Of a DNA stretch of 64,000 nucleotides, positions 1 through 64,000 are shown in pieces. Numbering within the stretch: the stretch's first letter is position 1; the number at the start of each line of letters is the position of its first letter. A program made the translations under genes and the position numbers. The stretch is from Octopus sinensis. Taxonomy: Eukaryota. Where the stretch lies: the NCBI RefSeq assembly GCF_006345805.1, contig NC_043000.1:139252001-139316000 (forward strand), in the 5' to 3' direction. The notes below the pieces were generated by a model, which was not told the DNA's origin, did not search any database, and saw nothing but the letters and a program-made list of their open reading frames with translations.

Positions 1-59
1 TAATAATTATTATTATTATTATTGTTGTTGTTATACTTATCATTATTCAGTGCACTGCA

Positions 60-215
60 CAAAATGCTTGAAGGTATTTTGTCTGTCTCCATATACTGAG
101 TTCATATTCTACTGAGGTCGACTTTGCCTTTTATCCTTTAGGGCTTGATAAATTAAGCACCAGTGAAACACTGGGGTTGATGTAATCAACTAGTCTCATC
201 CCCCCAAATTTCAGA
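60..215 (+). mobile_element. Partial, degenerate tRNA-derived SINE (family B)
   Basis: Matches the body of the 21973-22202 copy (gaggtcgactttgccttt...accag...ctggggttgatgtaatc). Confidence 0.65.
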
Positions 216-239
216 CCTTGTGCCTTTACTAGATAGGAG

Positions 240-415
240 TATTATTATTGTTGTTGCTGTTGTTGCCATCATTATCATCATCATTGTCGTCTTCATCATC
301 ATTATCATGATTATTATTATTATTATTATTATTATCATTATTATCATCATCATTATTATCATCATCATCATCATTATTATTTTTATTATCATCATCATTA
401 TTATTATTTTAACTA
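240..415. repeat. (ATT/ATC)n compound microsatellite
   Basis: Visible directly; explains the poly-Ile/Met ORFs at 186-507. Confidence 0.95.
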
Positions 416-439
416 CTACACAAAAGCTATTATATTTCA

Positions 440-730
440 GTATTTTCCCCTGTGGTTTGTTGACAACTCTCTTCAAATCTCGAAAATCTTTCATAGGATT
501 CTTGTAGAATAAAAGATTGTACTTTTCTGTAGGCTGTCAATGCTTGTCTCAATTTTAGTAATCCTCAGCCTCTTACGTAGCATTTAGATATTGTATCAAA
601 TTACGACAGGAATAGTTTTCACCTTTGTATAACACAATTTCTTCATCTCTTTAGCTAGGTCCTGATATTCCTCAGTTTTCTCAGCTTCCTACATTCTGTT
701 ACAATATAGTATTACAAAGTCAATGACCTG
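440..730 (-). pseudogene. Old R4/Dong-like non-LTR element, RLE C-terminus remnant
   Basis: Minus translation EKTEEYQDLAKEMKKL...KVKTIPVVI...LQKSTIFYSTRIL resembles the KY.DL...IP.V.G...LQK...RILRK end of R4-clade ORFs; contains stops. Confidence 0.6.
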
Positions 731-974
731 CAGTGATTCATTCTGTCCTTCGTGCTCATATAAACACTTGCTTGAATATTATGATCCATCTCTTAGGAGA
801 TATCCACTAAAATCACATAATCATCATTCATAATCACAGCCTCTTATTTGCTTCCATTTCTTGCCGAGTGTCTTCCAGACTCCTAGGGCAGAGAAACTCA
901 TAGTATACATGAGTATACACTAGTTCGTTCATTTTTTTTTTTAAGTTAAATTAAAATACATGGGTAGTAATAGT

Positions 975-1344
975 TCTCACATCGACAATGCTCTTCTCAA
1001 TACGTGTGATGTACCAGTTAAGACAATCTTTTGCACTTCTTGCAGGGATGGTAAGCTAGGGATCATTCTCATTAATTTTCGGTTCCCTTCTTGATCATTC
1101 CTAGTGCTCCTACGATCACTGGTATTGTAACCGCCTTGAGATGCCACATTTTCTCAATTTCAATGAGCAGATCTTTATATTTTCTGAGCTTGTCAAACTC
1201 TTTTGCCGAGATATTATGATCACAGGGGATGCTCATGTCGATCAATAAGCAATCTTTATTGTTTTAGTCTTTCACAACAATATCTGGTTTATTGGCTTTG
1301 ATGGTTCTGTCTGTATGTACTGGAAAGTCCCACATAATCGTTAC
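975..1344 (-). pseudogene. 5'-truncated R4/Dong-like non-LTR element (restriction-like endonuclease domain)
   Basis: Minus translation WDFPVHTDRTIKANKPDIVVKD*...CLLIDMSIPCDHNISAKEFDKLRKYKDL...IPVIVGALG...VLRRAL; PD..D RLE motif. Confidence 0.85.
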
Positions 1345-1449
1345 ATTTTATTATTATTATTATTCAGTAGTTTTATTTTTATCACATGCTTTCACTGCAC
1401 TACCGAGCACAGTTATGTGTACCTTGGGTATGTGCTCTTGTTTGTATCT

Positions 1450-3044
1450 TAGACCATGGGCTCTCAGTTGGAGTTATCCATTTCGCGTAATCCACTTTTT
1501 CAATGATTCCGTTTTTTCCAATCTGTCCGACTCATTGTCTACTTACTTTATTGCCACAAAATGCACTTTCTTTTTAGGCTTAAACACAGGTGTAACATTA
1601 TCCATTAATTCAAAACTTGCTTCAGCTTTTGTGCTTAGATCTTGTTTGTTCAAGAGTGCTGGTAGAAACATTTTAAAAAAGTTGCTTTTAAAGTCCTCAG
1701 ATGAACTATTTTTAGAGGGACACCATTTATAATAGAGATTTATGGAGAGGTCCCATAAATAGAATAATTCTAGCCAATCAGTACCAAACAGATCGGTTGC
1801 ATTTCTAATGACGAATATTTTTGCCTTGCATGTTTTCCCTCGAAATGTGACGTTAGTCCACATTTCGCCTATGAAACGTAATTTGTTGCCCATCATGCTA
1901 CGAACAGATTTCGCTGTTTTTCTCAACACAGGCTTCCCTATTTTCTTTCACATGTCCACATTTGTTATTGAAATATCACTTCCAGTATCTAATTAAAGTT
2001 TAGTATATATTCCATTTACTTTTATGAGTACGAATTTCCTTATTTGGGAGTCAATATTTGTGTTCTGTTGAGAGCACTTTAGGATTTTTAACATTTGACC
2101 TTCATAATTTTGTTTTGCAGTGTGAACTATTGTGTACAATCCTTTTGGCAACTGTAACGTTTTTGATTTTTTAATGGACATTCTTTTCTTAAATGTATGC
2201 CCTTTCATCCATAACATGGAATAGGGCGCGACACTCTCTTTTGGTTGTACTTTTCCTGTCGGCATATCTGTATTTTTGAGAAATTCTTTTCTTGAATTTT
2301 TTCTACATCGTTATTTCAGGTTTACCATCCTTTGACATTCTTCTGTCATGAACTGTAAGGTTAGATCTTGGTTCACTTGTTTCAATTTAGAAAGAACTCG
2401 TGCTCGAATTTCTGTATCTTCGCTTGCTATAAGGCCTTGTACGAAAACAAGACATTTGAACATCTCAGGTGTAAGTTCTTTGAGTTTAAAATTTTCATAT
2501 ATCCTGTTGACTGTTCTTGCGTATGTGATAAAATCATCATTCTCTTTTTTCGTTATATTCCAACAATCCATCCAAGTATTAAATAGAGAAATAATTCTAT
2601 AGTTTCTTTAAAATAAATCTCATTGGGTTTTTTCGGCAATATGAAATTACAATAACGTTCATGCTCTAACGGAGATAATTTCCACAATAACAATCTCATT
2701 TTTGTTCGTCCGACCATAATTGGCAATCTTGCTTAAAAATCTCCGCGTACCATCTGTAGTACGGTGCAAAAGTTATACCCTCCTCTGGGTTATAACTGAA
2801 TTCATTAATCGAGTTCGAAACGCCGGCTGGCCGAACGAACTTACCTCATTTTTGAACTTTTTTGAATATAGCTCCAAGACTTGTTGTTGTTGTAATAGTT
2901 GCTTCTGCCACTCCTGTTGCTGCTCTTGTTGTTGCTTTTGCAAATGTACTATGGAAGCTAATAGGTCATCCATTATTTAAAAAGTTGTATCACGAACAAA
3001 TTGTTAAATAACCTACGTGAGCTTCAAAAATCCTCGTCGCAAGA
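1450..3044 (-). mobile_element. Decayed Ty3/Gypsy internal fragment (gag, protease, start of RT)
   Basis: Gag-like ORFs 2773-2973 and 2311-2571, protease LDTGS at ~1975-1990, RT start FKPKKKV...RLEKNGIIEKVDYAKWITP. Degenerate PBS (ttgcgacgaggat on minus) at ~3030-3044. Confidence 0.85.
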
Positions 3045-3330
3045 TGTTGTAATATAATTTGTTACGTCCAATAAATATCATAACCAGACAGCAGTAAAAA
3101 CAATGTAACGAACTAACAAATCTCTTTACGTAACAACAATCAATATTTCTTGTGAACTAAGCAACCGACACCTTCCGACTTCACCGTGAACTAAGACGAA
3201 CTTCACTCGTCACTGAGCTCTGAACTTTTTCAGATTGTTACTGTTTATACTTTACTCAGACCAGTCTATCTCTCGCAAATGAGGCGTCGTAACTCTCACC
3301 ACAACAAAAATAACGTTCCTTTCAACAACC
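3045..3330 (-). mobile_element. 5' LTR of the Gypsy fragment
   Basis: On minus it ends ...ATTACAACA next to the PBS. TGTTG start candidates lie at ~3305 or ~3330, so the outer boundary is uncertain. Confidence 0.6.
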
Positions 3331-4060
3331 TATGGAAGATAATACAATATACTTTCTCTTTGTTTCCAATTGTTGGCATCACCTTGCATAATTTATTTAA
3401 CTTTTCACTTGCATTGATCAAAGTTTTGGAACATTTATTGCATTCATATATATATATATATATATCAAATAAACTTTAATTTCTTTTACATATTTTATAC
3501 GTTATCTCAGCAACCAAATTTAGTTATTTGAAAGACGCTGCTTTACAACGACCAGGTTTCATTATAAAGTGAAAATAGTTTCACACTTTCAATTTGAACC
3601 AAATTTACTGTGATGCATTAATGAGAGTGACGATGTGCGAATAATGAAAGTAATGTTTCCCTGAATTAGTCACATCTGTACTATAATAAAGCTGCTTATC
3701 ATCTGTCTATATATATATATAAAGGCTACCAAATAAACCGCGTTTTGGCATAATAACTCATTGTACTACTAAAATAATCTCGGAAACGAGGTCCGGTCGC
3801 ACAGTTTTGCGGCCATTTTCAGGCAATATTTCGATTTGTTCCTAATGTTTCACTTTCGTCTGATGTTTCACACGAGCGTAGAATTCTACTCAGACAAACA
3901 ATTATGAAAATGTACACATAAATATTGTATTAAAATAAGTCGCAACCATTTTATAGCAGCTGTCGTTGGCTGTTCAAGTGAGTGGTATTAAATGGAAATT
4001 AATATGAATCACCATAAGACATTTTTGTGTATAAATATATTTGTTTATTCTCTGTTCACC

Positions 4061-4252
4061 TTTTGTGGTGGAAGCATGTAGTATGATACAAAAACATGTA
4101 TGTTTACATACAAAGAAAGTATTATTTTTGCTTTTGCACTGAACGAACTAACATACGATATTTGTATTTTTTGTGGTGGAAGCATGTAGCATGATACAAA
4201 AACATGCGTGTTTATATACAAAGAAAGTTTTGATTTTTGCTTTTGCACTGAA
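4061..4252. repeat. Two-copy ~109-bp tandem duplication
   Basis: ttttgtggtggaagcatgtag...gcttttgcactgaa occurs at ~4061 and ~4170. Confidence 0.85.
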
Positions 4253-6123
4253 TGAAATAACACATAATATTTGTATTATAGTATGTATGCATGTGTGTAA
4301 TGAGAATAGTCATTTTGAGAATGTGTGTGTGATAAAATATCTTCGTTTACGAACTATATATCCTGTATCGAGGTGAATAGACATGTGAATTGTAACTGGG
4401 AGATTGCACGTGGAGCAGCAGAGAAGACATGTGTCTTTGACCGAAACCTGGAAGGAACTGTGAGTTTTCTACAGTGTAGCTTAGAACGAGGCTAGTGTAT
4501 CAAATATATCGATGCCTCATCGATATATATTCGTCTGATGGGCAGGTCAACTCACATATTGTTATGTAATATGTAGCTCTACTACAATTTTCATTAAAAG
4601 ACATCCATTTCTGTACATATGTGGAATTGGAGTCACGCACTCCATCTCTCACATGTACACGCAAACACACATAATACAAAAAACATGTATGTATATGTAT
4701 TTATGTATGTGTATATGAAAGATAATGTTTGTGTGTATGAGAGAGAGAGAGTGAGTGTACTTACACATACATGCAAAAAATACATACATAACAACACATG
4801 CCTTCACTCACTCACTCACTCTTTCTCACATGCGCGTGCACACACACACACACGCCCATTTCATATACATGTACATGCATCTTTCACTTTCTCCTCTCTT
4901 TCAATTTCTGCACTCGATTCAAAGTAAATGTCACCTTTTCACTTTCTCCTCTCTTTCAATTTACATTCTCTTCAAAGCATAAAGAAAAAAATACATAAAT
5001 TAACGAACACTCATATGATCCCATATGAGTCAAAACCAAATGAATTTTATGAAAAGAGTATAAAAATAACTTAGGGGAAGATGAGATGTCATTGAAAAGA
5101 ATGGTGACTGTGTTGATTATATAAATCTATTTAAGGCTGCATTTTCGTTTTTATTTCAATTGTAAAAATGGACAACTTTTATTACAACCTGATAAAAACA
5201 CACAGAGAAACATACGTGGATGGAAATTACTCTCTCTGTTTCTGACAGGGCATTCTAGCATCCAGTGACAACACAGTTCTTCAAACTTTTAAATCATTTT
5301 CTTTCTTCTATTTGAAGAAGAAGAATCTTTCTGAAATATCATAGGCTGATTAATAACTTATATAAAGTAATGCAATATCTTGTTTCTTTGTTTTCATTTA
5401 ATGACATTGCTTTAAATATTTTGCCTAACTTTTCACCTGCTTTGCTAAAAGGCTTTTTTCAAACATTTGTATAATTTATAAACATCGCCAAGATTCAAGC
5501 AAATTACAACATTTTAAAATATATATGCACATTATTAGTTACATCTATAAATACAAGTGGGTGTGTTTTCGTGTGTACAGACTCACAGATGGCTAAGAAA
5601 ATTTATATAAAATCATGAAATCCAACATTTTATTTCACAGTATGAGCAAGTGTTTTATCATTGCTCTAGATCAACCCCAGGATTTTCAGGGAAAATGGAT
5701 TAGCTGGACACCATGTGAAGTGTATTCATTATGGAAAAAGCCAGCCACACTGGTCTCTTAAGGATTATATTCAGTGTAAAAGTTTGTGTGTGTAATACTC
5801 AGATGTGTCTGAGTTGATAAATTTTCAATTAAATGATAAGAAAACTAGTCAGCCAAACTGACATACACTGATTCAGGAATTCAATTTGCTTATGGAATCC
5901 AAACCCAGGACCAAATTTTTTACTAACAAGGTTTTATTCTTTTATTTTTATCTATTTTTGCTCTTTAAGAAGAAATCTAACTTCAGGTTTTTTTTTATAG
6001 ATCACTTTTTATGCCCTGTTTTCTGAACCTGAGAAAAATAAGTAGGGGTGCAAACTTTGATTTTGCACACCTCAAAAATTTTAGATGGCACAGTTAAATC
6101 CCCACTCCCACCCTCCTCTGCAC

Positions 6124-6269
6124 CCCTGTTCCCAGGCCCCTGCTGACATATGTTCCCTTTACTTTTAGTTTCCCCTGCTCCCAGCCCCTGCTGACATATG
6201 TTCCCTTTACTTTTAGTTTCCCCTGTTCCCAGGCCCCTGCTGACATATGTTCCCTTTACTTTTAGTTTC
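6124..6269. repeat. ~49-bp minisatellite, 3 copies
   Basis: ccctgttcccaggcccctgctgacatatgttccctttacttttagtttc x3. Confidence 0.9.
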
Positions 6270-6519
6270 CAGTTTAGATTTAGGTTATTCTTCACTCTTT
6301 TACTTGTTCCAGTCATTTGACTGTGGCCATGCTGGACCACCGCCTTTAGTTAAGCAAATCAACCCCAGGAATTATTTAAAAAAAAAACGCCTAGTACTTT
6401 TTCTGTCAGTCTCTTTTGCTGAACCACTATGTTTGAATGGATTCAAGCACATCAACACCGGTTGTCAAGCAGTGGTAGGGTACAAACACAAATGCAAAGA
6501 TACACATAACATAGATAGG

Positions 6520-6549
<30 letters not shown>

Positions 6550-6559
<10 letters not shown>

Positions 6560-6835
6560 GCTAATCCAAACATGAACAAAGAGAAAACACAACAACTTGA
6601 GGGCGTGGAACAAGTATAGTGTTATTGGACACTCAGGAAAGGAAAGAAAGAAGGAGGATTTAATGTTTCAAGTGGAGCTCATCGTCAGAAACATAGGAAA
6701 AGGAAAGGTCCAAGGAAAGGAAAACAGAGAAAGAAAATCGCTAACGATACACATGCTGTCACATATTGAAATGACCGGAAGGGAATGGGTGAAGAAAAGT
6801 TCTTTCAAAGATAGGAGAGTGCAAGAGAAGGAGGT
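6550..6835 (-). mobile_element. PLE-type terminal fragment nested in the SINE-A microsatellite
   Basis: Foreign ~285-bp block between (CA)/(TA) runs that contains a minimal hammerhead-like motif. Confidence 0.55.
6659..6691 (-). ncRNA. Minimal type-I hammerhead ribozyme-like motif (one CpG-type mutation)
   Basis: Minus: TTT CTGACGA T GAG CTCCA CTT GAAAC AT T AAA; AT where GT is expected. Confidence 0.55.
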
Positions 6836-7424
6836 ATGTATGTGTATGTATATATATATATATATATGTATATATGACAGGCTTCTTTCAGTTTCCATCT
6901 ATTAAACCCACTCACAAGGTTTTGATTGGCCTGTGACTAAAAACAGAAGACACTTGCACAAGGTGCCATGCAGTGGGACTGAACCCGAAACCATGTGGTT
7001 GAGAAGCAAGCTTCTTACCACACAGCCACACCTGCACCTATCCTTTGTTTAAGATGTTAATATACAATTTAGCTGAGATTTGTTTGCCATATCAAGATGA
7101 GCTTGTGTCAACGAAATAAACTGTAATATGTGAAGTAACCTAAAGTGGAATATAGTCTGTTTTAATGATGCATATTTCTATTTAAGAAAAAGCATGAATA
7201 AACCAGGTAATAGTAATAATGGAAGAAAAATAAACAATAAAGTGTTATAAATAAGAAGAGGTTCTATGAAGTACCTGAACAAGAAAATGAAGGTGTACCT
7301 CAAAGATAACAATTAGCAGGTACTCTCTCATTGACACAATTTTTATGGAATCTGCAAAATTTTGTTAAATATAAGAATCAAGTAATTTATATTTTTTTAT
7401 GCAATGGCAACAACATCAGCAACA

Positions 7425-7472
7425 TGAGGATGATGATGAGGATAATGATGATATTTATGATATTGATGATGG

Positions 7473-7521
<49 letters not shown>

Positions 7522-7575
7522 GGTGGTGGTGGTGGTGGTGGTGGTGGTGGTGGTGATGATGGTGATGGTGATGAT
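7425..7575. repeat. (GAT)n-(GGT)n microsatellite
   Basis: Visible directly; explains the poly-His and poly-Met/Val ORFs. Confidence 0.95.
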
Positions 7576-7775
7576 TAGCAGTTTTCATTTTGACCAATTT
7601 TACAGGAATTTAAATTCCGTATGTCTATCACCAAGCAACAAGCTTTTTGTGAGAAACCCAGAAAGAGTGAATGTCACATGTTAAATTTTCTCTTCCTATC
7701 ATCTTCTACATTTGTACAAAACTTTAAATTTTACTGTTTATATGTATATGTTCATTGTAAACAATATCATATATG

Positions 7776-7875
<100 letters not shown>

Positions 7876-7899
7876 AGATAGATATAGATATATATATAT

Positions 7900-7930
<31 letters not shown>

Positions 7931-8461
7931 TACATATATATATATACATACATATATACAAATTTTATCTGGTTTTATGGAAGTGTCTACATATATGTAC
8001 GTTTGTAGGCATATGATAAAAGTGTTTAAGGATATCAAAAGGAAGTTTCTTAAAAAAACATGCAGATAAAGAAGGATAACAAGTGTCAAGCCTTAAAAAT
8101 TGTGTATACACATATTTACCTGTACAAGTATTCATGTATGAAGCATATAAAGAGAAGAGAAAATTTATTATAAAATTCATAGAAGACAGACTGAGAGCAT
8201 TATTCAAATATTTATAGAGAAAAAAAATTTTATTAATGGAAGAATCATTGAAATATTTAAGAAATAGAAAGAATTTACGTTTCTCAATTTTCAAAAAATA
8301 AAGAAAAAAGAAAAATGGCTGCTTATGCTCTCATACAAGAGCATATATTGATGGATACATTTACTGGAGAATGTACACGCACACACACACATATGCAAAT
8401 ATATATAATAGATATGTATGTGTGTTTTTGTATGCATGTATATGTGTGTGTGAGTATGTGC

Positions 8462-8502
<41 letters not shown>

Positions 8503-8550
8503 TACACATATACATACAAACAAACATCTATGCATATATATGTATGAATA

Positions 8551-8586
<36 letters not shown>

Positions 8587-8688
8587 TATATATATATATA
8601 TGTTATATATATATATATATTATATATATATATATATATATGTATATCTATCTATCTGTCTATCTATCTAAGTATATATATGTATATA

Positions 8689-8744
<56 letters not shown>

Positions 8745-9566
8745 AATATATATATATCTATACATATATATATATTATATATACATAGAGAGAGAGAGAA
8801 AAATAAATAAATAAATATAGATAGATAGATAGATAGATAGATAAATAGATAGAGAAATAGACAGATTCTTAACCAATACATGAGCACCTATTTTTTAGAC
8901 AGCTATGCGCACACTCACACCCGCATATATATATATATAATATATATATATGCTTGAGAAAGAGAGAGAGTGTTTGTGTGTGTATGTGTGAGCTTGTACA
9001 CATACACACACACACACACATATTTCTAAGTGCATATATTCATATACTATTATGTGCATACTATATCGTTCACATAAACACAGTAGATACAGGGTACAAG
9101 GTAAAATTGTTTGGTTTGGAAGCCAAGCCACTTAGCCTATGTGATTTGTCAAGAGGTATGAACTCAGTGACACCTGGTGGCACACCAAAACATTAAGTGG
9201 AATTAATAAAAGCTAAGTTCTCCTCCTTGATTCCACTATTTGACAAGCAAACCACTGTAAATTAATTAATAGCCTGTCTTTCAGGCTGCCGAAAACTTGG
9301 CACTTGTTCCAGTTGACTGTTTTGACTTTATTTCTATATTGTCTCATGCTTTCTTCTGATTAATTTTTTTCTTTCTTTTCTTTTTTTTTTTGTACAAATA
9401 TCTTTGCATCCGTCAATCTGTCTAACAATATGTATCTGTGTATGTATGTATGCATGTATGTATGTATGTGTGTCTACACCCATCTATTTAGTTATATATG
9501 TATATATATATATTTACACATGCATACGTATATATATATATATATATACATTTATACATATATATC

Positions 9567-9598
<32 letters not shown>

Positions 9599-9623
9599 CA
9601 TATATATATACATATATATATAT

Positions 9624-9658
<35 letters not shown>

Positions 9659-10399
9659 CATGCATATATATATATATATACATACATATATATATGGACA
9701 CATACAATTTTAGTTTATTGTTATCTCTTCCTTCTCTTAATGTTTCCTCCTAGTTTCTTTTTAAACAACTTTTTTCTTTTTTCATTCTCTTCCTTTCATC
9801 CTTTCATGCCTATTTATTTCCTTCCATCTCCTTATTCTTCTAGTTCTTCATTCCATACTTAAATTCATATCATTTTATCTATTGTTCCTTGTTTCCTTTA
9901 ATTACTTTATTCCACTTTCCTTTCTCTCCCAACTCTCCGTTTCTTTTATTGTTGTACCATTCAATCTCTTTAGACAAATTTTTGTACTTTCCCCATCTTC
10001 TAATTTTTTTGTTTTTTGCACTTCTGATATATCCATTTTCTTCACCTTTCCTTCATTTACATTTTCTCTCCGTACAATAAAAATAATTTATATTTTACCC
10101 CTCTGTTTTAGACATTGACCATGCTGGGGTACCACACTTATTTCAAGGACTTTTGTAAATTATTCTCAAAATTGCATGGAACAATGACAAGATGTTATTG
10201 GGTTTGGATTTTGCTAAGAGTAATGAGTGGACAGGAAAAGACAAAGAAAGTTTGCCTACACGTACAGCCCCTATAAAAACGTCAGTGAACAAAGTCAGCC
10301 AACACTTCAATACAAATAAAAACAATGTAAAGCTATGAATGTCCTATACTAAGTTTCTACAGAGATCACACTATTGGCTGAAGACTTAAAAAATGATCC

Positions 10400-10720
10400 T
10401 TGCTTCACCTATTTGGTCATTACAATATGTGAAGAGAGAAGTGGTGGCAACAGAGGTCAACACTGGAATTAGAAAAGCTGTGACAGAATTTGGTAGACTT
10501 GCCAACATTGTGAAACTAAAGAAAAAAAAATGAATGGAAAATCAATAAAACTAAAATTGCTGTCTACAGTTCAATATGCCTGTCCATTCTTTTTTTTGAT
10601 GGTAAAATATGGCAACTATTAGAACATCACTGAAGGCATTCCATCAAATGTCTGTGCAGTAACCTGCATTTAATATGTAGGAATTGAATCATCTTTGTTG
10701 AAATATGCAGAAGAACAGAT
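10400..10720 (+). pseudogene. Old RTE-clade LINE fragment (RT C-terminal region)
   Basis: FTYLV...EVNTGIRKAVTEFGRL resembles the FTYLGS...EV..RI.KA...FGRL region of RTE elements; heavily decayed. Confidence 0.45.
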
Positions 10721-11034
10721 CAGAAGAAACTTATGATATTGCTTAGAACAGGAAGATTTAAAATGCATCTGAAAGCTCAAGTCTTATATTAAACAGATGG
10801 CAGTACAGAGAAACAGACAAGGTTGACATGAATAAACTCATGAGTGTCATAAACATGAGACAGATCAAGACCAGATCTAAGGTAAGGTCACTTATCAAAT
10901 GGCTAAGACCACCTTTAGTGCAACAAGACAAAATTGAATATGGTACTTTTGTTTAATGCATTTATTTACACTGATATTCAAGCATACATACACACATGTA
11001 CACACGTATGTTATAGATTTATGATCAGCACAAG

Positions 11035-11180
11035 TAGGGCTGTGTGGTTAGAGGTTTTGCTTCCTGTGGGTTTAGTTCTGGGTTCAGTCTCACTGTGTGA
11101 CACCTTGGGCAAATGTCTTCGATAACTCTGGGCCAACTAAAGCCTTGTGAGTGGATTTGGTAGATGGAAACTGAAAGAAG
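11035..11180 (+). mobile_element. SINE family A, 5' half
   Basis: gtgtggttaga...gacaccttgggcaaatgtctt...gagtggatttggtagatggaaactgaaagaagcc, followed by (ATCT)n. Confidence 0.8.
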
Positions 11181-11241
11181 CCATATCTATCTATCAATCT
11201 ATTTATCTATTTATTTATCTATCTATCTATCTATCTATCTA

Positions 11242-11272
<31 letters not shown>

Positions 11273-11344
11273 ATCTATTTATCTATCTAACTATCTACCT
11301 ATCTATTTATCTATTTATCTATTTATTCCTCTCTCTCACTACAT

Positions 11345-11585
11345 ATAGGTGTATGGCCTAGTGATTAGGCTATTGCACTCACAATTACTAAATCATGGTT
11401 TCGATTCTTTGAATGGGCAGCATGTTGTGTTCTTGAGCAAACACTTAATTTTGCATTGCTCCAATACTCCTTTGATCAGGGGAGAATGTTGGCCTGCTCA
11501 CCTAGCCAGTGAGGAAGTATCATTTGACGGCTAAAACAATGCAAAAGTGCATAGCAATGTGTAACAAAATCTGATAGCCTGGTCA
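11345..11585 (+). mobile_element. Degenerate tRNA-derived SINE (different family)
   Basis: A-box-like tggcctagtgattagg, B-box-like ggtttcgattc, followed by gtgttcttgagcaaacactt. Confidence 0.5.
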
Positions 11586-11639
11586 GCAATAACAATGTTA
11601 ATAACATAGACCAATTTATCCCACCTCTCTAACCTCTCC

Positions 11640-12620
11640 TTAGATAGTATAACCTCCTTTATTCCCGAGAATAATCCCCACAATGTAATACCATGTAACT
11701 TCAGCCCTGGGACTATCTGCCCTCTACAAACTCATTGCAGAAGGTCTAATGTAATTTATAAATGCACCGTCCTCAACACGCTGCACAATTCTACAACCAC
11801 ATATTTAGGGTCAACTATTAATTTTAAACAGCGATATATTGTGCATCTCAATTCTTTTAGATATGAGAAACACAGTAAATCCATAACACTCGACTGTCAC
11901 ATACATCATCTCAAAAATAGAAATATTCCATACATCTTGTTATGGTCCATAATAGATTCAGGGTTTCCATTCCAGGGTCAACACTCAGCCTGTAAGCTAT
12001 GCCTGAAAGAGCCATTCCACATATTAAAATACAACTCTTCAATACTACTAAATAAATATAAGGAGGCCCATGGTACATGCAACCACTGCATTTTTCATAC
12101 CTACGAATTTTACCACAGATCTAAATGCAACCTGATCAACTGCACTGTACATATCCTGAACACCTCTTAGAAGATCTCCATTATGCTCTCAACATTACTA
12201 ACACTATGCTCTCAAAATTTCATTCACACCACAAGACCCCTTTGAATGAACAGCACATGGAATCTACGTCTCCATACCTTCCATTTGTAATGACAAAATA
12301 TGAACTCCTATCGGAATTTATATACGATGGACATAAAGCATTTCTATCGTTTCTTCACACCACTTTCCCTGGATAATGGAACTGCTACTATAACATCCTA
12401 CATATATTCTTTATTTTATTTTTACATTTATATTTTTACTTTCATTTTTATTTTGCTTTTTTATCATTATTTTTATTCTCTTATTACACTTTATACTTTT
12501 CCAAAGTAACTCCGCATATTGAACTCTACTGCTTCCCTCAATTAAACACTTTCACATTGTCTCTGATGAAGGGATATCCCTAATATTCCAGAAACAGCTG
12601 TGAGACTCACTTTCTCCTTA
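11640..12620 (+). mobile_element. Penelope-like element 3' remnant (GIY-YIG endonuclease + 3' region)
   Basis: CPLQTHCRRSNVIYKCTV...TYLGSTINFKQRYIVHLNSFRYEKHSKSITL...W.II...CKLCLKE...LLNK: PLE endonuclease layout. Confidence 0.85.
12559..12606 (+). ncRNA. Minimal type-I hammerhead motif, G at the cleavage position
   Basis: GTCT CTGATGA A GGGATAT CCCTA ATATTCC A GAAAC AGCT GT G AGAC. Confidence 0.65.
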
Positions 12621-12814
12621 TAAATGTCCTGAAAATTCCACACAGCCTTGGCTTTGTTTCTCATTATATTTATACATATGCATCTGTATGGATACATTTG
12701 TATGTACATGTACGAATCTACGTGTGTATGTCTTTTAATTTGTGTTTGTCTTCCACCAGCATTTGACAACTGAAGGGTCTACCCACCATTCATCAATCAT
12801 AAAGGAGAGTTGCT

Positions 12815-13100
12815 CGTACATTATAATCACCCCAGTCACACAGGAAAAGTTTATGGCACTAAATATGGAAGTTCTACCTCACCCTCATTACTCTTCTGAT
12901 GATGCACCATTTGACCATCATCTATTCGGATCACTGCAACATTATTTATGGGGAAAACCGTTAGTTTGTTTGTTGTAAAGAAGATAATTGTGATTGTTTG
13001 CTTTGGTAGTTGATGAATTTTACACCTGAGGGATCAATAATTTACCAACTAGACAGGAGTGTGTTAACAATGAAGGGAAAAATATTGATCAATTATATAA
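12815..13100 (+). pseudogene. Mariner (DD34D) transposase C-terminal remnant
   Basis: EVLPHPHYSSDDAPFDHHLFGSLQHYL matches the mariner motif EVLPHPPYSPDLAPSDYHLF.SL. Confidence 0.75.
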
Positions 13101-13276
13101 CTTAGGACCAAAGAAATATTCATAGCTTTTCCATCTTGAAACGTGACAGGATTTCCTTTCAATTTTATATATTTATACATGTGTGTGCGTGTGTGTGTGT
13201 ATCTAAAAGCATCCATGCATATATATATATATATATATATATCCTCATCATAATATATATATATGTATATATATAT

Positions 13277-13500
13277 ACTTTTATTCTTTTACCTGTTTCA
13301 GTCATTTGATTGTGGCCATGGTGAAGCATCACTTTTAGGTGAACCAGTCAACCCCAGGAATTATTCTTTGTAAGCCTAGTACTTATTCTATCAAACTCTT
13401 TTGCCGAACTGCTAATTTACAGGGCTGTAAACACACCAACACCAATTGTCAAGCAATGGTAGGAAGTAAAATAAAACAGACACAAATACATACATACATC
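13277..13500 (-). mobile_element. SINE family A, 3' half
   Basis: tactttta...cagtcatttga...tgtcaagc matches the family 3' part. Confidence 0.8.
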
Positions 13501-13785
13501 ATCATCATCATCATCATCATCCTCATCGTTTAAACGTTCGTTTTCTATGCTGGCATGGATTGAACGGTTTGACTGAAGTCTGGAGAGCCAGCGGCTGCAC
13601 CAGGCTCCAATCTAATCTGGCAATGTTTCTACAGCTGGATGCTCCTTCCTAATGCCAACTGCTCTGAGTGTGTAGTGGGTGCTTTTTTGTGCCACCGGCA
13701 CAGGAGTCAGTCAGGTGCATCATATGGAGTCTCTACCCACACCTTTTCTACAAATTGAGCAGGGCCATCTACCTGAAGGGGTATA
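13500..13785 (-). mobile_element. RTE 3' end joined to a short internal PHD-coding piece
   Basis: (CAT)n tail and GGAAGGGCATCCAGCTGTAGAAAC-like motif, then ~65 bp matching 49645-49710. Confidence 0.8.
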
Positions 13786-14180
13786 TATATATATATATAT
13801 ATAATGTAATATATAAGCACTGTGAAGTTCAACAAATAAAGTTCAGAACCAGTAGTACATCCCACACTTTTCACCTATATCAAATGCAGTACAATATGGG
13901 ACATCAAATCATAGGATAGGATAGTGTGCAGAATATATGCTAATTAATAGTATAAAAATATAATAAAACATATTTGTTTGTTTTTTTTAAGCATAAATGC
14001 ATTTTCAGAACTCCTGACGAGGTGTTAAATGAGTTAACAATTTTTCAAAGAGAGAGATAATGTAACCTTGGTAGTTAATTTGCTGAAACATGTGTATGCT
14101 TTCAAACCATAAAGTACCATCTAAGCTTAATATACTATTAATACTATACACACATATGCAAACACACACACGCATACACA

Positions 14181-14390
14181 CATATTTGTACGTATATGCA
14201 TTTGTATATATATCCTTATACTCAAATGAACACACAAGCACACATACATACATATTTGTATGTATATGCATTTCTATATATATCCTTATACTCAAATGAA
14301 CACACAAGCACACATACATACATATTTGTATGTATATGCATTTTTATATATATCCTTATACTCAAATGAACACACAAGCACACATACACA
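14181..14390. repeat. 70-bp minisatellite, 3 copies
   Basis: catatttgta starts at 14181, 14251 and 14321. Confidence 0.9.
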
Positions 14391-14981
14391 CATATATCCT
14401 TCATAAAAATCTATCTGTGTGTCCGTTGTTGCTTTAGATTATCATTAATTTATAATTGCTTCTCATTTATTTGATGTAAATTATACAGGAAAAGCTGATG
14501 CTTTCTCTTTAATATTAAATTATCATTGACAGTAGACTTGTGTGCTGTTGTAATACACAAAATAATTTGTTTTTGGAAGTGTTGCATTATTTGGAAGCAA
14601 TTGGAAATGATTCATTGGTCTCACTTTATATCAATAGATCTTCTTTTGCAAGACAAATGGAGGCAAATTTTCTACAAACTCCAAAACATTATTAATGTGT
14701 TTAACATGTCAATTTTTCTACAGAAAACAATGTACTAAAGCTTCTAAAATAAATTTATAATGTAATGTGATTGACTCATTATGTAAATATCATCTTTAAC
14801 AGACTCATAAGTCACCAGACAGTAGATTTTGTGATTCATAGTTTCCTAACAAAAAACCATTCAATCTCCACACCTTCAAACATTTTTTTAACAAGACTTT
14901 CTAGTAATCATATAATTATTGAAAAGCTTATTACTTAAACATGAATTTTGCTGGTGGACTTGTAAGCAGGTCTGTTGCATA

Positions 14982-15382
14982 TACTCTTTTACTCTTTTAC
15001 TTGTTTCAGTCATTTGACTGCGGCCATGCTGGAGCAACGCCTTTAGTCGAGCAAATCGACCCCGGGACTTATTCTTTGTAAGCCCAGTACTTATTCTATC
15101 GGTCTCTTTTGCCGAACCGCTAAGTGACGGGGACGTAAACACACCAGCATCGGTTGTCAAGCAATGCCAGGGTGCAAACATATACACACACACATATATA
15201 TATATATAACATATATACGACAGGCTTCTTTCAGTTTCTGTCTACCAAATCCACTCACAAGGCATTGGTCTGCCCGGGGCTATAGCAGAAGACACTTGCC
15301 CAAGATGCCATGCAGTGGGACTGAACCTGGAACCATGTGTTTGGTTAGCAAGCTACTTACCACACAGCCACTCCTGCACCTA
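14982..15382 (-). mobile_element. SINE family A, full length
   Basis: Complete head-to-(TAAAAGAG)n tail. Confidence 0.9.
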
Positions 15383-15839
15383 TGTTCACTTTAATCAAAT
15401 TTAACACCCCACATCCCAGCTACACTGTCTAAAATTTGAGCAATGAGATTAAGTTGATCCATTTTTCTTGAAATTCAAATTATATAACTATTTCAAAAAT
15501 ACGTTCTTTTCTGTTAATGGTTTCAGTTTTTGAACTGTGGTCATACTGTAGCACAAAATAGAAGAGGTTGTAGTCAATCATATAGACCCAAGAAAAGGTG
15601 TATGTGCAGTATTTTGAAAGAAATCAATTGAACAATGATCAGCAGTGTGCCTCATCTTCTTCTTCATCATCATCATCATTACTGTCTTCATCACCATCAT
15701 TTTATTATGTACATTTCCATGTAGATTAAAATGAAGGACGTTGAATGAAAGAATTTTTAATTCCATTAGACATTCTAAAATACTATTAAATTTCATTCAA
15801 TTTCAAAAAAGGTAAAATTGGACAGAACTTATGGGATGA

Positions 15840-15892
<53 letters not shown>

Positions 15893-15962
15893 TATATAAT
15901 ATATATATATATTATATATATATATATAACAGAAATATTAAAATTACTAGTATGGCGATAAA

Positions 15963-16022
<60 letters not shown>

Positions 16023-16299
16023 CATACATATATAACATATATATACATATACACACACACACACACACAACACACATATATATATATATAACTTACAAAA
16101 TAAGGGTAAAAGAAAAATTCTAATGCCAAATATGTCGAAAAAAAGACAAAATTGTCAATAACCATTATAATTTATGTGTCTCGAAACAAGCCAATACAAA
16201 TTTCTAAAAAATCCGTTATTACCGTATTGGTCCCAAATTCGGGGTTAATTCATAAGAATTTTCCCCTCCTCAGCAATAAATACGTAAGATATAAATGAA

Positions 16300-16455
16300 A
16301 TACTTACTCATACCTATGGAAAAGGCAAGCACTAAGTCCTGAGCAGACCTAAGTACCCAAAATATATCCAAAATAGAAAATCTTCGGCACATCTCGAGAG
16401 ACACATGTGATTCGAACTAGAAACTTTCACAGAGTGAGAGAATCCGGAAGTGAAC
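16300..16455 (-). promoter_or_regulatory. Candidate promoter / first exon
   Basis: ETS motif CCGGAAGTG at 16444-16452, locally more CpG than background, and adjacent donor-like GTATGA and GTAAGT on minus at 16313-16302. Confidence 0.3.
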
Positions 16456-17049
16456 ACTATTAAATTTACAACTAATGTAGTATAAAAATTTTATCCTTCA
16501 TTAGTTGTTATATATATATATATTTATTGCCTGTAAAAACCAAATCTAAAAGAAGAAGCATACTATAATATTGAGCAGTATATATTAAAAATGTGGAAGG
16601 CCAATTTAAAGGCATATCATCAGATCCCAAAAAATATTTTTGAGCCAACAGGTTTTGGGTTTTGGACAATACATAGAAGCCTGTTTGTTTGCATCAGTGT
16701 TAAGTGTATTTAATTCAGTTAGACTGATCCCCTCCTTCTGCTGATCCCAGATATCATGTATGTATATTTTGACTTCTGCTGTCATCCAACTTATGTTTCT
16801 ACCTTAACTTACTAGAAGTTTACCACTACTTTAAGGAAATTGTGGGTATACATAAACACATGCACATATACGCAAACAAGCATACTAACACATTTTCAAA
16901 CAAAAACGCTGTTCATTTCTCCCTTAATCTATCACATATACTTATTCATATACATTCATATGCTCACATGTACACAAAGACACACAGTCTATATATCTTC
17001 ACAGAGACATACAGTCAAATACATCTGTATTAGCTTCAGATTTCACATA

Positions 17050-18089
17050 CACATACATTGCATGCACACACACATACACACAAACATTTTCGTACACACA
17101 CTACACACATATTACACATACATTGCATGCACACACACATACACACAAACATTTTCGTACACACACTACACACATATTACACATACATTGCATGCACACA
17201 CACATACACACAAACATTTTCGTACACACACTACACACATATTACACATACATTGCATGCACACACATACACACAAACATTTTCTTACACACACTACACA
17301 CATATTACACATACATTGCATGCACACACACACATTTTCTTACACACACTACACACATATTACACATACATTGCATGCACACACATACACACAAACATTT
17401 TCGTACACACACTACACACATATTACACATACATTGCATGCACACACATACACACAAACATTTTCGTACACACACTACACACATATTACACATACATTGC
17501 ATGCACACACATACACACAAACATTTTCTTACACACACTACACACATATTACACATACATTGCATGCACACACACACATTTTCTTACACACACTACACAC
17601 ATATTACTCATACATTGCATGCACACACACACACATACACACACACATTTTCTTACGCACACTACACACATATTACACATACATTGCATGCACACACACA
17701 CATTTTCTTACACACACTACACACATATTACTCATACATTGCATGCACACACACACACATACACACACACATTTTCTTACGCACACTACACACATATTAC
17801 ACATACATTGCATGCACACACACATACACACAAACATTTTCTTACACACACTACACACATATTACACATACATTGCATGCACACACACACACATACACAC
17901 AAACATTTTCTTACACACACTTCACACATATTACACATACATTGCATGCACACACACACACACACACATACACACACATTTTCTTACACACACTATACAC
18001 ATATTACACATACATTGCATGCACACACACACACATACACACAAACATTTTCTTACACACACTTCACACATATTACACATACATTGCAT

Positions 18090-18131
<42 letters not shown>

Positions 18132-18430
18132 ACACATTTTCTTACATACACTACACACATATTACACATACATTACATGCACACACACACACATACACAC
18201 ACAAACATTTTCTTACACACACTACACACATATTACATATACATTACATGCACACACACATACACATACACATTTTCTTACACACACTACACACATATTA
18301 CACATACATTGCATGCACACACACACACGCACATTTTCTTACACACACTACACACATATTGCACATACATTATATGCACACATACACACACACATACACA
18401 CAGTATACTCATATTACACATACATTACAT
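17050..18430. repeat. Minisatellite with a variable ~55-70-bp unit, about 22 copies
   Basis: Unit CATTGCATGCAC(AC)nATACACACAAACATTTTCKTACACACACTACACACATATTACACATA. Confidence 0.95.
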
Positions 18431-18684
18431 GCACACACATACACACACACATTCCTTCTCTCACACATAGTCACACATTCTTATATATGTGCATACATAT
18501 GCCTGCATACACATTCTCCTACAAATGCACACCTGCTCCCTCTTCCCTATCTCTCATACACACACAGACATACACACAAACACACACACACAACACACAC
18601 ACACACACACATTCAAATACATTTATATTAGCTTCAGAAAATTTATTCCTGAACACAACTTTCTATGATCAGATATCAAATGGG

Positions 18685-18963
18685 TCAACAGTTACAAGTT
18701 CTCACAACATATAGCATCCGAAATTTTTCTTCTAGTCCTCTTCCAATATTCACAAATAAATGGGAACCACAATATTGATAATTTCTGATTTGATTACTGG
18801 TAACAATATTGTTTCCCTGATTATGTAAATATATCAACTGTTGAACATTTGCATTGACTATATTGGACAAATTATTGCTAAGACTGCTGACATATGTTAA
18901 TGTATTCTTGGAACACTCTTGCAGGAAAGTGGTTCTAAGCCTTCCTATTGCTTTCCTTCTAAC
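18685..18963 (-). CDS. Putative terminal coding exon of an unidentified host gene
   Basis: gtgtttag|GTT acceptor; 93 codons VRRKAIGRLRTTFLQECSK...YCGSHLFVNIGRGLEEKFRMLYVVRTCNC*; non-repetitive composition. Confidence 0.5.
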   Translation of the reverse strand, partial: VRRKAIGRLRTTFLQECSKNTLTYVSSLSNNLSNIVNANVQQLIYLHNQGNNIVTSNQIRNYQYCGSHLFVNIGRGLEEKFRMLYVVRTCNC

Positions 18964-19500
18964 CTAAACACACTTTGTTATTGCTTTGTTTTCCAAGGAC
19001 ATATATGTGTGTGTGTGTGTGTGTTGTGTACATATACATATATATATATATATAGAATGGTTGTATACTGTCAATCTAACAATCCAATTCTATCGCCCCA
19101 CCACCGTACATCTCTCTACGAGAGATTTAGAAATTCAATATTTCTCATATATATATATATATTATATATATATATATATACATACATACATGCATTCATA
19201 TGCCAACTAATGAACTAACAATCCTCATGCCTTGTGTATGAGTGTTTGACTTTGTGTGTGTGTGTATAAATTTAATTAGAGGATATGTTAACCTCATGAA
19301 GAGACGGTTGCATCCAAGGAAATACTGGTTCAATACCTAGTGGTGTTGGGGAATGAAATTCCCTTGAAACAATAGGAATATGTTAAGCGTATAGTTTATA
19401 TCCAATGAAAAGGAAGAAAAGACAATGGAGAAGTCAATAATTGTTTATATATGTGTATATATATATGTGTGAGAGTGTGTGTGTGTATGTATATACATAT

Positions 19501-19912
19501 GTAGGAGTGGCTGTGTGGTAAGTAGCTTGCTTAAGAACCACATGGTTCTGGATTCAGTTCCACTGTGTGGCACCTTGGGAAAGTGTTTTCTGCTATAGCC
19601 TCGGGCCGACCAAAGCCTTGTGAGTGGATTTGGTAGACATAAAATGAAAGAAGCCTGTCGTATATATATGTATATATATATATGTATGTATGTGTATATG
19701 TTTGTGTGTCTGTGTTTGCCCCACCACCTCAACATTGCTTGACAACCGATGCTGATGTGTTTACGTCCCCATAACTTAGTGTTTCAGCGAAAGAGACTGA
19801 TACAATAAGTACTAGGCTTACAAAGAATAAGTTCTGGGATCGATTTGCTTGACTAAAGGCGGTGCTCCAGCATGGCCAGTCTCATGACTGAAACCAGTAA
19901 AAGAGTAAAAGG
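19501..19912 (+). mobile_element. SINE family A, full length
   Basis: Complete copy. Confidence 0.9.
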
Positions 19913-20106
19913 GAATATATATATATATATATAATACATTCATACATATTATATACATACACACAGGCACATAAAGGTATATTGCTACCCTACGGAACTA
20001 ATAGGTATGAACACATACACACATTCACATTGATACATACACACATACAAATATTTTTATATTAGCTTTGGAAAAGTATTTCCTCAATGCAGTATTCTAA
20101 TATCAC

Positions 20107-20135
20107 CTCTCCTGGGTAGGAATCTATGAGATGGT
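20107..20135 (-). CDS. Putative 29-bp exon of host gene
   Basis: ttcattgctttag|...|gtgata; phase 1 to 0, (Y)HLIDSYPGE, in phase with both neighbouring exons. Confidence 0.35.
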
Positions 20136-20227
20136 CTAAAGCAATGAAACTTCTACTATCTACACTAAGATTACTATTCTTCCAATGCACCAAGTTCACT
20201 TTTTGAAGGTTGACACATAGTACTTAC

Positions 20228-20290
20228 ATTTTTCTCTCTTTAATGTTGTATCTTCTCTCATTCTTTTACCAATCTTTTGTCCCTCATCTC
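20228..20290 (-). CDS. Putative 63-bp exon of host gene
   Basis: atactag|...|gtaagt; only the phase-1 frame is open (DEGQKIGKRMREDTTLKREK). Confidence 0.4.
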
Positions 20291-20489
20291 CTAGTATATA
20301 GTTGCTCTCTTTGTATTTTGTAGTCATACAAACTGCATGATGGCCTCTCTAGTGCTGGTGGCATGCAAAAAGCACCCTGTGCATGCCCTAAAGTGGCTGG
20401 TGTTAGGAAGGACTTCTGTCAATAAAAACTTTGTCAAAGCAGACACTAGCATATGATGCAGTAATGGTCATATATATATATATATATAT

Positions 20490-20680
20490 ATCATCATCAT
20501 CATTATTATCGTCATCGTTTAACATCCGCTTTCCATGCTAGCATGGGTTGGATGATTTGACTGAGGACTGGTGAACCAGATGGCTGCACCAGGCTCCAAT
20601 CTTGATCTGGCAGGGTTTCTACAGCTAGATGCCCTTCCTAACGTCAACCACTCCAAGAGCATAGTGGGTGCTTTTACCCT
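20490..20680 (-). mobile_element. RTE 3' terminal fragment
   Basis: (CAT)n tail, CCATGCTAGCATGG palindrome, family 3' motif. Confidence 0.85.
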
Positions 20681-21858
20681 TGGCAAAAATGCTATCATAT
20701 AGTTTATGTGTGCATGTATGTGTAAGTGAGTGAATGCAAAATTATTTTATATATAGTCATGGAATTGCAGAATTAGTACAACACTGGGCAAAACATCTTG
20801 TGGTATTTAACATAGGTATATTACATTTTCAGTTCCAATCCCATTGTGGTGAACTTTTCTTTATATTCTCCAGCATCATTAATATAATTACCAATTGAGT
20901 AATGTCATCAATTTAAACATCTGGCCTCAGGTCTATATAAGATATTAATACTGAGTTATTTTGTAAAGGCACAAGACCAATGTTTGCATTAATAGTGGCC
21001 AAGTAAATTGAATTGATGACAGAATTTTTTAATCTTATTTTGTTTAGAATAACTAAAAAGGATGTTAGATACCCAATGTGAATAATTTCCATGTGACATT
21101 TAACCCTTTCGATACTAACCTGGCTGAAGTACAAATATCTCTGGCTCTATAATACAAATATCTTGTTTTCATAAAGTTTGAATTAAAATCTTCCACCAAA
21201 CCTAAGTCACAATTTATGTTTCTGACACTAGCTTAATGATAACTAAGTTATTTCACTAAATTCTTTGTTATATTTAAAATCAATTAAAAAAAAAAACACA
21301 CAGAGCTTCTCGAAATAAAAACAGTAATGAAAGGGTTAATCTAATCTACTACTTGTCACTATTTCATAATTATTATTATTAATACCAATTTCCCCAAGAA
21401 ATCAATATCAGTCTCAAAAATATGAGGGCATTGCATTATAGACAAATGAATAAGATGTCAGTTACCTGGTTAAACTCGCCTAATCTTGTATTCTGCCAGT
21501 AGCATTCCAAACTATTTTCTTAGCAATCCAACAGATAAGGAAAAGAGACTTTGAAGCAGTAAATTAATTGGTAGTTGATATGTGGAGTTGATGCTTGTAG
21601 CTTGAGATTTGGATCTGTCTAGATATGAATAGATATGAATAATGTTATCAATATTTGCGATAAGCACAACAGTATAAGAAGTAACCTCCAGGTGATATAG
21701 CTTTGATTCTTAACTAAAGCTGTTGGACTTAGGGAAAAGTATGAATGTCCTATTTTTCAATATAAAAACCCAGTTTCAAGACTTAACAATATTGCAGCAT
21801 GATAGCAGAAATGGTAGAACACTAATCTCTAATTAACTTAAATTATTTAATTCCATAC

Positions 21859-21953
21859 CTTCAAAAAATCTATGTTCAAATTTCATAGGAATCAACTTTG
21901 CTTTCTTCTCCCATAGAGTCACTAGGTTGATGATTTTCTTGTCTATATTCCAT
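21859..21953 (-). CDS. Putative 95-bp exon of host gene
   Basis: tttatgccag|...|gtatgg; phase 2 to 1, WNIDKKIINLVTLWEKKAKLIPMKFEHRFFE. Confidence 0.45.
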
Positions 21954-21972
21954 CTGGCATAAACTTATATTA

Positions 21973-22202
21973 GGCGGTGAGCTGGTAGAATCGTTAGCAC
22001 CCCGGATAAATGCTTAGCGTTATTTCGTCTGCCGCTACGTTCTGAGTTCAAATTCCTCCGAGGTCGACTTTGCCTTTCATCTTTTCGGGGTCGATTAAAT
22101 AAGTACCAGTTACACACTGGGGTCGATATAATCGACTTAATCTGTTTGTCTGTCCTTGTTTGTCCCCTCTGTGTGTAGCCCCTTGTGGGCAGTAAAGAAA
22201 TA
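21973..22202 (+). mobile_element. tRNA-derived SINE family B, full length
   Basis: ggcggtgagctggtagaatcgttagc head, gagttcaaattc B-box-like motif, ...gggcagtaaagaaata tail. Confidence 0.9.
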
Positions 22203-22860
22203 TGTATAAACTTCATATTGATATATATAAAAAAAAAGTCAATAAGTCATTAAGTATTGTACAATCGCAATGGTAGAGCTGAGTTCTAATTAAGCTTAGT
22301 TCGCGGTTTCAATTTCTATTTCTTCTTAAAGTTATTTGGTTTTGCCTGTGTTGAAGAAACATTAAGGAAAGCTACAAGCATAGAACAGTATTCATTCAGT
22401 CTATTGGAGTAATATCTTTATAAGCAATCAGCATTCATTTTCTGACAAACGTATAAAAGGATGCATCACTGGTTATATATTTTTAATTGAGAACGATTTT
22501 TATATTCATGTGTTGAGTATACATATGATGTTGAGGAAAATATTACTCATTACCCTATAATGAATCATTGCATTAAAACTGACACCTTTGTTATCAGATT
22601 TTTATTCAAAGCAAGTTCAATAATTTTTCTCTAATACAACCAGAAATGTTTGGCTTGAAGGGCTCAAATCAACTGAAAATTGATCATGCGTCACAAACAT
22701 GACTTATTTATTTCCATGTATTTTATGTTATGCATTTTTGTCAATGATAGCATTGGCTATAGGTTTTCAATGGCTGATTCTTCTTTTACTGAATTTATGA
22801 TGACGGGCATGATAAAGAGGTGTCTGTGTAACTAAGGTGGAAGAAATACTACAATGTATC

Positions 22861-23263
22861 TGTAACAGGATAAGAGGTCCCCATACTGGATGGGTGCAGC
22901 TCGCTTCCTTTACATTAAAATATTAATCGAAGGAAAGAGTCAAGACTACTGGTTAACTTCAACAGCATAAATATTTTATTTCTGGATTCGCAATATATAC
23001 ATTCTTATTTCTGTGTGAATCGGCAGTCTCGGAGCTCATCGCAGTAGTCAAGTGGAGTGAGCCAAATCCTGTCCGTTCAAGCTTGAGAGAGATGCTAAAA
23101 TACGACTGTCCTGTTCGGCTGCCAGCATTCGAGAGGACGATACGAGGAAAATTTCACTGCTGCTAGTTTTCTGCATATGCGCATGAGGGAACTTCTGGTA
23201 GGCCTCCTGGAAGAACCAACTCTGCACATGCATGCTGGAGATTTCCAAGATGGTGTCACTACA
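22861..23263. mobile_element. Solo LTR (403 bp) with 4-bp TSD
   Basis: TGTA...TACA termini; TATC at 22857-22860 and 23264-23267. Confidence 0.85.
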
Positions 23264-23348
23264 TATCTTTGTTTTAATGCACCAGCACATAGGACTTTTT
23301 GCTGGTCTGCACAACTTTTGCTGATATATATTGACAAATATAAATACA

Positions 23349-23720
23349 CTAGCAGTATCGCCCGGCGTTGCTCGGGTTTGTAAGGGAAATAACTATAAAG
23401 CATTTTTAGAGAGTTATAGCCAAAAAATGGAAAAAAAAATGATGGTAAATTTTTTTTTAGTTAAAAAGGTCGAGTTGCATCACCTAGACAGTCTGTGGTT
23501 TGTGTTTCTGATTCTCGACCCCATGTCGAATTTATCGATTTTTTTCAGAACTGGGGGAACTTTTCAAAATTTTCGCTGTGTTAGTTTTGAATTATGACAT
23601 TGGGCTATGTGTGTGTCAAGTTTCATCAGAATCGGTTGAAAGCCGTGGTCAGGGTGAGTGTACAACCTAACAGACACACAGAAACACACACAGACAAACT
23701 GCCGTTTATATATAGAGAGA
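23349..23720 (-). mobile_element. Non-autonomous Helitron
   Basis: Minus: A|TCTCTCTATATATAAAC...CCCGAGCAACGCCGGG hairpin...CTAG|T; no TSD. Confidence 0.9.
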
Positions 23721-23882
23721 TATCATACATGCCTTCACACAATTTCTATCATCCACATGTTACAAAGCACTGGTATTCAATGATATGGTAAAATGCATTT
23801 CCTTAAATATTACATAGCAGGATTGAACCTGGAATCTCATGATTACAAAGTGCATAACTGCTTACTGTTACATTATTTACAG

Positions 23883-24024
23883 TATTTACATTCAACGGAT
23901 ATTTGTCCTCATCTTGTTTGTTGTTATCACAACGTTTCAGCTGATAAACCCTACAGCTTTCTTCAGGTGTCTTGGGGAAATTTCAACAAACAAGATGAGG
24001 ACAAATATCCGTTGAATGTAAATA
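23883..24024. repeat. Perfect 41-bp inverted repeat enclosing a hammerhead (PLE-type end)
   Basis: Arms 23883-23923 and 23984-24024 are exact reverse complements; a related fragment lies at ~29040-29120. Confidence 0.9.
23928..23969 (-). ncRNA. Minimal type-I hammerhead ribozyme, core intact
   Basis: CAC CTGAAGA A AGCTG TAGGGTTTAT CAGCT GAAAC GT T GTG; palindromic AACGTT stem III; GUU cleavage triplet. Confidence 0.8.
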
Positions 24025-24216
24025 ATGTACATAATTCCCATCTCTTAAATATAGAACTGCTTACTGCTTGTTATAATTTACTCTGTAGCGCTGGTTCAAA
24101 TAATTGTCTTAAACCTTCAAGTTTTATTGGTTACGTTCACATGAATCTAATTAATAAAACTTAACTTGGAAAAGCAAAAAGACATCCATAATTCTGTTTT
24201 AGACTGTATTTCTTAC

Positions 24217-24387
24217 TTCAAAGAATGATGAAATATTGATGTCATTTAAGATCTTGTAAGAATAATTGAATGAAGATTCTACAAAGTCACATCTTAAGAT
24301 AAGGTCAGATGACCAGTTTATGACAGTGCTTTTCAAAGTGAGCAATATTGCTCCCTTGGCAGGGAAAGGGAAGATTTTATAGGTATA
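24217..24387 (-). CDS. Putative 171-bp exon of host gene
   Basis: gtccacag|...|gtaaga; 57 open codons YTYKIFPFPAKGAILL...NISSFFE. Confidence 0.45.
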
Positions 24388-24530
24388 CTGTGGACTAAGG
24401 GAGCCACAGAGAGGGGAAAAGATGCATTCATGCATATTTTTTTGATTTTTTAGTTTTTGCCTCATATTTATGTTTACTTTGGAAGAAATTTACATTTATT
24501 TTAAAAGAAATTTAAATATAATTATTGGCA

Positions 24531-24936
24531 AAGAAGTGACTGTGTGGTAAATAGCTTGCTTACGAAACACATGGTTCCAGGTACAGTCCTACTGTGTGGC
24601 ACCTTGGGCAAGTGTCTTCTGCTATAGCCTCGGGCCAACTAAAGCCTTGTGAGTGGATTTGGTAGACGGAAACTGAAAGAAGCCTGTCGTATATATGTAT
24701 GTATGTATGTATGTGTATATGTTTGTGTGTCTGTGTTTGTCCCCTTCCTCCAAACATCACTTGATAACTGATGCTGGTGCGTTTACGTCCCTGTAACTTA
24801 GCGGTTCAGCAAAAGAAACTTATAGAATAAGTACAAGGCTTACAAAGAATAAGTCCTGGGGTCGATTTGCTCGACTAAAGGCAGTGCTCCAGCATGGCCA
24901 CAGTCAAATGACTGAAACAAGCAAAAGGGTAAAAGC
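24531..24936 (+). mobile_element. SINE family A, full length
   Basis: Complete copy. Confidence 0.9.
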
Positions 24937-25994
24937 GTATGATTAAATTAACCTCTGTTACAATAATGGTAAAGACAATAACCATGACAATCAACTATAA
25001 TAACTGACTTCAAAATGTGAATCCTTAAATCCTTAAAAATATTTTAGCCCATAAAATACTTCCTACACATGTAAATTATAAACAATAGCCAAAAGTTTAA
25101 ATTAAACATCATTACTAAACTTTTAGGGTATTTCTAAGCAAGCAGTAAAGAGAGTTACTACATCTGTGTCCTTAAGACACACCCTGACTGTTATATGTGC
25201 ATATATGCATTTGTACATGCGGCATATTTAATTTTACTGAATTATAGTGTGGTGTGGATGGCATTGACAAGGTGTTAACAAAAGAACAGGAACAATAGTT
25301 TTAAAAGTTTGAGAAACAATGATTATCTCATGGTATATAAGATATTTATGGTAATAAAATGATCTCAACCCTGATCAAAGCAAAGCTAGTGAAGGCCAAT
25401 CTTTAATTTTTTGTCTATGGAAAACATAAAGGATAAAAATGATATTTGCTTACATTTATCTAAATGCATTTATTACACATCATAATAACAGCTAAAATAT
25501 TGTAGTGCTTAAGTACACACACACACACAAACAGACACATACACACACACAAACACACACACACACAAACTCACACATACAAACATACACACATGCACTA
25601 CCACTCTCCATTGATAGAAATACTTAGGTACAAGGTCTGGATAGAGAAGGAATTATTTATACAAATTTGGGAAAAAAATTCAAGGAGGTTTTGAGACATT
25701 AAGAAACTTTAAAGGGACTTGAACAACAGATGGCATTAATAGAAGAACCCCTTCCACTTATGCAAGTATTTCAGCTTTTGATTCCTTAGTCTATAAAGGA
25801 GAGGGATTGCATCCAGGCCATGTATTTTGGATGCCCTTTTGCTTCCACATTTTGTAAAACTATTATTATATTCTATCTTGCAGCTTTCTGGATGGTCAAG
25901 TGCTCAAAAGCTAAGTCACTTTGAATGTTGTAACCACTTCAGTAGGGGACACCAGTTGTACATAAGGTAAATTATGCTTTCTCAAGTTCTGTTT

Positions 25995-26400
25995 CATTCT
26001 ACTTGACCAGATCCCATTGGTACTCTTTTCAGCCGATTTTTCCATTGTTTCTAGGGTTCTGATTCTCTTTTACCAGAAATTGAGAGCTGTTTCCTAAGAT
26101 CATAGGAAGATTTACTCCCAAACCCTCCTAGCTTCAGCTTGGAAACCACATTCTCACAAGTTGTTGGCTCAATTGACATATTTTTTAGGATAATAGCTGA
26201 GGGTTTCATCCATTCTGCTTTCACATGGCAAAGTGAGTTCAACCAGAAACCCTTGCTCTGAATTGTGGAAGATTTTACCATTCTGGAAAGCCTGCTTAGT
26301 ACTCTCAATCATCCATCTATCCAAGTAATCCAGTTTCCATGATCTGATTGGCACAGCTTTTCAAAGCCACAATTTTTTCCTGTCACTATGCAAGAATATT
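25995..26400 (-). pseudogene. Hero/NeSL-like RLE non-LTR element C-terminal remnant
   Basis: Frame-broken LVELTLPCESRM..., GFGSKSSYDLRKQLSISG, MEKSAEKSTNGIWSSR resemble the ELTVPWE.R..., GF....Y.LL..LG..G, ..AE....W end of these elements. Confidence 0.45.
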
Positions 26401-26871
26401 GGCAGGGCTTTTGTAGGCATAAGTCTGATATATCAGAGGTTGAAAATATCTATAAATTATATACCATTTCATTAAGTTGTAGGTAGAAAAAATATGCAGA
26501 GGAAAGAATTTCCAAGAGTTATAAGAGAAAATACTTCATTCACAGGTTTCTGTACCTGAAATTGAGTGGAGGTAACTGAAGAATGTGTGACTAAAGAGTA
26601 AACATTTATTTGTAATCATATAGTTGGGGAATATTAATCTAATTCTTTCCAGTACACAAAGTGGTAATGGCCATAAACAGTCAAGGAAATGTAATAATAA
26701 ATGTATATAAAGATGGTATGAAGTCATCTATTTCTGTATGACATAGTTTTCAGCACATCTAATTGGTTTAAGTAAAGTTTATCTTTTGTAAGAGTGTTGG
26801 AAATTCCAAAACAGAAAATAAGATTGTATTATGAACTTAATCTCATTCTTTGCTTTAAGTAAATATGATAT

Positions 26872-28360
26872 CATCATCATCATCATCATCGTTTAGCGTC
26901 CGTTTTCCATGCTAGCATGGGTTGGACGGTTCTACTGGGGTCTGTGAAGCCAGAAGGCTTCATCAGGCCCAGTCAAATCTGGCAGTGTTTCTACGGCTGG
27001 ATGCCCTTCCTAACGCCAACCACTCCGTGAGTGTAGTGGTGCTTTTTACGTGCCACCACGCACTGGTGCCAGACAGAGCTGGCAAACGGCCACGAACGGA
27101 TGGTGCTTTTTATGTGCCACCGGCACGAGGGCCAGGCGAGGCTGGCAACGGACACGAAACGGGGCGGTGCTGGCAACGGTCGCGAAACGGAAAGTTCTCT
27201 TACATGCCACCGGCACTGGTACACATCTGCAATTTCCATTGATCGATTTCCATTGATCGATTTCGATTCTGATCGTCACTTGCCTCAACGGGTCTTCACA
27301 AGCAGAGTTTTGACATGCCACCGGCACTGGTAGCACATCCGCAATTTCCATTGATCGATTTCGATTCTGATCCTCACTTGCCTCATCACGTCTTCACAAG
27401 TAGAGTTTTGTGTCCCAAGAAGGGAAGGTATGCATACGTAGGCTGGCTCCATCCCATGTAGAAGGCCACGGGTTGTGGACTCACTTGTCCTGCTGGGTCT
27501 TCTCGCGCACAGCACACTTCCAGAGGTCTCGGTCTCTAGTCATTTCCTCAGTGAGACCTAAAGTTCGAAGGTCGTGCTTCACCACCTCGTCCCAGGTTTT
27601 CCTGGGTCTGCCTCTTCCACAGGTTCCCTCAACCGCTAGGGTGTGGCACTTTTTCACACAACTATCTTCATCCACTCTCGCCACATGACCATACCAGCGC
27701 AAACGTCTCTCTTGCACACCACAACTGATGCTTCTTAGGTCCAGCTTTTCTCTCAAGGTACTTACACTCTGCCGAGTGTGAGTACCGGCATTACACATCC
27801 ACCGGAGCATACTGGCTTCATTTCTAGCGAGCTTACGCATATCCTCAGCAGTCACGGCCCATGTTTCACTGCCATGTAGCATGGCTGTTCGTACACACGC
27901 ATCATACAGTCTGCCTTTCACTCTGTGCGAGAGGCCTTTTGTCACCAGCAGAGGTAAGAGCTCTCTGAACTTTGCCCAAGCTATTCTTTCTAGCAGTTAC
28001 ACTTTCAGCACACCCGCCCCCGCTGCTGACTTGGTCACCTAGGTAACGGAAACTATCACTATTTCTAGTTTTTCTCCCTGGAAAGTGACGGAAGTTGGTC
28101 TCAGAGCATTTTCAGTGTTTATTGTTCCTGAGCATCTGCCACATACAAAAACCATCTTCCTAGTTAGCCTTCCTTTGACATTGCTGCATCTCTTATGTGT
28201 CCATAGCTTGGTGCATCTTGGTGCATCTTATAGAGTTTCTACCTACACCTTTTCTACAGATCGAGCAGGGCCATCTACCTGAAGGTGTTTGTGATTTGTC
28301 TACCTTCCTACTGATTACGACTTTGGTTTTAGCTAGATTGACTCTGAGGCCCTTCGATTC
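26872..28360 (-). mobile_element. 5'-truncated RTE LINE (PHD region to 3' tail), sister subfamily of the 47-53 kb element
   Basis: ORFs 27481-27945 and 28193-28462 nearly identical in protein to 49278-50483; shorter modular 3' UTR; (GAT)n tail. Confidence 0.95.
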
Positions 28361-29391
28361 TAATATATATATATGTATCTTCAAATATATATGCATGTGA
28401 ACACACATGTGAACACACACACACACACACACATGCATGCATTTATACATACATAGACACATATATTAAAACTCATACAAGGCAAATTGTAGTATGTGTA
28501 CATATGTATATGTATATATATGTGTTTGTGTGTGTGTATGAGTGTGTTCAATATGAAAATATATATATATGTACATACATGTTTTATAAAAGTAATAAAT
28601 ATTCATAAGTATGCATATCTACTATATATAAATACATTTATACACATATATATGTGTGTGTGTGTATTTATATATATACAAGATGTGTTAACTTTTTGAG
28701 GACACCTTTTTCAAAAGCTCTAACTTTCTTCTAACTTGCATTTTTTGTATCTTACTTTCCAAACAAATAACGTCAGACGTCAGGGTGATTCAGCAAAGGA
28801 AAAAGCACACTGTAATCATTGCCTTAAATGCACAGCATTGTGATATAGAGAGAGAGAGCTCACTTCTTGAAAGTTGTTTGGTCTTTCATTGTTGAAGTTT
28901 GAAAGGAATTGGATGATGCTGATAGGGTTTCAGCATCTGTAGCTTAATCCAAAATACGTGCACATGGTTCTAATACCACCAGAGAACATAACTTTGCCCT
29001 GAAGTCCAAGAAATAATTAACAAAATCCCAAGAAAGACATTATTTACATTTGACGGATATTTGTCTCTCTCTCTCTCTCTCTCTCCCTCTCTCTTTCTGC
29101 ACCAGGAAATTTCAAGCAACACCAGGCAATTCTGTCTCAATTTTGATTTATATTTCGGTAGCAATCATGCGTCATTTTGTTTATATTTCACTCCTTCTTT
29201 ATTTTAGGTAACTCCTACCTTGGCCTATCCTCAACAGAACTACAATACTTTTGATCATATATAGGATCCTTCGTGGTCAACACAGGGCTAAACAAACACA
29301 ACAAAAGACATTACAAACTTCATTTTTTGGAAAACATTTTTAAAAAATGTAAAGATTAATTCATAGATATTTGGACAAAAATCGGCTGTAT

Positions 29392-29850
29392 ATCATCATC
29401 ATCATCATTTAACATTCGTTTTCCATGCTAGCATTGGCTGGATGGTTTGATCGGGGTCTGGGAAGCCAGGAGGCTGCGCCAAGCTCCAGTCTGATCTGGC
29501 AGTGTTTCTACAGCTGGATGCCCTTCCTAATGCCAACCACTCCGTGAGTGTAGTGGGTGCTTTTTACGTGCCACTGGCACAGGGGCCCAAGGAGGCTGGC
29601 AAAGATCCACGATCAATTTGGTGCTTTTTATGTGTCACCGACACGGACGCCAGTCAGGTGGCGCTGGCATCAGCCACGTTCGGATGGTGCTTTTTATATG
29701 CCACTGGCACAGGGGCCAGAGGAGGCTGGCAAACGGCCACGATCGGTTGGTGCTTTTTACGTGTCACTGACACGGACGCCAGTCAGGCGGCGCTGGCATC
29801 AGTCACGTTCAGATGGTGCTTTTTACGTGCCACCAGTATGGGTATCATAA
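29392..29850 (-). mobile_element. RTE 3' UTR fragment with five hairpin modules
   Basis: Repeated GGTGCTTTTTAYGTGYCACYRRCAC modules plus the family tail. Confidence 0.9.
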
Positions 29851-30813
29851 ATACAATTTCCATCTGATTTTTATTTTGATGTTGATGTTGATGTTGATGT
29901 ACTTCAACATCAAAATAAAAATCAAATGCAAATTGTAGTTATTAGTTTCGTAAATATTTCTAAAAGTTTTCCAATTCTTGAATACTGCTGAAGAATGACT
30001 GAGTGATGTGTGTGTGTATGCATGTGGTGTGTGTGTGCTTGTGCACATGTGTACATAGTGAATAATAAGGAATAACACATAAGGGATGAAGGAGATAAGA
30101 TACACTCTAATGTCATTACTGACAAAATGAAAACTCTGAAGAATAGAGACTAAGATATTGGAAAGCTTAACCACCTACCAAATAATATCTCAGCTTGTGT
30201 AGACATTCTGTATATAATAGAAGAATAATACCATCATGTATTAGAAGCTGCTTTAATTTTCATAAGGCAAAACTTCAAAACTTTACCAATACAAAATAAT
30301 TTATCCTCGAAAAAATATTTCAATCTGTATAATTACTACCACCAAATAACCATTTTAAAGTATGAGCACTACAAACTAAGTTTACTGAAATACCAAATTA
30401 TAAGATTTACACATATTACAAATGCTATGAAGTTTTCAGTTTCAATACAGATAACTTTATTCATGAAACAACTCCTAATCTTAGTTTCAATCTAACAGGA
30501 AATGTTTATCCAATTTTCTTTTTTGTATTGTGGAAACAATTATTGTAAAGAAATACAACTTTATTCAGTTTATTCAGTTATATATGCTGAATTTAAACTT
30601 AAATCCTATTTGAACATTTATTAGAAAATATCTCTTGAATAAAGAAAAGAAAAGAAATAAAAAGAACTGTTCTGTCTTGCTAATAACAATATAACGTTTC
30701 TAAATAGGGTGGTTGGCTGGAAAAACTAAGAGATCACTGAAATAACCGTTATATTATTTTCTCCTATGTCAAAAGTGAATGGAAGAGTCTGTAGAACCAC
30801 TGATTAAATCCAT

Positions 30814-30926
30814 GTAAGTCTAGTACTTATTGCATCGGTCTTTTTGGTCGAACTGCTAAGTTACGTGGACGTAAACACACCAACATCAGTTGTCACACGA
30901 TGGTGGCAAGACAAACACAGACATGC

Positions 30927-30961
<35 letters not shown>

Positions 30962-31125
30962 TATGATGTGTTTTTTTCAGTTTCCATCTACCAAATCCAC
31001 TCACAAGGCTTTGGTGGGCCTGAGGTTATAGTAGAAGACACTTGCCCAAGGTGCCATGCAGCAGGACTGAACCGCGAACCATGTGGCTAGTAAGCAAGCT
31101 ACTTACCACACACCCACTCCTGCAC
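30814..31125 (-). mobile_element. SINE family A
   Basis: Matches the family; 3' tail missing. Confidence 0.85.
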
Positions 31126-32172
31126 CATATCTATTTTGAGTTTAAATCTTCCTGAGAATATCTTTGTTCTTATTTCTTCTGGGACTGGTAAAATAAAATA
31201 TCATTCAGATACTATACACTTGATATAATCGATTATACCCTTCTAAATACTTGAAACAAAAATGCATTGGTACCTCTGTGTCAATATTAATTCTTTTTTT
31301 ACATAATTTATTGAATTATATTATTTTTCAGTACTTTAAATTATTTCTCCATGTCAAACTGCCTTTTATTTTTTCTGTCTAAATGCCTTATATTATTTTT
31401 GCACACACACACACACAAGCACACACACTTGTGTACATATGCAACAGGTTCATACAGTTTCTCACAACCAAATTCCAATATAAAGCATTTACTGACTTAG
31501 GGCTGTTGTAGGAGATACCTGCCCAAGGTACCACACAGTGGAACTGAACCTAAGCCTCATAGTTGAGAAACAAACTTATTAACCACAAATCCATTCATAA
31601 ACATGGAAAAAAACATACTTATAAATTGGAAAAAAGTGGAAAGAAACTTTAGAAATATTTATTTAAAACAAGATTAAAATGGAATTAAATTTTGCATACT
31701 GGCAATGATAAAACTGGCATGATATAATTTTCATAATCAGATTAATCAATTATTGGATAATTCTACAGCATAGAAGAAACTCAGAACACAAAAAAACTAA
31801 TTCAAATCTAAACTCTAGACTGACATGGACTTATTTAAATTGCATAATATGAAATTGAAATTAATAAACTTTAAAATGTATTATTTTAGCTGATATGAAA
31901 GAAAGTAACACAAATTAAGTAAAATTTGATGGTGAACACTAAATTATTTCTATGAAAATTTTATGGTTTTTGTATATGGAGAAAGAAGAGATTGTCTTCA
32001 TAGCACATTTACAAACCCTCTGAAATTGGTATTATCAGTGTAAGTGATGTTTTTCTTGAACTACTGCAGGTTGATACCTACATGAATAGGAATGGAATTC
32101 CAGAAAATTAATATTCTGTAGAAGAAGGACTGGATGAAGTGAGTAGTGTTAAGGTTGGAGATTATAAATACA

Positions 32173-32403
32173 TATTTCTTTAATACCCACATGGGGCTAA
32201 ACACAGAGAGGACAAACAAGGACAGACAAATGGATTAAGTCGATTATATCGACCCCAGTGCATAACTGGTACTTATTTAATTGACCCCGAAAGGATGAAA
32301 GGCAAAGTCGACCTCGGCGGGATTTGAACTCAGAATGTAGTGGCAGATGAAATATTGCTAAGCATTTCACCTGGCGTGCTAACGATTCTGCCAGCTCGCC
32401 GCC
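32173..32403 (-). mobile_element. SINE family B
   Basis: Reverse complement of the 21973-22202 type. Confidence 0.9.
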
Positions 32404-32616
32404 TTATATAAATACAATATGGGTGACAAGGAGAAATGGGTGAGTTTGCTACACCTTAGTGGGGCAATATAAGAACAGACAAGAGAAAACTATTGTAGTT
32501 ACAACAGAAACAGTAGAGCAAGGATGCAGCATTCTGTGAAATACATACAACTTAGAGCGCATGAGAGAGCAATTGCTTCTAATCTGTTCACTTGTTGGGG
32601 AATACAGTTAGAGATC

Positions 32617-33277
32617 TTTACTCTTTTACTCTTTTACTTGTTTCAGTCATTTGACTGTCGCAATGCTGGAGCACCGCCTTCAGCCGAGCAAATCGATCCC
32701 AGGACTTATTTTTTGGAAGCCCAGTACATATTCCATTGGTCTCTTTTGCCGAACCATTAAGTTACGAGGATGTAAACACACCACCATCAGTTGTCAAGCG
32801 AAGTTGGGGGGGGGGACAAACAGAGGCACACAAACAGACACACACACATACATATATATATGTTTCTTTATTGCCCACAAGGGGCTAAACACAGAGAGGA
32901 CAAACAAGGACAGACAAATGGATTAAGTCGATTATAATCGATTCCAGTACGTAACTGGTACTTAATTTATCGACCCCGAAAGGATGAAAGACAAAGTCGA
33001 CCGTGGCGGAATTTGAACTCAGAACGCAATGACAGACGCAATACCGCTAAGCATTTTGCCCGGTGTGCTAACGTTTCTGCCAGCTCGCTGCCATTACATA
33101 TATATATTTATATATATGACGGGCTTCTTCCAGTTTCCATCTACCAAATCCACTCACAAGGATTTGGTCACCCTGAGGCTATAGTAGAAGACACTTGCCC
33201 AAGGTGCCACACAGTGGGAATGAACCCGGAACCATGTGGTTGGTAAGCAAGCCACTTACCACACAGCCACTCCTGCA
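32617..33277 (-). mobile_element. SINE family A with a nested family B copy
   Basis: Family B at 32861-33092 sits inside the internal microsatellite. Confidence 0.9.
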
Positions 33278-34944
33278 TATGTAGCAGGAACATCTCAGAT
33301 GTGGAAGCTGCATTGCATTATGAGTCTTATTCCTCCTTTGTAGGGGCTGAAGTATATATTCTGGATGTACAGAAGATGGCTAGGATTTTTAGGGGTAAGT
33401 TTATGATATTTTGCAGAAATTATATGCAGTTAGATTTTTAAGCTCTACGAAAAAAAGAAAGAAAAAATAGATAACTTAATAACTATTTTGTAATAAACAA
33501 AAATACTGTGACCTGGAATGGGAACAAAGTTAAGTAAATTATCAAAATTCAGTTGTTAAATTATTGAAGATATATGCCAATGTTATCTCAGGTTATGACA
33601 ATATTAATTCTCTAAGTACGCAGGGCCAAATGCTAAGTAGAAAATATTATCTAAACAACCTATGACATCAGGATTAGTAGAGGCTGCTGACAGAGCTGCT
33701 TTTTATATTTTCCTATTTTTTAGAAGAAATTTTATTTCTTTTTAAAAGCATTTTCAACTGCAATCTGTTTTTCTTTGTTGGTCAGTCAAAGGGAAGCACG
33801 TGGCCTTGACAGTAGGGTGGTGAGCTTCCAAACATAAAAATCATAGGTTTGATTCTTGGATAAAGCAATCCAGGAATCAACAGCATGACCTTAAGATCAT
33901 GTTCTATCCTTCAGCAATATACTTCATTTCTTGTTTTTCTAGTTTCTTCAATTGAAACTAAGTGCAAACCAAATGCTGGTACAGGTTTCTTCCCCTATCT
34001 GTTAAATCTTGGATGTTCCATTTGATACCAAGAATGGGGAAGGAATAGAGAATGTCAGAAACCATCAGCAAAACTATAGCACATGTTACCAAGTTATTAT
34101 CTCTTGCAGGTGATGGTTATAGTTAATGAGTCATCTAATAAGATAACCATCTATAATTAATTGGTCTTCTTATAAATGTCATGAACTATATTCTCAAATA
34201 TTATAAGAAACTTTGAGGCTTTTGAGAGGAAGTTAACTTCAAAAAAATAAATCCTGCCAAAATTGTTGCAAAAGAGTGATGTCTACAAAAGTTACCCAAG
34301 GGTCATTGAGTTATCCAGGTAATGGATGAAGTTTACCATCTTCCCACCATCAAAATAATTTTAAAAATTAGATCCTTCTATCTGCAACAGGTATCATATA
34401 AATGTGCAGTTCAATGAAAAACAATAAGAATATTGTTTAACTGTTGTGTGTGTGTGTGTGTGTATGTGTGTACACACACACACATACATGTGTTTTGATT
34501 CTTAAATATTCCTAAAGACAAAAATTACTGAGTTTAAATACCCCCAATGACAAAACTTGTGTTGGGATAGGTTCTCATATCTGGTAAGAAATTATTATTA
34601 AATACATAATATTGTGAAACCTCATTGAATTTTGAGTGCTTGAAGCCAACTATGTAAGACTCTAATCAGAAACTGTTGAAGTATAAAGAATCTGCAAAAG
34701 CAGATTCTTCTGAAATAATGCTCATTTGGTGCTTTTATGTATTTGAATTCTTCTAACTACTTTTAAAAAGAAAAATAAATGACACTGGATAATGTATGCC
34801 AACGTAGGAAGCTTTTGTTTCACTGACTTTCATTCACTTACTGGATCAGGCTTAGCTGGTCTAAAGTAAAAAACTAAGCTATAGTAATATCTATAAGTGA
34901 TCGATGTCTACAATATACTGTGTTTTAATATGATATAAATCATT

Positions 34945-35105
34945 AAAGTGTGAGCTAGTAGAATCGTAAGCATGCTGGGCAAAATGCTTTGTGGCATTTT
35001 ATCTGTCTTTACATTCTGAGCTCAAATTCTACCAAAGTCAACTTTGCCTTTCATACTTTCAGTGTCAATAAAGTGCCAATGAGTACTGGGGTCATTGCAA
35101 TCAAC
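34945..35105 (+). mobile_element. Degenerate SINE family B, cut at the RTE tail
   Basis: gtgagctagtagaatcg...tgagctcaaattc...gtcaactttgcc. Confidence 0.7.
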
Positions 35106-35560
35106 TTCATCATCATCGTCATTGTTTAACGTCCGCTTTCCATGCTAGCATGGGTTGGGCGATTTGACTGAGGACTGGCGAACCAGATGGCTGCACCAGA
35201 CTCCAGTCTGATCTGGCAGAGTTTCTACAGCTGGATGCTCTTCCTAACACCAACCACTCCGAGAGGATAGTGAGAGCTTTTACGTGCCACCGGCACGAGG
35301 GCCAGTCAGGTGGTACTGGGAACAGCCATGCTCAAATGGTATTTTTTATGTGCCACCTGCACAGGAGCCAGTCAAGGCGGCACTGGCAACAACCTTGCTC
35401 GAATGTTTTTTCAGGTGCCACCAGCACAAGTGCTAGTAAGGCGACACAGGTAACGCAGGTATTTTTAATGTGCCATCGGCACATAGGCCAGCTTGTTGCT
35501 CTGGTAGCGATCTTACTTGTATGGTACTCATCGCAATTCACTAGCACGGATGCCAGTCAT
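35105..35560 (-). mobile_element. RTE 3' UTR fragment
   Basis: (CAT)n tail, CCATGCTAGCATGG, about four hairpin modules. Confidence 0.85.
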
Positions 35561-37035
35561 CGAATTTGCTTTAGCTGGCCTAGTTCTAAAATTTGAAACC
35601 AGTTTAATGTCAATCATTTCCATGAACCATGTAAATAATAATTTTATGAAATTGATTAACAAGTAGTTCTGAATAACCTTGCTTGTGTTATTACAATAGA
35701 AAGGAAAGGTTGTCTATTCATTCTCATGAAGTCATTTGAGCTTGAATTATTCAAAATAAGCCTCCAAACAACTTCATTGTTGCTGGTTCTTCAGTGTTAA
35801 GTTTAATCATATCATGCTGCTTTCTTGAATGAACAAGCAAAATTAGCTTGGACAACAACAATGAACCAAGGAAAAAAATTTTCTACCATAGTTGAACAGC
35901 ATGTTAAGAATAGTATTTCCCTTAAATCAAATCATACCATTTTAAAACTAAAATGAAAAAAAAAAAATAAAATAAAGGAAGGGCACATTAGATAAGGTCG
36001 TAGATACTCTATATCTGGAAAAAGATAAAACAGTCATAATTTAAATGACTGACCATTAGTCAGTTTGGCCTGGGGTTAAACAACAGCAACGAAAATAATA
36101 ACAGCAACCACAATACTTTGTGCTGCTCTAAGATTGTTCTGGATCAAATAACATGTAGCAAAGTGAAAGACCTTTACCCTACCCTTGAGTAATAGGAGTG
36201 CCATGGATATATTTTCCCTAACAATGCATGCAGGATTTAGTAAAGTAATTTTGCTTTGTAACACAAAAAGTTTGATAAAATAAATATATAAAATATATAT
36301 ATAAAAAAGGTAAAAGTCCTTATCAACAATTAATGCTGCCAGGTAATGTACTATAAAAATCTATTCCACTAGTTTCTAAATTTAATACAAACTGAATGTG
36401 CTTTAATCAATTTATTAACTTGATTTAGGTAATTTAGGGTCCTTCAGGATAATAATAGAGTTATAGATTATGAAGAAGCATTCTATTTCTATTGTCAACA
36501 TTTAGCCTGAATCTACTTAAGTAAAAATAAAAATAAAGTTTAGGAAAAGGTCAAACCTTAATGTCAGTTAAGAGAAACATACCTGAACTAAAAAGTCTTC
36601 CATTTATACCTCTGAGAAATCGAAGCTCAATCAATAAGGTATAGCATCCTATGCTCATGGCTCTATTTCCTGGTTATTGTCTGAGGAATTCTGGCAGAGT
36701 ATTATCATCTAAACCCCAAAGAATATTAGTGCAGTGATTGTATCTTGCCAGATTAGTCGGTTCCAAAACCTGATGGTCTCTGGCTAAATTCGTCAATAGT
36801 ATCTAATTTACTACTGCTGTACTGCACAATCCCATAGATATCTTACATAACTATCCAGACAATATTCTTCTTTAACTAACATCGTAATTAGATCAATATA
36901 TTTTCCTCTGTAAAAGTATTTACTATTCATTTGCATTATTTTGGCTTCACTGTCTCTCAGTCCATCTCACTATATGTGTATGTGCTTGTGTATGAGTGAG
37001 TGAGTGTGTATCTGTGTATGTATGTGTGTGTGTAC

Positions 37036-37089
<54 letters not shown>

Positions 37090-38351
37090 GTATATGTATA
37101 TACATGTATATATATTTGTGTGTTTGTGTGTGTGTATATATATATATATACATGCAGACACACACACAAATATATATACAAACACATATATATATACACG
37201 TATACATTATATATATATATATATTTTTTTTTATATAATGTATATGTGTGTATATATATGTGTTTGTATATATATTTGTGTGTGTGTGTATGTACATTTA
37301 CTCATACACTCACATACGCATTCTTTTTTATTAACCAAGTTAAACAAGTGGATATTGAAGTGTTTACATTCTCTAACAATCTGTTTGGTTAAGTTTGATG
37401 TGCTATACGTTTTACATGAAGCCACTTTCAGAGTAATTGAGATAGGGGTGCCAGAGTTTATGTGTTACTGAGTAACTGAATACTGGAAACGAAAAAAGTG
37501 ATTTTATTTCACTTGTGTAGTCTTGAGAAAAATTTCAAAAACTAAATCCAAAGTTCCTGCCAATTTATAATCAGGAGTGTCACTTTGAGTAATATTTAAT
37601 CTCAATGAATTCTTGCTCCAAGTATTTTAAGTAAGATGTTATATGTAGCTTCCTAAAGATTAAAGTATTTCACTAGAAACAAATGTGATACTGACTTCAA
37701 TGTTAGTATCTATTAGTTAACTGAAATATATATATATATATATAATTTTGGCTTTTTATTTCGAAATTTAAAAAGACATTAAGTTACTAGTAAGGTATAT
37801 TAGTGTAATATATCTGGTATATTTTATTATTTTTATTTTTATTTGTTCCATCATTTAAACTATGGCAATTCTGGGCACCAACTTGACAGTTTTAACCATT
37901 ATATTGACTTTGTTAGTTATTTTAAAGTCTGATGATTATTTTAGATCACAGCTACATTTTGGCACATAAACACAGACACATATTAGCAAACATGCAGAAC
38001 AATCACATACCCACCATCACACACACATACATATAGTTTATTAATATTTAACAGAAGCAGCAGAGTGTCTGCAAAGCTAAAACTTTTGTGCATTGGCACT
38101 TATCAAACAGCTGGCCTGCTGGCCTGATGATTCACTTACACTGCTTAAAGTAAAAACATATATATGTAGGGTGGTGTATATAAGCATGTATGTATGTGCA
38201 TTTGTATTCATATTATATAAATATAGCTATAAAAGTAGGCTTCCACACAGTGGAACTGTACCTGAGACCACATAGTTATGAACAAACTTTTTAATTACGC
38301 TGCCATGCAGGTTCCTTAACTTTTACACAGGTAATATTCTCTCTCTCTCTC

Positions 38352-38744
38352 TTTTACTCTTTTACTTGTTTCAGTCATTTCACTGCGGCCATGCTGGAGC
38401 ACCACCTTTAGTCGAGCAAATCTTTGTAAGCCAGTACTTATTCTATCGGTCTCTTGTGCCGAACCGCTAAGTGACGGGACGTAACACACCAGCATCGGTT
38501 GTCAAGCAATGCTAGGGGGACAAACACAGACAAACAAAAACATATACAACACACACTTATATATATAACATATATACGACAGGGTCTTTGAGTTTCCGTC
38601 ACCAAATCCACTCACAAGGCATTGGTCGGCCGGGGCTATAGCAGAAGACACTTGCCAAGATGCCACGCAGTGGGACTGAACCCGGAACCAGTGGTTGGTT
38701 AGCAAGCTACTTACCACACAGCCACACACAGCCACTCCTACGCC
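38352..38744 (-). mobile_element. SINE family A, many 1-bp deletions
   Basis: Complete copy with shortened runs. Confidence 0.85.
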
Positions 38745-39479
38745 TATATGTTTGTTTTCAAATTGTCTATGGTATCAAAAGTGCATTTAATGGTGATTTT
38801 ACAGGCTTAACTTTGCTTATTTTTTCTTTGTGTTATGCTAGTTTACATAGTTATATGTGGCCAAGCTGGGGCACTGTTCAGGGGATTTTAGTTGACTATA
38901 TCAACACCGTTACTCTGTCAGGTACTAGATTTTGTCAGCTTTTAAGAAATAGAAGTTAAGTCAATATTTGCATAAAAGAACGTAATTCACACACACACAC
39001 ACACACTCTCTCTCTCACACATACATACACACACACACGTATGCCTGCACGCACACACACACACACACACACAAATGTATATATATATATGTATACAGGG
39101 TGCCAGAGGTATATGAAGACTTGAAGACAATTATCTCTGTTCTGTTTTCTTCCAACCAATTAAAAATGTTTTTTTATTTCCTTCTGATTACCAAATCAGA
39201 TAAAATGCTAACACAATAAATGGAAAGACATGCAGTCATTGTTGCCACATGAGCACAACAGAATGATTCAGAAAGCGACAGCTTTCTAAATGTTGCATGA
39301 TCTTTTGTACATAAAGTTCAGATGGAACTGAAAGCTTCTGGTGAAAATGTCTCAGCTGTATCAAAGAGAAAAGAACATGTTAAATGTTCACAAATACCCT
39401 AAGGATTCAATTATTCATTCAATAGGATCAAAACATTTTTAATACTTAATGAGAGACAGGTGAATATAAAGAAAAAAAA

Positions 39480-40830
39480 AGGAGTAAAAAAGACAGAAGA
39501 AAAATGAAATGGAAAAAAGATGAACAGGCAATTTGTGAGAGACGTGAGCAGGAAAACAGATGCTGATGAAAGGTAGTATTGAGTAAGGAAGAATGATTTG
39601 AAGTTAGACACAGAAAGACTTATCTGTGCTGCTCAGGAATGAGTGCTTATGACAAATTATACCTCATGCAATGCTGACAATACAGTAGAATGTGACATGT
39701 GAAAAGTAAGCAATGATAACGGTGTAACTGCATGGAGTATTGTGATTCTATACAAAAAGCAGACCAAAAATGATTACAAAAGAAGAAGTGGTTGTGTTGA
39801 AAGAATGATTCATTTGGAGCTGACTGGCAGGCATGGATTTGATTGAGCAAAGATGTGGTATAGGCAAACCCCAAAAGGAGCACTTAAGAATGATGACAAG
39901 GTAAAGATGCTATGGGAGATAATGATTTGGTGTGATCAGGAAAGCTGGTGTAATCATGAAAGTTGTAAATAAAAGAGAAAACTTGTTTAATCATAGATAT
40001 TGCATGCCCTATGATTGAAAAAGGTGAAGAAGATCTTTTAAGATGATTTAAAGTAAAACTGTGGTTTATGAATAAGACGAGTGTCATATCTGTCATTGTT
40101 GTAGCCTTGGGTACAATAAATATGAAACTCACAAACTGGAGGGGAAGATTTAGACAAATATGATGATAGAAAATCTGCTGGAAACAGTGTTGCTTGAAAC
40201 TCTATGAATACTCTGCCGAGTTTCCTAAATCAGAATTGAACGTGTTACCTTAGTCCACTGGCTGTAGGAAGATGACAGTGGAAAGATATTCAGCAAAGTT
40301 ACTATGCTAAACAAGAGTACACAAATCACAGAGTGTGGCAGGATTGGAGACCTGAAAAATCCAGTGGGATTTCCCACTCCAAGCAGATCAGGTGCTAGAG
40401 CATAACAGACCTGATCTAGTGGTGGGGGACAAGATGCACCACGTGTGCTATATAGTTGATGTTGTGTTCCCCTCTGACCCACGAATAGTCAGAAGGAAGG
40501 CAAAAAGCTAGATATATATCACACAATACTCTTAAGTTTGAAGGAGTATGGCTATAGAAAATGAAGAATGTGAAGATAGTACCAATTATTGTTGGGTCCT
40601 TGGGGACAGTATCAGAAGGCATCAAGAAGAATATAAAGGAAAATAGAACAGAGTGCCCAGTAGAACCGTTACAAAAGGTTTGCCTCCTTAGTACAGCCAG
40701 AATAATCAGAAAAGTATGAGATAGTTGAAAAGAACATGTAGCATGGTATTGTAGGCTACATGGCAGCAAGCCCGTTTTGTATGCAACAGTCCAGGAGTTA
40801 CAACAAAACCTGAGTACAAAGAATAACAGC
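39480..40830 (+). pseudogene. Decayed R4/Dong-like non-LTR element (CCHC and RLE region)
   Basis: Frame-broken DLKLDTERLICAAQE and VKIVPIIVGSLGTV...LQKVCLLSTARIIRKV. Confidence 0.7.
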
Positions 40831-40849
40831 AGCAGCAACAACAGCAAGT

Positions 40850-41260
40850 AGAGGTGCAATGGCCCAATGGTTAAGGCAGCGGACTCGCGGTCGGAGGATT
40901 GCGGTTTTGATTCCCAGACCGAGCGTTGTGCGTGTTTATTGAGCGAAAACACCTAAAGCTCCATGCGGCTCCAGCAGGGGGGTGGGGTGGCGACCACTGT
41001 TGTACTCTTTCACTCCAACTTTCTCTCACTCTTTCTTCCTGTTTCTTGTCCCCGACTTCCTATGCAACCGCTGAGCCTGGATGCACATTCATCCATCCGT
41101 CGATGCTCTCGGTGTTGGGGGTTGACCTGCTTTCTCTTCTGCAGGTCTTACGAATAGCAGAGGACCACGTTTCGAACTTCTCCCATCTTGCGAGCTCTGG
41201 GACGAAGACCGTTCACTCAACAGCAACAGCAACAACAGCAACAACGGTAGTAGCAGCAGC
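40850..41260 (+). mobile_element. tRNA-derived SINE family C with (CAA/CAG)n tail
   Basis: ggcccaatggttaaggcagcggactcgcgg...gcggttttgattccc tRNA-like head (Arg-like); simple-repeat tail. Confidence 0.75.
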
Positions 41261-41830
41261 AGTAGTAGTTGTAGATATAATAGTAGTAGTAATAATTGTA
41301 TAAACAATGAAAAACAAATGTAGAGTTTTTGTGGAATGGATTTGTGATCAGAATCATCACAATCTTCATATTTATGGACATCATTATAATCTTCATCACC
41401 AAAACCACTGCCACTACAGTAACCACCCCCAGCTCCAGCAACACCATCACCACCATCATCATTACAATCATCATCATCATGGACATCATCAATATGATTT
41501 TACATCAAAGTTTAGTAGTAAGAACCACATCTTATCAGTGAGGTTCTTAGTACTTAACTTTGACATATATTTCCTTTAGTATGATGGAAAACACACAGAA
41601 AACTAATGTAACAGAATGACGGAGAGATACGATAATACATAATATAAGAGTGAGGATGTGTATGATCGTGTGTACTTGTGTGTGTATGTACATGTATATG
41701 TGTGTGTGTGTGTTTGTATGTGTGTATGTGTTTGATTATACACACACATGTACATATATAAATGTTTATATATACAAATATATATATAAATAAACGCACA
41801 TATATATATATGTATACATATACATGTGTG

Positions 41831-41862
<32 letters not shown>

Positions 41863-41998
41863 CATATGTATATGTATATATGTGTATATGTATCTTTATA
41901 TATGTATATACGTATATATATATATGTATATGTATAAATATATATATAATAGAAATATATATATGCATACATACATACATATATATGTATATATATTT

Positions 41999-42116
<118 letters not shown>

Positions 42117-42763
42117 TGTATGTATGTATGTATGAATGTATGTATATACAGGCACACATACTTATATACATATTCTTCTCAGATGCCAACGCAGATTGAA
42201 GTATTCAAAAGTTAAATACATTTGATTAAAAATAAATAGGCCTAAAATAAATAAGACTCATAGATCATGTTTTAATGACAAAGAGATTATTTATATATTA
42301 TGAACGGTTTATTACATATACTTATTTCGGAAGCTGTGATACTGAAACTGAACTCTGAGGGTACGTTAGACTTACTTTCACCAATCAGAAAAATCACACT
42401 GCTTGTTATCTATTTGCATCACGACAGCTGCGTGATGTGTGAATTTTCATTTGCATTTTCGTTAATTGCAGGTTTGTTTTTGTTTGTTGTTGTTTTTCTT
42501 GCTGACATTTTTTTTTCCACTTTGTTTCAACATTGTCTCCTCAAAACGGAACAATATCATAAGTAAAGGATCAAGAAATAATGCTATACTCTTGTAAACC
42601 TTTCTATGGAAGCATGTTCAAGTAATCATGCTTGCCTTTTCTTTAAGTATTGTAATTTCTTGAAACGTATTTACTTTTGGATCTGTCATTTTGCCAATGG
42701 ATTACTTTTGTAATTGACGCTGCTAACATCCTGAGAATGTAAAATAGTTACATGAATATATTT

Positions 42764-43154
42764 AGGCGTAGGAGTGGCTGTGTGGTAAGTAGCTTGCTTA
42801 TGAACCACTTGGTTCCGGGTTCGTTTCCACTGCATGGTACCTTGGGCAAGTGTCTTCTACTATAGCCTCAGGTCAACCAAAGCCTTGTGAGTAGATTTGG
42901 TAGATGGAAACTGAAAGAAGCCCGTCGTATATATGTATATATATGTGTGTGTGTATATGTTTGTGTGTCTGTGTTTGTCCCCACCCCCAACATCACTTAG
43001 TATGTTTACATTGCCGTAACCTAGCGGTTCGGCAAAAGAGACTAATAGAATATGTACTAGGCTTACAAAGAATAAGTCCTGGGGTCGATTTGCTTAACTA
43101 AATGCGGTGCTCCAGTATGGCAACAGTCAAATGACTGAAATTAGTAAAAGAGTA
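42764..43154 (+). mobile_element. SINE family A, full length
   Basis: Complete copy. Confidence 0.9.
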
Positions 43155-43159
43155 ATGTT

Positions 43160-43192
<33 letters not shown>

Positions 43193-43692
43193 TATCATGC
43201 TAGTTGTAAACGAGAGCCACTGGTATGCAAGCAGTGTCCTTCATTGCTAGTTTCTTGTGAAAACATATCTAGTCATGAGGAAATATTACATTACTTGGTG
43301 GCACAAAGGGCATTTCTCTTTAGAAAATAAGTGAAATTGGTCCAACCCATGCAAGAATAGAAAAACGGTCATTAAAATGATAAGGAAGAAGAGAAAGAGG
43401 TGGAGGATAATGATGCTGTGATACATCATCATTTTGCTTCTTCTTTCCATGCTGGCATCTGTTGGAGAGATCATCATGGTCTGTGTCGCTCCACATTTGG
43501 GTGAATTATTCGCATAGATGGATCAGGGAACCTCATCTGGCTGACAGTTCATTTGTAAGATGTGTAAGAGAAAAGGGGCAAGAGTATGCAGGAAGACTGA
43601 GTGACGCAGTATAACAGGTAATATAGGAGGGTGGGTTGCATCACCTAATGATACTTTTATTTATAAGACATGAGTGTCTTATTTTAAGGATC

Positions 43693-43950
43693 ATCATCAT
43701 CATCATCATTTAACATCCGCTTTCCATGCTAGCATGAGTTAGACGATTTGACTGAGGACTGGCGAATCAGATGGCTGCACCAGGCTCCAATCTGATCTGG
43801 CAGAGTTTCTACAGCTGGATGCCCTTCCTAATGCCAACCCCTCCGAGAGTGTAGTGGGTGCTTTTACATGCCACCGGCACAGAAGCCAGACAGCTGTTCT
43901 GGCAGTGATCCCACTCGGATGGAGCTGTTAGCGCTCCACTGGCATGAGTG
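43693..43950 (-). mobile_element. RTE 3' terminal fragment
   Basis: Family tail and 3' motif. Confidence 0.85.
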
Positions 43951-44836
43951 CCTATTTGGTTATTATTTCTAACAGGTCAAGCAACCACATATGCTTCTTC
44001 TTTGGGTCATAATATAGGTTGTTGTTGTTGTTATTGAGTTTGCTGATGCTGCTCTTTGACATTAAAGAACCTTTGATGGAGGATTCTTATGAGCAAAGAC
44101 ATTCCAGCTTTGAAAATACTGTCTCCATTAGAGCTACCTATACCAGTATTATCTAATGTGTCTTTCTCATATTAAAAATATTAGCATATTATCTGACAGA
44201 TAATCCACTGCTATTTCTAGCTGTTTCAGTAACATTGTAGGAGGCGCCCTGGTCGGCTCATTTTTCAATATATATACTATTTACAGACATATGCATTATA
44301 GAAACTGATAAACATTACAAGAATGAGTAAAGAATTATTTATGGTACAATAGGTTTTCCAAGGAATTGTCACTAAAGATGTGTTGAAAGAGCACAGAAAT
44401 ACCACTACAAATGACTCCACTACAGCTACAGAAGAAATCAAAAATCATATTCAGATTATTGAGATTGGTTTTTAAAATTGTTTTTGTTTATTTTGCAATA
44501 TTGTTTGGAATGTAGAGTAAGAATTGGGAATCTCAGTCCTACTGACAACATTCAATTACAAACTAAGAATATTTAGGAATGGTATTCAATAGATTAATCT
44601 ATTTCATAGACAATATAAATAAGAATCTAAAAATGACAGCTTTCTCAGATCTTATTATAAAATCTGTAATTTCAAAATTAGATTTAAGCATTTATACATA
44701 TAGATATTTATAGGATTGTGACTTTGTGTGTGTATGAGAGAGAAAGAGGGAGACTGCCTTTATGTATGAATATATGTATGTGCATATATATATATATATT
44801 TGAAAATATATGTGTGTGTGTATGTACATACATACA

Positions 44837-44946
<110 letters not shown>

Positions 44947-45357
44947 ATCACAATTGTCATTTAACCTCCACTTTTCCAAGGTTTCATAGGTCAGATGGAA
45001 TTTATTGAGATAGCTTTCCAGTGACCAGATATCTTTTCTGTCACCAACATTCTTGTGTTTCCAAGAAAGGTAATATTTCTCCAAGACTGGAAACAAACAT
45101 TGCTTATGTCATAGTGATGCTTGAATACAACTGTCATATGATGTCAAGACATGGGTACACACACACATACACACATGGTACAATCACCCACCCACTCTCA
45201 TACCAACATACACATGGGCTTCTTTCAGTTTCCACTACTAAATCCATTTGCAAAACTTTGGTTGGTTTGGAGCTGCAGCAGAAGACACTTACCCTAGGTA
45301 AAGTGAAACTTAATATGAGAGTACATGCTTGATAGCAAGCTTTTTAGCTACACATTC

Positions 45358-45398
<41 letters not shown>

Positions 45399-46270
45399 TC
45401 AGACCAATAGAGGGAGAGAGAGACACACACACACAGGCACAGACATGCTTATATGGAAAGAGGTTTGCTCCCCAACCACACGGTTCCGGATACTATCCCA
45501 CTGCATGGGCACTTTGGGGAAGTGTCTTATATTACAACCTTGGGCTATATATGTGTGTGTGTGTGTGTCATTGTGTTTGTTCCCCCACCATTGCTTGACA
45601 ACCAGTGTTGTTATGCTTATGTTTCCTGCTTGGCAAGAAAGGCCTATAGAATAAATGCCAGGGTTTGAAAATAAGTACTGAGTTTAGATCCTTCAACTAC
45701 TATTCTTCAAAGCAGTGTTCTGGCTTGAAACAATTAAACGAAAAAGAAAAAAGATTAAAAAATACAAACATATATATATATATTTATGTGAAATATCAGT
45801 CTCAAATAAAACTCTGTTCAATTTTGTGACTCAACATTTTCTATCTGACTGTTGGATGTCTGAAGATTGAAGTTTATTGCACAGCATAATGAGGCCCAAT
45901 AGAGAATACGGAATGGATTTACAAACCTACAGAGCTATGAAACTGTAAACATAGAAATGCAAAACTATTTATATGCTTGTAGATTAGAATGCGTATTTAT
46001 CTTTTAAATGTATTATGCTCACTGAATATACACAGGTGTATATATATACTTGGTGGTGCTATTAAGTTAGACATGGCCTGGGCCAATAATGGCCGAAACC
46101 TATCAAAGTATCAAAGTATCAAAGTATACTTGTATATGAATATATATATATATATATATATATATGGGCAATGTGTGTGTATATACACAAACACACACAC
46201 ATATATATATACATACACACATATATATATACACACATGCATATACACACATATATATACATATATAGTT

Positions 46271-46330
<60 letters not shown>

Positions 46331-47342
46331 ATGCACACACATAGGTATATGCATGATATAGATTTATTTATATGTAATCATGAGAGAAGATATACTTATG
46401 AAAATTTTCTGAGCCCATTGGTCCTTAACTATGTAATTTAGGAAATTTGAAGGCAAATCTCTTTCGAATGTAACTCTAGCAAGAGGCATCCTTTTTTGTA
46501 TATTATTTTCTACATTCAAATAATATTAGTGGCATATTGAAAAACCCTGAGGCACCACCCTCGTTCCTCTTCAATTGTCTTATATCTCTTTCGATCGCCA
46601 TTCGGCTCCCCTTCTCCGCCACCCTATATGCATATAAACCAGCGACTGTTTTTAACGGCCTCACTTGAATTCAAACTGTTATCCGACTCCATACGAAAAA
46701 TACGAAATACGAAAAATGAATCCAAGCTAAGCAATCTATATTTAATTTCAACCCGTGTACCTACTTAACTATCTGCAACTGATCTGATCTTTTAGTTAGC
46801 CTTGTTTTATCTCTATTAGTATTATTGTTATGACTTGTGAAATTTAGCCTCACGCCTTGTGTCTTTTTCTTTATATGTACATATAATCCTATAGTTCATC
46901 TTAATTATATATCGTTGTCTCATGTCTTGTGTTAAATATATATTTAATCTTAAAGCTTGCCCCTAATTTTATTTTATCGATCAGTCTCACGCCTCGTAGA
47001 TATAGAATAAATGTATTTATAATTTATAGCTCTTTATCGTTCACGCTTCTCCCATAGATTAGGCAAAATTTAGGTATTTTTAGATACTAATAACTATTTC
47101 TCTCCCAAGGAAGGAAGAATGGCTGCCGGCCGGTTTTCGCGGTGCACCCGCCCTCCCACTCCCACCCCAACCCCACCCCCACCACCGGTACAGGAAGTCC
47201 TAAATTTTCTCATCCTTGTCTCCCTTATACACTTCAAAGTCTTACGCCACCCCACCTCCTTCCATAACAGGTAGTGGTCAGTCATTGCAAGATATGTTTA
47301 GTGTTGTGTACGAGGTTTGAACTTAAGTTCTATTGTTTGTCT

Positions 47343-50300
47343 ATGAATACTGCCAAACGCGAGTTCTCTTTTCAGGTCCATGACGCTATTAGGACCAATA
47401 CCACTTCCACCCCCACCCACAGCCTCAGGGTTGGCACCCTCAACGTTGGCACACTGAAAGGCAGATCTGGCGAGATAGTTGAATTGCTTGAACGGAGGTG
47501 GGTTGATATATGCTGCATTCAAGAAGTGAGGTGGAGAGGAGGTTCTGCTAGGTTCCTCACAGGCAAAGGACAGAGGTACAAGATTTTCTGGGCTGGGAAT
47601 ACTGACGGAGTCGGGGGGTGGGCATGCTTATCGCCGAAAAATGGGTAGATAAGGTAATCGAGGTAGTCAGAGTAAGTGACAGAATAATTAAGATTAGATT
47701 AGTGCTCCATCATAGTTTAGCAACTATTATATCGGCCTATGCCCCTCAGCCAGGGCTACCTGATGGACAGAAAGACTGTTTCTATGACACCCTACTGCAG
47801 ACCACATCATTGACGAACGACAGGGACCTTCTCTTTGTGGCTGGTGACTTCAATGGGCATGTTGGACGATGTGCTGGGGGCTTCCATGGCGTGCATGGAG
47901 GCTATGGTTATGGTTCCCGCAACGAGGAGGGAACCAGGCTGCTGGAGTTCTGCGATGCGAATAGTCTTATGATTTGCAACACTAACTTCAGGAAACCGAC
48001 AAGCCACCTGGTCACCTACCGATCGGGCCGGCATACTAGCCAAATCGACTACATCCTTGCCAGAAAAAGGAAAGATGGCTGCTTATAAATGCCAAAACCT
48101 TCCCAGGTGAAGAATGCACCCCACAACATAGACTGGTAGTTAGTGACTTTAGGATCAGGACTAAGAGGGCGACTAGAAGACGACCAACATGGAGAAGAAG
48201 GGTCTGGAAGCTTAAAGACCCTGTGAATGGACAGAGATTTAGAGATATGTTATTTGAAGCCTTAGACGAAATGGAAGGGAGTATAGCTACGCATGGGGTA
48301 GAAGACAACTGGACGCTCCTGAGGGACAACCTGCTAAAAGCCGCTGACCAGATCTGTGGCTGGTGCAAAGTCCCCTTAAGACCCAAAATAACGTGGTGGT
48401 GGAACAATATTGTTGACAGGGCTATTAGACAAAAGAAACAGGCTTGGAAGGCCTGGAAGAACGGTGGTAGCAGGAAGTGTATCAGTCTGCCAGAAGGAAG
48501 CCAGGAGACAGGTCTATCTAGCCAGAGGGGAGGCAGATAAGGAAAAATTTGCCAATGTCCTGCGTCGTGAGGATGAAAGACTTGAGGTATTTCGTGTTGC
48601 AAGACAGTGTGTGAGAGAGAATCGTGACGTGGTAGGAGAGAAATGTGTTCGCAAGGATGACGGTTCACTTGCGCTTAATGAGGATGCAAAGAGAGAGGCT
48701 TGGAGACGCCACTATGATAGGTTGCTGAATGAAGAAAATGAATGGGATAAAGAGAGTCTGCCGAATGTCGACCCAACAGAGGGACCAGCAATCCGAGTTA
48801 ACAGTTCCTTAGTAGATAAGGCAATTAGAAGCATGAAAACAGGAAAGCCCCAGGCCCATCAGGAATTACTGCAGAGATGCTCAAAATATCTGGTGGTGTC
48901 GGCTATAGCTTAGTCACCCGTATAGTTAACCAGGTGATACACGAGGGGGTCATACCCAATGACTGGTGTAGCAGCATAATAATCAACTGCTACAAAGGTA
49001 AAGGCGACGCCCTAGAGACAAATAACTACAGGGGCATCAAGCTGCTGGATCAGGTAATGAAGGTTACGGAGAGGGTTATAGCCCAACTAATTAGAGAGAG
49101 AGTTAGCTTAGATGATATGCAGTTTGGGTTCGTGCCAGGGAAGAGTACTACTGATGCTATATTCCTGGTAAGACAGCTGCAGGAGAAATACCTAGCCAAA
49201 GATAAGCCCTTGTACCTGGCTTTTGTTGACTTGGGAAAGCCTTTGACAGGGTCCCCCGATCCCTTATCTGGTGGTCAATGAGGAAACTAGGGATAGAAGA
49301 ATGGTTTGTGAGAGCTGTGCAAGCCATGTACAGAGACGCTGCTAGTAAGGTGAGGGTTGGCAACGAGTACAGTGAAGAATTCCGGGTAGAGGTTGGGGTC
49401 CACCAAGGTTCAGTCCTCAGTCCCCTCCTATTTATCATAGTCCTCCAGGCAATAACGGAGGAATTCAAGACAGGTTGCCCCTGGGAGCTCCTCTATGCTG
49501 ATGACCTTGCTCTAATTGCTGAGTCACTATCAGAACTGGAGGAGAAGTTTCAGGTGTGGAAACAAGGATTAGAATCGAAGGGCCTTAGAATCAACCTAGC
49601 CAAAACCAAAGTCCTGATAAGTAGGAAGGTAGATCAATCACATACGCCTTCAGGTAGATGGCCCTGCTCGATCTGTAAAAAAGGTGTAGGTAGAAACTCT
49701 ATAAGATGCACCAAGTGTAAGCTATGGACACATAAGAGGTGCAGCAATGTCAAAGGAAGGCTAACTAGGAAAATAGTTTTTGTCTGTGGCAAATGCTCAG
49801 GAGCAATAAACACTGGAAATGTGCAGAGACCAACTTCTGCCACGTTCCAGGGAGACAAACTAGAAGTAGTTGATAGCTTCCGCTACCTAGGAGACCAAGT
49901 CAGTAGCGGGGGCGGGTGTGCTGAAAGTGTAACTGCTAGAGTAAGAATAGCCTGGGCAAAGTTTAGAGAGCTCTTACCCCTGCTGGTGACAAAAGGCCTC
50001 TCGCTCAGAGTAAAAGGCAGACTGTATGATGCATGTGTACGTACAGCCATGCTACATGGTAGTGAAACATGGGCCGTGACTGCTGAGGATATGCGTAAGC
50101 TCGCAAGAAATGAAGCCAGTATGCTCCGATGGATGTGTAATGTCAGTGTTCATAATCGTCAGAGTGTAAGTTCCTTGAGAGAAAAGTTGAACCTAAGAAG
50201 CGTCAGTTGTGGTGTGCAAGAGAGACGTTTGCGCTGGTATGGTCATGTGATGAGAATGGCTGAAGATAGTTGTGTGCAAAAGTGCTACACCCTAGCAGTT

Positions 50301-50483
50301 GAGGGAACCTGTGGAAGAGGTAGACCCAGGAAAACCTGGGATGAGGTGGTGAAGCACGACCTTCGAACTTTAGGTCTCACTAAGGAAATGTCTAGAGACC
50401 GAGACCTATGGAAGTATGCTGTGCGTGAGAAGACCCGGCAAGACTGGTCAGGCCATGGCCCATGGCCCCTACCTGGGACATAG
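47343..50483 (+). pseudogene. RTE polyprotein (APE endonuclease, RT with internal PHD finger), six 1-bp deletions as assembled
   Basis: TLNVGTL, CIQEVRW, GDFNGHVG, QIDYIL, YRGIKL, QFGF, HQGSVLSP, YADD, FRYLG, LHGSETW, RRLRWYGHV, GRGRPRKTW. Adding six bases gives 3147 nt = 1048 aa + stop. Confidence 0.92.
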
Positions 50484-52810
50484 TCAGTCCTCCTGTGCAT
50501 ACCTTCCTTCTTGTGACACTTCCTTCTTGTGACACTTATGAAGACCTGTTGAGGCAAGTGAAAATCAAATCAGGACAAATCAAAATAGATGAACATCAGT
50601 GGAATTGTATTCTTTGTGGTACCAGTGCCGGTGGCACACAAGAAAACCACCCAAACGTGGCCGTAGCCAGTACCGCATCGACTGGCCTCCGTGCTGTGGG
50701 CACAACAAACACCATCCGATCGTGGCCGTTCGCCAGCCTCATCTGGCACCTGTGTCGGTGGCACATAAAGACACCATCCGAAGACCCGGCGACGTAGTCA
50801 GTCCACCTGTGCATACCTTCCCTTTATGACACTTGTGAAGACCTGTTGAGGCAAGTGTGTGACACTTGTGAAGACCTGTTGAGGCAGAGGCAAGTGTGTG
50901 ACACTGGTGGAGACCTGTTGAGGCAAGTGTGTGACACTGGTGGAGACCTGTTGAGGCAAGTGTGTGACACTTGTGAAGACCTGTTGAGGCAAGTGAAAAT
51001 CAAAATCAAACCAAATCAAAATAGATGAACATCAATGGAATTTGTGTCTTTGTGGTTCCAGTACCGGTGGCACACAAGAAAACCATCCGAACGTGGCCGT
51101 AGCCAGTACCGCATCGACTGGCCTCCGTGCTGTGGGCACAACACACACCATCCGATCATGGCCGTTCGCCAGCCTCGTCTGGCGCCTGTGTCGGTGGCAC
51201 ATAAAGACACCATCCGAAGACCCGGCGATGTAGTCGTCCACCTGTGCATACCTTCCCTCTTATGACACTTGTGAAGACCTGTTGAGGCAAGTGTGTGACA
51301 CTTGTGAAGACCTGTTGAGGCAGAGGCAAGTGTGTGACACTTGTGGAGACCTGTTGAGGCAAGTGGTGACACTTGTGAAGACCTGTTGAGGCAAGTGAAA
51401 ATCAAATCAATCCAAATCAAAATAGATGAACATCAATGGAATTTGTATCTTTGTGGTTCCAGTACCGGTGGCACACAAGAAAACCATCCGAACGTGGCCG
51501 TAGCCAGTACCGCATCGACTGGCCTCCGTGCTGTGGGCACAACAAACACCATCTGATCGTGGCCGTTCGCCAGCCTCATCTGGCACCTGTGTCGGTGGCA
51601 CATAAAAACACCATCCGAAGACCCGGCGACGTAGTCAGTCCACCTATGCATACTTACCTACTTATGACACTTGTGAAGACCTGTTGAGGCAAGTGTGTGA
51701 CACCTACTTATGACACTTGTGAAGACCTGTTGAGGCAAGTGTGTGACAATTGTGTAGACCTGTTGAGGCAAGTGAAAATCAAATCAAACCAAATCAAACC
51801 AAATCAAAATAGATGAACATCAATGGAATTTGTATCTTTGTGGTACCAGTACCGTTGGCACACAAGATAACCATCCGAACGTGGCCGTAGCCAGTACCGC
51901 ATCGACTGGCCTATGTGACGTGGGCACATAACAAACACCATCCGATCGTGGCCGTTCGCCAGCCTCATCTGGCACCTGTGTCGGTGGCACATAAAAACAC
52001 CAACCGAAGACCCGGCAAGACTAGTCAGGCCATAACCGTGGCCCCTACTTGGGACGTAGTCAGTCCCCTGTGCATACCTTCCTTCCTTCCTGTGACACTT
52101 GTGAAGACCTGTGAAGACCTGTTGAGGCAAGTGAAAATCAAATCAAATCAAATCAAAATGGATGAACATCAATGGAATTTGTATCTTTGTGGTACCAGTG
52201 CCGGTGGCACACAAGAAAACCATCCGAACGTGGCCGTAGCCAGTACCGCATCGACTGGCCTCCGTGCTGTGGGCACGTAACAAACACCATCCGATCGTGG
52301 CCGTTCGCCAGCCTCATCTGGCACCTGTGTCGGTGGCACATAAAAACACCATCCGAAGACCCGGCAAGACTAGTCAGGCCATAACCCGTGGCCCCTACCT
52401 GGGACGTAGTCAGTCCACCTGTGCATACCTTCCTTCTTGTGACACTTGTGAAGACCTGTTGAGGCAAGTGAAAATCAAATCAAAACAAATCAAAATAGAT
52501 GAACATCAATGGAATTTGTATCTTTGTGGTACCAGTGCCGGTGGCACACAAGAAAATCATCCGAACGTGGCCGTAGCCAGTACCGCATAGACTGGCCTCC
52601 GTGCTTTGGGGACGTAACAAACACCATCCGATCGTGGCCGTCCGCCAGCCTCATCTGGCACCTGTGTCGGTGGCACATAAAAACACCATCCGAGCGTGGC
52701 CGTCTGCCAGCCTCGTCTGGCACCTGTGTCGGTGGCACATAAAAACACCATCCGAGCGTGGCCGTTCGCCAGCCTCGTCTGGCACCTGTGTCGGTGGCAC
52801 ATAAAATCAC
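50428..52810 (+). repeat. Six-unit (337-435 bp spacing) hierarchical tandem array forming the RTE 3' UTR
   Basis: Marker gtgaaaatc at 50558, 50993, 51395, 51772, 52131, 52468; nested 33-bp and ~62-bp subrepeats. Confidence 0.95.
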
Positions 52811-53902
52811 CCACTACACTCTCGGAGTGGTTGGCGTTAGGAAGGGCATCCAGCTGTAGAAACACTGCCAGATCTGACTGGCCTGGTGCAGCCTTCGGGC
52901 TCCCCAGACCCCAGTTGAACCGTCCAACCCATGCTAGCATGGAAAACGGACGCTAAATGATGATGATGATGATGATGATGATTCTATATGCTGAAAATAA
53001 TGTGTACTCAGAGTCATTACGTTAAAGACAGTCATATTTATATATTTCAACTAAAATATTCTCTAATGATAGAATGTTATTTCAACTGGATATTCCTCAC
53101 TCGTCTGTTATTGTTTTTATAAATTTTTGACAATATATATATATATATATACACACACATAATGCATTTAAAAGATATATATATATATATATATATATAA
53201 ACCTAAAAATATAGGGTAAAAACCACTTGGTGGATTTTTCCCTTCGTATACAATTTTTATACACACATATAATATATATATGTATTTACCTGTCTGTGTG
53301 TCTAAATATGTGTCTGCATATTTGCATGTATCTATGTGTTGGTTAGTATGCGTGTGTGTGTGGGTGCGTGTGAATGTGTATGGTTAGATTTGCTTATATA
53401 TGATATGTATGTATATTTGTACTTGTGCAAGTCTACATGTGCTTTAATGTATGTATGTGTGTGTGTCTGTGCTTGTGTGTATAAGACACTCATGTCATGT
53501 GTTGTAATGTACATTGTAAACCTTATAGTGAATTTTAAGGGCACGAATTTCACACCCACCCACACACACACACACACGCACATACACACACATTTATATG
53601 TTTTGCCCCTAAATTCATATTAAGCATTGATTTCAAATAATTTCAGATTTTAGTGCCAACTGCTAATATAGGACACATACCGATTATTTCTTTGTGTAAG
53701 CACGTTTGCGGTTCACACTCTACCTGCACATGTGTGTAAATATATGTGTGTATGTGTGCTTGCCTGCATAGCATGTGTATGTGTGTATGTTGTGTTGTAG
53801 TAATTTCTGCTATAATACATTGATGAATATAATTGGGTATTATATTATAAATGAAGCTCTTATAAAAAACATAATTAAGAAACGATTTTTTAATGCACAT
53901 AT

Positions 53903-54299
53903 AGGTGCAGGAGTGGCTGTGTGGTAAGTAGCTTGCTAACCAACTACATGGTTCTGGGTTCAGTCCCACTGCATGGCACCTTAGGTGAGTGTCTTCTACT
54001 ATAGCCTCGGGCCGACCAATGCCTTGTGAGTTGATTTGTTAGAAGGAAAATGAAAGAAGCCCATCGTGTGTGTGTGTGTGTGTGTGTTTGTGTTTGTGTG
54101 TGTGTGTGTGTGTCTATGTTTGTCTTCCCACCATCACTTGACAACCAATGTTGGTGTGTTTAGTGGTTTGACAAAAGAGATTAATAGAATAAGTACTAGG
54201 CTTACAAAGAATAAATCCTGGGGTTGATTTGTTCGACTAAAGGCAGTGCTCCAGCATGGTCGCACTCAAATGACTGAAACAAATAAAAGAATAAAAAGA
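53903..54299 (+). mobile_element. SINE family A, full length
   Basis: Complete copy. Confidence 0.9.
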
Positions 54300-54884
54300 A
54301 TATATAAAATGCCTTTTCTTTTTCTTTGAGTACAATCCATTTTTCTCTGCTAGTAAGTGTTTAGACAGGGAGCTATTTGAAGTCTGATTTTACATTTGGA
54401 TGCTCTTCCATTCACCAAGTCCTCCCGGTTTCCATGTAAGTAGTCTTTTTTTGCCTATTTCTATCTCTATTACACATGCACATACCTGCACACACACGTA
54501 TAGTGAAATACAAAGAGTTATAACTATTCAGTGTACAAAATTTCATCTGCTGTCTTAATTTTAAGATAATTATTTTAAAATAAGTGTTCTTACCAATTGA
54601 TTCAATTATTCAAATACCATAATGTAATCAAATATTGATTTGCAGATAGATTTTGTTATTTAATGTATCAAAAAGCCAATCAGTCAGACCTGAAGCTCTA
54701 TGTTTGACATTGTTTCACATTAAGTTTAGTAAATAAATTACTGGTGCATTAATAGTATTTTGGTTCAATGTTATGGAGACACTCTACATAATAATCATCT
54801 GTAAACAACTTCTCTCTCCATACAAGAACTTCATGGACAGAAACAAAAAAAACAATAATAGATTAATTAACACACACATGTATA

Positions 54885-55110
54885 CACACTATCACACACA
54901 CATATGCCCAACCCATGCTAGCATGGAACAGAGACGTTAAATTATGATGAGAGATTCACACAGACACACACACATATATTTATGTATATATATATATATA
55001 TATATATACATACATACATATATGTGTGTGCGTGTGTGGTGAATCTCTCATCATAATTTAACGTCTCTGTTCCATGCTAGCATGGGTGGGCATATGTGTG
55101 TGATAGTGTG
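54885..55110. repeat. Near-perfect inverted duplication (~73-bp arms)
   Basis: 54885-54959 and 55039-55110 are reverse complements apart from small indels. Confidence 0.9.
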
Positions 55111-55111
55111 T

Positions 55112-55179
<68 letters not shown>

Positions 55180-55196
55180 TATGTATATATGTATAT

Positions 55197-55246
<50 letters not shown>

Positions 55247-55289
55247 TTATATATATATATATATATTTATTAGAAGAAATGAGGTACTC

Positions 55290-55362
<73 letters not shown>

Positions 55363-55499
55363 AATGTGTGTGTGTATGTATGTATGTGAAAAAAGGTAAA
55401 GGGGATTAATAAATCTGTATATATATATATAATATTGATAAAAATGGTAAGACAACAAAAGAATGAAAGAGACCTCGATATTATGTAAATAGAGGAATT

Positions 55500-57310
55500 T
55501 ATCTGTAAAGGTAATATGTGACAGTTAATTGGTATGATAAAACTCCGAGTTTCGGATGCTGAGGTGAAAATCAACGCCGCCATCTCTCTACAGTTATCTG
55601 GCCATCGGAAAAAATGCTATGAAAATGACCATTATACAAAGGGAAATTACTGTGTGATTGATCGTTATTAAGACAAAAGAGCTATTTGAATGACTGCTAA
55701 GTGAGGGGAGGGAGTAAAAGTAAGGGGGTAAAAAGTTCTTAGTATTCGCGTAAGCGCGCATGTCTATACCTACACATACGCGCCCGCACACCCATGTACA
55801 TGCGCGTCCGCACACCCACGTACATGAGCCTAAAGGTATACCCTCATCCACCCTCACTTGAAACGTACACATTCTCACCTGCATCATTCGCCATATATAT
55901 ATACAATCACACACACACGCGCGCACCCAAAAACTTCATACACACGTCTATATACGCAGAAGCACAAGAAAAACAGGGCTATGGGTAACAATACAAAAAA
56001 AATGTGTAAGGGAGTATAAAAATATGCAAAGAGTAAACCACGTCTATATACGCACATACTCGTATGCACGCACACACACATACGCCTATATACGTGCATA
56101 CCCGTACACGTCTATATACGCACACACACGCGCGCACAAAATGTTCATACATACTTCTATATGCGCACATAGACAAGAAAAAATAGGGCTAAAGGCAAAA
56201 ATACAGGAAAATGTGTAAAAAACTATGAGTAAGACACGTCTATATACGCACTCACGCACGCATCTATATACGCGCATACCCGCACACACGCACACATCCA
56301 CACGCGCGCACAAAGGATTCCATATGCACGTCTATATACGCACAGGGAAAATGCAGGGTGGAGTAGAATACAGAAAAATTATGTGTAAAAAATATATAAG
56401 CAATAAACCTTTAAACCAATAAATATGTATAAAATATGTTTAAAAAATATATAAGTATATATAAAAATATATAAGAAATATAAGTAAAAAGTATAAAGAG
56501 ATAAAATGCTTGTACGTGGATACAACGCAGAAAGCAAGCTCTGTCTGTAATCTCGGGGTGACAAAAAACGTAACAAACATTTGGTCACATATTGGCATGA
56601 GCCGAAAAGTTCAGTTCTTGAATTCAGACATGTAGCGGGGTCTAAGCTGCTTTTCCAGATGAGACATCTTTCCATATCACATAGACCGCACTTACCACTG
56701 CCGTTGGTGTAGGGCTTACACTTGGCTAAGATCTTCCAATGCAAGTTGTAACTGACACCTTTATCATTTAATGACCTTATATGACTGGATAATTTAGTCG
56801 TTTTCCTTTTATCCCAGTGCCTGAAGCTCAATGTGTGATTATTGAACCTGGCCTTGAAATTTCCCTCTGTAAGGCCCACGTATTTCTTTGTCGAAACCGT
56901 GTCCTTAGTGGATATAGAGTCACACGGTGGCTTCATAAATGATGGTCTCGGACATGCAAGCTCCATGTAGCGGGCACAAATTTTCATCCCTGCATGAACA
57001 GCTGGTTTCGTATTGTGGTTTTTGTGTGTTGTGTGCGATTATATTTTTGAAATTGGTAGTTGAGCTGAAGCTGATTTTTAAGTTGTGTCTATTGAAGAGC
57101 TTTCTGTAAGTATGGTTTACCGGAAAATGTCTATCCATCAGTGCTAAGAAATACTTACCTATATTGAAGGTCACCTCGGGTGAGTAGGGTGGGTGAACCA
57201 GTTGGTTTTCCTATTCCTATGTTTTCTCTTTATTGTTGGACTGGTGGCAGGTGTATAGGTTATTTCCTCGCTAAAACCAATATCTTTTAGAGTCTTATCA
57301 TATACCTGGG
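55500..57310 (-). mobile_element. Penelope-like element, 5'-truncated (linker + GIY-YIG + 3' region)
   Basis: FNIGKYFL...LFNRHNLKISFSST...CSCRDENLCPLHGAC...IIYEATV...YVGLTEGNFKARFNNHTLSF...CGLCDMER...LNSRTELFGSC. Confidence 0.9.
55536..55598 (-). ncRNA. Degenerate type-I hammerhead motif
   Basis: GATAA CTGTAGA GA GATG..(22)..CATC C GAAAC TCGGA GT T TTATC; one core mismatch. Confidence 0.5.
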
Positions 57311-57589
57311 TAGATCTAAATAAGAACATTTATAAGCCTTATAGGAAGCCCAATGATTGACTTAGTTATATTAATGCAGGTTCCTGCCATCCCCCCATAG
57401 TGTTTAAAAATTCAGTTAAAAACATTAGTAAGAGAATTTCTAGCCTCTCCTCTGGTAAGGACATTTTTAATAGCGTTGCCCCAGTATATAATGAGGCTTA
57501 CCCTTGCCGATGACTTGTCGACCTGGATTAGATTAATGAGGGCGATATTCTATGCATAATAAAAGAAATACTTGTAATTGTCATATACC

Positions 57590-58300
57590 TATTGAAGGAT
57601 TTTTGCCTTCGGAAAAATGTCATGTACAAATGTGTTGTGTTAACATCCCAGAATGACCAAACAATGATATATGTAGGGAGTACTGTAGATTTTAAGCGCA
57701 CATATGAATTCGTTTATTAATACTAAAACCAAACTACCTACATCATTAGCTACACAAATCCTCAAACTTAAAATGCAAAATATACAGTATAAATTATCAT
57801 GGTCAATAGTAACAGGAGCCTCCCCTTATAATTCCCACATGCGTAAATCTAATTTTTGTATTAGGAAATCTCTATCTATTCTGCATATGCATAACTCCTC
57901 AATGTTAAATAGGTTTTCGGACGTCATCATCTCTTGTAGGCACAGGTATTCTCCGACCCTTAAGCACCTGGTTAACTCTACACAATTACACAATGAAACT
58001 ATAATTCTATTAAAGCTGAAATATAAAAATTGCTAATATTATTAATAGTTTCGTCTCAATATTAGTTTAATATTCATTCCATCTACTAAAAACAAAACCT
58101 CATCTGCCAGAGTAATAAATGTAGCTCTTTATAAAGACCGCCAGCAACGGATTCCACACCAGCTCCCAACAAATGTAATCTTACCAGCTTAATATTCCTT
58201 GATGAAGGAGGCGGTGGTATTGAGTAGAATCTAAGTACCATTTTTGCACCCTAGGCCTCAGAAACGGTCATCGTATATAAACTTCTAGATTTTAAATTTC
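57590..58300 (+). mobile_element. Penelope-like element 3' remnant (GIY-YIG)
   Basis: CLRKNVMYKCVV...IYVGST..., TSLATQILKLK...YKLSWSIV...PYN...FCIRKSL...MLNRFSDVIISCRH. Confidence 0.75.
58192..58278 (+). ncRNA. Strongly degenerate hammerhead-like motif
   Basis: ATATTC CTTGATGA AGG..(long stem with TGGTATT/AGTACCA)..CCT CA GAAAC GGTC ATC GTATAT. Confidence 0.35.
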
Positions 58301-58839
58301 TATAGGGATTTAATTATGTTTTCTACACTCGGATTATAAGCAAATTATAAATTTCATAGATTCGCAATATCTTATATAATTTAATATCCTTTTAAAAAAA
58401 TAAGTGGGACTATATTTTTGTACATTATTCATATCTTAACATATACATATAGTTATATCTATATATATTTTAATATCTTGTAATATATTTTGTGACTCTT
58501 ATTTCTGGGCGAAATGCACTTAGCACTTCTACGAACTCTGTATAGAGATACTCCAATCTCTAAAACATAAGTATTACACACACACACACACACATACACA
58601 TATATATACATGGATGTATGTATATGTATATATATACAGGCATATATATATATGTATGTATATATAACTATCTGTCTATATCTATATATATATACAAACA
58701 TACATACATAGATATATACATATGTATATATATGTGTGTGTGTGTGTAACGAAATTATTTTATTTCACACGGACAGAAGTATGGAAAGAATAGAAATTGA
58801 AAATGCACTGAGAATAGTTAAAATACATTTTATTAATAT

Positions 58840-61790
58840 ATTTAAAGCTTTAACCGGTTTCACAGTTTACACTGATTTTCAAAGATTTGAAGTAGAAAGA
58901 CGTGGTTTATGTGCAGCTGTTTGCTTCTGACTAGTGTTTGAAGCTTTCCCTATTTCTATAGGGAGTTCGTGTCTCAGATTTGTATGTTTTGTATAGTGTT
59001 TGATTGGTAGAGGATAGGCGCATGACTGGTCTTAGAAATGTTGTATTTCCCCGCTACGTCCGTGTTTGTTTATATAGAATACAAATTTTTATATACATAG
59101 TTGGCTAAAATCTGTGGATATTCTCAGAATAGGGAATATGTATTTGACACAGTAGTTTATTTCCAGCGATTATTTTCCATGAGAAATTTTGTGAAATTTC
59201 TAACTGGAATTTATTTTCAGATAAAATATAATTTACATATTTTAAATAATAATTTCCATTAAGAGCATACACACTTGTTTCCTGCTTCCTTAGTATGAAG
59301 TGACAATGTTTAGCTTCGTAAGTTAAGGCTGACACGGTTGACGGAACAAGTTGAGCGGAAGTACTAAACAATCAATGCTCTGAAAACTTTTTGTCAAATG
59401 TTTGTAGAGAATGAACAAGTGATTAAGTTTAGAACCTTCTGTAAGTTTCCAGTTACGTCCGTGTGTTCGTGTCAAGTGGCAGTATATTTAGCGCCTAAAA
59501 TGAAGGCCGACATGTTTAGTTCCAGTCAAGGCACTCCAAATTTAATCTGTCTGGTGGGAAAGTAGACAGGAGTCGCTTGTATGTAGTCTAGTAGCTAAAG
59601 TTTAGTTTGCAAGTCGTGTAGGTTCCTTTTGTTAAGTGACAGAATGAGTTTTATGTGTGAATAGTTATTTCTGTATGTTTATGAAGCCTAGGGTTGTACT
59701 TTTGTATGAATCTATTCTCTTTGTTTATCTGTGCTTCATCTGTGGTATTCACTGAACATAGATAGAGAGGAAGACCTGGAATTTGAGGAATTTATTTTTT
59801 GATGTCTATGTTTCCACTCAGTGAAATCTGTCTAGTACCAGGGTCTCATATTTGTAGTCGGTGGATGGTCAGTCTATTTTTAAGAATAATTTGTGTTTTA
59901 CCTATGTAATCTTCATTACATCCTTGATATTTGATAGCGTATGTTAAATTCTTTAAAGAACATGTAAGTTTTTAGAGTAACATTCTCTCCTGATTTCAAT
60001 TTATATATTGCGCCTTCAATACGATTGATGCAAGTCTCATAATTTGGATGGCCAGAGTATTGGCCATTTGATTATCTTTTACTTTTGATTATTTCATGTA
60101 TTTCGATACTTGTTTCATTCTTGGATCTTGTGTTAGTAGTGAGATGTTCTGGTGGATAGTATTGCAAACCTGTATATTTATTGGGTTGTGCGTTGTAATA
60201 AAAGATAGATTATTAGAGGTATCTGGAGTGGTTTTCGTTTTCCGTACTTTTTGGATATTTAATGTTTTGGCACGTTCTATTCCGTTGTCAACTAATTTTA
60301 ATGGGTATTATGTTTTAAGTATTATTTATTTTAGTTCTTGGGGTCTTTCATTGCGGGTTTTAAGGATTGAGACAATTGTGCAGATTCTTCTTGCTACATT
60401 AAAGGGAATATTATTCTTCGTGTATTTGGTATGGCATGAGGAGAACAGTAAGTATAGTTTAGAATATGTTTGTTGTGAATGAATGTTTCAATGGTTTTAC
60501 CTCTTTTGTTGTTTAAAATATTCCGGAATTATAGTTGAGTATTATTGTATTCCATGGTGAAATTTATATTATTGTTTATGCTGCTGATAAGGTTTTTGGA
60601 ATCTATACGTTGTACAAATGTATGCGTCCATAGGATTAGGCAATCATCTAGGTAACGTTTCCAGTTTTCTAGTAGAAATATGTGGAAGTTCAAGCCATAT
60701 TTTGATTTTGATTGTTCATATATCTGGACCTCCATGTAAGCCATGCCTAGATTGACGTTAGTCGGAGCAACTTTTGTTTGCATCGCAGTCCCCGGTATTT
60801 GTTTGTAAATCTTGCCATCGAACTCAAAAAAGTTGTTTTCGAGGATAAACTTTTATCCTTCAGTGACGAATGTTTTATCAATTCTGTCTGGAATTTCATG
60901 ATGGAATTTCTCAAGCCAGAAATTTATTGTCTCTAGTTCATATTGGTGTGAGATTGCGATATAGAATTTTACCACACCAAAAGATGCAATACTGATATCA
61001 TTGTTTATGTATTTTGGGAGGTGCTTTAACAAATCCAGATCACCCCTTACAAGATTTGATATGTATTTCAAAATAGGTTACAGAAATATATCTAAAATGT
61101 TGCTGAGTTAGTGTATTTCACAGTTAGGGCCTACTGCGATTAGTCTAAATTTAAAGTCGGTGGGATATTGTATGTTTATGCAATTTGAAGTTGGTTCTTT
61201 ACATGCATTCTTAATAGTTTGATTCTTATGAACTTTTGGGACACCGTAGAAGTAGCTAGTGTTGCAATCAAAATGGGTTTGGTAGTCACATTCTTTGTTT
61301 GTTAAACCGTTTTGATGTTTGTGAATGAATGTGTTCAGTGTAGTCAGTGTCTGATTTTTGGTAATTATTCACCTTTTCGTAGTAGATCATATCTTGTAAT
61401 ATAGATAATATATCTCTCTTGTAGTGTTCAATATCCATGATAACTATATCACTTCCCTATCTGCTTAATTATTATGTCGTTATCTATTTTGTCAGTTCAC
61501 GAATAATTTTCCATTCGTTTGTATTGGTATTGGTTTAGATTTTAGGATGTGGAAATTCTTTGTAAAAGGAGGAAGATATAAACTTACAAAATTTATGTAA
61601 AGCTTTATTCTTAACTTTCGTAGGCTTGTAGTAGCTCTTGTTTCTTACCCAGTTTTCTTTATCGTATAATTTTTCGGTCAGGCGTAGTTTTCAACAGAAC
61701 TGTGAAATATCTTTCTGTATTTCATTGTGGTTGGGGTAAATTTTAGACATTTTGATAATGCATTAATTGCTTCTACTGAGAGAGTTCTTT
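58840..61790 (-). mobile_element. Decayed Penelope-like element (RT + GIY-YIG)
   Basis: LSKCLKFTPT (~61740), SIASFGVVKFY (motif A-like), VAPTNVNLGM, WKRYLDDC, INFTME, NLTYAIKYQGCNEDYIGKT (~59930); many stops and frameshifts. Confidence 0.85.
59071..59290 (+). repeat. 220-bp exact direct duplicate of 62951-63170
   Basis: Base-by-base identity over 220 bp, offset 3880. Confidence 0.97.
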
Positions 61791-61874
61791 TTATATGTTA
61801 ATTATACATATCAATAATATGTTAATATTAAATATATGTGTGTGTGTGCGTATACGTATATATACACACACGCA

Positions 61875-61918
<44 letters not shown>

Positions 61919-62089
61919 CACACATACATATCTATGTGTGTGTGTGTGTGATTCACTGATAGATTCACAATATCCTACTTGAAAGGGACACCTGCAGGAT
62001 GGGTCAAAATAATTGTTCTACTGAATAAGGATTTGTGCTAAATCCATCTTCAATTTCCGTCATCAATTATTGATGTATACACATAACAG

Positions 62090-62246
62090 TACCAATACAT
62101 TCTTGTAGTGGTTGGCTTTAGGAAGGGCATCCAACCATAGAAACCATACCAAATCATAGTGGAGTCTGGTGCAGCCCCTCAATTTACCAGTTTTGGTCAA
62201 ACCATCCAACGCATGCCAACATGGACAACAGACGCTAAATGATGAT

Positions 62247-62250
<4 letters not shown>
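62090..62250 (+). mobile_element. RTE 3' terminal fragment
   Basis: tggttggctttaggaagggcatcc...gacgctaaatgatgatg. Confidence 0.8.
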
Positions 62251-62294
<44 letters not shown>

Positions 62295-62327
62295 TACATA
62301 TATATATATACATATATACGTATATAT

Positions 62328-62379
<52 letters not shown>

Positions 62380-62532
62380 ATATTATATATACATATATAC
62401 GTATATATACATATATATACATATATACGTATATATAATATATATATATATACATATATATACATATATATATATATACATATATATACATATACATATA
62501 TATACACACACACATATATATATGTATATATA

Positions 62533-62778
62533 TGCTGTGTCTGGGGAGAGTCATTCTCTTTTAGTGCCTTATAATTTACCACACTCACCGGTAAAATTTC
62601 CACTTATTTCTATTTTATCTTTCATTGAATATGGCAATCTTTTCAATACTATTGAAAAGGTTGCAAGACGCAACGAAAATTTTTTTTTTAAATAAAGAAA
62701 GAAATAAGTATAAATTTTACCGGTGAGTGTGTTAAATTATAAGGCACTAAAAGAAAATGTCTCTTCCCAGACACAACA
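62533..62778. repeat. Long inverted repeat (78-bp arms, 7 mismatches)
   Basis: 62533-62610 versus the reverse complement of 62701-62778; weak symmetry continues to a centre near 62648. Confidence 0.9.
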
Positions 62779-63924
62779 GAATATGCTTCGACACATGAAC
62801 CCACATAAAGAATCTTGCAAACCAAATCCAAAGACGAAATATATATATATATATATAACCCACAATAATAATAGGCTTATACAAACCATCCCAAGGCAAG
62901 TTAAAGATATCATACAGTAACTCATGAAACTTTTCTCCATGAAAATACTGTATATAGAATACAAATTTTTATATACATAGTTGGCTAAAATCTGTGGATA
63001 TTCTCAGAATAGGGAATATGTATTTGACACAGTAGTTTATTTCCAGCGATTATTTTCCATGAGAAATTTTGTGAAATTTCTAACTGGAATTTATTTTCAG
63101 ATAAAATATAATTTACATATTTTAAATAATAATTTCCATTAAGAGCATACACACTTGTTTCCTGCTTCCTGATTTTTAAAATGGGCAATTTTGAAAGGGT
63201 GAAATCTGAATATAAACGTGCTTCATACATTGTTTACCAAAATAATAAAGACATTATGAATTTAAAAACTGCTCCACAAGTGATTTCTTAACCATTGTCA
63301 AACTGGTACCAAGTATATTTCTCTCCCTAATATATTGACATTCATATTGAAATGGCTTTTACATTGATTCTTCTTTCTACATTTCAAGAGGAAGCAAAAG
63401 ATTTGTTTGTATGTGTGATCATGTGTGTGTGTGTATAAGTGACATAAAAATGATATTCCATACTATGAAATATTGTTTGTTATATAATACTTCTTGTGTA
63501 AACATATCTGTTTCAATACAGGTATTGGCAATTGTACATGCATCAGTAATATGTACTTATATGAAGACTAATATTGAAAACTATTATATAGATTACTCTC
63601 TTATACGTTGAAGGATCAGGCTCCAGTCAAATGCTATGGATTACTTAAAGTCAGTGTCAGTTGGTAACCTTTCTATTGAAAGTAAGCATTTGTATAAAAG
63701 AAAATGTTTGCATCAATATTTTGCATATTAGTTTTTCTAGACTATCCTTAAGAGAAATAATGCCCCCAAATTTCTACACACCCATTAACACCCATACCTG
63801 CATGCACATATGTATGTACATATGTACATAAATATCAAGTGTATATATGTATGTATAAATATGTATATGTCTAAATATATATATATATATATATACATCA
63901 TATATAGGTGTGTATATACATGTA

Positions 63925-64000
63925 TGTCATCATCAACATCATCATCATTTAATGTCTGTTTTCCATGCTAGCATGTGTTGAATGGTGTGAAAGGTGCTGG
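63925..64000 (-). mobile_element. RTE 3' tail at window edge
   Basis: (CAT)n then ttccatgctagcatg. Confidence 0.7.

What the first reader, a model, noticed from the sequence alone, without database searches (positions are those of the whole stretch)
50428..52810. 2.4-kb hierarchical hairpin array with a stepwise countdown as a LINE 3' UTR
Seen: six units, each with a block of 33-bp hairpin repeats, an (AAATC)n linker and three GTGYC..GGCAC hairpins. The 33-bp copy number runs 1,5,4,3,1(+10-nt partial),1 and unit spacing shrinks 435, 402, 377, 359, 337. Each junction jumps from ...ccatccga back to gaagacccggc, the last codons of the ORF. Three junctions lack ~40 nt and two keep it. The final module is triplicated (52620-52810). 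Sister copies have short versions of the same parts. Inference: iterative RT slippage or template re-entry builds an expandable structured UTR, a candidate regulatory system or a LINE-born satellite.
Basis: partly seen in the sequence, partly recalled or inferred. Interest (0 to 1): 0.75.

Follow-up and report, generated by a model that had tools for sequence, protein, structure and literature searches.

The report
Tandemly amplified octopus LINE 3' UTR
A dead copy of an octopus jumping gene (a LINE) has had a ~350-base piece of its tail region copied head-to-tail six times; this is a real but ordinary way for mobile elements to grow internal repeat arrays, and nothing shows it is a regulatory device.

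Summary
Window 50429-52811 carries six head-to-tail units of 337-436 nt. Each runs from the last five codons plus stop of a LINE ORF through a 33-nt repeat block, an (AAATC)n linker and 2.5 modules of ~62 nt. All five junctions are the same, CCATCCGA|AGACCCGGC.

The host is a frameshifted, full-length APE+RT LINE of an octopod (about 47268-52982). Its closest relatives, L004 and O. vulgaris L001, carry the same parts once, so one unit is canonical. The terminal 62-nt triplication is shared with L004 and is therefore inherited.

Units share nested derived changes, which rules out a single-pass RT "re-entry" or rolling circle and requires several rounds of duplication. The 5,4,3 "countdown" comes from two unrelated late perfect duplications; the earlier state was 1,4,4,2,1,1. 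The hairpins fold no better than shuffled sequence, and only the GTGYC..GRCAC stem shows modest covariation. The likely RT-recognition stem-loop lies in the tail, not in the array.

My best reading is a retrotransposon-internal VNTR, founded by one 2-nt microhomology junction and enlarged by homology-driven misalignment, probably at the DNA level. Growth in an RNA-borne master lineage stays open. No free arrays or other multi-unit copies were found, but the source genome could not be searched.

The parts
47268..50483 (+). LINE ORF (APE endonuclease, reverse transcriptase, PHD-like Cys-rich motif). It is broken into six overlapping open stretches by at least 5 frameshifts, with no in-frame stop. 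The family stop codon (TAG in L004 and in units 5 and 6) reads TGG at 50445-50447, so the ORF runs on to TAG at 50481-50483.
50429..50779 (+). Unit 1 (351 nt): full ORF-end segment A, a perfect 16-nt duplication (50503-50537), one 33-nt repeat B, (AAATC)n linker C, half-module H1, and modules D and E
50780..51215 (+). Unit 2 (436 nt): segment A lacking 38 nt, five B copies (50827-50995; the 3rd and 4th are identical; the 2nd carries a GCAGAG insert), then C, H1, D, E
51216..51616 (+). Unit 3 (401 nt): segment A lacking 38 nt, four B copies (51263-51397; same GCAGAG insert as unit 2), then C, H1, D, E
51617..52005 (+). Unit 4 (389 nt): segment A lacking 38 nt, three B copies of which two come from a perfect 46-nt duplication (51656-51748), a linker with an extra 10 nt, then H1, D, E
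52006..52354 (+). Unit 5 (349 nt): full segment A with TAG stop, one B plus a 10-nt duplication, then C, H1, D, E
52355..52695 (+). Unit 6: full segment A, one B, then C, H1, D, E. It is closest to the single-unit relative L004 (94.7%) and keeps the ancestral GTCCGCC state in E.
52696..52811 (+). Second and third copies of the 62-nt module E. The E x3 arrangement is shared with L004, so it is inherited and not private to this copy.
52811..52956 (+). Conserved LINE 3' tail, the part shared by all 5'-truncated copies. It ends in a two-tier stem-loop CGUCC..CCAUG-CUAG-CAUGG..GGACG.
52957..52982 (+). (ATG)n terminal microsatellite of the LINE
26870..28364 (-). Sister copy (88.6% identical over 1 kb of ORF) with a single-unit UTR. 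It carries its own, independent ~105-nt tandem duplication of B-linker-H1.
29392..29909 (-). 5'-truncated sister copy: linker, H1 and four to five 62-nt modules arranged as a 129-nt two-module repeat x2.1, then the tail
35099..35558 (-). 5'-truncated sister copy with 4-5 modules and the tail

Best explanation
This is a retrotransposon-internal VNTR. A ~350-nt segment of an octopod RTE-like LINE has been amplified to six head-to-tail units inside one full-length, now frameshifted copy. The segment runs from the last 5 codons plus stop through the 33-nt repeat, the (AAATC)n linker and the first 2.5 of the 62-nt modules.

The canonical family UTR is A-B-C-H1-D-E-E-E-tail with one unit (shown).

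The array was founded once, by a join with only 2 nt of microhomology: ...CCGA|GCGTGG joined to ...GAGA|AGACCC. All five junctions are identical (shown). Once two 350-nt units existed, further copies were added over several rounds, with point mutations and a 38-nt slippage deletion arising between rounds. Nested and mosaic shared variants show this.

I infer that these rounds were homology-driven misalignment of DNA at this locus, by unequal sister-chromatid or allelic exchange or by fork template switching. Smaller slippage events changed the 33-nt, 16-nt, 10-nt and 5-nt repeats, and perfect late duplications show that this continued in situ.

The units have since diverged by about 2% each, mostly through private changes, so the array is no longer being homogenised and is decaying neutrally. 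Its short inverted repeats are inherited family motifs. The element's probable RT-recognition stem-loop lies in the tail, downstream of the array.
For: - One unit is canonical. L004 (92% aa, 94-97% nt) reads A-B-C-H1-D-E-E-E-T, and O. vulgaris L001 reads A-B-C-H1-D-D'-E-T.
- Junctions are identical.
- Growth took several rounds:
  - Units 2-4 share the 38-nt deletion, GTGCC>GTACC and TTG>TTA.
  - Units 2 and 3 share the GCAGAG insert and GGTACC>GGTTCC.
  - Units 1-5 share GTCCGCC>GTTCGCC, while unit 6 and L004 keep C.
  - Units 1-3 share a 2-nt deletion that conflicts with the 2-4 grouping, which makes the pattern mosaic.
- In situ DNA slippage is demonstrated at small scale. The 46-nt x2 duplication is 100% identical, B3 equals B4 in unit 2, and the 16-nt and 10-nt duplications are perfect. 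That is 0 differences over ~105 nt, where mean unit divergence of 5.75% predicts ~6 (my Poisson arithmetic, P about 0.003-0.015).
- Decay: at least 5 frameshifts in the ORF and 1-9 private substitutions per ~250 nt of each unit.
- Structure: no folding excess, and the conserved terminal stem-loop is in the tail.
- Precedent: SVA and LAVA VNTRs are remodelled at the DNA level through microhomologies (PMC4432496). UTR-derived tandem arrays are known from the chicken CR1 HinfI repeat, Ogre, HeT-A and cetacean L1 (PMC9659126).
Against: - The DNA-versus-RNA question is not settled. Private divergence per unit (~2%) is about the same as the upper estimate of this copy's post-insertion decay. That estimate is ~5% at codon positions 1 and 2 between the window and L004, shared between the two copies. 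The array could therefore already have been present when the copy inserted.
- All large-scale copy-number changes predate the private mutations. That also fits growth in an active lineage followed by freezing at insertion.
- Independent tandem duplications occur in about half of the few informative family copies. This frequency hints at a retrotransposition-linked mechanism.
- No target-site duplication was found, so the element's 5' border is not fixed.
- Only about 5 copies that retain both ORF end and modules could be inspected.
Confidence: 0.55

Rival explanations
1. RNA-borne growth. The multi-unit UTR was built up over successive retrotransposition cycles of a master lineage. RT copy-choice or template switching between repeated units of the RNA, or DNA-level changes in successive master loci, added units. 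This copy then inserted with the array already in place and has only decayed since.
For: - UTR duplications are demonstrably heritable in this family: E x3 is shared by the window copy and L004.
- Module number differs between subfamilies, 3-5.
- Unit-private divergence (~2%) is similar to the estimated age of the insertion.
- The structural growth phase is older than the private mutations.
- Independent segmental duplications occur in other copies.
- Template jumping by non-LTR RTs is established biochemistry (R2 RT, Bibillo & Eickbush 2002; my own knowledge).
Against: - None of the other informative copies (window 26870-28364, L001, L004, L002, L005) has an E-to-A junction.
- The perfect small duplications must in any case be post-insertion DNA events.
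- The VNTR precedent in SVA and LAVA is DNA-level (PMC4432496).
Confidence: 0.28
2. During one target-primed reverse transcription the RT repeatedly jumped from GAAGACCCGGC back to ...CCATCCGA, or ran round a ~350-nt circular RNA. This laid down all six units at once, with progressively fewer 33-nt repeats.
For: The junction is identical in all units, and the microhomology is short, as in RT template jumps. The length series is superficially ordered.
Against: - Units copied from one template in one pass cannot share nested derived substitutions and indels in subsets.
- The series 5,4,3 results from two unrelated late perfect duplications. Unit 2 went 4>5 by duplicating a copy that already carried a private T>G. 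Unit 4 went 2>3 by a 46-nt-period duplication.
- No hammerhead or other ribozyme or known RNA family matches the unit.
Confidence: 0.04
3. Assembly artefact: a shorter array was expanded by a long-read assembler.
For: The ORF has 5 frameshifts and no nonsense codon, a pattern that noisy-read indel errors could also give. Tandem arrays are error-prone in assemblies.
Against: Each unit has its own structural signature and 1-9 private substitutions. The signatures are 1, 5, 4 or 3 B copies, the 38-nt deletion in three adjacent units, and distinct small duplications. Spurious expansion would give near-identical units.
Confidence: 0.05
4. Selected function: the multiplied hairpin modules act as a structured regulatory or protein-binding UTR, for example as extra binding sites for the LINE protein, a small-RNA source or an editing substrate.
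For: - The 24-nt core of the 33-nt repeat is identical between subfamilies whose proteins are only ~79% identical.
- The GTGYC-GGT-GRCAC stem shows C-G/U-G/U-A and G-C/A-U states (5 cells changed on both sides, reached by 2 of 500 shuffles).
- Every family copy keeps 3-5 modules.
Against: - That conservation concerns the single-unit family UTR, not the six-fold array.
- The array sits in a frameshifted copy and its units accumulate private changes, including stem-breaking ones such as GGGGAC in unit 6 and GTGAC in unit 4.
- Folding energies equal those of shuffles.
- Modules are paralogues, so the covariation counts are not independent.
Confidence: 0.06
5. Serial nested or tandem insertions of 5'-truncated LINE copies into one another (double-insertion model of satellite birth).
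For: 5'-truncated copies of this family are abundant, with at least 8 tails in 64 kb.
Against: Junctions go from module E straight to the ORF end. They lack the 146-nt tail and the (ATG)n that every insertion carries.
Confidence: 0.01

Closest known systems
VNTR domains of hominoid composite non-LTR retrotransposons (SVA, LAVA)
   Same: An internal tandem-repeat domain of a non-LTR retroelement whose copy number and organisation differ between copies and lineages. Remodelling occurs through short homologies. The arrangements are inherited by daughter copies (PMC4432496).
   Different: SVA repeat units are 30-50 nt and GC-rich, and the elements are non-autonomous. [quoted passage not shown] Only one expanded copy is known.
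Satellite or tandem arrays derived from retrotransposon 3' regions: chicken CR1 HinfI repeat (3' UTR plus part of ORF2), pea Ogre hypervariable 3' UTR and PisTR-A, Drosophila HeT-A 3' UTR and 18HT, cetacean common satellite from the L1 3' end
   Same: A TE 3' UTR, in CR1 together with the end of the ORF, is the repeating unit of a tandem array (review PMC9659126).
   Different: Those are established, free, high-copy satellites. Here the array is six units, still embedded between an ORF and the LINE tail, and no free array has been seen.
Mouse L1 5' UTR monomer arrays (own knowledge)
   Same: A UTR of a LINE built from tandem ~200-nt monomers whose number varies between copies and subfamilies.
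   Different: Those monomers are at the 5' end and carry promoter function, and they are a fixed family trait. Here the array is at the 3' end, the multi-unit state is not the family norm, and no function is shown.
Stringent-type LINE 3' ends (eel UnaL2, CR1, L2 and RTE-like elements with a terminal stem-loop plus microsatellite; own knowledge; concept cited in PMC5135761)
   Same: A conserved stem-loop lies immediately before a short tandem repeat tail, here (ATG)n. All 5'-truncated copies share it.
   Different: That feature is the tail at 52811-52982, not the array. RT binding is untested here.
Octopus RTE-class LINEs (RTE-2_OV, Petrosino et al. 2022, PMC9115989)
   Same: Octopod host, EN-RT-zinc-finger single ORF of ~3.2-3.3 kb, a ~0.6-kb 3' UTR and a microsatellite right after the ORF.
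   Different: Sequence identity could not be tested, because the published element's sequence is not in the paper or its supplements (also noted in PMC13282606). No multi-unit UTR is described there.

Membership tests
APE-type LINE (non-LTR retrotransposon) | AP-endonuclease domain upstream of a reverse transcriptase in one strand-consistent ORF | tested here: met
   Pfam Exo_endo_phos_2 E=4.6e-07 and RVT_1 E=2.9e-15 on consecutive ORF fragments 47618-50483. There are 1997 homologues at E<=1e-20, the best from Octopus bimaculoides (86%) and O. vulgaris (84%).
APE-type LINE (non-LTR retrotransposon) | Many 5'-truncated copies sharing the 3' end | tested here: met
   At least 8 further tails in the 64-kb window and several in L001 and L005.
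APE-type LINE (non-LTR retrotransposon) | Target-site duplication flanking the insertion | tested here: inconclusive
   Only a 9-nt AT-rich match was found, probably chance, and the 5' border is not defined.
RTE clade | Placement of the RT domain within the RTE clade in a phylogeny | not tested
   No reference set of LINE clades is available in these tools. Only the architecture (single ~1050-aa ORF, trinucleotide tail) and the literature description of octopus RTE elements (PMC9115989) point that way.
RTE clade | Very short 3' UTR dominated by short AT-rich repeats (Malik & Eickbush 1998; own knowledge) | tested here: not met
   The canonical UTR of this family is ~0.55-0.6 kb of complex modules, plus (AAATC)n and an (ATG)n tail.
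TE-internal VNTR / TE-derived tandem array | Head-to-tail repeats of an internal TE segment with one recurring junction | tested here: met
   Six units and five identical junctions (one with 1 mismatch).
TE-internal VNTR / TE-derived tandem array | Copy number differs between copies of the same family | tested here: met
   One unit in L004, L001 and window 26870-28364 against six here. Module counts are 3-5, and other copies carry their own duplications.
Satellite DNA born from a TE | Free arrays of the unit outside the parent element, at high copy number | not testable with these tools
   No octopod genome can be searched by DNA here. There is none in the window. The junction search of JGI metagenomes gave only chance hits in GC-rich bacterial contigs. 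The B core is absent from GTDB genomes.
Tandem double-insertion arrays | Junction = complete 3' end (tail plus microsatellite) abutting a 5'-truncated next copy | tested here: not met
   Junctions lack the tail and (ATG)n.
Retrozyme-like ribozyme-bearing tandem repeats giving circular RNAs | A self-cleaving ribozyme motif in each unit | tested here: not met
   Rfam scan at E<=1 of 50300-53100 found only a chance snoRNA hit at E=0.83. The gathering-threshold scan of the whole window found nothing.
Stringent-type LINE 3' recognition element | Conserved stem-loop directly upstream of the terminal repeat, kept by compensatory change | tested here: inconclusive
   A two-tier stem-loop is conserved in 14 tails. 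Two pairs show compensatory changes, but the covariation term is about 0. Binding is not testable.

The most novel reading that the evidence does not exclude
The array is a heritable, RT-generated expansion. In this octopod LINE family, copy-choice or template switching on a repeat-rich, hairpin-bearing 3' UTR would add whole ~350-nt units, ORF end included, from one retrotransposition cycle to the next. That would create a lineage of elements with multi-kilobase modular UTRs, which multiply protein-binding hairpins and can spin off as a new satellite. It would be a directly observable RNA-level route from LINE to satellite.
Probability: 0.2. Interest if true: 0.55.

Novelty: new member of a known kind. 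Interest (0 to 1): 0.27.

Why it matters
If it stands, this is a clean, datable snapshot of the first steps by which a LINE 3' UTR turns into a tandem array: one microhomology junction, then homology-driven amplification, then decay. It lies in a cephalopod genome, where TE-derived repeats make up about two thirds of the DNA (PMC13282606).

It also shows that this LINE family's UTR is a nested set of repeats (5, 33, 62, ~105-129 and ~350 nt) that keeps duplicating. That is useful for repeat annotation, because such copies inflate LINE length and are easily mis-called as satellites. It is also a natural system in which to ask whether retroelement VNTRs grow in DNA or through RNA.

It does not by itself reveal a new mechanism or a regulatory system.

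Tried and rejected
1. I searched the 5.8-billion-protein collection with conceptual ORFs spanning the E-to-A junction, hoping that spurious gene calls would reveal other multi-unit arrays. There were no hits.
2. An exact look-up of the window's 401-aa ORF found it is not on record, so the source assembly and independent assemblies of the locus could not be reached.
3. The junction 19-mer in JGI metagenome contigs gave 16 hits. All are chance matches of 21-44 nt in 44-71% GC contigs, mostly GC-rich and bacterial in appearance.
4. The B-core 24-mer is absent from GTDB genomes.
5. Rfam at permissive and gathering thresholds found no known RNA family, ribozyme or tRNA-like head.
6. Thermodynamic support for a 'hairpin array' was not found.
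7. A TSD search found nothing convincing.
8. I looked for the published RTE-2_OV sequence in the paper's 16 supplementary files; it is absent.
9. The tandem-insertion model and the one-pass RT model were considered and rejected on junction content and nested variants.
10. I considered dating the array against the insertion from codon-position divergence. The result is compatible with both DNA-level and RNA-borne growth, so it is not decisive.
Full report
**What is there.**

GAAGACCCGGC occurs at 50429, 50780, 51216, 51617, 52006 and 52355. It marks six head-to-tail units of 351, 436, 401, 389, 349 and 337 nt.

Each unit consists of these parts, in order:
- B: a 33-nt repeat, TGACACTTGTGAAGACCTGTTGAGGCAAGTGTG.
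- C: an (AAATC)n linker plus about 45 nt.
- H1: a half-module with GTGCCGGTGGCAC.
- D and E: two ~62-67-nt modules. Each contains GCCAG-loop-CTGGC and GTGYC-GGT-GGCAC.

After unit 6 come two more E modules (52696-52811). These are followed by a 146-nt tail and (ATG)n (52957-82).

The statistics leave no room for chance:
- The junction 19-mer CACCATCCGAAGACCCGGC is found 5 times against 0.01 expected.
- The 24-nt core of B is found 15 times in the array.
- B copy numbers are 1, 5, 4, 3, 1 (+10 nt) and 1.
- Units 2-4 lack 38 nt of A.

The true linker-to-linker values are 436, 401, 387, 349 and 337.

**The host element.**

The array is the 3' UTR of a LINE on the + strand. The ORF fragments carry Exo_endo_phos_2, RVT_1 and a PHD-like Cys motif. 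The best protein matches are from Octopus bimaculoides (86%) and O. vulgaris (84%). Thousands of relatives occur in other marine invertebrates.

The ORF from 47268 to 50483 is split into six overlapping open stretches, which means at least five frameshifts. This copy is therefore dead, unless the indels are assembly errors.

No convincing target-site duplication was found.

The architecture is a single ~1050-aa APE-RT-zinc-finger ORF with a trinucleotide tail. It resembles the octopus RTE-class element described by Petrosino et al. (PMC9115989).

**What the family normally looks like.**

Through the protein collection I recovered related loci.

- L004 is a 1.6-kb ENA contig. Its protein is 92% identical, its ORF 93.6% identical in nucleotides and its tail 97%. 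Its UTR reads A-B-C-H1-D-E-E-E-tail, that is, one unit with the same E triplication.
- O. vulgaris L001 (85% nt) reads A-B-C-H1-D-D'-E-tail.
- The in-window sister at 26870-28364 also has one unit.

The single unit is therefore canonical, and the 'final triplication' is inherited rather than part of this copy's private expansion. The window copy is (A-B-C-H1-D-E)x5 inserted in front of the canonical UTR.

L004 and units 5 and 6 have TAG where unit 1 has TGG (50445-47). The family ORF therefore ends ...REKTRQD*, and the repeating unit includes only its last five codons plus the stop.

All family copies inspected carry 3-5 tandem 62-nt modules before the tail.

Other copies have their own independent duplications:
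- A ~105-nt B-linker-H1 duplication in the sister copy.
- A 129-nt two-module repeat at 29556-29833.

This UTR is thus a nested, duplication-prone set of repeats.

**How the array grew.**

The founding join links ...CCATCCGA, which in the canonical UTR is followed by GCGTGGCC, to AGACCCGGC, which in the ORF is preceded by GCGTGAGA. Only GA is shared. All five junctions are the same, so the join was made once.

The units then tell a multi-step story:
- Units 2-4 share the 38-nt deletion and two to three substitutions. The deletion lies between the direct repeats GAC-N-TAGTCAG.
- Units 2 and 3 also share a GCAGAG insertion in their second B and a GGTACC>GGTTCC change.
- Units 1-5 share a C>T in E that unit 6 and L004 lack.
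- Units 1-3 share a 2-nt deletion that cuts across the 2-4 grouping. This mosaic is the pattern left by exchanges within units.

Copies made from one RNA template in one pass cannot share nested derived states. The one-pass 're-entry' and rolling-circle models are therefore rejected.

The rest of the variation is private to single units: 8, 3, 1, 9, 5 and 4 substitutions per ~250 nt. Pairwise identity is 91-97%, with a mean of 94.25%. The array stopped being homogenised long ago.

**The 'countdown'.**

- Unit 2's third and fourth B copies are identical and carry a private T>G. Unit 3 has one copy at that place, without that change. Unit 2 therefore went from 4 to 5 copies late.
- Unit 4's first two B copies belong to a perfect 46-nt-period duplication that includes 9 nt of leader (TRF 51656-51748, 100% matches). 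Unit 4 therefore went from 2 to 3 copies late and by a different event.

The earlier state was 1, 4, 4, 2, 1, 1, so the series 5, 4, 3 is coincidental. Measured from the unit start, the lengths (351, 436, ...) are not monotonic either.

These perfect small duplications cover 46, 33, 16 and 10 nt. They show 0 differences where about 4-6 would be expected at unit-level divergence (my arithmetic). They are therefore younger than the units, and DNA slippage has acted at this locus.

**DNA or RNA?**

This remains the open point.

For DNA-level growth:
- Slippage in situ is demonstrated at small scale.
- 350-nt units give ample homology for unequal exchange.
- There is a direct precedent in SVA and LAVA, whose VNTRs are remodelled at the DNA level through microhomologies (PMC4432496).
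- None of the roughly five other informative copies carries the junction.

For RNA-borne growth in a master lineage:
- UTR duplications are inherited in this family, as E x3 shows.
- Several copies have independent duplications.
- Private unit divergence is about 2%, similar to the likely post-insertion age of the copy. Window-versus-L004 mismatches by codon position are 14, 12 and 23. At most ~5% neutral decay is therefore shared between the two copies. The array may already have been complete at insertion.

I put DNA-level growth at about 0.55 and RNA-borne growth at about 0.28.

**Structure and function.**

- A whole unit folds no better than shuffles (z = +0.29; reverse strand +1.6).
- The individual elements also show no excess: B z = -1.7, H1 -0.26, D +0.87, E -0.30, tail -0.67.
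- Across 26 modules from different copies and species, the GCCAG..CTGGC stem is simply invariant, with a loop of variable length.
- The GTGYC-GGT-GRCAC stem shows C-G/U-G/U-A and G-C/A-U states. Five cells changed on both sides, a value reached by 2 of 500 shuffles. This is modest evidence, and the paralogues are not independent.
- The tail ends in a conserved two-tier stem-loop, CGUCC..CCAUG-CUAG-CAUGG..GGACG. It sits directly before the (ATG)n, with a few compensatory changes. That is the usual position of the RT-recognition element in stringent-type LINEs (concept cited in PMC5135761).

The family UTR may well contain functional RNA motifs. Nothing suggests, however, that multiplying them six-fold in a frameshifted copy is a regulatory device. 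Some unit copies already carry stem-breaking changes.

No Rfam family, and in particular no ribozyme, matches the region. A retrozyme-like circular RNA reading therefore has no support.

**Other rivals.**

- Tandem insertion of truncated copies is excluded, because the junctions lack the tail and (ATG)n.
- Assembly expansion is unlikely, because every unit has its own structural and point signature. Only spanning reads can settle it.

**Comparison and novelty.**

The closest known things are:
- Retrotransposon VNTRs of SVA and LAVA (PMC4432496).
- Tandem arrays or satellites derived from TE 3' regions (PMC9659126). These include the chicken CR1 HinfI repeat, whose unit also includes part of ORF2. 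Others are Ogre 3' UTR repeats, HeT-A-derived 18HT and the cetacean satellite from the L1 3' end.
- Mouse L1 5' monomers (own knowledge).

This case is a new example of that kind in a cephalopod LINE. It is notable for its tidy hierarchy and for preserving the founding junction. It is not a new kind of system.

**Limits.**

The source genome could not be searched by DNA. The survey of family members rests on about 15 copies, of which five are informative for the junction. Attempts to widen it failed.

Noticed in passing
window 13504-13784 (- strand): A short family copy in which a 71-nt piece of the ORF is fused directly to the last half-module plus tail. The ORF piece is the start of the PHD-like motif, equivalent to 49642-49712. 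About 1 kb of canonical sequence is skipped. This is either an internal deletion or a template jump during reverse transcription.
   Followed up: partly
L005 14635-15923 (Octopus vulgaris OX597824.1): A 184-nt unit repeated 7.0 times at 93% identity. The unit contains a tRNA-like box (GTTCTGAGTTCAAATTCCGCC) and looks like a SINE arranged in tandem. It is another TE-derived tandem array in an octopus genome.
   Followed up: no
window 17048-18453: A CA-rich minisatellite with a 65-69-nt period and 12-17 copies, with a 134-nt higher-order period. It is unrelated to the LINE.
   Followed up: no
window 50834-50857 and equivalents; L005 8386-8409; L001 7348-7371: The 24-nt core of the 33-nt repeat (TGTGAAGACCTGTTGAGGCAAGTG) is identical in subfamilies whose proteins are only ~79-85% identical, while the flanking UTR has diverged. 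The 'loop' is as conserved as the 'stem', which suggests a sequence-specific site rather than a plain hairpin.
   Followed up: partly
window 47268-50483: The LINE ORF has five frameshifts but no in-frame stop codon. That is an odd ratio for neutral decay and might indicate indel errors in the assembly.
   Followed up: no
window 6123-6270 and 14161-14395: Two further well-preserved minisatellites: 49 nt x3.0 at 96% and 70 nt x3.4 at 95%.
   Followed up: no
L002, L003, L004 (ENA 'metagenome' assemblies ERZ23499376, ERZ23499511, ERZ22665968): Contigs labelled as metagenomic carry cephalopod-type LINE copies, 72-94% nt identity to the window. They are presumably host DNA in host-associated samples.
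   Followed up: no
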